DNA of 47,968 nucleotides from a virus, in IMG/VR virus record IMGVR_UViG_3300034069_001016, positions 1 through 47,968 of that record. One strand, given 5' to 3'. Numbering within the stretch: position 1 is the stretch's first letter; the number at the start of each line of letters is the position of its first letter. Both the position numbers and the translations under genes were made by a program. This document shows positions 1-47,968 of this stretch, piece after piece. A model generated the notes under the pieces. The model did no database searches and had not been told where the DNA came from. It saw only the letters and a list, made by a program, of their open reading frames with translations.

Positions 1-141
1 CCCTCCACCCATTCCTTGTCGTCGCCGAGCCGCGCGAACATCTGATTCTCGCGCATCTTCTTGAACTCGGGCTCGAGCTTGGCGCGCCGATCCTTGATCT
101 TCTTCTGCCACTGCTCGACCAGCTCTTTCCTGCCAGGGTCG
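1..141. repeat. Terminal direct repeat, copy 1. It is identical to 47828-47968 and marks a circular or terminally redundant molecule.
   Basis: Read directly: ccctccacccattccttgtc...tttcctgccagggtcg is present at both window ends. The match runs to the last base of the window. Confidence 0.95.
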
Positions 142-239
142 GCGTCGCCGGTGGGCGCCGGCGCGCCCTGTCGAACGAGCTGCTGACCCGAATCCGGCGG
201 GGAAGTCACATCTTGAGCGGCTGGATCGGCCTCAGCCAT
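1..239 (-). CDS. Portal protein, N-terminal segment. ATG at 239; the reading frame continues across the junction into 47968->45925.
   Basis: Minus-strand ATG at 239-237 overlaps the terminase stop (ATGGCTGA). It reads MAEADPAAQDVTSPPDSGQQ...KLEPEFKK in frame with the MRENQMF... ORF at the other end of the window. Confidence 0.7.
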   Translation of the reverse strand, partial: MAEADPAAQDVTSPPDSGQQLVRQGAPAPTGDADPGRKELVEQWQKKIKDRRAKLEPEFKKMRENQMFARLGDDKEWVE

Positions 240-1872
240 AGCGGGTGTCCCTTCGCTTCTCCAGTTGAGCGCGCTTGGCGGTCTGCTGAAGCAACCATTG
301 CAACGAACCTGATGGTGCCGGAGCGGCGGACTCCGATGCGGACTGGTCGGCGGGGTGCAGCTCGCGCAGACCCAGGCCAATCCAGGACAGCCAGTCGACG
401 AAATCGTCGTGGGCACCATACGGGAATTTCAGGAGCTGCGCACGCGCGTCACGCCACCAGGGCGCGAAACGAGGGAACCGGACCTTCCTTTGCTGCATGC
501 GCCCCTGGATGGCACGCCCGCGCACCTGCTTATCGCGCGACGGCGTCACAGGGTTCAGGGTGCAGAAAGTGCTGGTTTCCTCCATGCGCTGCGTGAGGAA
601 CGGTCCAAAAGACTTCGAAATCAGCTCGCTTTCCATCCACCAGACGCCAGGCTTGTACTCCTGCATCTTGTTCAGGATTTCCTCGACCATGCGATCAGTC
701 ATCATCTTGCCCCACACCAGGTCGGGCAGAACCCAGACGATGCCGTTGGTGTCGATCCCCGTGCATCCGATCACCGTCGAGTCGGCAGTCTGTTTCTCGC
801 TGACGGCGTGGTCGGAGGCGCCGTAGTAATTGAGCTCGCGCGGCAGGTCCTCGGACTCATACTCTATGATCATGTCGGCCGTGAAGTAATCGCCGTCATC
901 GGGCGTCGGATTACCCATATAGAGCGATTCGAAGTCGTGCTTATCAACCCGACGCGCCTCGGCCAGGAGCTTCAGCCCCTTCCGTTCCGGCCACAGTGCC
1001 GACATGGGCTTGGCCGTGAACTGTTCGACGATCCGCGGGTCCGTCGGCACCTCGAGCTTCAGGCCGAGAGCATCGGCCAGGGCCTGGTCGGAGACGACGG
1101 CCGGCAGGTTGATGTAGAGCCAGTCGTCGGCGATGCCCTTATACTTGGTGTTGCGATCAGGGTGCGATGGATCGCACAGGCGGCCGATCAGATCGTCCTC
1201 ATGCCAGCGCGTGTGCACGACGATGACGACCGAGTTGTTGTGCAGGCGCGAGAAAACGACACCCGAGAACCAGGACCACACGCCATTGCGGTAGGTTTCG
1301 CTGTTGGCATCGTCAGGCCCCTTGATCGGGTCGTCGACGATGAACAGATCAGCGGGCTTGCCGGTACCAGAGCCGCCGACACCGACGAGCGAAATCTTCC
1401 CGCCCTTCGTCGTCGTGATGTAATCCTTAGCGTTCTCCCGCAGCTCTATCTTCGGAAACACCTGCTGGTAGGGGTTTCCCTCCAGGATGGCCTGAATGTC
1501 GCTGCCGAACGTGTTGGCGAACGGCTGGTTGTACGCGCCGATGATCATGTTGGCGTGAGGCCGCTTGCCCAGCCACCAGGTCGGCGCGCAGCGCGTCAGC
1601 ACCTCGCTCTTGCCGAGCTGCGGACCGATCGAAACGGCCACCCGCTTGCGCTCGCCGCGGAACGCTGATTCGATGACCTCGCAGAGCAGCTTGCCTTGCG
1701 GCGTCTCGACATAGGTCGACTTGGTGGCGTCGTCGGGGTCGTTCGGGTCGGGCCGAACGTACTTGATGAAGGGAAGCAGACCCTGCTGCGCCTCTTTGAT
1801 CGCGAGCTGGCGTTGGGCGGCCTGCTTACGTTTGAGGAGGTCTTCGGTCGATAGGCCGGCGAGGCGACTCAA
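232..1872 (-). CDS. terL: Terminase large subunit
   Basis: Walker A-like GPQLGKS, Walker B ADLFIVDD and nuclease-region HTRWHEDDLIGRL. 546 aa, immediately upstream of the portal gene. Confidence 0.9.
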   Translation of the reverse strand: MSRLAGLSTEDLLKRKQAAQRQLAIKEAQQGLLPFIKYVRPDPNDPDDATKSTYVETPQGKLLCEVIESAFRGERKRVAVSIGPQLGKSEVLTRCAPTWWLGKRPHANMIIGAYNQPFANTFGSDIQAILEGNPYQQVFPKIELRENAKDYITTTKGGKISLVGVGGSGTGKPADLFIVDDPIKGPDDANSETYRNGVWSWFSGVVFSRLHNNSVVIVVHTRWHEDDLIGRLCDPSHPDRNTKYKGIADDWLYINLPAVVSDQALADALGLKLEVPTDPRIVEQFTAKPMSALWPERKGLKLLAEARRVDKHDFESLYMGNPTPDDGDYFTADMIIEYESEDLPRELNYYGASDHAVSEKQTADSTVIGCTGIDTNGIVWVLPDLVWGKMMTDRMVEEILNKMQEYKPGVWWMESELISKSFGPFLTQRMEETSTFCTLNPVTPSRDKQVRGRAIQGRMQQRKVRFPRFAPWWRDARAQLLKFPYGAHDDFVDWLSWIGLGLRELHPADQSASESAAPAPSGSLQWLLQQTAKRAQLEKRRDTRYG

Positions 1873-2186
1873 AGCCTATGGCCGAACCGCGCGTCCAGTT
1901 TATCGACATTGCCGTCGATGGCGTCTTGGAGCGAGTATCCGAACTCGCCGAGCAACCGGACTAGGTAATGCAGCGCGTCGCCGCATTCCAACAGGAACTC
2001 GCGATCCGGCATCTTGCCGTCTCGCACGAATTTCTTGACGTGCTCCAGGGTCTCACCCACTTCGCCGGCCAGCCCCGTCGACATGATGCAGAGACTCTCC
2101 GCCGGCGTTACAGGCGGGCGCCCGTCGTTGGCGCGCTTCCGGCCCCAATTGCGAAGAACGTACTCGCTGTACTCCTGCGGCGTCAT
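1869..2186 (-). CDS. mazG: MazG-like nucleotide pyrophosphohydrolase
   Basis: GLAGEVGETLEHVKKF...LLECGDALHYLVRL fits the EExxE/ExxD MazG helix pattern. Its stop overlaps the terL start as TTGA. Confidence 0.8.
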   Translation of the reverse strand: MTPQEYSEYVLRNWGRKRANDGRPPVTPAESLCIMSTGLAGEVGETLEHVKKFVRDGKMPDREFLLECGDALHYLVRLLGEFGYSLQDAIDGNVDKLDARFGHRL

Positions 2187-2410
2187 ACGGCCTCCTCGAG
2201 ATCGACCAGATTCTCAATCATTGGCCGCGGGATCTGAATCGCGGCGTTGTACTCGTCGCCAGAAATCGTGGCGGCAACGATGACGTGGCCGTCGTCCTCC
2301 CCCACGAGGTAGCCGACCGTCTCGCAGCGCTGGGGCGCAATCTCACTCCCCTGCTTCGTCCACTCGGCGATCGCCATGGCGTCGAGCCATGTCACGCGGA
2401 CGAGCTTCAT
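2183..2410 (-). CDS. Hypothetical small protein (75 aa)
   Basis: Internal ATG at 2410 forms an ATGA overlap with the upstream gene's stop. The N-terminal part of the longer tracked ORF looks like GC-driven read-through. Confidence 0.6.
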   Translation of the reverse strand: MKLVRVTWLDAMAIAEWTKQGSEIAPQRCETVGYLVGEDDGHVIVAATISGDEYNAAIQIPRPMIENLVDLEEAV

Positions 2411-3651
2411 GCCGCCCTCGGCATCTCGCCCAGCTGCACGGCCTCGCCGCGGAACTGCGTTGCGGGGTCTTCGCAATAGATCGGCCACGCCGCCGTCAGG
2501 CCATAGCGCTGGTGGGTGAACCACAGCGCCTGAATGGGCGGCTCGAAGGCGAAATTGTTCTGCGCCGCATACTCGTCGTAGCCCTTCAGCGCGCCGTTCA
2601 CGATGACGCGGCGCAGCGACAGGTACTGGTGCCAGTGGCCGAGGAGCATCGTGTCATAGCCGAGCTCCAGGTTAGAGTTGCGGGCGCGCTTCTTCGTGTC
2701 GCCGCGCAGGATCGGCCCCAGGGCGCCAATGATGCCGTCGCCGCCGCGGAACTGGTCACCGTGCGTCAGCAGATAGCGATGGGAGTAGACACGATACCAA
2801 GCATCCGGTCCGTCCGGGATCAGCCAAGAAAAGCGTTTGTCCTTCGAGAAGTGTCGGTTCAGCAGCTGGGCGATGACCCAATCGAAGTTGGTGAAGGCGC
2901 GGTTCTTGGCACGCGGCTTCTTCGTCATGCGGCCGTGGTTGCCGGCGACGGCCACCACCCAGACGCGGCCGAAGCGGTCGGCCAGGGTTTCCAGCGCCCA
3001 GGACAGCGCGCCGACGATGTCGATCAGGGTTTGGGCCGACGTGAGCTCGTTCGTCTCGACGAGCTCGTCGTGGATGTCGCCCGACACCAGATCGCCGCCA
3101 AGATTGACCACGATGCCCGGATAGTCCGGGTTGGTCATGTGGGAAAAGCAGAGGCCGATCGTCCGCGACACGAGCCGCTGCAGGCGCTTCTTGGCAATGG
3201 CGACGTTGAACTCATTCTTGCCGTGGATCTGCCCTGGCAGCACCACCTCGCCCCAATGCCAATCGGACCAGAGGACCGATGGGATGCCGGGGCGATCCGC
3301 CTTGCGCATCGCTTCCGTAGCCCACGCCGGCGGTGCAATCGTCGTCTTGGCGAGGCCGAAAATCTCGTCACGGATACGGTCCTCCGATAGACGCTCGCGA
3401 CGCTCCGACTTCAAGGTCGCCTCAAGATCGCGTAGGCGATCCTGGAGATGCAGCCGGTCCTGATCGGACAGCTGCTGTGCATCGAGTCCGGACTTGTCGG
3501 CCTTGATGCCATGCCGCTCGGCAAGCCGTAATCGATTCTGCAAAGTCTGGTGGGCAATCCCGAGTAACTTGCTGGCCCCTATCAAGCGATGCTGAGCAAC
3601 AGCGTTCACCGCCTGCTGCATCTCTGCGCGTGTCACCTCACGTAATGCCAT
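2407..3651 (-). CDS. N-terminal HTH fused to a calcineurin-like metallophosphoesterase
   Basis: HTH-like GASKLLGIAHQTLQNRL, then phosphoesterase motifs SDWHWGE, GGDLVSGDIH, AGNHG, THGDQ and GHWH. GGAGG lies 7 nt upstream of the ATG. Confidence 0.8.
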   Translation of the reverse strand: MALREVTRAEMQQAVNAVAQHRLIGASKLLGIAHQTLQNRLRLAERHGIKADKSGLDAQQLSDQDRLHLQDRLRDLEATLKSERRERLSEDRIRDEIFGLAKTTIAPPAWATEAMRKADRPGIPSVLWSDWHWGEVVLPGQIHGKNEFNVAIAKKRLQRLVSRTIGLCFSHMTNPDYPGIVVNLGGDLVSGDIHDELVETNELTSAQTLIDIVGALSWALETLADRFGRVWVVAVAGNHGRMTKKPRAKNRAFTNFDWVIAQLLNRHFSKDKRFSWLIPDGPDAWYRVYSHRYLLTHGDQFRGGDGIIGALGPILRGDTKKRARNSNLELGYDTMLLGHWHQYLSLRRVIVNGALKGYDEYAAQNNFAFEPPIQALWFTHQRYGLTAAWPIYCEDPATQFRGEAVQLGEMPRAA

Positions 3652-3719
3652 GAACTGCCTCCGTGAGGTCGAGCGTTACACGCGATTTGGAAAAGTGCAA
3701 TTTTGCTCCGAGTAAAGCG

Positions 3720-4058
3720 TTACAGCGTGGCCGCGAGTCGGAAAACTGCGTCAACATCGCTGGTCGTCAGCCCGGCCTCTGTGGCCAGGGCGATCAGCAG
3801 CGGATCATTACGCTCGAAGGTGCTGGCGTGCTGCCACAGCTCGAGGCCGAGTCCACCAGCTGCCGTCACAACGGCCTTGATCGTCACAAGATGACCTAGA
3901 TTGCTCAATGCACGAACAAGCTGCCCGAAACTGACAACCTCGGGCACTCTCGTCACCATCGCCGCTTGACGTGCCGCCGCTTCTTCTATCGTCGCGGCGC
4001 GATCACCGATCCGGCAATCGCCTGTGTAGAAAAACCCTTGCCCGTCCGTGTACAGCAT
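3720..4058 (-). CDS. Hypothetical protein downstream of the tail fibre genes (possible fibre accessory protein)
   Basis: 112-aa ORF packed 3 nt after the fibre gene stop. No recognisable motif. Confidence 0.55.
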   Translation of the reverse strand: MLYTDGQGFFYTGDCRIGDRAATIEEAAARQAAMVTRVPEVVSFGQLVRALSNLGHLVTIKAVVTAAGGLGLELWQHASTFERNDPLLIALATEAGLTTSDVDAVFRLAATL

Positions 4059-4061
4059 TGA

Positions 4062-5633
4062 TCACCAACCACGCTCCGCGATCATCTTGTAGCGCCACTT
4101 ATTTCGCGTAAGGATCGTGCCAACCGCTGTCGACTTATGCACGACGAGCCAATCCGAAGCGATCACGCTCATGGCCTTCGCGGTAGTCGAGAGCGTCGGA
4201 AGTCGAATATTGGTGCCGTCATAGTTGTGGATCGAGCCGAGAGCGATCCGGTCGCCGACCGAGTAACCGCCCTCGGCCGACGTGCACTCGATGACGAAAT
4301 CCGTCATTCGTGGGTAGACGCTGATGTTGTGATTGACCGACGCAGCGGTGTTCGTGGCCGGGAGATCTCCGAGAAAACCTGAATCGTACTTGCCGTTGTA
4401 GGGGTAACACACCGTCGAAGCGATGTTGCCGCCGCTCGTCACCGCCTCTCCGACAAATACAATGTTCGACGCAAGGGCTGCGGTGCCGTTGCCGAGATAC
4501 CCCTTCATCTCGGCGATATTGAACGTGAAATTGCCGAGAGACGTCGACGCAGCGCCGCCCCATTGGTACACGGGTGCTGTCGTGGTGAACCCCGGCGACA
4601 ACGTGCCATCGTCGTTGATGGTCAGGTAGAGATAGTTCGTTGCACCGTTGGCCAAGCCGGTCCATGTAAGATTCGCAATGGCAACGCCAAGACGATCGAC
4701 GCGGCGCGCGTTGCTGGATGACCATCCCTGCGCCGATGTTGCTGCAAGAGGCGCCGATACAGACACATTCTGGGTCGTCAAATTCAACCCAGCTGACGAT
4801 GCAGGAAAGAGGCTGGGAAGTCCGGCACCGGTAACCGGCCCTCCCATAATAGTCTGTCGCGTATCTCCAGTGCCAAGCCCGATCACTGAACTGTCCACGT
4901 ACTTCTTCGTAGCCATGGCCAGTGGCGTCGTCGGATCGGCAGCGGCTACGAGTTCACCCGTTAGGGTGTCCCCCGCCTTGCTCAACGCGCCCAGCGTCGC
5001 GCGAGCTGCCGCTGCATCCACGTCGTCAAGAAGTGACCGTGCAAAATTCGAGAAGTCAGTCGCCGCGAAGGTGTCAAGAGCCGTGGCGTACAGCAATTTG
5101 TCGGGCGCAGTGACAACCGCAGCCAATCCAGTCAGCGTGGGATCGAGGGGCTGCTTCTCGGCATCCAATTCATTGATCGCCGCTTGCACATTCGTCGCTG
5201 CGATGCTGCCGGCAGGAGTGTTGGAGACGTTGCCGGCGGCTGTAGGAGCTGAAACGAGCTGCCATTTCCCCGCGGCCAAATCTGTGCTGAACGTCCCGGA
5301 CGTGTGAGCCATAGTGGCGACATAAAGTTGGTTCGCCTGCGTCACCATGTCTTTAACGGAGTAGTACACCAACGCCGTCCACGCACCGCGCGGCAGCCAG
5401 CCACCTATCATTGCAACAACAGAGGCGCTCAGCGCGTCGGGATGCACAGATCCATTCGCCAAAGCGCCGTCGTCGCGCTGAAGCAACGCCAGATTGTCGC
5501 AAATTTGGTCGAGCGTTTCCTGAACAAGATTGAATTCGGTGTCGAAGTACGCGCCGGGAATCGGCGCCAGAGTATTTCCGGACTGCGCGCCAGCGAAATC
5601 TTGCGACTTGTGATAGCGAGTTGGTTGACTCAT
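4062..5633 (-). CDS. Tail fibre / receptor-binding protein 2
   Basis: Start at ATG 5633, an ATGA overlap with the tailspike stop. The first ~125 aa (MSQPTRYHKSQDF...DTEFNLVQETLDQICDNLALLQRDDGALANGSVH) are paralogous to the N-terminus of the tailspike. Confidence 0.7.
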   Translation of the reverse strand: MSQPTRYHKSQDFAGAQSGNTLAPIPGAYFDTEFNLVQETLDQICDNLALLQRDDGALANGSVHPDALSASVVAMIGGWLPRGAWTALVYYSVKDMVTQANQLYVATMAHTSGTFSTDLAAGKWQLVSAPTAAGNVSNTPAGSIAATNVQAAINELDAEKQPLDPTLTGLAAVVTAPDKLLYATALDTFAATDFSNFARSLLDDVDAAAARATLGALSKAGDTLTGELVAAADPTTPLAMATKKYVDSSVIGLGTGDTRQTIMGGPVTGAGLPSLFPASSAGLNLTTQNVSVSAPLAATSAQGWSSSNARRVDRLGVAIANLTWTGLANGATNYLYLTINDDGTLSPGFTTTAPVYQWGGAASTSLGNFTFNIAEMKGYLGNGTAALASNIVFVGEAVTSGGNIASTVCYPYNGKYDSGFLGDLPATNTAASVNHNISVYPRMTDFVIECTSAEGGYSVGDRIALGSIHNYDGTNIRLPTLSTTAKAMSVIASDWLVVHKSTAVGTILTRNKWRYKMIAERGW

Positions 5634-8095
5634 GGCGCGGTGGGCCCTCGTGCTTCCCAGGCGAACGCGTAGGTTGCCGCCGCACTGGTCGTCAGCGTGA
5701 AATTGCTCGCACCGACGGCGGATACCCATGAGCGAATGCCGGAGCCCGGATCGCCCGTCGGCCGAACGTCGATACCGCTCAGGGTTGGTGTTTCGCTCAG
5801 GCCATGTGCCACGACCACTGAGGTGGCGCCGGAGATTGAGCCTGTACCGCGCTTCACGTTCGTGTAGCCCCGCGCGTCGATCTTTACGTCTGCTGTGGTG
5901 CGCTGATTCAGGACAGCTCCCGTAACGTTGCCAGTGCAATCGACGGCATCGATTGAAATGTGATCGCCACTAGTTCCGATCAGGCGAATACCGTAGTTCT
6001 GTAAGTTCGCGACAGTATTGAGAATATGACCGGGACCAGAGAATCCCCCGACGATTGAGACATTCGACACGCCGTCGCCAATGTCGATACCCGCCTGAAA
6101 TCCGCTGCCGGCCACCGAGTTCTGACCAATGTTCGGGCTGGATATGCCAACGTGATGAATGCTGCCGTTGGACACCTCGAATGAGAAGCCCGATCCGGTG
6201 TTGTTCGCCACGATCGGGTTAGAGAAAGAGAGGCCAACTACGCGTGAGTTGGCATCGCTGCCAGGGATCACCGAAACGCCATGCCTGTTCGCGCCAGAGG
6301 CGGTGCGATCACCTGCGCCGTTTGAGCAAGCCCACTGATTGTTGAAAACATGACCGGCCACGATCCCGCCGCCCGTCCATAGTTTCAGCCCATAGAACGT
6401 GCAGGTGTCGACGACACAGGAATCCCATTGCCCGGCAACAACGAAATTGTAGCAGTAGAACGACACGCCGCTGGCAGTGGATTGTAGAGGTGGGCTTATC
6501 GTAATCGAGTTCGCCGTCACGGCCACAATCTGACCGAAGACCCCAGAACCAGAAATAATCATTCCCGTGTTGAGGCCGCTTGTATTGATGTTGTCGATCA
6601 GGCCGGACGGCGTCCCGACGGATCCATGCGTATCGCCTGTCCGCGTCGCGCCGAATGGGAAGGTCACAATGCCGTCGCGGCAACCGGCGATGGAGACATT
6701 ACGAGCGGAGATTCCGCTGCAGCTGAAAAGCGCGATGCCCGCCCCGCCGGCATAGTGAATTTGGACATCGTTCAAGACGACGCCCTGGACCAGTGCGCCG
6801 CCGGATCCGATGACGATGGCATCGCTCTGATTATTGCCGAAATCGCAGGTATCAATTTGGTTGATATAGCTGTAGGCGCCGCCTGTAATCCTTACCGCAT
6901 TGTAGTGATTCGAATTATTCCGCAGCATCCGCGCTGTGGCGAAGTGAACATTGTTGAGATGAAGTGCGGCCGAACCTGGCGCCTTCGGAACATTGGCCCA
7001 GAAGGTTAAGTTGCTGATCTCGAAGTTGTCGGTACCATGCCCGGGCTGGCCCGTTGCCTCGACGCTGTGGCCGCTAGCGAACGTGTCTACCAGCACTGTG
7101 CCGCGCATGCTCCCGCCGCGCAGCCTGACGCCCGGCGACGTTATGCTGAGAGTGGAATCGAGTGCCCAGTGCCCATCCGGTATAAAAATCTCGGCACCAT
7201 CAGCATGATTGGCCGCGACGTAATTAATCGCTCCTTGAACGGCCGAACCAACGAATTTCCCCCACCACAACGCGTTGTAGGCACCATCGAAAACCCGCCG
7301 CCACCGTCGCCCCAACGGATCCACGACAGTCATCGCGCCATCGTCTGCAGAAGTTGTGTCCCCGTTCTTGATGGCGAAGAGGCCGCCTCCTCCGTCACCA
7401 AACTCCACGCGAGATGCGAGAGTCACGTAAGCCGCCGGCCCCCGGTAGAGCCGAAGTGCCGCCATGTCGGGAAGGGAATCAGTCCGCTGACTGGAAACGC
7501 GCCACCAGCGTCGGCCACGAACGTCGACAATAACGTTCGTTCCGTCATCGGCGGTCGCACCGTCCCCCACCTTGACAGCGAAATTGCCTCCGACGCCATC
7601 GTTGAACGTCGCTCCGGCAACAACGACGGCCGTCGTTGCCGGTCCTTGGTATGCGCGCAGCGCCGCGACGGTCGGAACGGAAATCTCGACGCCGCCGAAC
7701 ATAGATGCGACGTCTGTCAGCACTTGCCATTTGCCGACCGCGAAATCAGCCGAGAACACCCCGGACGTATGCGCGATCACCGCGACGTAGTTACGCCCTT
7801 CGAACGTAACCATATCCTTTGCTGCGTACTGCGTATCGGTGAGCCAGGTCGCACGGGGCGTCCAGTTTCCGATCATTGCCTGAACGTCGGCGCTTAGCGC
7901 CTCAGAATGTACGGATCCGTTGGCGAGTTTGCCGTCGTCACGCTGAATCAGCTCGAGATTGGCGCAAATCTCATCGACGGTCCGCTCGACCAGCGAGAAT
8001 TCGGTGTCGAGGAACGACGCCGGCACCGGATACTTCACTCCGGTGCTCGAATCCGCGAACGTGCGGGACTTGTTGTAGGGCGTCGGCTGGGCCAT
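5630..8095 (-). CDS. Tailspike with right-handed beta-helix (pectate-lyase-like) body
   Basis: 821 aa. It has an N-terminal anchor shared with 4062-5633 and two tandem ~70-aa repeats (VAALRAYQGP...GRRWWRV / MAALRLYRGP...GRRWRRV). Periodic beta-helix-type segments follow (NFEISNLTFWAN, IHYAGGAGIALFSCSGISARNVSIAGCRDGIV). Confidence 0.75.
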   Translation of the reverse strand: MAQPTPYNKSRTFADSSTGVKYPVPASFLDTEFSLVERTVDEICANLELIQRDDGKLANGSVHSEALSADVQAMIGNWTPRATWLTDTQYAAKDMVTFEGRNYVAVIAHTSGVFSADFAVGKWQVLTDVASMFGGVEISVPTVAALRAYQGPATTAVVVAGATFNDGVGGNFAVKVGDGATADDGTNVIVDVRGRRWWRVSSQRTDSLPDMAALRLYRGPAAYVTLASRVEFGDGGGGLFAIKNGDTTSADDGAMTVVDPLGRRWRRVFDGAYNALWWGKFVGSAVQGAINYVAANHADGAEIFIPDGHWALDSTLSITSPGVRLRGGSMRGTVLVDTFASGHSVEATGQPGHGTDNFEISNLTFWANVPKAPGSAALHLNNVHFATARMLRNNSNHYNAVRITGGAYSYINQIDTCDFGNNQSDAIVIGSGGALVQGVVLNDVQIHYAGGAGIALFSCSGISARNVSIAGCRDGIVTFPFGATRTGDTHGSVGTPSGLIDNINTSGLNTGMIISGSGVFGQIVAVTANSITISPPLQSTASGVSFYCYNFVVAGQWDSCVVDTCTFYGLKLWTGGGIVAGHVFNNQWACSNGAGDRTASGANRHGVSVIPGSDANSRVVGLSFSNPIVANNTGSGFSFEVSNGSIHHVGISSPNIGQNSVAGSGFQAGIDIGDGVSNVSIVGGFSGPGHILNTVANLQNYGIRLIGTSGDHISIDAVDCTGNVTGAVLNQRTTADVKIDARGYTNVKRGTGSISGATSVVVAHGLSETPTLSGIDVRPTGDPGSGIRSWVSAVGASNFTLTTSAAATYAFAWEARGPTAP

Positions 8096-8240
8096 GGCGA
8101 CGCAGTGTAGCCGTCACGACTTAGCGTGACAAAAATCGCCCCGATGCAAACCGGCCGCCGCACCCGCATCACGGATTCACGGCGGCCGGCACACGCACCT
8201 GACTGGATGACGGCAGAAGGAGGCAGAGCGGTCATCCAAA

Positions 8241-8281
8241 ATTCGATCCCCGACAAGGAGGCAAAACGCGGTGGATCGAAT
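8241..8281 (-). terminator. Hairpin downstream of the HNH gene (possible intrinsic terminator)
   Basis: Perfect 9-bp arms ATTCGATCC (8241-8249) and GGATCGAAT (8273-8281). On the minus strand they are followed by TTTTGG. The loop is long (23 nt), so the call is weak. Confidence 0.3.
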
Positions 8282-8310
8282 CGACGGGATGAGAGTAGAG
8301 CCGAAGCGTG

Positions 8311-8832
8311 TCAGGCGGCAAATTTCTGGCGACGCCCGAACTCGAGCGCCATTTGACGCATGGCCACGCCGTGGATGTTGCGGGCGTTCATCGATCTTGT
8401 CGCCCAGCGCAGATTGCAGCGGCGATTGTCCAGGCTCTGGCCGCTCAGATGATCGCCGATGACGAATCTACGCCCTGGGGGGGCTCCCTTCGCCCTCAGC
8501 AGTATCTCTTTGTGCAGGTAGATGCGCGTCTGGCCGCCGTCTCGGCCCTCCAGTCGCGTGCTCCGGCTGGCGTAGAACTTCAATCCGGTGCTGTTGGGCG
8601 TCGCCGACCAGCGCCATTGCATCGCCCAGTCGTAATCCGTGTCGTCGACGACGCAATAAAGCTCGGCGTGGTTGTCCAAGAAGATCGGCTTGTAGGAAAT
8701 CCAGCTCTCAGCGGTCGGATCCAACGGCTTCTTGGGGCTCGGCTGGTCGCCGTGACGGGTGGGAATGCGATGCCGAAGGCTAACCGATGTGGCGATTCGG
8801 CGACTATGCGACAAAGTGTAAAACCGTGACAC
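8311..8832 (-). CDS. HNH homing-type endonuclease
   Basis: GDHLSGQSLDNRRCNLRWATRSMNARN is a classic HNH (H-N-N) motif. The true start is uncertain; the tracked GTG lies inside a recurrent intergenic motif. Confidence 0.8.
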   Translation of the reverse strand: MSRFYTLSHSRRIATSVSLRHRIPTRHGDQPSPKKPLDPTAESWISYKPIFLDNHAELYCVVDDTDYDWAMQWRWSATPNSTGLKFYASRSTRLEGRDGGQTRIYLHKEILLRAKGAPPGRRFVIGDHLSGQSLDNRRCNLRWATRSMNARNIHGVAMRQMALEFGRRQKFAA

Positions 8833-8962
8833 GATTTGGTGTGCCAGAAATTTTGTGCAGCTGCGTGGCCATCGTTATCGGGCCGAGGGCGGCCCCCTGC
8901 CGGGGGTCGAGGGCGCCTCGCCGGCGCCAGGCTCGCGTCATGTGCCTCAGTAAGGCACCGGA

Positions 8963-9415
8963 TTATCCAAGCATATCATCTAGTTGCGTCTCAGCGGGCT
9001 GCACCTCGACAGCTCGAGCGGATAGCTCGCGCTCTGCGTCGGAGAGGAAGCGCCGCAACTCTTCACTGCTCATATCAGCCGGATTATCCGCTGTTTTCGG
9101 GGCTTCCGTGGCCTTCGGAGCGACGTAGCCAGCCATCGCGGCCACCATGCCGGCGGCTTTGACGCGAACGTGACGCGGCACGCTGGCGTCGCGAACCGTG
9201 TCAGCGAGAAGTGAAATCGCCGAAAGCGCGTCTATCGCTAGTTGAGCGCGGACACGCTTATTCAGCGCCGCGCGAAACTGCGGCGTTGAAACATTACGAA
9301 ATATTTCACTCGTTGAGACATTTAAAATCGAGGAAATCTCGGAATGTGAGCGACCGCTCGCAAATGCGTCGACCAGCTCGTTAAGGCGCTCTGCGGGGAC
9401 GGGCTGTTTATCCAT
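8963..9415 (-). CDS. HTH DNA-binding protein, possibly small-terminase-like
   Basis: N-terminal HTH (GRSHSEISSILNVSTSEIFRN) followed by long helices and an acidic tail. This resembles TerS architecture, but the assignment is unverified. Confidence 0.55.
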   Translation of the reverse strand: MDKQPVPAERLNELVDAFASGRSHSEISSILNVSTSEIFRNVSTPQFRAALNKRVRAQLAIDALSAISLLADTVRDASVPRHVRVKAAGMVAAMAGYVAPKATEAPKTADNPADMSSEELRRFLSDAERELSARAVEVQPAETQLDDMLG

Positions 9416-9461
9416 GCCGGCAGAATGACCGCCGGCGCCTTAGAAGGGAAATCGTGACGAG

Positions 9462-9833
9462 CTATTTCGACTTATTGGCAGGCGCGCACGGCCATATGTC
9501 GGAGAATACGAAGGCGGCGAGATAGGTGAAGTCGTGGTGTAGCGCCTCGGGGCGCCGCTTTAATCCCACAACGGCCGTTCGCACCATCTGTTTGGCGGTG
9601 ACATCGCTGGGTACGCAAAACGCCCCGTCGACCAACATCGGGCCAAGCCTACGCAAGGCTTGTATCGTGCCGATGCACCTGCCCGCGTCGAAGTAGGCGC
9701 CAACATCAGATGACGAGCCCCCTTCCACCACAAACGAGCATAGCGGCAACATATCGTTTCCCGTGGTTTGAGCTAGGCCTATTGAAGGCATCAATAGCGC
9801 CAGCGAAGTGCCGACAATTGTAGTGGTCCTCAT
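9462..9833 (-). CDS. Secreted Rap1a/Tai4-like (T6SS amidase-immunity family) protein
   Basis: Start at ATG 9833, an ATGA overlap with the upstream stop. Signal peptide MRTTTIVGTSLALLMPSIGLAQ. Family-like pattern GNDMLPLC...GRCIGTIQAL...FCVPSDVTAKQMVRTAVVGLKRRPE...FSDIWPC. Confidence 0.6.
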   Translation of the reverse strand: MRTTTIVGTSLALLMPSIGLAQTTGNDMLPLCSFVVEGGSSSDVGAYFDAGRCIGTIQALRRLGPMLVDGAFCVPSDVTAKQMVRTAVVGLKRRPEALHHDFTYLAAFVFSDIWPCAPANKSK

Positions 9834-10117
9834 GTGGCGAGCTTCCTCCGGCGATGGCCGCCAGGCTTCAGCAGCCAAGATTCCGGAAGCTCCGCACCTT
9901 GGGCATTTGCCAGCACCCAGACGACCGCGCGTCGCGTAGAGCTGATCCCCCTGACCTTCCAGTCGGAATAATTCTGCGCACTAACGCCGGCCGCTCGTGC
10001 TGCCGCTGCGCTAGATCCCAGCTTCTCCGCTAAGAATTCTAGTACCTCCGCATCCTTCATGCCCGGGAAGATACCCTCCTTTGCCGTTCGAAAGAACGGG
10101 TCTTCCGAAATATTCAC
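9830..10117 (-). CDS. Cro/YdaS-like HTH regulator
   Basis: LGSSAAAARAAGVSAQNYSDWKVRG fits the YdaS/Cro HTH pattern. It faces a divergent plus-strand operon. The start (GTG 10117 or ATG 10060) is uncertain. Confidence 0.65.
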   Translation of the reverse strand: MNISEDPFFRTAKEGIFPGMKDAEVLEFLAEKLGSSAAAARAAGVSAQNYSDWKVRGISSTRRAVVWVLANAQGAELPESWLLKPGGHRRRKLAT

Positions 10118-10132
10118 AGGTCCGTGATACGC

Positions 10133-10168
10133 ACCGTAAGTATTTTGCTAGACACACATACTTACCGT
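10133..10168. promoter_or_regulatory. Operator-like inverted repeat in the divergent region between the cro-like gene and the plus-strand accessory operon
   Basis: ACCGTAAGTAT (10133-10143) and ATACTTACCGT (10158-10168) match as reverse complements at 10 of 11 positions, with a 14-bp spacer. The region is AT-rich relative to its flanks. Confidence 0.4.
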
Positions 10169-10212
10169 ACGTATATTGCCTTCATTCGCCCACCCCTAGC
10201 CAGGAGGCACCT

Positions 10213-10461
10213 ATGAACGGCGAATTGCGGCTCTACTTCATTGTTCCAGACCGCTACATCCACGCTCACACCCTTCGTGAATTGGTCTGCAAGCTCGGTG
10301 GCGGCTCTATCCAAAAGATATGGGCGGCTGTCGGGTGCCTGGACCTCGACCACATCGGATATCGGATCGGCGGTCGGGTCTGCCTGATGGTGAAGGCCCC
10401 TACGCCGCTCGAGCTGGCCAATGCCGAGCCCGTGTTGGCGGGGAACTCGCGCCATGCGTGA
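10213..10461 (+). CDS. Hypothetical protein (82 aa)
   Basis: AGGAGG lies 6 nt upstream of ATG 10213. It is the first gene of the rightward accessory operon. Confidence 0.65.
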   Translation: MNGELRLYFIVPDRYIHAHTLRELVCKLGGGSIQKIWAAVGCLDLDHIGYRIGGRVCLMVKAPTPLELANAEPVLAGNSRHA

Positions 10462-10603
10462 CACCGCCCGCCACAACTACCGAGTTTTCATCTACGGCCG
10501 AGATTACGGCCAGTCCCTCACCCGCCACCAAGCGATTGAGACGTCTGCCAGCTGGCGCCGCCTCTGGCCGAAAAGCCGCGCCTACTGCCGCCGCACAAAA
10601 TAA
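10454..10603 (+). CDS. Hypothetical small protein (49 aa)
   Basis: ATG 10454 overlaps the upstream stop (ATGCGTGA). Confidence 0.4.
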   Translation: MRDTARHNYRVFIYGRDYGQSLTRHQAIETSASWRRLWPKSRAYCRRTK

Positions 10604-10868
10604 ATCGTGACAGTCGCGATTTTCTTGTTGCGGTGTAACGCTTCTAAGAATATAAACCGTGACAGTGAGCGTAAGCGTAACGGGAGGCACCCAAATGCAA
10701 GCGTATTTCATCCAGCCGCGTGGTCTGCGCCATGCCCGTGGGCCGCCAAGTACAGGCCCGCCGATAAAGCCGACGCTTCGGTAAGCGACTCAAGGGTTCC
10801 TTACTCAAGCGCCAGCCGCTTGCCTCTCAGCGCCCGCTGATCAGGTTCTCCCGACAAGGTGAAGCTCG

Positions 10869-11048
10869 ATGGCTCGCCTCACACCCGGACAAGTGGCCTA
10901 CGAAGAGGATCTTCGTCGCTGTCCGCAATACCACGATGGCACTCCTCGCAAATCATGGGCGCAGCTCTGTGAAGTTGCGAAATGGAGCTGGGAACGAAAC
11001 CCGACTCCCCGCGATCACCGCTCCACCCTCGCCAAGGCGGATGGTTGA
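10869..11048 (+). CDS. Hypothetical small protein (59 aa)
   Basis: Translated by hand as MARLTPGQVAYEEDLRRCPQYHDG...; it is below the ORF-track length cut-off. The next gene follows 3 nt later. Confidence 0.45.
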   Translation: MARLTPGQVAYEEDLRRCPQYHDGTPRKSWAQLCEVAKWSWERNPTPRDHRSTLAKADG

Positions 11049-11051
11049 GCC

Positions 11052-11222
11052 ATGCGGTACCGCTGGAGCTCCCACAAGACCCGCGAACGCGCCGAGGCGT
11101 CTTTGGAAGATGACTTCGCGACAGGCGATGTGTCGCCGGGCGAGGCCCCCAAGATCGAGCCCATCAAAGACCACCGCGGCCGCGTGCTTCGCTACGACGT
11201 CACGTTGGAGGACTACACATGA
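11052..11222 (+). CDS. Hypothetical small protein (56 aa)
   Basis: Translated by hand as MRYRWSSHKTRERAEASLEDDF... Its stop forms an ATGA overlap with the next ORF. Confidence 0.5.
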   Translation: MRYRWSSHKTRERAEASLEDDFATGDVSPGEAPKIEPIKDHRGRVLRYDVTLEDYT

Positions 11223-11440
11223 CCGCCTTTCGGCCCTCTTGGCAGTATCTCAAAGGCTACCGTGATGGCGCGAAGTCCGGCCCCGGATACGATCACGTCA
11301 CGGTCGATGGTGTGGAGCGCCTACTTCGCGGCGAGTACCACCACGAAAGGCGTGATGATCACGGAGCGTACTGGCGCGGCTATTCCGCCGGTTTCATTGC
11401 CAAGATCATTGGAATCGATTTCAGCGGAGGGTGGGCATGA
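11219..11440 (+). CDS. Hypothetical protein (73 aa)
   Basis: ATGA overlaps at both ends. The composition looks protein-like. Confidence 0.6.
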   Translation: MTAFRPSWQYLKGYRDGAKSGPGYDHVTVDGVERLLRGEYHHERRDDHGAYWRGYSAGFIAKIIGIDFSGGWA

Positions 11441-11697
11441 CCGCCCTCACCTTCACATACGATCCCGCCAAGGATCGACACGCTGCCTTTCAACCCGACG
11501 GCACCCGCGTCGGGCACGTGCGCCGCTCCAGGATCAAAGACGAACGCTACGCCTTCGAAGCACGCATTCGTCGCCCGCTCACCGGCATCACCGATAGCGC
11601 CAGCTTCGGCCCCACACCCGAAATCGCGAAGTGGCTGCTTGTGCGCAGCCTCGACGACCACTGCGAACGATTCACTTACCTACCGAAGGAGTATTAG
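11437..11697 (+). CDS. Hypothetical protein (86 aa)
   Basis: GGAGGG lies 5 nt upstream of ATG 11437, which forms an ATGA overlap with the upstream stop. Confidence 0.65.
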   Translation: MTALTFTYDPAKDRHAAFQPDGTRVGHVRRSRIKDERYAFEARIRRPLTGITDSASFGPTPEIAKWLLVRSLDDHCERFTYLPKEY

Positions 11698-11699
11698 CC

Positions 11700-12065
11700 A
11701 TGCCCTACATCCCCTATTGCCACGCGCCAGTCATCTACACGGTGGCCACGCCCCAGGGCGAAATGCCTATCGGCTCGAGCCCGATCCGGCCGCGCAACGT
11801 CCCGCCCATGCTCGAGTACCTGCAGAGCCCGCGGGGCCTGCTGGTACTCAATCTCGCCCGCGTCGCCTATCGGCAGGCTCGCAGCCTTGGCGTGCCGCAT
11901 GTCGAAGCTTTGGAAGCTGCCGACGCCGAGCTCGCAGCCGTTTCGGGCGATCCCAACGACGGCCTGGCCGAATGGGTGGCCGCCGGTAACGACGTCCTCC
12001 GCCCCATCACCTCTCACCGCGTACCCGCAAACTATGATCAACCGACTAGCCGCAGTGCGGCGTAA
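11700..12065 (+). CDS. Hypothetical protein (121 aa)
   Basis: AAGGAG lies 8 nt upstream of ATG 11700. Confidence 0.65.
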   Translation: MPYIPYCHAPVIYTVATPQGEMPIGSSPIRPRNVPPMLEYLQSPRGLLVLNLARVAYRQARSLGVPHVEALEAADAELAAVSGDPNDGLAEWVAAGNDVLRPITSHRVPANYDQPTSRSAA

Positions 12066-12078
12066 GGAGTTCACGACC

Positions 12079-12765
12079 ATGTCGAAGAAGGCCGAGAAAA
12101 TCACCGCGTACAAGGGTTTCAACAAGGATCTGCAGTGCCGCGACTTCCAGTACGAAGTTGGCAAGACCTACGCCCACAAGGGTGACGTCGTGGCCTGCAG
12201 CAGTGGCTTTCACGCCTGCGAGCATCCGCTGAACGTGTTCAGTTACTACCCGCCAGCCGGCTCGCGCTTCGCCGAGGTGACGCTTTCCGGTACCACGAAT
12301 TGCGATGGCAGCGACACGAAAATCGCTGCCGCCAAAATCACCATCGATGTTGAATTGTCGATCGGCGACTTGGTGAAACGCGCTTGGGATTACGTCTGGT
12401 CACGCGCTACGCCCGAGGAGGGTTCATCGGCGACGGGCACGCGAGGCGCCGCATCGGCGACGGGCACGCGAGGCGCCGCATCGGCGACGGGCTGGCAAGG
12501 CGCCGCATCGGCGACGGGCGAGCAAGGCGCCGCATCGGCGACGGGCTGGCAAGGCGCCGCATCGGCGACGGGCACGCGAGGCGCCGCCATGGCCTGCGGC
12601 TATGAGGGCCGCGCGATGGGTGCCGAAGGCAACGCCCTGTTCCTGGTCGAGCGCGACGACAATTACAACATCCTCGCTGCCTGGGCCGGCATCGTCGGCA
12701 AAGACGGCATCAAGCCGAACACCTGGTACATCCTGCGTGACGGCAAGCCGGAGGAGATCACATGA
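12079..12765 (+). CDS. DUF7666-like protein with six SATGxxGAA nonapeptide repeats
   Basis: AAGGAG precedes ATG 12079. N-terminus ITAYKGFNKDLQCRDFQYEVGKTY...GFHACEHPLNVFSYY, a central (S-A-T-G-x-x-G-A-A)x6 block, and C-terminus FLVERDDNYNILAAWAGIVGKDGIKPNTWY. This pattern is a phage family recalled from memory. Confidence 0.8.
   Translation: MSKKAEKITAYKGFNKDLQCRDFQYEVGKTYAHKGDVVACSSGFHACEHPLNVFSYYPPAGSRFAEVTLSGTTNCDGSDTKIAAAKITIDVELSIGDLVKRAWDYVWSRATPEEGSSATGTRGAASATGTRGAASATGWQGAASATGEQGAASATGWQGAASATGTRGAAMACGYEGRAMGAEGNALFLVERDDNYNILAAWAGIVGKDGIKPNTWYILRDGKPEEIT
12427..12588 (+). repeat. Six in-frame tandem 27-bp repeats (TCGGCGACGGGCnnnnnAGGCGCCGCA)
   Basis: Read directly. Units start at 12427, 12454, 12481, 12508, 12535 and 12562. 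Only the 5-6 central bases vary between units. Confidence 0.9.
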
Positions 12766-13001
12766 TCCCTTCCACGAGGGCCAAGGAACTCGCCCGCCTC
12801 TACTCCGACCCGGATGGGCCGTTCACGCACCTCGACGCTCTGGCGCGTGATGGCTTCATCCGATCCGACGACCAGCGATCCGGCATCCTGCGCGAACTGA
12901 GAGGCCGTACGCTGGGTGCCACCAAACGGGAATGCTGCGAAATCCGTGCCTTGATCGATTTCGCCCTGGGCGCCCCGCTAACCTCAGCGAACGATCGATG
13001 A
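12762..13001 (+). CDS. Hypothetical protein (79 aa)
   Basis: ATGA overlap with the upstream gene. Confidence 0.6.
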   Translation: MIPSTRAKELARLYSDPDGPFTHLDALARDGFIRSDDQRSGILRELRGRTLGATKRECCEIRALIDFALGAPLTSANDR

Positions 13002-13147
13002 TCCCCGTCCTTCTCTGGTTCGCCATCCTGCTGCAGCTCCTAGCCGCTGTAGCAGGCTACGCACTGGGATCCTCCCTCGGCGCCGGTGTTGCCTACTGCT
13101 GTCTCGGCCTGGCCCTCCTACTCGCAGCTACGGCTCTACGCCAATGA
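12998..13147 (+). CDS. Small membrane protein (49 aa)
   Basis: ATGA overlap at 12998. The sequence is almost entirely hydrophobic: MIPVLLWFAILLQLLAAVAGYALG...GLALLLAATAL. Confidence 0.5.
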   Translation: MIPVLLWFAILLQLLAAVAGYALGSSLGAGVAYCCLGLALLLAATALRQ

Positions 13148-13227
13148 TCGCGCTCGCCCGCCTCGCCCTGAAGATCGCCCTGCTAAGTCTCCTCATCGGC
13201 CACCTGTTGGGCGTCCTGATTCGCTGA
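13144..13227 (+). CDS. Possible 27-aa hydrophobic peptide
   Basis: ATGA overlap at 13144; reads MIALARLALKIALLSLLIGHLLGVLIR. It conflicts with the minus-strand ORF 13183-13404, so at most one of the two is real. Confidence 0.25.
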   Translation: MIALARLALKIALLSLLIGHLLGVLIR

Positions 13228-13404
13228 TATGCGCCGATAGTCGCCCCGGGCGCTGTGCGGAAATAGCGCGTTCTTCATCAGCTGGATTCTCTCCCCGCCG
13301 CTCAGACCCTTCGTCCGTCGCCGCTTTTGTTTTCCTGGCGCAGCGGCCACGCGCTCGCCGGGCCGAGCGACGGCCGCGCTGGTCTTGGTGATTCTCTCGA
13401 GCAT
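13183..13404 (-). CDS. Possible small basic protein (73 aa)
   Basis: ORF starting at internal ATG 13404, downstream of the iteron region. No motif. It overlaps the convergent peptide ORF. Confidence 0.25.
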   Translation of the reverse strand: MLERITKTSAAVARPGERVAAAPGKQKRRRTKGLSGGERIQLMKNALFPHSARGDYRRISANQDAQQVADEET

Positions 13405-13428
13405 CGAATTTTCTGTCACGCTTTTCAC

Positions 13429-13651
13429 CTGTCTCAATTTGGGGATGGAACCCCCGGCAGGGGTTGTCTCAAAAAGACGACCCCCTAAAGGGGGTTGAGA
13501 CACCCACAAATTCTCCCTAACTCATTGACGCAATTGACTAAAACCTTGTCTCAACCCTCTCGAAAGTTGTCTCAACCTGTCAGACAGACGCTAACCCATT
13601 GATTCTAAACGCTGTCGCAGGTTTTGAGACAACTTGAGACAGGTGAGACAA
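13429..13651. repeat. Iteron array (TTGTCTCAA / TTGAGACAA), putative replication origin
   Basis: Forward copies at 13464-13472, 13546-13554 and 13567-13575, with a near copy at 13429-13437. Reverse copies at 13495-13502, 13624-13632 and 13634-13641, with a near copy at 13643-13651. The region is non-coding and lies directly downstream of the primase-helicase gene. Confidence 0.7.
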
Positions 13652-13667
13652 CTCAAAACCGTTACGC

Positions 13668-15638
13668 TCATTGCGCCATGTCTTCTATATCAAAATCCGT
13701 TACAAAGTCCGACAAGGGGACAATCCGCGCCGGCCCCGGTCCCTCTCTCCCTTCTTTTCTCTCGTACTGCCAAGCCTCCGAATTGACCCGACCGAGCATC
13801 GTGTAGAGACCCGTCCGGGACCGACCGGCGAACTCAGGGTGCTCCTGAAGTCCGCGCACGACGTCGGCCATCAAGCGGGGGCGACCGTCGCAGATTTCCA
13901 ACACCGCCTTGTCCAACACGTCCATGTCGTCCTCCTCGGAAATCTCAGTCAGGGTGACGGGCACCAACACGCCTACCGATTCTGTCCCGCCGTCTGTCGT
14001 CTCGAGGTCGACGCTTTCGCGCCTGTACCAGCGTGGGTGGCCGCCGCTCGGGGCCGACAGCGTCGTCTTGGCGTCATCCAGCCGCACGTAAAGGGAACGC
14101 TGAGCCTCTGGCACGCCGCAGCGCTTGGCGTCCTTCTGGCTCATGCCGTAGAGCGTCTGGACGACACGGGCGACGCCAGAGACCGACGAAGCGCCGCGAG
14201 CGCTGTCCATGTTGCCGGCATGGCCGTCGCTGTTCCCCGTGGGCAGCTTGCGGGTGTGGTGGACGAGTATCACGGCCACGTTGGCGCGCTGGGCTATGCC
14301 ACGGAACAGGGCAGCGACGGCCCGCATCTCGACGTTGTCGTTTTCGTCTCCCTCGTGTGTCTCGCTGAAGGGGTCGACGATGAGGAGGCCTATTCCCTTC
14401 TCCGTTACGTGCCGCTCTATCTCTGCGATGTCCTGCGTCTTGAACAGTTTTCGGTCTGCCCCGTGGCCGCGTTTCCGCGCCACCATGATCGGGCGCTGCT
14501 CGCCTGAATTGAGGTATAACCGGTCGCCCAATGCTTCGAGGTCGACGTCGAAAGCCTGTGCCTGCGCTGCCAGCCTGCGGTGCAGTTCCTCGAGGTCGTC
14601 TTCGTTATTGTAGAGCCAGGCGCCGGTTTGCTCGTGAGGCTCCATGCCGATCAGGTCTCTCCCTGACGCGACGCTGAGAGCGGCACCGATCGTGAGCGTC
14701 GATTTGCCCGCCCCTGGAGGCGCGATCAGAAGTGTCAGCTTGCCGCGGATGGCCATTTTGCCGAGGAGCCATTTGCGCTTTGCCAGCGCCTTGGCCTTTA
14801 CGTCTCTCGTACCGCGCGGTTCTATGCCCGTCGGTGGCGGCGTGAAGACGTCGAATTCCGCAGTCGGATCGTCGGCGCCTTGCGGTTTGCTGCGGTACTT
14901 CGCAGCGTTGTCGATCTTTCTTTCGAGTTCTTCCGGTTGCCACGGCGGTTGGCACCGTTCGTTCCATCCGTGCATCAGCTCTGTCGCCTGCGGCACGCTG
15001 ATGCCGAAATCCAGCACAGCCGCTATGGTCTTGAAGGTGTGATTGTCGCCGCCGGCGCCCTGGATCGCCGGTTCGGCCGTCTCCAGATAAGCCTTTGCGC
15101 GCTCCACGTTCTGCTTCGTGTCGAGCTCGGCGCCCAGGACTTCCTTTCCCGCTTCCGTGTCGCGCGGTGCTTCGCACAGCGCCTCGAGCCATTCCGGCGC
15201 ATCAGCGATCGGGGCGTCTGTCTCGACTGTGTAATCGCCGTCTGGGCGCCTTGCGCCCGCCGCCACCACAAAGCCCCGGTACGCCTTGACGTCGATGCCC
15301 GGCGCCAGCTTGTCATGCGAGTTGGCTAATTCCTTCGAGGCCTTGAAATAGATGTGCTTTCCGCCGCCTGGCGTGCGCACTGTGTAGGTCCGCGGCAGAT
15401 CCTGCTGCGCCATTTCCAGGAGCTGCAGGCCCTCCTCACCTGCTCTGCGCGTATCGATATCGAGGACGATCAGCCCGTCGGTCGATACGGCGAGGTTGCC
15501 ACCCTTCTCCCGGTGGCTGGTCAGCCTCTCGTCTATCGGCCGGGCTTCGTTCGGGAAGTCCTTCCACATGGGGCGGCCCGACTTGTGGTCTTCGTCGGGC
15601 CGGGTGAGCGGGAAAAGGCGCAGTTGATTTGGGTGCAT
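13668..15638 (-). CDS. Bifunctional primase-polymerase (prim-pol) fused to a RepA/AAA_25-type helicase
   Basis: Prim-pol motifs LIVLDIDTR and TPGGGKHIYF. Walker A LLIAPPGAGKST and Walker B LLIVDPFSE. Start taken at ATG 15638, because the upstream extension overlaps another gene. Confidence 0.85.
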   Translation of the reverse strand: MHPNQLRLFPLTRPDEDHKSGRPMWKDFPNEARPIDERLTSHREKGGNLAVSTDGLIVLDIDTRRAGEEGLQLLEMAQQDLPRTYTVRTPGGGKHIYFKASKELANSHDKLAPGIDVKAYRGFVVAAGARRPDGDYTVETDAPIADAPEWLEALCEAPRDTEAGKEVLGAELDTKQNVERAKAYLETAEPAIQGAGGDNHTFKTIAAVLDFGISVPQATELMHGWNERCQPPWQPEELERKIDNAAKYRSKPQGADDPTAEFDVFTPPPTGIEPRGTRDVKAKALAKRKWLLGKMAIRGKLTLLIAPPGAGKSTLTIGAALSVASGRDLIGMEPHEQTGAWLYNNEDDLEELHRRLAAQAQAFDVDLEALGDRLYLNSGEQRPIMVARKRGHGADRKLFKTQDIAEIERHVTEKGIGLLIVDPFSETHEGDENDNVEMRAVAALFRGIAQRANVAVILVHHTRKLPTGNSDGHAGNMDSARGASSVSGVARVVQTLYGMSQKDAKRCGVPEAQRSLYVRLDDAKTTLSAPSGGHPRWYRRESVDLETTDGGTESVGVLVPVTLTEISEEDDMDVLDKAVLEICDGRPRLMADVVRGLQEHPEFAGRSRTGLYTMLGRVNSEAWQYERKEGREGPGPARIVPLSDFVTDFDIEDMAQ

Positions 15639-15688
15639 GCCGCGGGAAGGGTAAGCCTCTCGTTTCAGGGGTGTCGAATTTTGGGTGC

Positions 15689-15901
15689 CTACTGCATGGT
15701 CGGGGGCGTGGCGAAGCCCAGCTTCTCCAGGATAGGTGCGACCAGGGCATTCATGCGATGGCGCGCAATCTGATAGGTGCGCGAGTCGTTCTGCGGGCAC
15801 TCCGCTTTTACCGTATCGTGCTCCATGGCATCTCGCATCGAGACGCCGCAGCCCATGCAGAAGTCACTCAGCGGGTCGAACTGGTGACTGCAGTCGGTCA
15901 T
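15689..15901 (-). CDS. Small Cys-rich protein (70 aa)
   Basis: ATG 15901 forms an ATGA overlap with the upstream small ORF. Reads MTDCSHQFDPLSDFCMGCG.... Confidence 0.5.
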   Translation of the reverse strand: MTDCSHQFDPLSDFCMGCGVSMRDAMEHDTVKAECPQNDSRTYQIARHRMNALVAPILEKLGFATPPTMQ

Positions 15902-16074
15902 TGCCGCTTCACACAATCGAAGCCGGATATGGTCTTGGCATAGACGCCGCCGGAGCGCTCACATGCACTGGCCCGAGCGCCAAGCCGGAGGTGATCGAAG
16001 ATGGCGCCGGCAATCAGGATCGCGAGCGCGGCGGCCATCGTGCAGGTGAAGGCGAAGAGCTGCCTACGGGTCAT
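15898..16074 (-). CDS. Small membrane protein (58 aa)
   Basis: Translated by hand as MTRRQLFAFTCTMAAALAILIAGAIF.... It is wedged between the HU-like stop and the next ATGA-coupled gene. Confidence 0.45.
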   Translation of the reverse strand: MTRRQLFAFTCTMAAALAILIAGAIFDHLRLGARASACERSGGVYAKTISGFDCVKRQ

Positions 16075-16075
16075 G

Positions 16076-16399
16076 TCACTTCACCATCTGGCTGAGCACA
16101 GTTTCCCGGTAGTCCTTTCCGCCCTTCGCTGCCGCCTTTAGGTACAGCCCAGCCTTGAACAGAACCCGCTTCGTTCTGTAGGGCTTTCCGGCCAATTCGC
16201 CGGCCATCTTGTTGAAGGGAATCCTGCCGTTGCGAGTGACTACCGAGAATGTCCCCATGCCTTGGATAGAGATCGGCTCGCCGCGACGCATGGCGTCGAC
16301 CAGCACGACGGTGAAGGCGTCTATTGCGTTCTCGCAGTCTGGCATTGAGTGATTGGGCAGCAACTGCCGCATGCCCCTGGCCACAGCTTTTTTGTTCAA
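16076..16399 (-). CDS. HU/IHF-family DNA-binding protein
   Basis: AAGGAG lies 7 nt upstream of TTG 16399. NKKAVARG...AIDAFTVVLVDAMRRGEPISIQGMGTFSVVTR...RVLFKAG matches the Bac_DNA_binding layout. Confidence 0.7.
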   Translation of the reverse strand: MNKKAVARGMRQLLPNHSMPDCENAIDAFTVVLVDAMRRGEPISIQGMGTFSVVTRNGRIPFNKMAGELAGKPYRTKRVLFKAGLYLKAAAKGGKDYRETVLSQMVK

Positions 16400-16632
16400 G
16401 ATTGATCTCCTTTCGAGGCAGCGAGCAATGCGTGCAACTTTGACCAGACCGCAGCGGCGCCAGCGCGGTAGCCGCGGTCCCAAGGGTGGTTTGAATCGGG
16501 CGCCTTCATGCTTTCGTCGAGAGCGAGCTGCACCGCTTTCTCAAGCGCGTCGGCGGCGTCGCGCATTGCATCCATCATGTCGGCAGGACCGACGGGAAAA
16601 TTTCGAAGTCGCTCGACCAGGGGCAGCGTCAT
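16396..16632 (-). CDS. Hypothetical protein (78 aa)
   Basis: ATGA overlap at 16632 and TTGA overlap with the HU-like start. Confidence 0.55.
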   Translation of the reverse strand: MTLPLVERLRNFPVGPADMMDAMRDAADALEKAVQLALDESMKAPDSNHPWDRGYRAGAAAVWSKLHALLAASKGDQS

Positions 16633-16919
16633 GCTTCTTGCTCCGGATGCTCTTCGACACCTTCCGCGCCCTGCTCGATGGCCGCGTACAGGCATTTGTC
16701 GAACAGCACATGGATGGGCGTTGTGCCGTCCTCCTGCTCGCGATTCAGTTCGCGTACGAACTCATTGGCGAAAGCCTCAGGGTCGGTAAGCCGATAGCGC
16801 GGCTCGTAGTTGCCGGCTGCCCATGCCCCATCCAAGGCACTGTCGATATTCGCAATAGGAAGCCGGATAACGACGGCACCCCGCGAGATGTAGGCTTCGG
16901 CACATTTGGCTTTGCTCAT
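16629..16919 (-). CDS. Hypothetical protein (96 aa)
   Basis: ATGA overlap at 16919. Acidic C-terminus. Confidence 0.55.
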   Translation of the reverse strand: MSKAKCAEAYISRGAVVIRLPIANIDSALDGAWAAGNYEPRYRLTDPEAFANEFVRELNREQEDGTTPIHVLFDKCLYAAIEQGAEGVEEHPEQEA

Positions 16920-17218
16920 GCTTTCTCCTTTCCGAACATCGGACATTGGCGATCGCGATAGAGGCAGCTGGTGTGCTTCGGCCACAGGGCACCGCCGCAT
17001 CGCGTGCACGTTCTGAACTCCGGCGCAGGCGGCGGCTTATTCGCCTCGGCCAGTCTCGCCGCCTTGGCGTCACGCACGCCGGCGACGATCCGCTCGAAGC
17101 TCTCGACTGCCTTCCAAAGATCGGCGTTCTCGTCGCTGACTTGGCGAAGTTGGCGCTCGAGCTTGGCCAGCTGGAGATCCTTCGCGGCTATGTGCGAGGC
17201 CGAGGTGTGACGGCTCAT
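16916..17218 (-). CDS. Hypothetical coiled-coil protein with C-terminal Cys cluster
   Basis: 100-aa ORF with CTRCGG...C...C near its end. First gene after the tRNA in the leftward operon. Confidence 0.55.
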   Translation of the reverse strand: MSRHTSASHIAAKDLQLAKLERQLRQVSDENADLWKAVESFERIVAGVRDAKAARLAEANKPPPAPEFRTCTRCGGALWPKHTSCLYRDRQCPMFGKEKA

Positions 17219-17295
17219 TTGCCTTCTCCAGCAAACGCCGCTATCTCTCCGCTCACGATGCTCCGACCGCGACCCGCACTCTGAACCCTGATGCC

Positions 17296-17372
17296 CTGGG
17301 CATAGCTCAGCTTGGTAGAGTGCCGCACTTGGAATGCGGAGGCCGCAGGTTCGAATCCTGCTGCCCAGACCA
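17296..17372 (+). tRNA. tRNA-Pro(UGG): tRNA-Pro (anticodon UGG) with encoded CCA
   Basis: Hand-folded cloverleaf. Acceptor stem CTGGGCA/TGCCCAG, D stem GCTC/GAGT, anticodon stem CCGCA/TGCGG with loop CTTGGAA, and T arm GCAGG-TTCGAAT-CCTGC. It carries C1-G72 and A73, the bacterial tRNA-Pro identity set. Confidence 0.85.
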
Positions 17373-17378
17373 TCAGCC

Positions 17379-17630
17379 TCAAAGACATACGCCGACGATC
17401 CTGCAACTGGCTGCTCCGAGCAGGAGAAGACCGACGATTAGCAGCGTCATGCCAAGCCAAAGGCTGAAGGCCACCGGCGCCGCCTCATCGAGACTCAGTC
17501 CGGGCAGTCCTTCGGTGATGGTGGTTTTCAGGACATAGAAGGCGCCTGCCAACAGCGGGACGCTAACCCAAGCGGCCATGATCATCGCGAATAGATCAGC
17601 CCGGCCCCAGAATTCGGCATTGTAGATCAT
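17379..17630 (-). CDS. Membrane protein (83 aa, 2-3 TM segments)
   Basis: AGGAGG lies 5 nt upstream of ATG 17630. Hydrophobic stretches include AMIMAAWVSVPLLAGAFYV and LWLGMTLLIVGLLLLGAA. Confidence 0.65.
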   Translation of the reverse strand: MIYNAEFWGRADLFAMIMAAWVSVPLLAGAFYVLKTTITEGLPGLSLDEAAPVAFSLWLGMTLLIVGLLLLGAASCRIVGVCL

Positions 17631-17639
17631 GACGTCCTC

Positions 17640-18875
17640 CTACCCCTTCACGCACAGGACTTGCTTCAGCGTGTGCACGACCTCGACGAGATCGGACTGC
17701 GCGGCCATGACAGCGTCGATGTCCTTGTAGGCGCCAGGCGTCTCGTCGATCACATCGGCGTCCTTGCGGCATTCGACGCCAGCGGTGGCCACAGCGTGAT
17801 CGCTCAGGGTGAACCTGCGCTTCGCTTCGGCGCGCGACATGGCCCGGCCGGCGCCATGGCTGCAGCTGCAGAAACTCTCCGGCTCGCCCTTCCCGCGCAC
17901 GATGTACGATCGCGCGCCCATGCTGCCGGGAATGATGCCGAGTTCGTCGGCGCGGGCGCGAACGGCGCCTTTCCGGGTGACGATCACGTTCTCGCCGAAG
18001 TGATGCTCCCACGACACGTAGTTGTGGTGGCAGTTCACGGCTTCGACCCAGCCGCCGACGGCCTTGCTCGGCACGGCGCGTGACAAGAGCATCATGACAG
18101 CGTCCAGCATCAGGCGGCGGTTCAGCATGGCGTACTGCTGCGCCCACTCGACGGCGAACCGATAGTCGTCGAAAAGCTCACTTCCCTGCGGCAAGTAGGC
18201 CAAGTCGGCATCCGGCAAATTGATGAACCATCGGCGCATGTCTTCCTTGGCGCGCTCGATGAAATACGTGCCAACACGGTTTCCGATGCCGCGACTGCCA
18301 GAATGGACCATCACCCAAACGTGCTGATTCTCATCGATGCAGATTTCGACGAAATGGTTGCCGGTTCCGAGCGTGCCGAGATGGCTGGCAGCGCGGTCCA
18401 GCGTCCATTGCTTCTGCAACTTGGGGTGTTTCGCCAAAATCCGTGACAGGTCGAGTGCACACTCGTTAAAAGCGCCGCGAATCGTCTCCGGCACGTCTTG
18501 CCAGGCGCCGCGATCGCCCGGTCCGCCGTTGTTGGTACGGCCGTGGGGAATGGTGCGCTCGATCTCGCTGCGCAGCGGCGCAAGGTTGTCGGGCAGATCG
18601 GCGGCCTTCAGTGTCGTTTGCTGAGCGATCATCCCGCAGCCGATGTCCACACCGACGGCAGCCGGAACGATGGCGCCTTTCGTCGGGATCACCGACCCTA
18701 CCGTGGCCCCCATTCCCCAATGAACATCGGGCATTACCGCGACATGGCGATGGACGAACGGCAGCGTCGCGACGTTCCGCAACTGCTGCATTGCTGCGTC
18801 TTCGACCGGCACGCCGCGCGTCCACATCTTGATCGGAACGCGCTGGCTGGCGTCGACTTCATAACCCCTTGTCAT
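17640..18875 (-). CDS. rtcB: RtcB-family RNA 3'-phosphate ligase
   Basis: GAGGAGG precedes ATG 18875. Canonical motifs PDVHWGMGATVGSV, DIGCGM, GTGNHFVEI, HSGSRGIGN, NCHHNY and HGAGR. Confidence 0.9.
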   Translation of the reverse strand: MTRGYEVDASQRVPIKMWTRGVPVEDAAMQQLRNVATLPFVHRHVAVMPDVHWGMGATVGSVIPTKGAIVPAAVGVDIGCGMIAQQTTLKAADLPDNLAPLRSEIERTIPHGRTNNGGPGDRGAWQDVPETIRGAFNECALDLSRILAKHPKLQKQWTLDRAASHLGTLGTGNHFVEICIDENQHVWVMVHSGSRGIGNRVGTYFIERAKEDMRRWFINLPDADLAYLPQGSELFDDYRFAVEWAQQYAMLNRRLMLDAVMMLLSRAVPSKAVGGWVEAVNCHHNYVSWEHHFGENVIVTRKGAVRARADELGIIPGSMGARSYIVRGKGEPESFCSCSHGAGRAMSRAEAKRRFTLSDHAVATAGVECRKDADVIDETPGAYKDIDAVMAAQSDLVEVVHTLKQVLCVKG

Positions 18876-19164
18876 AATGCCTCCTCGCAATAGTTGCAGT
18901 GGGTCAGCAGCGATAAACGGGTGTTCACACGCTGGGATTGTGTCGGCCTTGTCCACAGGACGGACGCCGAAAATTCGCCTAAATCTCACCCGTCGCAGGC
19001 CCATCCGGGCCGGTGGCAGGTCAACCACCGCAACTCATGGCTGAACGTGTCACCAATGCACTACGAGGTACGCGCAATATAGTAATTGCACTTACCCCTG
19101 CCGACCTGTATCAGGCCGCGTCTGACGAAAACCGTTACACCCGACACGGTTTTCAGTCTAGCAA

Positions 19165-19184
19165 AATTTGCAGAAATGCAAATT
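19165..19184. promoter_or_regulatory. Operator-like palindrome next to a TTGACA -35-like hexamer in the divergent early control region
   Basis: AATTTGCA-GAAA-TGCAAATT has perfect 8-bp arms. TTGACA follows at 19189-19194, 35 nt upstream of ATG 19229. Confidence 0.4.
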
Positions 19185-19228
19185 CCGTTTGACATGCGCA
19201 GTTTCTGCTGCGCGTAATGGAGGCGTCA

Positions 19229-19456
19229 ATGTTGAGCACGGAGCAACTGTTAAAACGAATAGAACGCTTTTTGTCACGCACCGGCATGAAGGCAACGACT
19301 TTTGGTCGAGAGGCAATGGGTGACACCGCTTTTGTGTCACGCCTTCGGATGGGCACCCGTGAGGCCCGGTCGGCAACAGTGAGGAAAGCGCTGGACTACA
19401 TGGAGGCGTACGAGTGCCAGCCCAAGCCGAAAACAAAGCTGCGACCGAATCGGTAA
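19229..19456 (+). CDS. Small HTH regulator (first rightward early gene)
   Basis: GGAGG lies 5 nt upstream of ATG 19229. GMKATTFGREAMGDTAFVSRLRMG looks like an HTH. Confidence 0.6.
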   Translation: MLSTEQLLKRIERFLSRTGMKATTFGREAMGDTAFVSRLRMGTREARSATVRKALDYMEAYECQPKPKTKLRPNR

Positions 19457-19974
19457 ATCCGAAAGATTTGGCGGGTCGCGCCAAGCCACAGCTCCACCTC
19501 GTTCCCCTGCCTGCCCTCCTCCCCATCTCCCGGGTGATGGAGCTCGGTGCAAAGAAATACGGTCCGTTCAACTGGCGTGATACGCCGATCGGCCACACCC
19601 CCTACATTTCAGCCATGTTCCGCCACCTCATCGCTTTTGCCAGCGGCGAGGATCTCGATCCCGAGAGCGGCCAGCCCCATCTCGCCCACATCGCTTCCGG
19701 CGCCATGATCCTGCTCGACGCTCGCGAGGTCGGTTCGGCGAAGGACGATCGGCCTGGCCTGTTGGCGCGCGAGGCTGCCAACGAGAACTCCGGCATCCCT
19801 GCCGAGGATTGGCTCCGACGCTTCGACGTGCTGACACCCAGCCAGCTCCACGTCTATTGGACGGAGCTGCGCCGCCTCACCGCCACGGGCGGGGGTGTCA
19901 TCGGTCCGCACCAGGATCAGGCGCTGCTGTTCGCCGAGATGTCTCGGCCGGCTCTCGTAGGCACGCATCAGTGA
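19414..19974 (+). CDS. DUF5664-like protein (family recalled as 'dATP/dGTP diphosphohydrolase N-terminal domain')
   Basis: KPQLHLVPLPALLPISRVMELGAKKYGPFNWRD...RHLIAFASGEDLDPESGQPHLAHIASGAMILL matches my recollection of that family. The start (GTG 19414) is uncertain. Confidence 0.55.
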   Translation: MPAQAENKAATESVNPKDLAGRAKPQLHLVPLPALLPISRVMELGAKKYGPFNWRDTPIGHTPYISAMFRHLIAFASGEDLDPESGQPHLAHIASGAMILLDAREVGSAKDDRPGLLAREAANENSGIPAEDWLRRFDVLTPSQLHVYWTELRRLTATGGGVIGPHQDQALLFAEMSRPALVGTHQ

Positions 19975-20096
19975 TGGCCCCGATCCCGTTGATTCCTCCT
20001 GTTGCGACGACCTACGTTGTCGTCGCTCTCGTGTTGGGTGTTTGCATCGGCTTCTTCTGCGCCGTCGCCTACATCCGCGCCTCGGCGCGACGGTGA
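19974..20096 (+). CDS. Small membrane peptide (40 aa)
   Basis: TGATG overlap with the upstream stop. Reads MAPIPLIPPVATTYVVVALVLGVCIGFFCAVAYI. Confidence 0.4.
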   Translation: MAPIPLIPPVATTYVVVALVLGVCIGFFCAVAYIRASARR

Positions 20097-20104
20097 GCTC
20101 ATGA

Positions 20105-20629
20105 GTGGAGAACTCCGCTAAGCGCCTCGTCAGCGCAGATCCCGGTTGCTACGGCGCCTTGACGCTATTCGTCGGAGGCACGCCCGTCGAAATCGCCGAT
20201 ATGCCGATCGTCAAGGTACGGCGCGGCAAATCTGACAAAGCTGAGGTGGATGGCCACGGGCTGCGTGCCCTGTTGTGGCGATGGCAGCCGGATATCGGCA
20301 TCGTCGAGCAGGTCGGCGGCATGACGGGCCAGTCGGCCAGCGCTGCCTTCAACTTCGGCCGGGCGGCTGGTGCTGTCGAGTATCTGCTGATCGGCGCCGG
20401 CGCTCGCCTCGAGCGCGTGCCGCCTGGTCGGTGGAAGCGCGCTCTCAACATCAAGCCTGGAAAGGACGATAGCCGTCTCGCGGCGATGCGCCTGTGGCCG
20501 GCCCTGGCCGACAAGTTCGCGCGGAAGAAGGACGACGGCCGGGCCGAAAGCGCCCTGATCGGTCATTGGCTTCTGACGCAGATCGGCGATCTCCAGCGCC
20601 TCGTCACCGCCGAGGAGATGGCGGGATGA
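20105..20629 (+). CDS. RuvC-type Holliday junction resolvase (phage type)
   Basis: Catalytic-region pattern SADPGCYGAL, IGIVEQVGGM, PGRWKRAL and DGRAESALIGHW. Confidence 0.75.
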   Translation: MENSAKRLVSADPGCYGALTLFVGGTPVEIADMPIVKVRRGKSDKAEVDGHGLRALLWRWQPDIGIVEQVGGMTGQSASAAFNFGRAAGAVEYLLIGAGARLERVPPGRWKRALNIKPGKDDSRLAAMRLWPALADKFARKKDDGRAESALIGHWLLTQIGDLQRLVTAEEMAG

Positions 20630-20703
20630 ACGAAGGCGCCATCCTGATCTTCGGCGGTGCGCTGTGGCTGCTGCTTTCGCTCTACTTCCTGGTGGAGCGC
20701 TGA
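20626..20703 (+). CDS. Possible 25-aa hydrophobic peptide
   Basis: ATGA overlap at 20626. Reads MNEGAILIFGGALWLLLSLYFLVER. Confidence 0.3.
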   Translation: MNEGAILIFGGALWLLLSLYFLVER

Positions 20704-20704
20704 T

Positions 20705-20983
20705 GTGCGCCGTCGTCACCAACAGAAGCTGCCGGAGCGGAAGCCTTCGCGCGAGGACGAGCTGCACGACGAGGCTGTTCAACAAGCTGCGCGTACGCTC
20801 GTTGAGCATTTCCGTCGCGCTTATGCTGGTCGCCCTTCGCGCTCGATCGGCAGCCTTCAAAAGCACGAGATCATGGCGATGACCGAAGACTGCATCAGCA
20901 CTTGGTGTCGCGTGCGTCTCGCCCAGGCCAAGGCCGAGAACGTTCCTATCGCGGAACACGATCATTTCATCCTGGGCAGCTGA
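20705..20983 (+). CDS. Hypothetical protein (about 92 aa)
   Basis: GTG 20705 lies 1 nt after the preceding stop. The ORF ends immediately before the methyltransferase start. Confidence 0.5.
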   Translation: MRRRHQQKLPERKPSREDELHDEAVQQAARTLVEHFRRAYAGRPSRSIGSLQKHEIMAMTEDCISTWCRVRLAQAKAENVPIAEHDHFILGS

Positions 20984-21874
20984 TTGGCAGCGCCAAGGAA
21001 CTACTACAGTGAGTGGGATTCCTATGCCGCGCAGTGGCTACGGAACCTCATCGCCAGGGGGTTGATCCCCGAGGGCGATGTCGACGAGAGAAGTATTGCC
21101 GACGTCAGCGCCGACGATCTCACCGGCTACACCCAATGCCACTTCTTCGCAGGCATCGGCGGCTGGCCTCTCGCGCTCAGTATCGCGGGGTGGCCTGTCG
21201 AGAGAGAGGTATGGACGGGAAGCTGCCCCTGCCAGCCCTTCAGCGCCGCCGGCAAGCGTCGCGGCACCAGCGATGAACGCCACCTCTGGCCCGTCTGGCG
21301 ACCTCTCATCGCCAAGCGCAGACCTGCAGTCGTCTTTGGTGAGCAGGTTGCGAGTAAGGATGGCCGCGCATGGCTCGCCGGAGTACGAACTGACTTGGAA
21401 GCGATGGGACGTCGCGTCGGGGCCGCCGATCTGTGCTCTGCGGGCGTCGGCTCGCCGAATATCCGACAGCGGCTTTACTGGGTGGGCGACGCCGACGGCG
21501 GAAGACCACCGCCGCGGTGGTCTTCCGCCTCGCTCGCACGACAAGGGGATTCCCCTATCGCAACAGGTGACGTTCGCAGGCTGGCCGACACCTATGGCGG
21601 GCTCGCCAGGAACGGCGCCGACGAACGGCCTGCTGGGCCGGCAAGTATGGCTGGCTACTGGTCAGCCTTCGACATTGTCCACTGCACCGACGGGAAAGCG
21701 CGCCGCATTGAACCCGGCTCATTCCCGCTGGCTCATGGGGTATCCAACCGAGTGGGACGCCTGCGCGCCTACGGCAACGCAATCAACCCGTGGGTCGCGG
21801 CGGAGTTCGTCCGTTCGTATCTCGACGCTAATGGCTGCGATGATGGAGTGACCCTTGCCCAGCTCGCAACCTGA
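20984..21874 (+). CDS. DNA (cytosine-5) methyltransferase
   Basis: Motif [44 protein letters not shown] and [14 protein letters not shown]. The central part of this frame is low-complexity (see findings). Confidence 0.85.
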
Positions 21875-22049
21875 TCGCGAAACGCCAATCGGCCATGTCA
21901 CCCACAAGGGCCGGCAGTACTTGCTTTCCATGGACGAGCGCACCCTGCAGCAGCTGGTGAAGCTCGTCGACGGCGGACCTTTCAACGCGGCCACGGCTGC
22001 ATCCGCATCGGTCATCACGAAGGTGCGGCTCACAAAGGTGGAAACGTGA
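21855..22049 (+). CDS. Hypothetical small protein (64 aa)
   Basis: The ORF overlaps the methyltransferase end. Its stop forms a GTGA overlap with the next gene's start. Confidence 0.4.
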   Translation: MPSSQPDRETPIGHVTHKGRQYLLSMDERTLQQLVKLVDGGPFNAATAASASVITKVRLTKVET

Positions 22050-22420
22050 CACGCATCGACGACACCGTGACGCAATCGAAGTGGTGGACGGGCTGCCTTT
22101 ACGCGGTTGCGTTCGTCCTCGCGCTGCTGCCGGGCATCGGCCTAGCCCATGAGCCGTATACGGATTGGCGCATGCCCAACTCGGCGACGCCGTGCTGCAC
22201 ACCGCAGCGCACAAACGACGATGGCACCGTGACAGGCGATTGCCGGCCGGTACGCGCGAGGCTCGGAAGCGACGGCATTTGGGAAGCCTGGACGGAGGGC
22301 CGTTGGCTCCCCGTCCCGCCCGATCGCATCTTGAAGATTCCGAGCCCCGACGGTCGCTCGCACCTCTGTGAGATCGCCGGAACGGTGCTCTGTTTCGTGC
22401 CGGCGCCTGTTCACGGCTGA
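22046..22420 (+). CDS. Secreted or membrane-anchored Cys-rich protein
   Basis: N-terminal hydrophobic segment WWTGCLYAVAFVLALLPGIGLA, then HEPYTDW...CC...DC...HLC. Confidence 0.6.
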   Translation: MTRIDDTVTQSKWWTGCLYAVAFVLALLPGIGLAHEPYTDWRMPNSATPCCTPQRTNDDGTVTGDCRPVRARLGSDGIWEAWTEGRWLPVPPDRILKIPSPDGRSHLCEIAGTVLCFVPAPVHG

Positions 22421-22516
22421 GTAGAAAATACGTCCCGCGCGCAACTGCCGCAGGACAGTCTAGCGTTACACTGCGTAGAGTTTGGAATAATGCAAATCGA
22501 TAGAGGAGTCACGGTT

Positions 22517-23368
22517 TTGAACGAAATCACGATCAAAGGCGATACGCCATCCACCACCGTCGCGATGCTGCTGTCGCTTGCTCGACCGCACTTCATCGCC
22601 CCCGCCCGCAACGACAACGTCGGCACCGCTCCGGCGCCCGTCACGCAGACGGCTACGGCACCGCTGCTGCCTCCGACTCCGATTCCCGACGAGACTATCG
22701 CGCCGCAGCTTCGCGTCGTGCAACCCACCGAACAGGCCGACCCCGCTCCGGCCACCGACACCACCAAGTCGCGTCGCGGCCGGCCTGCGAAGGCCAAGAC
22801 GGCTATCGCCGTTAAGTGGCCCGACGGCAGCGAGAAGTCCTTCGAGGCCGCCAACGATGCGCTCGAGGGCATGGCCGACGCGCTGGACCTCTGCGACAGC
22901 AAGGCCGACGTCGAGAAGTTCCTGAACGACAACGTGACGGTCATCGAACAGGCGTCGGATAGCGCTCGCGATGCCCTGACGACCTGCGCCAACGATCGTA
23001 TCCAGGAGATCCTGAAGAACGATGCCGCCGAGGGCGGCACGGCCATCCAGGACGACTTTCCGCAGTCGCAACTGCCTGGCGATCAGAAGACCAGCAGCGA
23101 CGAGCCAGACGACCTGAAGCTGCCGACGTTCCTCGACCGCAAGGCCGCGGCGGACACCAAGATCCCGAGCCTGGAGTACTTCAAGAAGGTGTTTCTGAAA
23201 TTTAGCGAGCTCAACCCCCGCGGCGTCAACGGCGCCAAGGATGCGCTGATTGCCGCCGGCTCGACCAAGAACCCGCCGAACCTGTCTTCCGTGCCGGAAG
23301 CCAATCGCGCAGCGTGCATCGCCGAGATGCGCAAGTTCGTCCCCGTCGACGCGGTACCGGAAGAGTAG
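22517..23368 (+). CDS. Hypothetical protein with an AT-hook-like motif and an FtsZ C-terminal-peptide-like motif
   Basis: GAGGAG lies 8 nt upstream of TTG 22517. A Pro/Thr-rich linker is followed by SRRGRPAKAK and DDLKLPTFLDRKAA. Confidence 0.65.
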   Translation: MNEITIKGDTPSTTVAMLLSLARPHFIAPARNDNVGTAPAPVTQTATAPLLPPTPIPDETIAPQLRVVQPTEQADPAPATDTTKSRRGRPAKAKTAIAVKWPDGSEKSFEAANDALEGMADALDLCDSKADVEKFLNDNVTVIEQASDSARDALTTCANDRIQEILKNDAAEGGTAIQDDFPQSQLPGDQKTSSDEPDDLKLPTFLDRKAAADTKIPSLEYFKKVFLKFSELNPRGVNGAKDALIAAGSTKNPPNLSSVPEANRAACIAEMRKFVPVDAVPEE

Positions 23369-23426
23369 CCTTTGGGCCGGTACCGTAGGTTTCTGCTGCG
23401 CAGCATATCGCTGATGGCGATTGTAG

Positions 23427-23705
23427 TTGCGTGGCGCGCCGACCGAGAGGCGGCGCAACGCAAGGCATCACTTGAAAACGAGGCAACGAAACGCTCCTGA
23501 GCGCGCCGCTATGCTGGCCGCCAGGGCAGAACGGCAGCGGACCCGCACCGTCCGCTTCACTCCCGCCCCTCCCAAACGCCGTCGGCTCTCGACGCGCGGT
23601 CTTCGTGGCCAGCCATGGAACACCAAGGCTTGGACGCCGGCGCGGGAGCGCGATCGTGACGACTGGCTGTGGGAGCGCCAGCGCAGCGCGCGGAGGGCGG
23701 CATGA
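23427..23705 (+). CDS. Possible Arg-rich small protein
   Basis: The only support is the ATGA overlap of its stop with the next gene's start. Composition is extreme and the start is unclear. Confidence 0.3.
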   Translation: MRGAPTERRRNARHHLKTRQRNAPERAAMLAARAERQRTRTVRFTPAPPKRRRLSTRGLRGQPWNTKAWTPARERDRDDWLWERQRSARRAA

Positions 23706-23962
23706 CTGTCCTTATCGGCGGATACAGCGACGGGAAGCGTGTCGACAGCGACGCGCCTTCCTTGACAATTCCGGCCCCTAAAGGCGGGCGTGACCAGTAC
23801 GAGCTTGAACTGCTCCGTGCCGAGCGTCGCACCTTCTACTTCTACCGCCACGCCGATATGGACATCGAGACAGCGCTGGCGGCGCTGCTCGACGGCTACC
23901 GGGTGGAGCGTAAAGAGCGGCCCGACGCCCCGTGGATTAGCCCGAGGTCGTTTCGTGGCTGA
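23702..23962 (+). CDS. Hypothetical protein (86 aa)
   Basis: GGAGGG lies 4 nt upstream of ATG 23702. Confidence 0.55.
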   Translation: MTVLIGGYSDGKRVDSDAPSLTIPAPKGGRDQYELELLRAERRTFYFYRHADMDIETALAALLDGYRVERKERPDAPWISPRSFRG

Positions 23963-25136
23963 CGCGAAACCCGCCCACTCCCCGCTCGGCGCCTCGTCCA
24001 GCGAGCGCTGGCTGGCTTGCCCTGGCTCAATCCGCCTGAGCCAGGGCGTCGAGCAGCTGAAATCCAGTTACGCGGCTGAAGGTACGGCCGCGCACTGGCT
24101 CGCCGAGCAGTGCCTTCGCACCGGCCGGCGGCCCGAGGAATTCCAGGGCTGCGTCATCCCAGCAGACGGGTTTGAATTCACCGTCGACGACGAGATGATC
24201 GACGCCGTCGAGCTCTACGTCGACGAAGTGAAAAAGCGTGTCGCGCCAGGCGATGAGGTCGACTTCGAGGTGAAATTCCATCTCGACGACCTGCACGACG
24301 ATTTCTACGGCACAGCCGATGTCGTGATCTACCACTCAGCGACACGCAAGCTTACGGTCGTCGACTTCAAGTACGGCAAGGGCGTGGCCGTCGAGGCCAT
24401 CAACAACCCGCAGTTGCTGTACTACGGCTACGGGGCCGCCAAAGCGAAGCACAACCGCGGCGTCGGCCAGGTCGATATCATCGTCGTGCAGCCCCGCTGC
24501 CCTCACCCGGACGGCCCGGTGCGCGTCTGGGAAACCGACTTGGTTACCCTCCTCGACCACGCCGGCGAGCTGGTCGATGCGGCGGCGCGCACCGAACAGG
24601 CCGACGCGGCGCTTGTCGCCGGCCACCACTGCAAATTCTGTCCTGCTGCGCACTTCTGCTCAGCCCTGACGGAAGCCGTCTACGAGATCATCGGTGCCGA
24701 CGAGAGCGAATCGGGAGATTTTTACGTGAGCGATCCTACGAAACTCAGCCCGGAGCAGATCACCGAAAAGTTCAAGCGGCGCGACATGGTCAAGTCGTGG
24801 TTGAAGCGCTTCGAAGACTTCGCCCACCACGAGGCCGAATCGGGTCGTGTCCCGCCGGGCCTCAAGCTGGTCTCCGGCCGGCCGACACGCGTGTTCAAGG
24901 ATCCGGCGGCCGCCAAGGCCATGATCCTGATGACGTTCGACGACCTCGCCGAGGAGGACGTCATGACGCCGCCGGAGCTCAAATCTCCGGCCCAGGTGGA
25001 AGCCGTGATCGGCCGCAAGAACAAGAAGTTCATTGCCGATCTCATCGAATCGAAATCTTCGAAGACGGTGCTTGCACCGATCGAGGACCCGCGACCGGCC
25101 GTCGTCAACGAGGCCTCAGCGGAGTTTGCAGCCTGA
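23955..25136 (+). CDS. DUF2800-type PD-(D/E)XK (Cas4/RecB-like) nuclease
   Basis: LGASSSERWLACPGS, AAEGTAAHWLAE, DVVIYH...VVDFKYGKGVAV..NPQLLYYG and a C-terminal Cys cluster HHCKFCPAAHFC. Start taken at GTG 23955. Confidence 0.8.
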   Translation: MADAKPAHSPLGASSSERWLACPGSIRLSQGVEQLKSSYAAEGTAAHWLAEQCLRTGRRPEEFQGCVIPADGFEFTVDDEMIDAVELYVDEVKKRVAPGDEVDFEVKFHLDDLHDDFYGTADVVIYHSATRKLTVVDFKYGKGVAVEAINNPQLLYYGYGAAKAKHNRGVGQVDIIVVQPRCPHPDGPVRVWETDLVTLLDHAGELVDAAARTEQADAALVAGHHCKFCPAAHFCSALTEAVYEIIGADESESGDFYVSDPTKLSPEQITEKFKRRDMVKSWLKRFEDFAHHEAESGRVPPGLKLVSGRPTRVFKDPAAAKAMILMTFDDLAEEDVMTPPELKSPAQVEAVIGRKNKKFIADLIESKSSKTVLAPIEDPRPAVVNEASAEFAA

Positions 25137-25181
25137 CCGTGCTGCGCGCCTTCAAGCGAAACGGTCTGTTTATGGTGCTCT

Positions 25182-25811
25182 ATGCCAGTTACTGCTGTTA
25201 AGACCCAGCCGAATGGGAGCAAGCTGCTCTCCAACGGCAACATTCTCACCCCCGAAGGGCGGTGGTCGTACGCTCATCTGTTCCATGCGCGGCTGCCCAA
25301 GGATGCGCAGCCGAACCAGAAGCCCAAGTACCAGTGCACCCTGCTGTTCAAGCCGGGCGAAGATATCTCCCTGCTCGTCGGCGAGGTGGTGCGGGTCCTC
25401 ACCGAGAAATTCGGCCCGCAGGAAAAGTGGCCGAAGAAGCTCAAGAATCCGATCCTCGACCAGGGCGACTATGATGGTGACGAGTACGTGAAGGGCGCGA
25501 AGATGATTCGTTGCAACTCTCTTCGCAAGCCCGGCGTCGTCGATGCTCGCGCCCAGCAGATCGAGGACGAGAGCATGGTCTACTCCGGCTGCTTCGGCCG
25601 GCTGACGGTGCGCGCTTACTACTACGACACCAACGGCAACAAGGGCGTCGCCTTCGGCCTGCAGAACGCCCAGAAGACCCGCGACGGCGATCCGCTGGCC
25701 GGCGCGCCCAGCGCGGCGTCCGACGAGTTCGAAAGCTTCGGCGACGACCCGATGGGCGGTGCCGGTGGTGAAACGTCGTCAGCGGATCCGCTGGCCGGGA
25801 TGATGGGGTAA
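25182..25811 (+). CDS. DUF2815-type phage ssDNA-binding protein
   Basis: RWSYAHLF, KYQCTLLF, DQGDYDGDEY, PGVVD and VYSGCFGRLTVRAYYYD..GNKGVAFGLQN, with an acidic/Gly tail. It sits between the DUF2800 and polymerase genes, as in known modules. Confidence 0.8.
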   Translation: MPVTAVKTQPNGSKLLSNGNILTPEGRWSYAHLFHARLPKDAQPNQKPKYQCTLLFKPGEDISLLVGEVVRVLTEKFGPQEKWPKKLKNPILDQGDYDGDEYVKGAKMIRCNSLRKPGVVDARAQQIEDESMVYSGCFGRLTVRAYYYDTNGNKGVAFGLQNAQKTRDGDPLAGAPSAASDEFESFGDDPMGGAGGETSSADPLAGMMG

Positions 25812-25816
25812 GCCAC

Positions 25817-26104
25817 ATGACCACTTCCGTTCTTGTCCGCCATGTCCACAACGGCCATGACTTCAGTGAGCAGGTCACTTGCAGCGATCCCGCGCTGAAC
25901 GCTGTCCTGTTCGACTTCAATCCGTCGAGCCATGCCGATGTCACCACGATCAAGGCGCTCCATGCGGCCTTGATTCAGAAGATGCGAGACATCCAGGCTC
26001 GAGAGGGCGCCACGGGAGCGCAGAAGAGAGCAGCCGCCATCGCAATAACGGAACTCGAAGGCACGCAGATGCGCGCCGTCAAAGCTCTGTTCGCCAAGGA
26101 GTAA
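25817..26104 (+). CDS. Hypothetical protein (95 aa)
   Basis: Compact ORF 5 nt after the SSB stop. Helical, ending in ELEGTQMRAVKALFA. Confidence 0.6.
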   Translation: MTTSVLVRHVHNGHDFSEQVTCSDPALNAVLFDFNPSSHADVTTIKALHAALIQKMRDIQAREGATGAQKRAAAIAITELEGTQMRAVKALFAKE

Positions 26105-26111
26105 TCACAAC

Positions 26112-26480
26112 ATGTCACATCTTCAGCACCCCCACGTCTACGCCGGCGGCGTCAACGCTGGCGCCGCAATGCTCGACGAGCGCGATCGGAATGCCGCCAA
26201 GACGATCGGCCCGGCGCCTGAGCCGAGTCTCCTCGGCGCCGTGGTGAATGAGGTCGCGAGCCTCACGAACCTCGCCTACATCCTTCGGGATCGCAGCGAA
26301 GGCCAGCGGCGGCGCCTCTTAGGCGACATTCCGCCGTCTCCGGAGGAGGGAGTTGGCGCCCTGACCGCTGCGAATCGAACCTCGGTGTCGTTCGTCGACA
26401 TCGCCGAGGCTCTGCAGCGCCTTCGCGCCGTGATGAGCGACATCGACGCTCATACGGCCGCTCTCGTGAAGATCGGCTGA
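26112..26480 (+). CDS. Hypothetical protein (122 aa)
   Basis: ORF tightly packed between neighbours. Its stop overlaps the gapR-like start. Confidence 0.55.
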   Translation: MSHLQHPHVYAGGVNAGAAMLDERDRNAAKTIGPAPEPSLLGAVVNEVASLTNLAYILRDRSEGQRRRLLGDIPPSPEEGVGALTAANRTSVSFVDIAEALQRLRAVMSDIDAHTAALVKIG

Positions 26481-26758
26481 TGGCGGGTATCGGCCACAAC
26501 AGCGGTGCGAAGGTGCAGGCCGGTCCGATCAGTGCAGACCGGTTGAAATCCTTCGTCGATCGTATCGAGAAGCTCGAGGAAGAGCGCTCCGCTATCGGCG
26601 GCGACATCAAGGACATCTACAGCGAAGCGAAGGGCGTCGGCTACGACGTCAAGACCATTCGCAAGATCGTCCAGCTCCGCAAGAAGGATGCCGCCGATCG
26701 CGCCGAGGAACAGACCTTGCTCGAGGTCTACCTCAACGCCTTGGGCATGCTGTCCTGA
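26480..26758 (+). CDS. gapR: GapR-like (DUF2312) nucleoid-associated DNA-binding protein
   Basis: LKSFVDRIEKLEEERSAIGGDIKDIYSEAKGVGYDVKTIRKIVQLRKKD...LLEVYLNALGM is the DUF2312 signature. Confidence 0.85.
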   Translation: MAGIGHNSGAKVQAGPISADRLKSFVDRIEKLEEERSAIGGDIKDIYSEAKGVGYDVKTIRKIVQLRKKDAADRAEEQTLLEVYLNALGMLS

Positions 26759-26813
26759 TCGCAATGCAGGGACGGTTCCTCTGGAGCCGTTCCTGCTTCT
26801 CCCCTGGAAATCC

Positions 26814-27038
26814 ATGAAAGAGACTCTGACAGTGACGGCGCTTCGCCAGGCACACAGGCGCGGCATGTCCCGCCCCGGCTTGGAGCGGATCGCCGGCGGC
26901 GCGCACCACCTGCACTACCTCGACAAGAAGTATCACATCACCCGCCCTGCTGCGCCGCCACCCGAGCGCAGCTTCAACAGCGTCGAGGACTACCTGGAGT
27001 TTCACCGCGACGGGCAGATCAACATGGCGGGGCGGTGA
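26814..27038 (+). CDS. Hypothetical protein (74 aa)
   Basis: Starts at internal ATG 26814. Its stop overlaps the next start (GTGA). Confidence 0.45.
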   Translation: MKETLTVTALRQAHRRGMSRPGLERIAGGAHHLHYLDKKYHITRPAAPPPERSFNSVEDYLEFHRDGQINMAGR

Positions 27039-27232
27039 TGCCAGCTCCGGCGATCACCGGCTGCGCCTCAGCGGCGAACTTCGCTATGGCGTGGCTGACG
27101 CTCGACGCCAAGGGCGAAGACCTGGCGGCGCGATTCGGCGTCACGCGCGCGTCGGCCACCCGCATCGCCAACAAGCTCGGATTGCCGCCACGGCGGCGCG
27201 GCCCGAAGCCGCAACACAGGAAAAGAGTATGA
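27035..27232 (+). CDS. Small HTH protein (65 aa)
   Basis: GEDLAARFGVTRASATRIANKLGL looks like an HTH, followed by a basic tail. The gene is coupled at both ends. Confidence 0.55.
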   Translation: MMPAPAITGCASAANFAMAWLTLDAKGEDLAARFGVTRASATRIANKLGLPPRRRGPKPQHRKRV

Positions 27233-27747
27233 AGCCTTCCGTGTATCTCGCCGGGCCGATCGCCCACCTCTCTGGCTCGGAATCGCGCACCTGGCGCAAA
27301 GCCGTCAGCGAGCAGCTGCGGCCGATCAAGTGCTATTCGCCGATGCGTGACACGCATATGCTGGGTGACGACGAAATCGTGACGGCCGTCGGGTATTCGC
27401 TACCCATCGTGTCGAACCGGGGCATCCTGGCGCGAGATCGGTTCGACGTACAACGCTGCGACGTTATTTTCGTCAATCTGCTCGGTGCGCAGCGAATTTC
27501 AATCGGCACCTGCATCGAGATCGGATGGGGCCACCTTCTGCAGAAGCCCGTGGTGGCCGTCATGGAGCCGGGCAACATTCACGAGCACGCCATGGTGCTT
27601 GAGGCCATCGACTACCGCGTCAACACCCTCGACCATGCGTGCGACATCGTTCGCAGCCTTCTCGACGTCCAGACCGATCCGCCGGCTATCCCCGTCGAGA
27701 CGGTGCCGCGGCGCGCCAGCTCAATCGGCAAGGTCGAGCTCCTCTGA
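27229..27747 (+). CDS. Nucleoside 2-deoxyribosyltransferase-like protein
   Basis: ATGA overlap at 27229. VYLAGPI at the N-terminus and SIGTCIEIGWGHLLQKPVV (a DxGTxxExG-like motif). Confidence 0.65.
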   Translation: MKPSVYLAGPIAHLSGSESRTWRKAVSEQLRPIKCYSPMRDTHMLGDDEIVTAVGYSLPIVSNRGILARDRFDVQRCDVIFVNLLGAQRISIGTCIEIGWGHLLQKPVVAVMEPGNIHEHAMVLEAIDYRVNTLDHACDIVRSLLDVQTDPPAIPVETVPRRASSIGKVELL

Positions 27748-27748
27748 C

Positions 27749-30019
27749 GTGTCGGGCACCAGCCAACATACGTGGGACCAGATCAACCGCCGCAAACGGG
27801 AAGCGCTGATGCGCAAGGTCGCGAAGGTCCACATAGACTTCGAGACGCGCAGCACCGTCGACTTGCCGGAGACCGGCGTCTACGTTTACGCGCAGCATCC
27901 CACGACCGATGCCTGGTGCCTGGCCTACGCCCTGGACGACGATCACCCGAAGGTCTGGACGCCGGGGCAGCCCTTCCCCGACGACCTGCGGGCGGCGCTC
28001 GCCCAAGGCGCCGAGGTGCACGCCCACAACGCCAATTTCGAATGGGTCATTTGGAATGTGATCATGGTGCCTCGATACCGGTGGCCGAAGCTGCCGCTCG
28101 AGCAGTGCAGGTGCACCATGGCCATGGCCTACGCCATGGCGCTGCCCGGCTCGCTCGACAAAGCCGCATCAGCCCTTGGCCTGAAATCCCAGAAGGACAT
28201 GTCAGGCCACCGTCTGATGCTCCAGATGGCCCGGCCGAGGAAGATCGAGCCCGACGGTACGATCGTGTGGTGGGACGACGCCGACCGTCGGAATCGCCTC
28301 TACGCCTACTGCCAGCAGGATCTGGAGACTGAGCGCGAGCTCGGGAAGCGTATTCGCCCCCTCTCCCCAGCCGAGCAGGCCGTTTGGGTGCTCGACCAGA
28401 AGATCAATGCGCGCGGCGTCGGCGTCGACGAAGCCCTGTGCCGGAAGGCGCTGAAGATCGTGTATGCGGCCACGGCCGACCTCGACGACAGGATGCGCAA
28501 GACGACCGAGAACACGGTCAAGGCTACATCGAACGTCATACAGCTCAGGAACTGGATCAAATCCCGCGGCGTCACGATCCCGACCGTCATGGTGAAGGGC
28601 GAGAAGAAGGAATCCCTCGCCAAAGAGGCTCTGGCCGACCTGCTGGCCGAGGTCGAGCTGCCCGACGACGTTCGGATCGCCCTGGAGCTGCGCCGCGAAG
28701 CGGCCAAGACCTCGACGGCCAAAATTGAGACGCTGCTGACCGGCCTGTCGAAGGACGGTCGCGCCCGCGGCCTCCTGCAGTACCACGCCGCCTCGACCGG
28801 CCGCTGGGCAGGCCGGCGATTCCAGCCGCAGAACCTTCCGCGTCCCAAGCTCAAGAAAGCCGAGATCCCCACCGCGCTGGAGGCCCTGAATACCGGCTCG
28901 TACGAGGCCGTGGCCATGGCCTTCGACGAACCCTTGTCTGTGGTCTCCGACTGCATCAGGAGCCTCCTGAAGGCCGCCCCGGACCGGGATCTTATCGCCG
29001 GCGACTTCTCCAACATCGAGGGACGCGTGATCGCCTGGCTGGCCGGCGAGGAACGGAAGCTGAAGGTGTTCCGGGACGCCGACGCGGGCGTTGGGCCGGA
29101 TTCCTACAAGGCGGTCGCCGCCGGCATCTTCGGTATCAAGCCGAGCGACATCGACGACGAAGACCCTAAGCGGCAAGTGGGTAAGGTAGGTGACCTGAGT
29201 CTCGGGTTCGCCGGCGGCGTCGGGGCCTTCCTCAAGATGGCCGTCAACTACGGCATGAAGATCGAGAAGTACTACGACGTCATCGTCGGGGCGGCCGATC
29301 CCATGTACGTCGCCCAAGCTAAGGAGAATTTCGCCAAGGCGCGCCGCAAACCGGCCCTGCGGGCCTTCCTGCCGGCGGAGATCGTCAAGCTGGCCTGGCG
29401 CGATGACCACCCCATGATCGTGTCCTTCTGGGCCAAGTGCGAGGTCGCAGTGATTGCGGCGATCGAGCAGCCCGGCACCGTTCAGCGCGTCGGGCATCTC
29501 CGGTGGCGCGTCAGCGGGTCGTTCCTGTGGTGCCAGCTGCCGAGCGGCCGGCTGCTCTGCTACCCCTACCCGCGCCTCAAGAAGCAAGTTTGGGTGACGT
29601 TCAAGGACGGCACCAGCGTTTGCATCCTCGAGGAGGAAGCCCAGGAACTCGGGTACCTGGACGCCAACGCGAAGGAAAAGCACGGCGTCGAAAAGGTCGA
29701 GGCGACCAAGCCGAAGATCTTTTACAGGGGTGTCGACAGTTTCACAAAGCGGTGGGGAGAAATCGCGCTCTACGGCGGGATGATCGCCCAGCACTGCACC
29801 CAGAGCACGGCCCGCGATCGCATGGTCTTCGCCATGAACCTGGTCGAGCCGGCCGGCTACCCCCTGATCATCACTATCCACGACGAGCTGCTGGCCGAGC
29901 CGCTTAAGACTCATGGATCGTGGGAGGAGTTCAAGGCGCTCATGGAGCGCAACCCCGGTTGGTTCGCCGGCTGCCCCGTCAAGGTGAGCGGCTGGCGCGG
30001 AGAGCGTTACCGAAAATAG
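27749..30019 (+). CDS. Family A DNA polymerase with 3'-5' exonuclease domain
   Basis: Exonuclease motifs HIDFETRS, HNANFEWVIW and YCQQDLE. Polymerase motif A LIAGDFSNIEGRV, motif B RQVGKVGDLSLGFAGG and motif C ITIHDELL. Start is GTG 27749 or ATG 27809. Confidence 0.9.
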   Translation: MSGTSQHTWDQINRRKREALMRKVAKVHIDFETRSTVDLPETGVYVYAQHPTTDAWCLAYALDDDHPKVWTPGQPFPDDLRAALAQGAEVHAHNANFEWVIWNVIMVPRYRWPKLPLEQCRCTMAMAYAMALPGSLDKAASALGLKSQKDMSGHRLMLQMARPRKIEPDGTIVWWDDADRRNRLYAYCQQDLETERELGKRIRPLSPAEQAVWVLDQKINARGVGVDEALCRKALKIVYAATADLDDRMRKTTENTVKATSNVIQLRNWIKSRGVTIPTVMVKGEKKESLAKEALADLLAEVELPDDVRIALELRREAAKTSTAKIETLLTGLSKDGRARGLLQYHAASTGRWAGRRFQPQNLPRPKLKKAEIPTALEALNTGSYEAVAMAFDEPLSVVSDCIRSLLKAAPDRDLIAGDFSNIEGRVIAWLAGEERKLKVFRDADAGVGPDSYKAVAAGIFGIKPSDIDDEDPKRQVGKVGDLSLGFAGGVGAFLKMAVNYGMKIEKYYDVIVGAADPMYVAQAKENFAKARRKPALRAFLPAEIVKLAWRDDHPMIVSFWAKCEVAVIAAIEQPGTVQRVGHLRWRVSGSFLWCQLPSGRLLCYPYPRLKKQVWVTFKDGTSVCILEEEAQELGYLDANAKEKHGVEKVEATKPKIFYRGVDSFTKRWGEIALYGGMIAQHCTQSTARDRMVFAMNLVEPAGYPLIITIHDELLAEPLKTHGSWEEFKALMERNPGWFAGCPVKVSGWRGERYRK

Positions 30020-30029
30020 GGAGGCAGCG

Positions 30030-30419
30030 ATGCGAGAGAGGGCAAGCCCGGCACCAACCGTCGCCGAGGAGGCGATGGCGGATTTCCAGCGGGGGCTGGA
30101 AAAGATGTCGCAGCGTGCTATGGCGCTGGGTATGTCTGATCCCACTCTCGACGAGATCACCGACTTCCAACGCGCCGCCTTCGGTCAGGCCGTGCGCTTC
30201 GAGATCGACGTGTGTCAGCCCCTTCCCGTCCTCAAGCGTGAGTTGAATTCCATTCGCGCTGAGCTGACCAACTGTCTCGTGATGCTGGAACAGAACGCGA
30301 GCGGCAATACGCGCCGCCGCATGGTACACTCTGCCCTGTCGATGATGAGAATCGGCCTTAAACACGAGCGCCGCGAAAGAAAGCTGCGGGAACGCGGTCA
30401 GCCGATTCAGACGGAGTAG
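30030..30419 (+). CDS. Hypothetical protein (129 aa)
   Basis: GGGAGG lies 6 nt upstream of ATG 30030. Last gene of the rightward operon. Confidence 0.6.
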   Translation: MRERASPAPTVAEEAMADFQRGLEKMSQRAMALGMSDPTLDEITDFQRAAFGQAVRFEIDVCQPLPVLKRELNSIRAELTNCLVMLEQNASGNTRRRMVHSALSMMRIGLKHERRERKLRERGQPIQTE

Positions 30420-30617
30420 TCAAGCCACACAATGTTGCGTGTGCACAACTATTAGTCGATTTATATATTATACGATCATAATAATATTTCAAAAAGGGCA
30501 TTAGACAGGTCTACCAGATGGTTAGCGCAATTTCCTAATCCAGAGACCAGACTCCAAACCTGTGGATGTGCCCTTTGTGTTCCCCACCACATCTTGTTGT
30601 GGAAAGAATCTAACCGG
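30420..30617. other. AT-rich, highly structured non-coding region; candidate attP and/or terminator or small RNA
   Basis: AT-rich core at 30451-30492. Nested stems AAAGGGCA (30493-30500)/TGCCCTTT (30569-30576) and ACAGGT (30505-30510)/ACCTGT (30558-30563), plus the hairpin CCACCACATCTTGTTGTGG. The region lies about 0.6 kb from the integrase gene. Confidence 0.4.
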
Positions 30618-30875
30618 CTATCCAGCGTCGCGCCGCGGGCCAGTGTTGTAGGGCGCCAAGACCATACCGACGCGCGAGCCGCACACCTTGCACACGATGC
30701 GGTCGGCCACTTCTTTGGTTTTGGCGTCTGGGCCGTATCGAACGATTAAATCGTCGATTGAGATTGTGATGTCGCGAGGCGGCGTGCACCGACCGCAGAT
30801 CCCGCCGAGATACAGGCCGGCGGCTTTGGAGTTGGCGAGGGACGGCCAGTCCTCTCGGGGTGGCAAGCGGGACAT
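30618..30875 (-). CDS. Small Zn-ribbon-like protein (85 aa)
   Basis: Starts at internal ATG 30875. Contains CGRC...CKVCG pairs. Confidence 0.45.
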   Translation of the reverse strand: MSRLPPREDWPSLANSKAAGLYLGGICGRCTPPRDITISIDDLIVRYGPDAKTKEVADRIVCKVCGSRVGMVLAPYNTGPRRDAG

Positions 30876-30962
30876 CCCACGAGAGATAGGCGCCGCGGCC
30901 CGAAGCACGCAGCCTGAAAATAGGGGATGACAGCCCTTCCCTCCCATCGTACACGGCGGCCC

Positions 30963-31217
30963 ATGCGCGCGATCGTCGCCCTCATCCTGCTCGGCAGTCT
31001 GGCAGCCTGTGCCCAAGGCATGCCGGCGCATGGCTACAAGAACGTGAGCGGCCAGCAGCGCACGCAGGCGGATCTCGATCAGGCGACGGCCGAATGCGAC
31101 TACGAGCAGCAGAAGATGCTGGCGCTCGCCGGCCCCCTGGCCGCCGGGCCGAATCTCCGGGAGAGTTGCATGCGCTCGAAGGGCTGGCTGCTCGTCGAGC
31201 GGCAGATGATCAGGTAG
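30963..31217 (+). CDS. Lipoprotein (84 aa)
   Basis: MRAIVALILLGSLAACAQ is a signal peptide with the lipobox L-A-A-C. Confidence 0.65.
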   Translation: MRAIVALILLGSLAACAQGMPAHGYKNVSGQQRTQADLDQATAECDYEQQKMLALAGPLAAGPNLRESCMRSKGWLLVERQMIR

Positions 31218-31241
31218 GTCGTCCTAAATGTGAGCGGTAGC

Positions 31242-32042
31242 TCACTTTCCTGCCCCCTCGAGACGCTTCCCAAGCGCACCAACGCAGTGGTGGCCGTAGA
31301 CCTTCTCGACCGTGTCGACGGTGTCGCCCAGCAGCTGCGCCACGTCCCATATGGCCACGCCAGCCTGCAGCAGGTGCGACGCTCGCGTGTGCCGCAGCGT
31401 GTGGGGCGTGACGTCGTCGCCCAGTCCAGCCCGCTTTACCGCCCGGCCGAACGGCCCGAGGAGGCAGCCGGTGTGCTCCAGGACGTAAGGTGAGTTCGTC
31501 ATGGCAAAGGCGAGCTCCAGGGCCGGCCGAAGCTCTGAGTGGATCGGGACCGTCGGCCGGCGCTTCTTCGTCTTCACCTCGCCAGGCTTGGCCAGGTGGA
31601 TGACACCGACCTGAAAGTCGACCTGGTAGGCCCATTCCAGGGTCTCCACGGCGCGCCGACGGGAGGCTGTGTAATAGGCCGTCTCGATGAACAGGGCGAC
31701 GCGCGCGTCACCGCTAGCGGCTTTGCGCAGGCGCGCCAGCTCGTCGTGCGTCAGCCACCGCTCTCGCGGTTGGGACGGCTCCGGCAGGGTGATCTTGTAG
31801 ACGTTGAAGTCGAAGCGCTCGCGGCGCACGCCGTGCTTCAGCGCTGACACCAGCACGCCGAGCTCGCGGCGCACCGTCGGGTCAGACGCTGGCCGGCGCG
31901 CGTCGAGGTATTCGTCGCACGCCGTGGCGCCGAGGTCGACGATCGGGGTTTCCCCGAGTTCGCGGCGAAGGTGGTCGATCGCAATGTCTGTGCGACGGCG
32001 ATCGACCACGCGCGGTTCCGTGCGCCCATTTCGGACGATCAC
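31242..32042 (-). CDS. int: Tyrosine recombinase / phage integrase
   Basis: ETAYYTASRRRAV (catalytic R), HTLRHTRASHLL (HxxR) and VEKVYGHH (catalytic Y). The N-terminal boundary is uncertain (see findings). Confidence 0.9.
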   Translation of the reverse strand: MIVRNGRTEPRVVDRRRTDIAIDHLRRELGETPIVDLGATACDEYLDARRPASDPTVRRELGVLVSALKHGVRRERFDFNVYKITLPEPSQPRERWLTHDELARLRKAASGDARVALFIETAYYTASRRRAVETLEWAYQVDFQVGVIHLAKPGEVKTKKRRPTVPIHSELRPALELAFAMTNSPYVLEHTGCLLGPFGRAVKRAGLGDDVTPHTLRHTRASHLLQAGVAIWDVAQLLGDTVDTVEKVYGHHCVGALGKRLEGAGK

Positions 32043-32092
32043 GCTGTAGACGTGTTCGGTCCGATAGGCGTCGAGGACGTCGTTGACGAGGA

Positions 32093-32425
32093 CTATTCGA
32101 GCATCAGCGCGAGCAACTTGGCGTCGCGCTCTCTGCCCTCTTTGTCCTTGAGCTTGATGTTGCCGAGTTCGATCATCGTCGGTGTTCCCGTCGATGGTCG
32201 TTCCGTTGACGGCGCGGTCGGTGTCGGCGCTGTCCCGAAGTGCTGAGATTTGAACGCCTCCAACTGCGCGCGGGTATACCGGGAGTGACCTCCCTTCCCG
32301 CTGCCAACCGTGCGCTTCGCGGGCTTCAGAACCCCACGAGCGGCGTATTGGCGCAACGTCGCGGGCTGCACCCCAAGTATCCTCGCAGCTTCACGCGGCG
32401 TCAGAAGTTCCTCTTGCTCTGCCAT
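32093..32425 (-). CDS. xis: Excisionase-type (MerR-like) HTH protein
   Basis: LLTPREAARILGVQPATLRQYAARG is the excisionase-family HTH. The gene is directly upstream of int on the same strand. Confidence 0.7.
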   Translation of the reverse strand: MAEQEELLTPREAARILGVQPATLRQYAARGVLKPAKRTVGSGKGGHSRYTRAQLEAFKSQHFGTAPTPTAPSTERPSTGTPTMIELGNIKLKDKEGRERDAKLLALMLE

Positions 32426-32493
32426 GCAATATTAAATGAACCGTGACACCGAAAACGTCAATGGAATAAAGCTAAATCGCACATTCAGTGCGG

Positions 32494-32751
32494 TCACTTG
32501 CCTTTTTCCAAACACGATTTGTCGAACTCGATATTATGCGCCACGACCTGATCGGCGTAGCTCTCCATCACATCCCAGTTCGATTTGAAAACCTCGATCT
32601 GCGCATCGTTGGCACTGATGTGGCGAAAGCGATCGCACGATGTGTCGACGACCGTTACGGGCGCTCGGTCGTCAGCGCAACCGCTCAAGCTTATCGACAG
32701 GAGCCATACGGCGCACAGCACCGTCAGTAGTGGCACGGTTTTTGCGCGCAT
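32494..32751 (-). CDS. o-spanin (outer-membrane lipoprotein)
   Basis: Signal peptide with lipobox LSGC (LLSISLSGCADD). Its start is embedded out of frame in the 3' end of the i-spanin gene, the overlapped Rz/Rz1 arrangement. Confidence 0.65.
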   Translation of the reverse strand: MRAKTVPLLTVLCAVWLLSISLSGCADDRAPVTVVDTSCDRFRHISANDAQIEVFKSNWDVMESYADQVVAHNIEFDKSCLEKGK

Positions 32752-32905
32752 CTTCCTTCACCTTCAAAGCTTGCTCGAGAGACGCCTTGTCACGTTTCAA
32801 CGTCCCTACTTCTTCGTTGAGCCCCTGATTCTGCCACCACAGGAATAACGCGGCGCCGATCGCCAGCGCAGCAGCCGCCCACGGGGCGAAGCGCAGCCAC
32901 ATCAT
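32672..32905 (-). CDS. i-spanin
   Basis: ATGA overlap with the endolysin stop. N-terminal TM segment WAAAALAIGAALFLWW, then a coiled-coil region. Confidence 0.65.
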   Translation of the reverse strand: MMWLRFAPWAAAALAIGAALFLWWQNQGLNEEVGTLKRDKASLEQALKVKEDARKNRATTDGAVRRMAPVDKLERLR

Positions 32906-33339
32906 GCGATTCGAGCCTCGAAAGCAGTGCCTTTGAACTGCTCGCGCTCTCCGTTGCGCCGCGTCGTGACTTCCGGCGGGATGTGCCACTTGTCGAACTC
33001 GGCCGCCGCGCCGTTCATGTCGCCTTCGTTGATCTTGCGCATCAGCGTCGCCTTGGGCGCCCAGCCGGTGCCGACGTTAAACAGCCACGACACCAAGGCG
33101 TCGAAAGCGTGCTGCGGAATGCAGACCCGCAGGCTGTCGTTGATGGCCTTTTCGAAGCGCGCGATATCCTTGGCGAAGGTACGCTCCACCTGCTCGTCCG
33201 ACCACACCAGGCCGAGGTGGACCTCCGGGCCGGTGTGGCCGACGCCGATCGTCGGGATGCCCTTGCTGTCAAGATATGCCCTATTCCGCTTCGCTTCTCG
33301 ATCGATCAGAAGCTGCAGCCCCTGGTGGCTGGTTTTCAC
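32902..33339 (-). CDS. GH24 (T4/lambda-type) lysozyme endolysin
   Basis: LLIDREAKRNRAYLDSKGIPTIGVGHTG is the Phage_lysozyme signature. AAGAGG precedes GTG 33339. Confidence 0.85.
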   Translation of the reverse strand: MKTSHQGLQLLIDREAKRNRAYLDSKGIPTIGVGHTGPEVHLGLVWSDEQVERTFAKDIARFEKAINDSLRVCIPQHAFDALVSWLFNVGTGWAPKATLMRKINEGDMNGAAAEFDKWHIPPEVTTRRNGEREQFKGTAFEARIA

Positions 33340-33431
33340 TGAGGCCTCTTTTGCCGTCGCCAATAGGCGACCTCGCGCACCGCCCAGTAGGCGATGACGA
33401 GAACAAGGAAGGAGATCAGATCGTCGCTCAT
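33336..33431 (-). CDS. 31-aa single-TM peptide between holin and endolysin
   Basis: Translated by hand as MSDDLISFLVLVIAYWAVREVAYWRRQKRPQ. It has an ATGA overlap with the holin stop and a GTGA overlap with the endolysin start. Confidence 0.4.
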   Translation of the reverse strand: MSDDLISFLVLVIAYWAVREVAYWRRQKRPQ

Positions 33432-33772
33432 GACTTCCTCCCCAGGATGGCGTCACGCCACTTGGCGAACGCTCCAACCGGGTCCTGCGCCCACTGGCGC
33501 ATCGCTGCTACGGCCACGGCGAAGAATTCGGCGCCGACCATGGCCAGGATGAACGACACGCCGACGGTCGTTTTCGGACCAAGCTGCAGGTGCTCGCCGA
33601 TCGCAGGGCCGATGTAGATGCCGGCCATCATGGAGCTGAACCAGGAGATGGCGCGTTCGCGGCGGGTCTGTTCGGTGGCGTAGCGCAGGCCAAAAAACGC
33701 GCCTAGCGCCGGCGGAATGATCGGCCACAGCATGTCGGCCACTGCGCCCAGGGTGTCACGAATCCAACTCAC
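33428..33772 (-). CDS. Holin (three predicted TM segments)
   Basis: 114 aa with three hydrophobic segments and a charged C-terminus. First gene of the lysis cassette, with an ATGA overlap with the upstream gene. Confidence 0.7.
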   Translation of the reverse strand: MSWIRDTLGAVADMLWPIIPPALGAFFGLRYATEQTRRERAISWFSSMMAGIYIGPAIGEHLQLGPKTTVGVSFILAMVGAEFFAVAVAAMRQWAQDPVGAFAKWRDAILGRKS

Positions 33773-36732
33773 TGCTGTTCCCCGCTCTCACGGCCGCCGG
33801 CGCTGATCGCGAGCAGCTGATTCAGTTTCTTGTTCCACAGCGAGCGATCGACCTTCGTTGTCGGACGCTCCAGGAGGTGGGCGGCCAGCTGCGGGTCGTG
33901 CATGGCACGGGACAGCACCGTGTTGGCCTTGGCGCCCTCGTCCATCAGCCCGAGATTGTTCAACACCAGCTTGACGACACGGGTCGTGCCACCGCCACGC
34001 AGCACGCCCTGTTGCGACTTGGCGATGAGCTCGACGAGGTTCAGAGCGCCCTTCACGTCCTCGGAGGTGTTCGATCCCGTCGTGGCGCGCACGCTCTGCA
34101 GGCGCGACATGTCGGTGGCCGCCTGGCGTACCATCCTCATCGAATTCATTTCGTTCGGCGAGAAGACCTCGCTCAGCACCTTGTCGTAACGGTCGTCGAG
34201 CTTGCCCATCTTGGCCAGCGACACCGGTTTTTCGCCGCCCTCGGTGGCGGCTGGATTCTGATTGGTGACTTTGCCCTCGACCCAGTCGGCCACGGCGCGC
34301 TTCCATGCCTGTGCCGGCGCGGCCTTGCCATCCTTGCCGCCCAGGCTTGCCACAGTGCTACGCATGGCGCGCTGCGGGTCCCTAGCACTGAAAACCGCCT
34401 CGACGGCGTTTTGCGGATCCTTTCCGAGCATGAGGCCGAGGCCCGAATCGGCGATCTGGCGTTCCGTCAGTGCCGCCTGCTCCTTGGCGCGGCTGAGCTG
34501 CGCCTCCGCAGCGCTGCCTTTGAGGCGATTGGTCGAAACCCGGCTCTGCAGGTCGGCCACCTCGCGCTCAACCTGCGGGTACGACTGCAGCACGCCCTTG
34601 TTGTCGGATATCCACTTGGCGAGGCGGGTCGGATTGACCTTGTCACCGTCGAGCGTGGTCGCCGCGATGCGCGAGAAGATGTAGTCGCGCACGCCCTTCA
34701 TGCCGGCGTCCTTGTTCGGCGCGACTTCGAGGATGCGCGCCAGATCGGCGGCTGATTCCTCGGTGGAGATAAAGCGCTTCGCCGTCTGGGTCGGCTGGGT
34801 GGCCGTTCCGGTCGGATCGCGGGCGATATCCTGGCGCATCGCGCCGCCCTCGCCCTTCACGAAACGCGGCGCGTAGTTGTCGCGGTAGTTTTGGTCGGCC
34901 GCACCGATCTTCTGCGCCAATTCGACCAGCTTGGGATCGGCACCAGGCTTGGCGGCATCGACGACGACGCGCTGCGCCTCCTTTTCGACCTCGCCTTTCA
35001 GCTTGGTCAGCGCTTCGACCATTGCGCCTTGGTTCTCGGCGCGCGCCGACGCAATGGCGTCGCTCAGCGCCGGCCGCAGCCCAATGACATCCGCATAGGT
35101 GGGATTCTGGCCCGACTGCTGGCGCGTGATGGGCTGCCCCATCTCATCCACCAGGCCCGTGTCGACCGTTTTGCCCTTCGCTCGCTGAGTGGCCTCGTCG
35201 ATCTTCGCCAGGAAGTCCTTCGGCAATATTTTGTTGTCCGGCGCCAGGGTGCTGGCGAGCCCCCGCACCTCATCGGCCGCGGCCTGCAACGGCGAGACAT
35301 CGCGGCGCACGGCGTCGCCTGCATCCTTCGCCTCGTCGAATAGGCGATTCTTCGTGCCCCGTTCGGCCTCCAGCGTCTCGCGCACGGTCTTGTCGATGAC
35401 CTTGGACGCTGTGTCGGCACCTTCCCGCGCCGTCGCGATCGTATCGCGCAACTGCTGCGCTTCCTTCGCCGTCTGGGTAACGGCCGCTTCGCCCTGCGCC
35501 TGGGCGGTGGCGGCCGGACCGCGCTTGATCGCTGCGGAAACGTCGGCGAAGTCGGTTGCGGCACGCGGATCGACATCGGGCGCCAGGTTGGCCACCGTTT
35601 CGGCGAGCGACGAGCGCGTGCGCTGGTCGGCGGCGGTGAATTTGGGTGCCGCGTCGCTCTGGCGCAGCCCACGCTCGACCGACACCAGCCCGGGATCCTC
35701 GGAAATAAGCCCTGCCGTCGGCGGCGCCACGCCTGCGTCGGCGTACTCGTTGTACTTGCTGCGGATGGTCGCCGCGGCCTCGGCCGGATCGATCGCCGCG
35801 GCCTGAAACGTCCGTGCCGCCTGATCGGCGATGCGGCGCGTCGCGCCAGGCACCGTGGTATCCGGCGTGATGGCGTCGCGCACCGCGCCGACCGTCGCGC
35901 GCGGCGCCGTGGCCACGCTGACGCCGGCCGCGCCGCTGACGCCGCCAGCCAGCGAGGCCAGCATCTTCACGAACGGATTGTCTGGCGCGTAGGTGTCGGC
36001 CGCGTTGCCGCCCGCCCCAGCGCCTGCGCCGGCCGCTGCGTCGACGAGTACAGGCCGAACGGACGCATATTCGGCACGCGCCCCCGGCGCCATCTTCTTC
36101 GACGCTTCGACAGCCTCGCCGTAGGGCCGAATCAACGGATTCATGTCCTCGGCGGCCACGCCAGCGCCGCTTTGCCGAATCGCCTGACCGCGCATGCCGA
36201 CGGCAGGCACGATTGCCGATGTCGTGCCCTCGATAACGTCGCCAGCGAGCCGTTCACGGGGCGTCGGCTCAGGGCCGGGGCCGACGATCGCCGTCGCGGC
36301 CTTCTGGATGCTCTCCGACGAGCCTGGCAGGCCGTGCACCAGCGGCGCGTTGGTGCCGAGCAGCGCATTCGAGCCAGAAATGACAGCGTTGGCGCCCAAC
36401 GTGGGAATGTCGATCGGCGCGCCGGCGATATTGGCCAGGCCGCGGCCAACGGCGCGCGTCCCGAGGTTGAGCTGGCGCACGATGCGGTCGCCTAGCGTCG
36501 GCTCGACGACCTGGTCGGCTTGCGGCTGCTCGTTCCACTCGCGGCGCGCCCCGCCAGGGCCTCCGTAGTCCGGCGCGCCCGGTTTTCCGGCCGGCATGAC
36601 CTGCGGAGACGGCGCGGGCTGCGCCTTGGGCAGAATATCGCGCTCGATCGCGGCAACGATGTCCTGGTCGGACATGGATGCCGGAAAAGCGACCTGCCCG
36701 ACGCCCGGAACGTCGATGAGTTTATCGGTCAT
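33769..36732 (-). CDS. Large internal virion / ejection protein (T7 gp16 position)
   Basis: 987 aa and Ala/Gly-rich. It is the last and largest gene of the internal-protein block. No enzymatic motif recognised. Confidence 0.7.
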   Translation of the reverse strand: MTDKLIDVPGVGQVAFPASMSDQDIVAAIERDILPKAQPAPSPQVMPAGKPGAPDYGGPGGARREWNEQPQADQVVEPTLGDRIVRQLNLGTRAVGRGLANIAGAPIDIPTLGANAVISGSNALLGTNAPLVHGLPGSSESIQKAATAIVGPGPEPTPRERLAGDVIEGTTSAIVPAVGMRGQAIRQSGAGVAAEDMNPLIRPYGEAVEASKKMAPGARAEYASVRPVLVDAAAGAGAGAGGNAADTYAPDNPFVKMLASLAGGVSGAAGVSVATAPRATVGAVRDAITPDTTVPGATRRIADQAARTFQAAAIDPAEAAATIRSKYNEYADAGVAPPTAGLISEDPGLVSVERGLRQSDAAPKFTAADQRTRSSLAETVANLAPDVDPRAATDFADVSAAIKRGPAATAQAQGEAAVTQTAKEAQQLRDTIATAREGADTASKVIDKTVRETLEAERGTKNRLFDEAKDAGDAVRRDVSPLQAAADEVRGLASTLAPDNKILPKDFLAKIDEATQRAKGKTVDTGLVDEMGQPITRQQSGQNPTYADVIGLRPALSDAIASARAENQGAMVEALTKLKGEVEKEAQRVVVDAAKPGADPKLVELAQKIGAADQNYRDNYAPRFVKGEGGAMRQDIARDPTGTATQPTQTAKRFISTEESAADLARILEVAPNKDAGMKGVRDYIFSRIAATTLDGDKVNPTRLAKWISDNKGVLQSYPQVEREVADLQSRVSTNRLKGSAAEAQLSRAKEQAALTERQIADSGLGLMLGKDPQNAVEAVFSARDPQRAMRSTVASLGGKDGKAAPAQAWKRAVADWVEGKVTNQNPAATEGGEKPVSLAKMGKLDDRYDKVLSEVFSPNEMNSMRMVRQAATDMSRLQSVRATTGSNTSEDVKGALNLVELIAKSQQGVLRGGGTTRVVKLVLNNLGLMDEGAKANTVLSRAMHDPQLAAHLLERPTTKVDRSLWNKKLNQLLAISAGGRESGEQQ

Positions 36733-38117
36733 TCGATGGTCCGGGTCTGCGGGTTGTAGCGCGGGACGCGCGGCGGCGCTTCAGGGGCCGACGGCGCACC
36801 TGCCGGAGCGGGCTGGCCGAGGCGGCGCGACGTCGCGGCCTTGTCACGGCCGAGCATGCGCTCGAGCATGTCGAGGCCGGCGGTCATCTTCGAGGTATTG
36901 CCGAGCAGGAAGTCGTCACCCAGCATGCCGCGCCAGATCTGGAAATCGCGGTTGCTGACGTCGCGACCCTGCTGGCCGGCGAACACCGACGCAGCCTGGT
37001 AGGCGATGACGTTCGCCATCAGGTCGATCTGAGGCAGTGATGGATCGAAGTTCTTCGCCAGCTGGGCGTCGGCGCGGCTCGCCGCATCGCGAATTGCGCT
37101 CAGGTTGACGCCGAATGCCTGCGCAGCGGCGTCGCCCTGCTGCAGGACGTCCTGCAGGCTGCGGCGGAAGTTGCCGACGGCGCCGAGCGACGCCGGGTTG
37201 TTGGAGATGAGGCCACGTAGGTCGGTGATATTGGCAGCCAGCTTCTCCTGCGCGCCCGCAGTGTCGCGAAGCGCCTTTGCCTCGCCCTGCCCGATCGGCT
37301 CGTTGGTCGTGACGCCGAAGCGTTGAGAGCCCGGCGGAATGGTACCGCCTTGGAGATCGGTAAGACCGTCCCGCGACATGACAACCTGGCCACCCGGCGT
37401 GCGGATGTTGAACGGTTGCGCCTTGTCGCTCGACGGCGGGACGGCGAGCCCCGGCATGTTCGGCTGCAGGCTGAGGCCCAGCGGCCCCTGCGTCGGCGTG
37501 AACAGATCCTTCGACAGGACGGGGGTGCCGAGGAAGCCCGGCTTGCCGACCTCGCTCTTGGGCCGCATGACCAGCGCACCCGTCTCGTCGACGACGGGAA
37601 GCAGGGTACGGGCGTCCCGCCCCTCTTCGATTTCCCGCTGCACCTGCAAGGAGCGCTCGTTGCGCGCATTGGCGCCGGCAACCTGCATGCCGGTCTGCTG
37701 CAGGGCGTTCTGCAGCGTCTTGGCATGGCCGGTTTCGGTGCCCTGCGCGTTGCCGCCGGCGCCCATGAACGAGCTATCCCGCACGGCCACCGGGGCGCCG
37801 TTCTGGGTATAGGCCATGACGCGCAGCAGATCGCCGAGATTGCTGATGTTGCCGCCGCGGATCCACGCAGCGCGCGCCGCGGCGAACTTCGCCGGATCGA
37901 AATTCTGGTCGGCGGCGTATCCGGCCACCTCATCGCGACTGCCGAAGTCACGGCGCAGCTTCTCGTTCTCGAGGTCGGCATTTTCCCTGCGCGATTGGAG
38001 GTAGGCGAGCTCTTCCGGCGACTTACGGTTCGCGAGGATCGACATCCCTATTTTCGACACGGCGTCGGAGATCGGCGAGGCCGTTGCAGCGTAGGGGTCC
38101 AGGAAGATACGAGCCAT
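36729..38117 (-). CDS. Internal virion protein
   Basis: 462-aa ORF coupled to its neighbours. Called from position in the structural module. Confidence 0.65.
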   Translation of the reverse strand: MARIFLDPYAATASPISDAVSKIGMSILANRKSPEELAYLQSRRENADLENEKLRRDFGSRDEVAGYAADQNFDPAKFAAARAAWIRGGNISNLGDLLRVMAYTQNGAPVAVRDSSFMGAGGNAQGTETGHAKTLQNALQQTGMQVAGANARNERSLQVQREIEEGRDARTLLPVVDETGALVMRPKSEVGKPGFLGTPVLSKDLFTPTQGPLGLSLQPNMPGLAVPPSSDKAQPFNIRTPGGQVVMSRDGLTDLQGGTIPPGSQRFGVTTNEPIGQGEAKALRDTAGAQEKLAANITDLRGLISNNPASLGAVGNFRRSLQDVLQQGDAAAQAFGVNLSAIRDAASRADAQLAKNFDPSLPQIDLMANVIAYQAASVFAGQQGRDVSNRDFQIWRGMLGDDFLLGNTSKMTAGLDMLERMLGRDKAATSRRLGQPAPAGAPSAPEAPPRVPRYNPQTRTIE

Positions 38118-38786
38118 TTAGCCGATACCTCGTGCGCGCATGAGCTCGTCGATCGAAGCGAACTTCGCCGGTGCCGGTTGGAAAGCGCCATAGAGCGACA
38201 GCCCAGTTCCGGCCGCTTTCAGCAGATCGGCGAAGGGCGACGGCGGATTGGCAGCGTAAGCGTTGGCATCGGACGACGAAAATTCGGCCGGCAGCACGTT
38301 GGCCGAGCCGGTGGCGAAATCGCTGATCATCCCGGCCTTGTTGGCGACCTTGCGGTACGAGCGGCTGTTGTCGGCCGCTGCGTCGCCGTAGGCCGACAAG
38401 ATCGCCTTGCGGCGGGCGTTGTCGGTGACGACCTGGCCGAGATTTTCGGCCATGCGCTTCGTTTCGGCTGCAGCAGGATCGGCCAGGGCCAGCGGATTGG
38501 CGCCGACCGTACCTTGGTTGGCCGTGATGGCCGCATCGCGCGCCTTGTAGGCCGTGTCGCGCTGCGTTGCCTCGTTGGCTGCCGTACGGGTGCCTAGGTG
38601 ATCGACGACGAGCGGCGTGATCTCGGAGCGATACCCGGCTTGGCGGTTCTGCTCCTCTTGCATGACGCGGTTGCGGCCTTCGTTGACTGCATTAATGCGC
38701 CCTTGCGAGTTGGCTCCGCCGAGAAGGCTGCCGCCGGAACTCAACGCTGTTCCGGCGAGCATCATGGTTGCTGGATCGAGACTCAT
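38118..38786 (-). CDS. Internal virion protein
   Basis: 222-aa ORF with a TGATG overlap upstream. Ala/Asn/Gly-rich. Confidence 0.6.
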   Translation of the reverse strand: MSLDPATMMLAGTALSSGGSLLGGANSQGRINAVNEGRNRVMQEEQNRQAGYRSEITPLVVDHLGTRTAANEATQRDTAYKARDAAITANQGTVGANPLALADPAAAETKRMAENLGQVVTDNARRKAILSAYGDAAADNSRSYRKVANKAGMISDFATGSANVLPAEFSSSDANAYAANPPSPFADLLKAAGTGLSLYGAFQPAPAKFASIDELMRARGIG

Positions 38787-39415
38787 CAGCGACCGCCCAT
38801 GTAAGAAACGTCCTGCGGGCCTTGCTGACGCTGATTCTGCCGGAACAGGCCAAGGCCGGTGCCGTAGTAGCCGGCCTGTTCGGCCGCAGCGGCCGTGCTC
38901 GCCATGTTGGTGAAGCTCGAGAACAGATCGCCCAGAGGCGAAGCGGCCACCGGCGTGTCGAGAGCGGCGCGGCGCGTGGCGGCGGCCGAAGATGCGGCGC
39001 CCGGGTCGGCCGAGACGGTGGCGAGGTCGTAGAGGTCGCTGCGGGCGCCCTCGATGGCGTTGCGCCGATCGCTGACGGCCTGCGTCGCCTGATCGCCGAG
39101 CTCGTTCTGACGCCCTAGGCGGGCCGCATCCAATTCGGCCAGTTTGCCGGCGCCGTAGCTCGACGACTGATTGCCGGAGCGCGACAGGGCGAGCAGCAGG
39201 TTCTTCCGCGTGTCGGCGTACTGCTGGTCGATCTGCGGCCGGTAGGCGTTGGTGTAGTCGGTCTTGTACTTGTCGAAATAGGTGTCGTCGAAACCCGACA
39301 ACGCCTGGTCGACCTGATCACGCCCTGCGCGGATCCGGCCCTGTCGTTGTTCCTCGGCCTGGCGAGCCTGAATTCCCGCCCAATCGGTCCCGCCGCCACC
39401 TCCACCCAAACTCAT
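38786..39415 (-). CDS. Internal virion protein
   Basis: 209-aa ORF beginning MSLGGGGGGTDW. Called from position. Confidence 0.6.
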   Translation of the reverse strand: MSLGGGGGGTDWAGIQARQAEEQRQGRIRAGRDQVDQALSGFDDTYFDKYKTDYTNAYRPQIDQQYADTRKNLLLALSRSGNQSSSYGAGKLAELDAARLGRQNELGDQATQAVSDRRNAIEGARSDLYDLATVSADPGAASSAAATRRAALDTPVAASPLGDLFSSFTNMASTAAAAEQAGYYGTGLGLFRQNQRQQGPQDVSYMGGR

Positions 39416-39881
39416 CTTCGCGAACCCAGCGCCAGAGAATCACGTCTTCTCCTTGGCGCCCAAATCCCGGTAGATATTCCACCGGCTTTGCTCCCAACCG
39501 ACGCAGCCATCGGTGCGACGTCGTCGTGTCGGTGAGCGAGAGCGATTCCGCTCGCGAGGCGGGGCTATCAGCGACTGCGGGAATTATGGTCGCTGTCACG
39601 AATTTTGACAAATGAGGACTGATCGCCGGAAACCCGTCAGCGAACAGCAGAAACGCGAAATAGACGTCGCCCAGGAGCGATCCGGCGAACGTCGCCTGCG
39701 CCTCGCCGTCGCGGCAGTAGGCGAACCGGTGGCCATGCCCCATCAGCGCGGTGACGGCTGGCTCGACGAAGTCAGGCCCCCATGTGGCAATTGCCTCTCG
39801 GCGGCTCGTCGGGCTCAGGTTCTCCAGGACTTGGCGCGCTGCCCCCTCGTCGAGCGGGACGATCTCATCCGCGGCTGTCAT
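39318..39881 (-). CDS. Virion-module protein with a weak GNAT-acetyltransferase-like C-terminal pattern
   Basis: SHRWLRRLGAKPVEYLPGFGRQGEDVILWRW resembles a GNAT C-terminus. The last ~30 codons overlap the next gene by 98 nt. Confidence 0.45.
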   Translation of the reverse strand: MTAADEIVPLDEGAARQVLENLSPTSRREAIATWGPDFVEPAVTALMGHGHRFAYCRDGEAQATFAGSLLGDVYFAFLLFADGFPAISPHLSKFVTATIIPAVADSPASRAESLSLTDTTTSHRWLRRLGAKPVEYLPGFGRQGEDVILWRWVREDEFGWRWRRDRLGGNSGSPGRGTTTGPDPRRA

Positions 39882-41628
39882 AGGCCCGGTCGAACACCGG
39901 CATGAACTGCATCAGCTTGGCCAGGCCGCCGATTCGGCACACGAACCGGAAGGCGAACACCGGCCCGTCGATCTCGATCGGGACTCGCTGATTCTGGTAG
40001 GTCGTGCCGAGAAGCGTCGCGAAGGGCACCAGCACATCGGTCTTGTTCGGGTCCGGCAGGATGTAGGAATCCCACTGTCCCACGGCGGCCATGTCGATGG
40101 CCTTGAGCTTCTTCCATGATCCCGGCGACTGCATCGCGTAGAACGGCATGTCGACTGTCACGACGCTCTCGTCGTCGTCCGGATACGTATTACCGTCCAT
40201 GCCGCCGTAGACGTAAATCGTGTCGCCCGATCGAGCAAAGAGGCGGTCGAAGGAGCGCACCATATCGGTGAACTGCACGCCTACGTTCATATACGACCAC
40301 GCCTCGACGCCGGCGCGCGGGAATTTGCTGAAGACGAATACGCGATCGCCCAAAGCCATGAAATATCGTTCCGTCCGCGGCTCGATATCGGCGCAGGCGG
40401 CGGCGCGCTGTTCGGCGGTCAAGGTGGCGCCATAGTCCTGGATGAACTCATCCATGGCACTGCCAATATCATCGGCGTACCCCACGGACGTGGCCTCACG
40501 GGCTTTGAGCGACCGCACACCGGACTGCGCATAGTAGAATAGGTCGCGTGACCCGAAGCCCTTCACGGCCTTGGGCGCTGTCGTTCCCGTGTTGCGCAGA
40601 ATCTGCTGGATGGCGTTGCTGGAATTGTCGTTGCTGACCTGCCAGAGCTGAATCGACTCCTTGCCAAAGATGGCCAGCAGGTTCTCGTAAATCTCCAGGC
40701 CGGTCACTGGGACCGTGCTGCTGTCCTGCGAGCCAGGGTCGATGAAACCGGCGCCTGGCGCCACAGCGCTGTCGATTTGCCAGATTTCGGGATGATCGAC
40801 ACCCGAGAAGTCGACCAGCTCGTCGCCGCCGACATAGACCTTGGCCGAGAATGTCTTGGCGATGCGGCCAGGGGTCCGCGGCGTGCCGCCGTAACCGAAT
40901 ACCTCGAGCGTGTCGGCGGCGCCGAGCCGGATCGAGAACTTGTCGCCGACCTCGAATGTGCCTCCGACGGTAATTTCGACGATCTTGGGGAGCGTCGAGC
41001 TGGCTGCCTGCGTGACGGCAGTCGTCAGCGATTGATCGTCGTTGCCGCCCGGCACGTTCTCTGTCGAGGTGGCCACGGCGAAGTCGTCGTTCGCGTTGGC
41101 GCCAGTGATGCGGATGATCGCGCCGACCTGCGTCGCCGTGTAGCGCCGGCTGGTGGCGTTGATCAGCGTGACGAAATGCGCCGCGATGCCAGCGTTGTTC
41201 ACCATGTAGGAGGTGACGCGGCCGGCATCCCAATCGCGCACTAGCGCACCGTCGTAATAATGGTGGATCGAGCCATCGGCGAACTGCGCGATGGCGTAGA
41301 GCTTGCCCTTGCTGCGGTCGACCGACAGAATTTTAGTCATCGCCGTTACGCCGTCGGGGTGCTGCAGGCGCTGGTACGATACGCCGGCCGGCACGCCCGG
41401 CGAGGCCACGCTGCCGAAGACGTAAGGCGTGTCGCTCAGCGTCGCGAGGCCGAAAGTCTGGTCAGGTGGCAGGCTGAACTGCGGCACCCACTTCTTGGTG
41501 CGCTCGATCTCCCCGCCCCGATTGATAACGGCGTTTTCCAGCGTCCACAGCGTGCCCGGAACGCCCGTCGCCCGCTCCTTGCGGCGGTCCATGCCAAAGC
41601 GGAAATCTTCGACGACCTGGTAGGGCAC
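39865..41628 (-). CDS. Nozzle / tail tubular protein B-like
   Basis: 587 aa in the position after the adaptor-like gene, in T7-like order. No search was run. Confidence 0.6.
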   Translation of the reverse strand: MPYQVVEDFRFGMDRRKERATGVPGTLWTLENAVINRGGEIERTKKWVPQFSLPPDQTFGLATLSDTPYVFGSVASPGVPAGVSYQRLQHPDGVTAMTKILSVDRSKGKLYAIAQFADGSIHHYYDGALVRDWDAGRVTSYMVNNAGIAAHFVTLINATSRRYTATQVGAIIRITGANANDDFAVATSTENVPGGNDDQSLTTAVTQAASSTLPKIVEITVGGTFEVGDKFSIRLGAADTLEVFGYGGTPRTPGRIAKTFSAKVYVGGDELVDFSGVDHPEIWQIDSAVAPGAGFIDPGSQDSSTVPVTGLEIYENLLAIFGKESIQLWQVSNDNSSNAIQQILRNTGTTAPKAVKGFGSRDLFYYAQSGVRSLKAREATSVGYADDIGSAMDEFIQDYGATLTAEQRAAACADIEPRTERYFMALGDRVFVFSKFPRAGVEAWSYMNVGVQFTDMVRSFDRLFARSGDTIYVYGGMDGNTYPDDDESVVTVDMPFYAMQSPGSWKKLKAIDMAAVGQWDSYILPDPNKTDVLVPFATLLGTTYQNQRVPIEIDGPVFAFRFVCRIGGLAKLMQFMPVFDRAYDSRG

Positions 41629-41632
41629 GTCC

Positions 41633-42337
41633 CTACCCCGCTACGACGACCGTCGCGCCGCGACGACTGCCGGCGGCGCCGGCCGACATGTGCCCCGGAA
41701 CGGTACCGATCGCGCCGCCCTCATAGTTGGGAATGAGTGCGTTTCGCAGGTACTCGGCCTGCTCTTTGACGCGGCGCGCGGCGGGCGATTCCTCGGCCAT
41801 CAGCTTCTGCACGGCCACCTCATACACGATCAGATCGTCGTCGAGGTCGCAGACGTCGGCGTCGGCATTGAATTGGCGGAGATTGGTGACCGATCGGATG
41901 CCAACCGGAACGCCGTTGACGCCGGGCACCGGCCACACCTCGATCTGTGTGGCCGCCGGCGCGACGCGCACCAGATCCCACTTGCGCACCGGATCGGCGC
42001 GCTCGTCGAGGTCGGGATTGAACACGGCATAGTCGCTGAAGCCGATTCCGCGCCCGACCGGCTCGGGCCGGCCGCTCCAGTAGACCTGCACTTCGGCGAT
42101 GCGGCCGAAGTTGATGCCCTCCGGCACGTCGTAATAGCGCTGGCCGGCCGACAGCGTGAAAGTCTTGTGGCAGCGCAAGTGTGGCCACTCGTAGCGCTGC
42201 CAGAGTATGTTCTGCTGGGAACGCAGCAGGTAGCGCAAGGCCGGCACCTGATCCATGCCGACAGCGGCCGTGATCGTCGTCCCGAGCAGCGCGCGCAGGC
42301 TCTCGATCATCACCCACATCTGCGTTCCGACAGGCAT
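41633..42337 (-). CDS. Head-tail adaptor / tail tubular protein A-like
   Basis: 234 aa. Called from position between the capsid block and the nozzle-like gene. Confidence 0.55.
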   Translation of the reverse strand: MPVGTQMWVMIESLRALLGTTITAAVGMDQVPALRYLLRSQQNILWQRYEWPHLRCHKTFTLSAGQRYYDVPEGINFGRIAEVQVYWSGRPEPVGRGIGFSDYAVFNPDLDERADPVRKWDLVRVAPAATQIEVWPVPGVNGVPVGIRSVTNLRQFNADADVCDLDDDLIVYEVAVQKLMAEESPAARRVKEQAEYLRNALIPNYEGGAIGTVPGHMSAGAAGSRRGATVVVAG

Positions 42338-42355
42338 CTGTCAGCCCTCGTTCAT

Positions 42356-42667
42356 CTAGGCCGCCAAGTCGTCGAGATCGGCGACCTGCCCCATCTTCGG
42401 CAGCTTGGCCGGGAGCTTCTGCCAATCCTCGCCGAACAGCTGGCGCACGACCTTCGGGCCGTAGATGCTGACCAGGCGCTGGCGCTCGTCGCTGTGCGAC
42501 ACCTTGACGTCGTCGCACTTCTCGCCGACGACCACGGCGTCGTCGCCGTGAAGCTTCTTCAGCACCAGGATCTCGGGAACGGACAGCCGGTCCTTCGGCA
42601 CGTCGCCCGTGAAGACCCCGGATTCCGAACCGGAGCGCAGGCGAACCATGCCCTTGAAATATTCCAT
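42356..42667 (-). CDS. Hypothetical structural-module protein (103 aa)
   Basis: GGAGG lies 8 nt upstream of ATG 42667. The longer tracked ORF upstream looks like read-through noise. Confidence 0.6.
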   Translation of the reverse strand: MEYFKGMVRLRSGSESGVFTGDVPKDRLSVPEILVLKKLHGDDAVVVGEKCDDVKVSHSDERQRLVSIYGPKVVRQLFGEDWQKLPAKLPKMGQVADLDDLAA

Positions 42668-42680
42668 GCGCGACACCTCC

Positions 42681-42716
42681 ATAAAAGCGTTACGGGGGCG
42701 CCATTCTGGCACCCCC
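42681..42716 (-). terminator. Intrinsic terminator or attenuator between the capsid and tail genes
   Basis: Minus-strand RNA GGGGGUGCCA-GAA-UGGCGCCCCC forms a 10-bp stem with one G-U pair. A U-rich CUUUUAU tract follows 6 nt downstream. Confidence 0.55.
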
Positions 42717-42747
42717 GCAAGCATCAGTCGAATTTCAGCCGTAACGG

Positions 42748-43650
42748 TTACGGCGCGTACTGTGGAACCGACGGCGCCTCGGGATTGCCCAGCAGGGCCA
42801 CAAACTCGAAGCCCACCGACCCGTTGGCCGCGGTGTTCGGCGCAAAGGTGCCGCGCACGTCGCCCGACGTCGCCGAGCTCGCGCCGAGATCGGCACCGAC
42901 GAACGTGCCGTTGGTGACCACGACGCCGTCTTCGAACTTCTGCAAGATCTGCTGCGCCGACGGTACGACCACGGGCGAACCGAAGACGTTGCCGGTGCCG
43001 ACGGTGGCCGCAGTGATGGCCGTATCGGAGGTGATGCGCGTGATCTTCTTGAACGCCTTCTTGCCGGTGTGAGCCGCAGCAGCCGCCGCGGTCTGCTCGA
43101 CCATGCGGTTGCCGAACTCGTCCTCGCCGTAGATCGTCAGCTTGGCGTTGGTCGTCCATGCGGCCACGACATTGCGGGGAACGTCGAAGACGGCCACGCC
43201 GTTGGCGACCAGGGCGCCATTGAGCAGGAAGTTGGCGTTCTGCGCCACGCTCTGGGACAGCGCCACGCCCGTGGACGCAGCAGCCGCCGGCGAGCCGAGA
43301 TTGACCAAGACAGGAGCCAACATTCGCGCCTTGTTGGCACTGAGCCGCGGCACGTTCTCGGGGCGATTTCCGGAGACGCCTGGCAGCGAGAAGCCGAAGA
43401 TGAAGCTGGCGCCGGCCGGCCAGGTCGAGCCGCTGGCGTTCGTGATGGTCACCGAAGACGCGCCGAACGACACGGTGAAATGCTGCGGCTGGCGGAAGGT
43501 GTTGCCGCCGATCACCAGGGAGTTCACCCCCTGGAGATCGAACGACCCCTTCGAGAAACCCGTCGGATAGGTGACGGTGAAAGTGCCGGCGTTGGCGACA
43601 TCCGCCGCCAGCGTACCGGAAACAACCTTCTGTGCAGGGACATTGGGCAT
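42748..43650 (-). CDS. Capsid decoration-like / virion structural protein
   Basis: 300-aa beta-rich ORF directly downstream of the major capsid gene. Confidence 0.6.
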   Translation of the reverse strand: MPNVPAQKVVSGTLAADVANAGTFTVTYPTGFSKGSFDLQGVNSLVIGGNTFRQPQHFTVSFGASSVTITNASGSTWPAGASFIFGFSLPGVSGNRPENVPRLSANKARMLAPVLVNLGSPAAAASTGVALSQSVAQNANFLLNGALVANGVAVFDVPRNVVAAWTTNAKLTIYGEDEFGNRMVEQTAAAAAAHTGKKAFKKITRITSDTAITAATVGTGNVFGSPVVVPSAQQILQKFEDGVVVTNGTFVGADLGASSATSGDVRGTFAPNTAANGSVGFEFVALLGNPEAPSVPQYAP

Positions 43651-43678
43651 GGTGATGATTCCTTCTATCGTTCCCGGA

Positions 43679-44746
43679 TTACTGGATGGCGTAGACGCCG
43701 GACGTGTTGCGGCGCTTGAACACGAGGCCGCCGATGTAGGTCTTGGCGCGGTAGAAGACGTACTTGTCGTACGGACGCGCCGGCGAGTGCTTCTTCCAGT
43801 TCTCGCCTTCCATGTACATGGGGTAGATGCTCTTCATGTCGAGGAAGAAGCTGTACTTGGACAGGCCTTCGTCATCGAGCGTCGGGCAGTACTGGATACG
43901 CAGCCCCTTGAAGGCGATGTCGGCCACGCTCGCGTCGATGACGCCGTTGCCGCCCTTCGCCCAGCCCTCGAGCGTGTAGTTGCCCTTGGCGCGAAGCTCC
44001 ATCTCGAAAGCGTCCATGAAGTCGGAGCCGGCGAAAACCTTGTGCTGCGGCGAGCCGTAGCGGCGAAGCTGGCGCATCTCCTTCTGGAGCGTCTGGACGA
44101 GCACCTGGTTGGCCGGCGTACCGGCATTGATGGCGCCGTCGGCCGACGTTGCGGTGCGCGCGCGGTTGCGCCACCAGGTATTCACGATCGGATCGATGCC
44201 GCCGACCAGGCCGGCCGCGGCCGGGTTATCGAGGATCGCCGAACGGACACCCGGGATCTTCTTCGGATCGGCCGTACCGTCACGCCAGTACATGACCTCG
44301 GCGTCGCGGTCGGAGCCCTCCTGCATGTCCTCGAGCTTGTCGTCGAGCAGGTTGGCCAGGGCCGTCTTCTCGCGGCCGGTGTGCTCGACGGTCTGGGCGC
44401 CGTTGGTCGAATCGACGACGCTGATGCCGTCCTTCGCCAGCTCATGCATCGAGAACTGGATGCCGGCGTGGAGAAGCTTCCACGGGTAGTTGCCGGTCTT
44501 GATGTTCGCCGGGTTGGCGTACTCGACCGTGTCGTCGTGCTCGAAGCCCTGGTTGGTGGTCGTGTACTCGCCCTTGACGCGGACGGTGATCGACTCCTTA
44601 CCGCTCGGGAAGGACTTCTCGCGCTCGCGGAACGCGGCGAGCAGCGGCTTGTCCTGGATGGTCTGGGATTCGACCTTGCCCTGGTCCATGTGGAAGTCCA
44701 GGGCCGCGGCCGTGATGTTGGCGATTTCCTGCGCGGTGAACGGCAT
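43679..44746 (-). CDS. Major capsid protein
   Basis: 355 aa, following the scaffold gene. Size and position are typical of an HK97-fold coat protein. Confidence 0.8.
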   Translation of the reverse strand: MPFTAQEIANITAAALDFHMDQGKVESQTIQDKPLLAAFREREKSFPSGKESITVRVKGEYTTTNQGFEHDDTVEYANPANIKTGNYPWKLLHAGIQFSMHELAKDGISVVDSTNGAQTVEHTGREKTALANLLDDKLEDMQEGSDRDAEVMYWRDGTADPKKIPGVRSAILDNPAAAGLVGGIDPIVNTWWRNRARTATSADGAINAGTPANQVLVQTLQKEMRQLRRYGSPQHKVFAGSDFMDAFEMELRAKGNYTLEGWAKGGNGVIDASVADIAFKGLRIQYCPTLDDEGLSKYSFFLDMKSIYPMYMEGENWKKHSPARPYDKYVFYRAKTYIGGLVFKRRNTSGVYAIQ

Positions 44747-44778
44747 TGCTCAATCCTTGGTGGATTGGCCCCGTCGAT

Positions 44779-45825
44779 TTACCCGAGCGTGTTGTTGATG
44801 ACGTCGAGCATGCTCTTCGGGGCCAGTTTGCCCTGCGCCGAAGAACCGCCTCCTGTAATTGGTGTGATAGGCCGAACACCCGCTGGCCGGAGAGAAGCAA
44901 GCTCCTTCTCGACCTTGTCGCGAGACTCCTGAATGAACGTCTGCATTTCGGCAGTCGACTTGGGGTAGCCGTCGCGGCGGATTCGGAGCTCAACCAGCTC
45001 CAGTACGCGATCCTTCTTGAGCGCGTAGTCCGGGTCGGTCTTCTGCCACTGGAGATCGTACTGACGGGCGGCGTCGGAGATGGTGTTGACGTGGCTCTGG
45101 TGCTGGGACCGCTGGGTCTCTGCTTTTCGCTCGTCTTCACGCTGCTGCAGCTGCTGCTGGGAAAGCGCACTCCGGGCCTTGTTGCGCGACAGTTCGCGCG
45201 CCATGGCTTCGTCGATGCGGCCTTCGTTCACGGCCTGCTGCAGTTCCGGGGAAAGAACCTCGCCGGCGACCTGGCGTAGCTGGTCCACAAGGGGCTCCAG
45301 CATCTGCAGGGCGCGAACGGGATCCTTCTTGATCGCGTACATGACGTCGAAGCCCTGATTCAGCTCGTCAGCGGAGAGTCCTGCGCGATGCGCGAAATCC
45401 GTGATGCTGCGCCCGACGTCTGCATCGGGCTTCAGGGTATCGATCTCGGCCGACTTGGCTTTCACCTCGCCGGCGAGATGCGCCATGCGGCGCTGTGTAC
45501 GTTCGCTGAGCTTGCCCCGCTCCTCATCGGAGAGGTCTGCCGAGCCGTCGTACTCCTCGGAACCATTCTTGCCGCCCGGCTGCTTGCCCTCCTGGGGCTG
45601 GCCTGCCGGACCATTTGGAGCCTGCGAAGCTCCCTCCGAGGGCTTGCCGAGTGCGGCGTTGACCGCATCCAGCATCGTCTTCGGCTCTGCAGCTGCGGAG
45701 GGCGAACCCGCTTGACTGCCCTGCCCTTGATCGGACTGGACCTGACCGTTGCCGTTCTGGTCCGTTGTCACGGTTTGGGTCTCACGACCCTCGTCGCTAT
45801 TCGAAGCCGGCGTAGCTTCGGTCAT
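44779..45825 (-). CDS. Scaffolding protein
   Basis: Highly charged and helical, lying between the portal and capsid genes. GGAGG lies 4 nt upstream of ATG 45825. KTMLDAVNAALG and KSMLDVINNTLG recur near the N- and C-termini. Confidence 0.7.
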   Translation of the reverse strand: MTEATPASNSDEGRETQTVTTDQNGNGQVQSDQGQGSQAGSPSAAAEPKTMLDAVNAALGKPSEGASQAPNGPAGQPQEGKQPGGKNGSEEYDGSADLSDEERGKLSERTQRRMAHLAGEVKAKSAEIDTLKPDADVGRSITDFAHRAGLSADELNQGFDVMYAIKKDPVRALQMLEPLVDQLRQVAGEVLSPELQQAVNEGRIDEAMARELSRNKARSALSQQQLQQREDERKAETQRSQHQSHVNTISDAARQYDLQWQKTDPDYALKKDRVLELVELRIRRDGYPKSTAEMQTFIQESRDKVEKELASLRPAGVRPITPITGGGSSAQGKLAPKSMLDVINNTLG

Positions 45826-45924
45826 CACGCCTCCATCAAGGGCTACCGACGTCTCACGACGTTGGTCGTTGTGGGCGCACCCTATCGCGAAGCGTGACGG
45901 GGTGCAAATTCGTGACCGGAATCG

Positions 45925-47968
45925 CTATGCGGCCACCGGTCCCCGTTGCTGCTCGATGCCCTGTTCGCCGGGCGCAGGGTGCGCCGCCTGGCGCTGCCCT
46001 TCTCCGCCCTGGCGCGGCGCACCAGGCTTGCCCTTGTCGTTGGCGGGCGCCGGCGGCGCGGCCATCCGCTGCATGATCGAATTCAGCGTGACGGCCGACG
46101 GCGCACCCTCGGCCTTCATCTGATCGACGGGCAGGTTCAGCAGGTCGCCGTAGCGGTTGGCGACCGGCGTCATGTTCACTCCCGGCATCTGCAGCAGGTA
46201 CGGCGTCGCGCGCTCCAGGTTGGCCAGATCGGCCGCTACATTCGGCCGGCCGCTCGAGCCGGCGCGCACCCGGAGCGTGATCTTCTTCACCGCCTCGGCC
46301 CGATTGTGCTCCGGCCACACGGCCTTGGCGCCCGCGATCTCGCGCACCGTGTCGCCGCTCATGTACATCAGGTTCAGTTCGTTGATGCCCGAGGCCAGCT
46401 CGCTCAGAAGCTCGTCCACCTCGTCGACATTGGACGCCATATCGGCCGACCGGCTGGCTTCGGCGATTGACGCCTCGGTGGCCGTGGTGTCGCTTCCGGC
46501 ATTGCCGAAATTGGCGTCCTGAGACCCGACGGAGCGCATGATGTCGTCCATCTGCGGCCGAGTGTCGTACAGGGCGGCGTCGGGTTTCACCAACGGGAGG
46601 GGCTGCAGGAGGTCTGTGACCTTCTGACCGATCAGGAGCTGCTTGAGCTTGATGATCGCGTGCGCCGGGTAGTCCAGAATGGACGTCGTCTCGCGCTTGT
46701 CCATGGACGAACCCGCGGCGACATAGCGCGGCAGCGATGCGCGACGATGGTCCTTGAGATCCTGGCGCGATCGGTTCAGTTCCTTCTGCGCGGGCCTCAT
46801 CAGCTCGACGTCGGACGGCGCGTACAGCGTCTCGTCGCTCTCCACACCGTTGAAGACCAGGGTGTAGACCGTGAAGAAGCGCTCAAGCGACACCTCGGGC
46901 GGTCCGGGCTCGCGCAGAAAGTCGCAGTAGCCGTCGGCGAGGTAGAATTCCTGGCCAAGCTCCTTGTCCTGGACGCGCCAGAGGCAGACCTGCCCTTTCG
47001 TGCCGTCCTGCTTGGTGCCCGGCTGCTTCTTGAAGTACGGCGTGAACTGGTCGCCGATGTCCTTGTTGAACAGTGCCCGGATGTCCTCGGGAGTCTTCAT
47101 GAACTGGCGAACGACCCATCGGGAGCCGATGAATCCGTCGAGAACGCGCGTATCCTCGTCGCTCCAAACCTCATCGGACGTCGGAAAGTCGAGTACCGGC
47201 CCTTCCCGAACGATGATCTCCGGCTGCTTCTGCAACGTATCGATCAGCGTGCGCAGCCGCTCGGCCTCGGCCGTGAATTCCTCTACCTTGCCCTCGGTCG
47301 CGTCCTCCAGCAGTGCCTCGACGCGCTTCATCTGCGACGTGCTGCTCTCGAGCTGCGCCGTCACAGCCGGATTCGGCGCCATGACGCGCTCGTATGACAG
47401 ATCGACGTAGCCGATCTTGCAGACCGCGGTGCGGCGAATCAGCTGCTTGAAGCTCTTTTTGAAGTTCGGGCTCTGATCCTGGAGGAAATAGTTGCCCAGG
47501 ATCTCAGCGGTATCGGCGATGCGCTGCAAAAGAAGCTGCTCGCGCTTCACCTGCTCCACTTCCTCGACGATCGCCGCCGCTTCGGGATTGATCGACTGCG
47601 CCGCCATCTCGAAGCCGGCCATATCGCCGGCCATCTCCGCAGCCTGCATGGCCATCCTGCCTTGGCCGACCTGCTCGATGGCCGACATGAGCGTCTGCGG
47701 GTCGCCGTCCCACACCGAAAACAGCACTTGGCGACGCACCTCGGCCGAAACTTGCGGGTTCCGGGCATAGAGCCGCGCCACCTTCTGGTTGATGGTGCGC
47801 ACCGTGACAGGAACGACGTAGTTTCCGCCCTCCACCCATTCCTTGTCGTCGCCGAGCCGCGCGAACATCTGATTCTCGCGCATCTTCTTGAACTCGGGCT
47901 CGAGCTTGGCGCGCCGATCCTTGATCTTCTTCTGCCACTGCTCGACCAGCTCTTTCCTGCCAGGGTCG
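45925..47968 (-). CDS. Portal protein (main body). The reading frame runs off the window edge and resumes at 141/142-239.
   Basis: More than 650 aa immediately downstream of terL in the circular map. The frame stays open to the last base of the window. Confidence 0.8.
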   Translation of the reverse strand, partial: DPGRKELVEQWQKKIKDRRAKLEPEFKKMRENQMFARLGDDKEWVEGGNYVVPVTVRTINQKVARLYARNPQVSAEVRRQVLFSVWDGDPQTLMSAIEQVGQGRMAMQAAEMAGDMAGFEMAAQSINPEAAAIVEEVEQVKREQLLLQRIADTAEILGNYFLQDQSPNFKKSFKQLIRRTAVCKIGYVDLSYERVMAPNPAVTAQLESSTSQMKRVEALLEDATEGKVEEFTAEAERLRTLIDTLQKQPEIIVREGPVLDFPTSDEVWSDEDTRVLDGFIGSRWVVRQFMKTPEDIRALFNKDIGDQFTPYFKKQPGTKQDGTKGQVCLWRVQDKELGQEFYLADGYCDFLREPGPPEVSLERFFTVYTLVFNGVESDETLYAPSDVELMRPAQKELNRSRQDLKDHRRASLPRYVAAGSSMDKRETTSILDYPAHAIIKLKQLLIGQKVTDLLQPLPLVKPDAALYDTRPQMDDIMRSVGSQDANFGNAGSDTTATEASIAEASRSADMASNVDEVDELLSELASGINELNLMYMSGDTVREIAGAKAVWPEHNRAEAVKKITLRVRAGSSGRPNVAADLANLERATPYLLQMPGVNMTPVANRYGDLLNLPVDQMKAEGAPSAVTLNSIMQRMAAPPAPANDKGKPGAPRQGGEGQRQAAHPAPGEQGIEQQRGPVAA
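47828..47968. repeat. Terminal direct repeat, copy 2 (identical to 1-141)
   Basis: Direct comparison of the two window ends. Confidence 0.95.

What the first reader, a model, noticed from the sequence alone, without database searches (positions are those of the whole stretch)
17296..18875. RtcB RNA ligase sits next to a phage-borne tRNA-Pro: candidate tRNA repair or replacement counter-defence
A full-length RtcB with all metal- and GMP-binding motifs visible is the first gene of the leftward early operon. It is followed by an 83-aa membrane protein and then a complete tRNA-Pro(UGG) gene on the opposite strand.

RtcB seals 2',3'-cyclic-phosphate/5'-OH breaks, the products of anticodon nucleases. 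A phage that carries both a ligase and a spare tRNA could repair or bypass host tRNA-cleaving abortive-infection systems.

No archease, RtcA or Pnkp-like partner is visible, and the role of the coupled membrane protein is unknown.
Basis: partly seen in the sequence, partly recalled or inferred. Interest (0 to 1): 0.65.

Follow-up and report, generated by a model that had tools for sequence, protein, structure and literature searches.

The report
Phage RtcB ligase beside variant tRNA-Pro
A temperate phage carries an intact RNA-repair ligase (RtcB) next to its own proline tRNA; this pairing recurs in many unrelated viral contigs, and the tRNA lacks the G37 base found in nearly all sampled cellular proline tRNAs, which fits an untested role in repairing and replacing host tRNAs cut by bacterial defences.

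Summary
Window 17640-18875 (-) encodes a full-length RtcB with every catalytic residue. An 83-aa two-helix membrane ORF follows at 17379-17630 (-). A canonical tRNA-Pro(UGG) lies at 17296-17372 (+). No archease, RtcA or Pnkp was found.

The window is a complete ~47.8 kb temperate phage genome, probably of an alphaproteobacterium.

Phage RtcB is also common, present in 698 of 50,697 phage records.

Three results go beyond it:
- In 72 non-redundant viral RtcB loci, 20 have a tRNA within 110 nt of rtcB, against about 1 expected by random placement.
- tRNA-Pro(UGG) makes up 12 of 28 adjacent tRNAs but 1 of 69 non-adjacent ones (p=5e-7), across scattered RtcB lineages.
- The window's tRNA has A37 instead of G37, the TrmD/m1G37 site. 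A37 occurs in 1 of 122 sampled cellular tRNA-Pro(UGG), 18 of 120 viral ones, and 10 of 12 next to rtcB.

The one close relative keeps the order rtcB-orf83-tRNA, with the tRNA 98.7% identical.

The link is statistical, not universal, and no target nuclease is known. Verdict: a real feature and a new variant of a known kind, of moderate interest.

The parts
17640..18875 (-). rtcB: RNA 3'-phosphate/2',3'-cyclic-phosphate to 5'-OH ligase, 411 aa, with a complete active site (D77, C80, N173, H174, H191, H284, N285, H340)
   Evidence: Pfam PF01139 at 438 bits, full length. phrog_1075. Alignment to P. horikoshii RtcB structures. Motif positions. Closest homologues are 76-80% identical, both chromosomal alphaproteobacterial genes and phage-like contigs.
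17379..17630 (-). orf83: small protein with two hydrophobic helices. It is lineage-specific and is not a conserved RtcB partner.
   Evidence: Called by an independent gene caller. Hydropathy. One homologue only, 67% aa identity, same length, no indels, substitutions 17/16/32 by codon position. Absent from 80 RtcB loci. No Pfam, PHROG or NCBIfam hit.
17296..17372 (+). tRNA-Pro(UGG) with an encoded CCA end, C1-G72, A73, G35, G36 and G15/C48. Its anticodon loop is CUUGGAA, so it has A37 instead of the G37 typical of cellular tRNA-Pro, plus C32 and a U2-A71 pair.
   Evidence: ARAGORN. Rfam at 71.3 bits. Sequence read directly. 76/77 identical in relative L436, against 74-94% for the flanks. A37 class statistics.
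17219..17295 (+). Intergenic region upstream of the tRNA. It holds a candidate tRNA promoter, TTGCCT (17219-17224), 17 nt, TATCTC (17242-17247). This is an inference only.
   Evidence: Read from the sequence. The region is 94.8% identical in L436, more conserved than the flanking ORFs. The consensus scan did not flag it.
18876..19228 (.). Divergent intergenic region between rtcB (leftward) and a 75-aa ORF (rightward), presumed to hold the promoters of both gene blocks.
   Evidence: Gene layout. One sigma-70-like site on the - strand at 19104-19076, no more than chance would give.

Best explanation
The RtcB ligase and the phage tRNA-Pro(UGG) are two arms of one counter-measure against loss of proline-decoding tRNA during infection.

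Inferred chain: on infection, a host or prophage ribonuclease cuts tRNAs in or near the anticodon loop, leaving 2',3'-cyclic-phosphate and 5'-OH ends. RtcB reseals these ends directly, using GTP and Mn2+, with no healing enzymes. The phage tRNA-Pro(UGG) supplies a replacement decoder; by analogy with E. coli proM it could read all four CCN codons. Its altered anticodon loop (A37 and C32 instead of G37 and U32) makes it a poorer nuclease substrate, independent of TrmD m1G37 methylation, or both.

Shown here: both genes are intact; they are linked far more often than chance across viral contigs; and the tRNA belongs to a virus-enriched A37 class.

Inferred only: that a nuclease exists, that tRNA-Pro is its target, that RtcB acts on tRNA, and that A37 confers resistance.
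For: (1) RtcB is intact and full length.

(2) The tRNA is canonical, carries the E. coli-type ProRS identity elements, and is 98.7% conserved in a relative whose flanking ORFs are 74-83% identical.

(3) Of 72 non-redundant viral RtcB loci, 20 have a tRNA within 110 nt of rtcB. Random placement gives 1.14 +/- 1.02, with a maximum of 5 in 2000 trials. Pro(UGG) is 12 of 28 adjacent tRNAs against 1 of 69 non-adjacent ones, Fisher p=4.6e-7.

(4) These loci are scattered over the RtcB tree and over GC 0.38-0.67. The tRNA lies sometimes upstream and sometimes downstream, and the tRNA sequences are diverse.

(5) Starting from the tRNA instead, 5 of 120 A37 tRNA-Pro loci contain an RtcB, always adjacent. 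Three of these RtcBs are only 28-32% identical to the window's. None of 102 G37 loci has one.

(6) A37 is found in 1 of 122 cellular, 18 of 120 viral and 10 of 12 rtcB-adjacent tRNA-Pro(UGG). The single cellular A37 case (L231) sits in a tRNA array 4 kb from an RtcB.

(7) 112 neighbouring ORFs in 14 such loci share no other recurrent family, so the pair itself is the conserved unit.

(8) CCA, the cognate codon, is the rarest proline codon in the phage at 8%, which argues against simple codon supplementation.

(9) Precedents: T4 Pnkp/Rnl1 against PrrC, and phage tRNAs with altered anticodon loops (PMC10264068). VapC-mt11 cuts Pro, Leu, Arg and Gln tRNAs 3' of nucleotide 37, needs G36-G37, and yields 5'-OH ends (PMC6459853). 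The other tRNAs seen beside rtcB are Arg(CCG), Gln(UUG), Leu(UAG), Lys and Glu.

(10) The same phage carries other candidate counter-defence genes: an Acb2/Tad1-like protein and a C5 methyltransferase.
Against: - In the window the tRNA is on the opposite strand from rtcB, with orf83 between them. They are not one transcript, unlike almost all other loci.
- 72% of RtcB loci have no adjacent tRNA. The RtcBs closest to the window's (L001-L011, and chromosomal alphaproteobacterial genes at 78-79%) have none.
- Isolated phages pf16, Ea35-70 and RP12 have rtcB without a neighbouring tRNA.
- Only about 4% of A37 tRNA-Pro loci have an RtcB, so the tRNA clearly works without it.
- A second RtcB subfamily shows adjacency in only 5 of 80 loci, and its three Pro cases belong to one clade.
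- No defence nuclease specific for tRNA-Pro(UGG) turned up in the literature searched.
- In vitro, G37A in a tRNA-Pro only shifts the VapC-mt11 cut by one nucleotide, so A37 need not protect.
- The host is unknown, so the phage and host tRNAs could not be compared directly.
Confidence: 0.45

Rival explanations
1. The two genes have separate jobs and only share a neighbourhood. RtcB repairs any RNA (rRNA, mRNA or tRNA) cut by metal-independent RNases such as HEPN toxins, Cas13 or Csm6, MazF or colicin-like toxins. The tRNA simply boosts proline decoding. They sit together because phage accessory genes for translation and RNA metabolism tend to collect around tRNA genes.
For: - The genes are convergent and orf83 lies between them.
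- Most RtcB loci lack an adjacent tRNA, and most A37 tRNA-Pro loci lack RtcB.
- rtcB inside general tRNA regions or arrays has been described without isotype specificity (PMC5648845; PMC8421152). L014 and L213 show rtcB inside or beside mixed arrays.
- In isolates, rtcB sits next to other anti-defence genes rather than tRNAs.
Against: - General clustering does not explain why one isotype and one loop variant dominate: Pro(UGG) is 12 of 28 adjacent against 1 of 69 non-adjacent tRNAs, and A37 is 10 of 12 against 18 of 120.
- It does not explain why seven loci have tRNA-Pro(UGG) as the only tRNA within 6 kb, directly abutting rtcB.
- CCA is the phage's rarest proline codon.
Confidence: 0.3
2. The A37 tRNA-Pro is a device for independence from modification rather than for nuclease evasion. 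With A37 it needs no TrmD m1G37 to stay in frame or to be charged. It therefore works when phage tRNA is made faster than the host can methylate it, or when S-adenosylmethionine or TrmD is limiting during infection. RtcB is an unrelated RNA-repair gene, or deals with a different injury.
For: - G37 is near-universal in cellular tRNA-Pro(UGG), 121 of 122, but is replaced in 15% of viral ones.
- 15 of 120 A37 loci carry both an A37 and a G37 tRNA-Pro(UGG) in one array, which suggests two functionally distinct species.
- The roles of m1G37 in frame maintenance and in proline charging are established (abstracts of PMC8384417 and PMC8643618).
Against: - It gives no reason for the enrichment of A37 copies next to rtcB.
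- The A37 class also differs at the 2:71 pair and at position 32, which TrmD-independence alone does not require.
- It is not exclusive of the best explanation.
Confidence: 0.17
3. The tRNA gene is tied to integration. Either it is, or overlaps, the phage attachment site (attP), or it marks where a cassette was inserted. RtcB and orf83 would then be cargo genes placed next to it.
For: - The phage is temperate, with an integrase at 31242-32042 and an excisionase at 32093-32425.
- In L208 an RtcB (80% identical) is followed by tRNA-Arg(CCG) and then xis-int.
- orf83 and rtcB lie immediately 3' of the tRNA.
Against: - The tRNA is about 14 kb from the int-xis module.
- The tRNA 3' end is not repeated anywhere in the window.
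- The tRNA is complete and is at most 83% identical to any sampled cellular tRNA-Pro.
- An integrase is near the pair in only 2 of 14 Pro-adjacent loci.
Confidence: 0.04

Closest known systems
Phage T4 Pnkp + Rnl1 repair of tRNA-Lys cut by the PrrC anticodon nuclease
   Same: A phage-encoded RNA ligase is presumed to reseal host tRNA broken in the anticodon loop, reversing an abortive-infection response.
   Different: T4 uses a heal-and-seal pair: a kinase-phosphatase plus an ATP-dependent 5'-P/3'-OH ligase. Here a single GTP-dependent RtcB would join 3'-P or cyclic-P ends to 5'-OH ends directly. The target here is unknown and the linked tRNA is Pro, not Lys. T4 does not pair the ligase with a replacement tRNA.
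Phage tRNAs that bypass tRNA-targeting defences: T5 tRNA-Lys against PARIS, T5 tRNA-Tyr against retron Eco7, and mycobacteriophage tRNAs with altered anticodon loops (van den Berg 2023)
   Same: A phage-borne tRNA differs from the cellular consensus within the anticodon loop, here A37 and C32.
   Different: No nuclease has been matched to it. The change is at position 37, the TrmD site. The tRNA is physically coupled to a ligase in many contigs. PARIS AriB is a Toprim nuclease; from general knowledge, not tested here, such metal-dependent nucleases leave ends RtcB cannot join.
RtcB + tRNA co-occurrence in subcluster K1 mycobacteriophages (Pope 2011), and rtcB in the tRNA region of Sphingobium phage Lacusarx
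   Same: The same gene pair and the same speculative reading, protection against host tRNA cleavage.
   Different: In K1 phages the tRNA is tRNA-Trp, near the left genome end and not next to rtcB. No isotype-specific or loop-variant-specific link was reported.
Cellular Rtc systems (RtcR-RtcA-RtcB of E. coli and Salmonella; RtcB2-PrfH ribosome repair), and rtcB co-regulated with long tRNA arrays in cyanobacteria
   Same: The same enzyme family. In cyanobacteria rtcB neighbours tRNA arrays and is induced with them under translational stress (PMC8421152).
   Different: No RtcR, RtcA or PrfH is present here. The protein scores below the NCBIfam cut-offs for both the E. coli-type family (170 against 407 bits) and the PrfH-linked family (135 against 272 bits). 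Its closest cellular relatives are stand-alone alphaproteobacterial genes.
VapC-mt11 of M. tuberculosis, as a model for the missing nuclease
   Same: In vitro it cuts Pro, Leu, Arg and Gln tRNAs just 3' of nucleotide 37. It needs G36-G37, and its products were detected in 5'-OH libraries. The tRNAs found beside rtcB (Pro, Arg(CCG), Gln, Leu(UAG)) overlap this set.
   Different: It comes from a different phylum and is a toxin-antitoxin toxin, not a proven phage defence. In vivo it cuts only Gln(CUG) and Leu(CAG). G37A in tRNA-Pro shifts the cut rather than abolishing it.

Membership tests
RtcB RNA ligase (Pfam PF01139) | Full-length match to the family model above the curated threshold | tested here: met
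   438.1 bits against a gathering score of 27, model positions 1-426 of 426. phrog_1075 at E=3.7e-146.
RtcB RNA ligase (Pfam PF01139) | Metal-binding Asp, Cys and His residues, and the histidine that is guanylylated (P. horikoshii D95, C98, N202, H203, H234, H329, H404) | tested here: met
   Aligned equivalents are D77, C80, N173, H174, H191, H284 and H340.
RtcB RNA ligase (Pfam PF01139) | GTP- and Mn2+-dependent joining of 3'-P or 2',3'-cyclic-P ends to 5'-OH RNA ends | not testable with these tools
   Needs a biochemical assay.
Bacterial-type tRNA-Pro | Cloverleaf tRNA with an NGG anticodon | tested here: met
   ARAGORN tRNA-Pro(tgg). Rfam RF00005 at 71.3 bits.
Bacterial-type tRNA-Pro | ProRS identity elements known from E. 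coli: G72, A73, G35, G36 and G15/C48 | tested here: met
   Read directly from the sequence. The list of elements comes from established knowledge of E. coli ProRS.
Bacterial-type tRNA-Pro | G37, the m1G37 site of TrmD, 3' of the anticodon | tested here: not met
   The loop is CUUGGAA, so position 37 is A. A sample of cellular tRNA-Pro(UGG) has G37 in 121 of 122 cases.
Phage repair-and-replace counter-defence against anticodon nucleases | A phage-encoded ligase able to seal the nuclease's products | tested here: inconclusive
   An intact RtcB is present. Its substrate in vivo is unknown.
Phage repair-and-replace counter-defence against anticodon nucleases | A phage tRNA that differs from the host tRNA at the nuclease's recognition or cleavage site | tested here: inconclusive
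   It differs from the cellular consensus at positions 32, 37 and 2:71. The host and the nuclease are unknown.
Phage repair-and-replace counter-defence against anticodon nucleases | A cognate host nuclease, and rescue of infection by the phage genes | not testable with these tools
   Needs genetics. No tRNA-Pro(UGG)-specific defence was found in the literature searched.
Rtc operon (RtcR-RtcA-RtcB) or RtcB2-PrfH | Linked RtcA cyclase and RtcR activator, or a linked PrfH release-factor homologue | tested here: not met
   None appears among the neighbouring or other scanned ORFs. NCBIfam PRK09588 and TIGR03073 both score below cut-off.
tRNA-borne attP site | Lies next to the integrase/excisionase module and shares a core with a host tRNA | tested here: not met
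   int is at 31242-32042 and xis at 32093-32425, about 14 kb away. There is no repeat of the tRNA end. A shared core with the true host tRNA could not be tested.

The most novel reading that the evidence does not exclude
rtcB plus an A37-type tRNA-Pro(UGG) is a conserved two-gene viral module that answers a widespread, still undescribed bacterial defence. That defence would disable proline decoding, or more broadly the G36-G37 tRNAs (Pro, Leu-CUN, Arg-CCG). It could act by cutting them at the m1G37 position, or by exploiting their dependence on TrmD. The virus-specific tRNA-Pro class (A37, C32, U2-A71) would then be a resistant decoder, and RtcB the matching repair enzyme.
Probability: 0.25. 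Interest if true: 0.75.

Novelty: new variant of a known kind. Interest (0 to 1): 0.5.

Why it matters
Phage tRNAs and RNA ligases are increasingly seen as answers to tRNA-targeting immunity, but RtcB has never been tied to a particular tRNA.

A reproducible genomic link between rtcB and one unusual tRNA-Pro gives a concrete hypothesis that can be tested. It points to proline decoding and the m1G37 position as a battleground, and it predicts a defence nuclease that has not yet been found.

It also flags a virus-enriched tRNA-Pro class that should not need TrmD. TrmD is an essential bacterial enzyme and a drug target, so this class could be a useful tool for studying m1G37 function.

If the link proves to be only neighbourhood clustering, the locus is an ordinary accessory region of a temperate phage.

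Tried and rejected
- **Close phage relatives in GenBank:** megablast of 13-22 kb found only short methyltransferase matches.
- **Backbone relatives through the prim-pol/helicase in IMG/VR:** six distant loci at 47% identity or less, none with RtcB or tRNA-Pro nearby. Backbone synteny could therefore not be assessed. Only the 1.3-kb contig L436 served as a close relative.
- **orf83 as a conserved RtcB partner:** rejected.
- **Y-RNA or other tRNA-like RNA instead of a true tRNA:** rejected, because Rfam gives only RF00005 at a high score.
- **A recurrent third partner (archease, RtcA, Pnkp or integrase) near rtcB-tRNA-Pro pairs:** none found.
- **attP at the tRNA:** rejected as unlikely.
- **Codon supplementation:** not supported, since CCA is 8% of proline codons. 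Host codon usage is unknown.
- **Replication in a second RtcB subfamily:** weak. 5 of 80 loci have an adjacent tRNA, and the three Pro cases form one clade.
- **MFE folding of the tRNA alone:** uninformative (z=-0.78), as is usual for tRNAs.
- **BLAST of the tRNA against phage records:** mostly generic tRNA matches.
- **Scan design limit:** the scans stop at 120 rows, so only ratios within a sample could be estimated, not totals.
Full report
**1. What is there**

The window is a complete phage genome. Bases 1-141 repeat exactly at 47828-47968, and the source contig is 47.7 kb (Logan SRR23972076).

It encodes:
- a terminase and a major head protein;
- a T7-like replication set: prim-pol/helicase, exonuclease, gp2.5-type SSB and DNA polymerase A;
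- a tyrosine integrase with an excisionase next to it.

It is therefore a temperate phage. The host is probably an alphaproteobacterium. The evidence is a GapR-type DNA-binding protein and the closest RtcB homologues, which lie in alphaproteobacterial and Reyranella assemblies. This host assignment is an inference.

**2. The observation**

ARAGORN and Rfam find one tRNA in the window: tRNA-Pro(UGG) at 17296-17372 on the + strand, scoring 71.3 bits.

On the - strand, the ORF from 18875 to 17640 is a full-length RtcB. Pfam gives 438 bits over the whole model, and it matches phrog_1075. Aligned to the P. horikoshii enzyme, all metal ligands and the guanylylated histidine are conserved: D77, C80, N173, H174, H191, H284, N285 and H340.

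Between the two lies orf83 (17379-17630, -). It has two hydrophobic helices. An independent gene caller also predicts it. Its only homologue has third-position-biased substitutions and no indels.

rtcB is the first gene after a 353-nt divergent intergenic region. No archease, RtcA, RtcR, PrfH or Pnkp was found in the ORFs scanned.

**3. Is the adjacency meaningful?**

*Close relative.* Only one exists in the collections: a 1.3-kb contig (L436) with 85% nucleotide identity. It has the same order: rtcB, orf83, tRNA-Pro on the opposite strand, orf100. Identity by segment is 93.8% for the rtcB 3' end, 74.2% for orf83, 98.7% for the tRNA (76/77), 94.8% for the spacer upstream of the tRNA, and 82.8% for orf100. 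The tRNA is thus under strong constraint and is co-inherited with rtcB.

*Distant relatives.* I fetched 80 IMG/VR loci whose RtcB is 61-73% identical to the window's and scanned them for tRNAs.
- After collapsing near-identical loci to 72, 20 have a tRNA within 110 nt of rtcB.
- Random placement of the gene in the same loci gives 1.14 +/- 1.02, with a maximum of 5 in 2000 trials.
- Pro(UGG) accounts for 12 of the 28 adjacent tRNAs but only 1 of the 69 non-adjacent ones (Fisher p=4.6e-7).
- These loci are scattered over the RtcB tree and over GC contents from 0.38 to 0.67.
- The tRNA lies upstream in some and downstream in others, and the tRNA sequences are diverse.
- This is not one recently spread cassette.
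- The neighbours of 14 such pairs (112 ORFs) share no other recurrent family. An integrase appears in only two loci.

*Other tRNAs beside rtcB.* These are Arg(CCG), Arg(UCG), Gln(UUG), Leu(UAG), Lys(UUU or CUU) and Glu(CUC). A phage-like contig with an 80%-identical RtcB has tRNA-Arg(CCG) 6 nt downstream.

**4. The tRNA is unusual**

Its anticodon loop is CUUGGAA, so position 37 is A. From established knowledge, bacterial tRNA-Pro carries G37, which TrmD methylates to m1G37. That modification is needed for frame maintenance and efficient charging.

I tested how common A37 is with a pattern that accepts either base. Each scan stopped at 120 rows.

| Sample | G37 | A37 |
|---|---|---|
| Bacterial and archaeal genomes | 121 | 1 |
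| Viral contigs | 102 | 18 |
| tRNA-Pro(UGG) directly beside rtcB | 2 | 10 |

The viral sample differs from the genome sample at p=2e-5. The rtcB-adjacent set differs from the viral background at p=2e-6.

- The single cellular A37 case (L231) lies in an 11-tRNA array with an RtcB gene 4 kb away.
- Sampling from the tRNA side, 5 of 120 A37 loci contain an RtcB, always adjacent. Three of those RtcBs are only 28-32% identical to the window's. None of 102 G37 loci contains one (p=0.06).
- The A37 tRNAs form a distinct class. Position 2 is U or A in 79%, where 97% of cellular ones have G. Position 32 is C in 45%, against 3%.
- Fifteen of the 120 A37 loci carry both an A37 and a G37 tRNA-Pro(UGG) in one array.
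- I found no paper describing this class or its link to RtcB in the held library. That is not proof of novelty.

**5. Limits**

- The link is a minority pattern. 72% of RtcB loci have no adjacent tRNA.
- The RtcBs closest to the window's include stand-alone chromosomal genes of alphaproteobacteria with no tRNA nearby.
- The isolated phages pf16, Ea35-70 and RP12 have rtcB next to other genes, in two cases anti-defence genes.
- About 96% of A37 tRNA-Pro loci show no RtcB in the fetched stretch.
- A second RtcB subfamily shows adjacency in only 5 of 80 loci, and its three Pro cases belong to one clade.
- In the window the tRNA is convergent with rtcB, not co-directional as elsewhere.
That would inflate the G37 count among 'viral' tRNAs.

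**6. Mechanism**

The best reading, at 0.45 confidence, is a repair-and-replace counter-measure. RtcB reseals tRNAs cut by a nuclease that leaves cyclic-phosphate and 5'-OH ends. The phage tRNA-Pro(UGG) acts as a replacement decoder whose altered loop escapes the nuclease, the need for TrmD, or both.

- From established knowledge of E. coli proM, this isoacceptor can read all four CCN codons, so a single gene could restore the whole proline box.
- Simple codon supplementation is not supported. CCA is only 8% of the phage's proline codons, and CCG is 58%.
- A plausible model for the missing nuclease is VapC-mt11. In vitro it cuts Pro, Leu, Arg and Gln tRNAs 3' of nucleotide 37, requires G36-G37, and yields 5'-OH ends. 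However, a G37A change only shifts its cut by one nucleotide (PMC6459853).

The gene content, the linkage statistics and the A37 class are shown. Everything about a nuclease, its target and resistance to it is inferred.

**7. Rivals**

- **Shared neighbourhood, separate roles (0.30).** This fits the convergent orientation and the many unlinked cases. It does not explain the specificity for one isotype and one loop variant.
- **A37 as independence from TrmD only (0.17).** This fits the universal cellular G37 and the paired A37/G37 arrays. It does not explain the enrichment near rtcB, and it is compatible with the main reading.
- **attP or insertion site (0.04).** The int-xis module is about 14 kb away, the tRNA end is not repeated, and the tRNA is at most 83% identical to any sampled cellular tRNA-Pro.

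**8. Comparison with what is known**

Phage RtcB is common: 698 of 50,697 phage records encode a homologue. It is routinely annotated as a tRNA repair ligase (PMC7824862).

The idea that RtcB plus a phage tRNA protects against host tRNA cleavage dates from 2011 (PMC3203893). rtcB near tRNA regions has been noted in phage Lacusarx and in cyanobacterial tRNA arrays (PMC5648845 and PMC8421152). Phage tRNAs with altered anticodon loops as an escape from nucleases were proposed in 2023 (PMC10264068).

The locus is therefore a member of a known, though experimentally unproven, kind. What appears new is the preferential coupling of rtcB to tRNA-Pro(UGG), and the A37 class of that tRNA.

**9. Verdict**

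I rate it a new variant of a known kind, with interest 0.5.

Noticed in passing
window 17296-17372; loci L081-L200 and L334-L435: Viral contigs hold a distinct class of tRNA-Pro(UGG) with A37 instead of G37, often with C32 and a U/A2 pair. It makes up 15% of sampled viral tRNA-Pro(UGG) against 0.8% of cellular ones. 15 of 120 such loci carry both an A37 and a G37 copy in the same tRNA array.
   Followed up: partly
L231 1-8000 (Pyrinomonadaceae MAG contig JBGSWW010000032.1): The only A37 tRNA-Pro(UGG) in the bacterial genome sample sits in an 11-tRNA array (Arg, Gln, Pro, Leu, Cys, His, Asp, Phe, Lys, Met, Asn). A large ORF and then an RtcB homologue (50% identity) follow it. Whether this is a prophage or a mobile tRNA array was not determined.
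   Followed up: partly
L035, L038, L058/L061, L112, L150, L208: Small tRNA sets beside rtcB are drawn mostly from tRNAs whose anticodon ends in G36 and which read CNN codons: Pro(UGG/CGG), Arg(CCG), Gln(UUG) and Leu(UAG). This overlaps the in vitro target set of VapC-mt11. A second group of loci (L017, L026, L031, L032) pairs rtcB with Lys and Glu tRNAs instead.
   Followed up: partly
window 1-141 and 47828-47968: There is an exact 141-nt terminal direct repeat. The contig is a complete genome of about 47.8 kb, either circularly permuted or terminally redundant.
   Followed up: no
window 25817-26104 (+): A 95-aa protein carries a precomputed Pfam hit to Acb2_Tad1_hairpin, the family of anti-CBASS and anti-Thoeris nucleotide sponges. 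This suggests the phage has other counter-defence genes. My PHROG and NCBIfam scans gave nothing for it.
   Followed up: partly
window 19414-19974 (+): A protein carries the N-terminal domain of dATP/dGTP diphosphohydrolase (PF18909, MazZ-like), divergent from rtcB across the intergenic region. No PurZ was seen among the genes scanned, so a link to 2-aminoadenine genomes is not indicated. The question was not pursued.
   Followed up: no
window 12398-12613 (inside ORF 11887-12765, +): Six or more tandem copies of a 27-nt unit lie inside a protein that matches phrog_4433 and collagen-like tail-fibre families.
   Followed up: no
window 26480-26758 and 27229-27747 (+): A GapR-type DNA-binding protein (an alphaproteobacterial nucleoid protein family) and a nucleoside 2-deoxyribosyltransferase lie just upstream of DNA polymerase A. 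The first hints at the host; the second hints at nucleotide salvage or modification.
   Followed up: no
L210-L212 and the P0015 contig: The closest cellular RtcBs (78-79% identity) are stand-alone chromosomal genes of alphaproteobacteria. They are flanked by acyl-CoA and AMP-binding enzymes and purE/purK, with no RtcA, RtcR or tRNA. This suggests fairly recent exchange between the host lineage and phages.
   Followed up: partly
L437 (Pseudomonas phage pf16) and L439 (Ralstonia phage RP12): In isolated phages, rtcB lies next to an annotated anti-restriction gene (pf16), or next to ribose-phosphate pyrophosphokinase plus nicotinamide phosphoribosyltransferase (RP12). In both cases these are neighbourhoods linked to counter-defence.
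   Followed up: no
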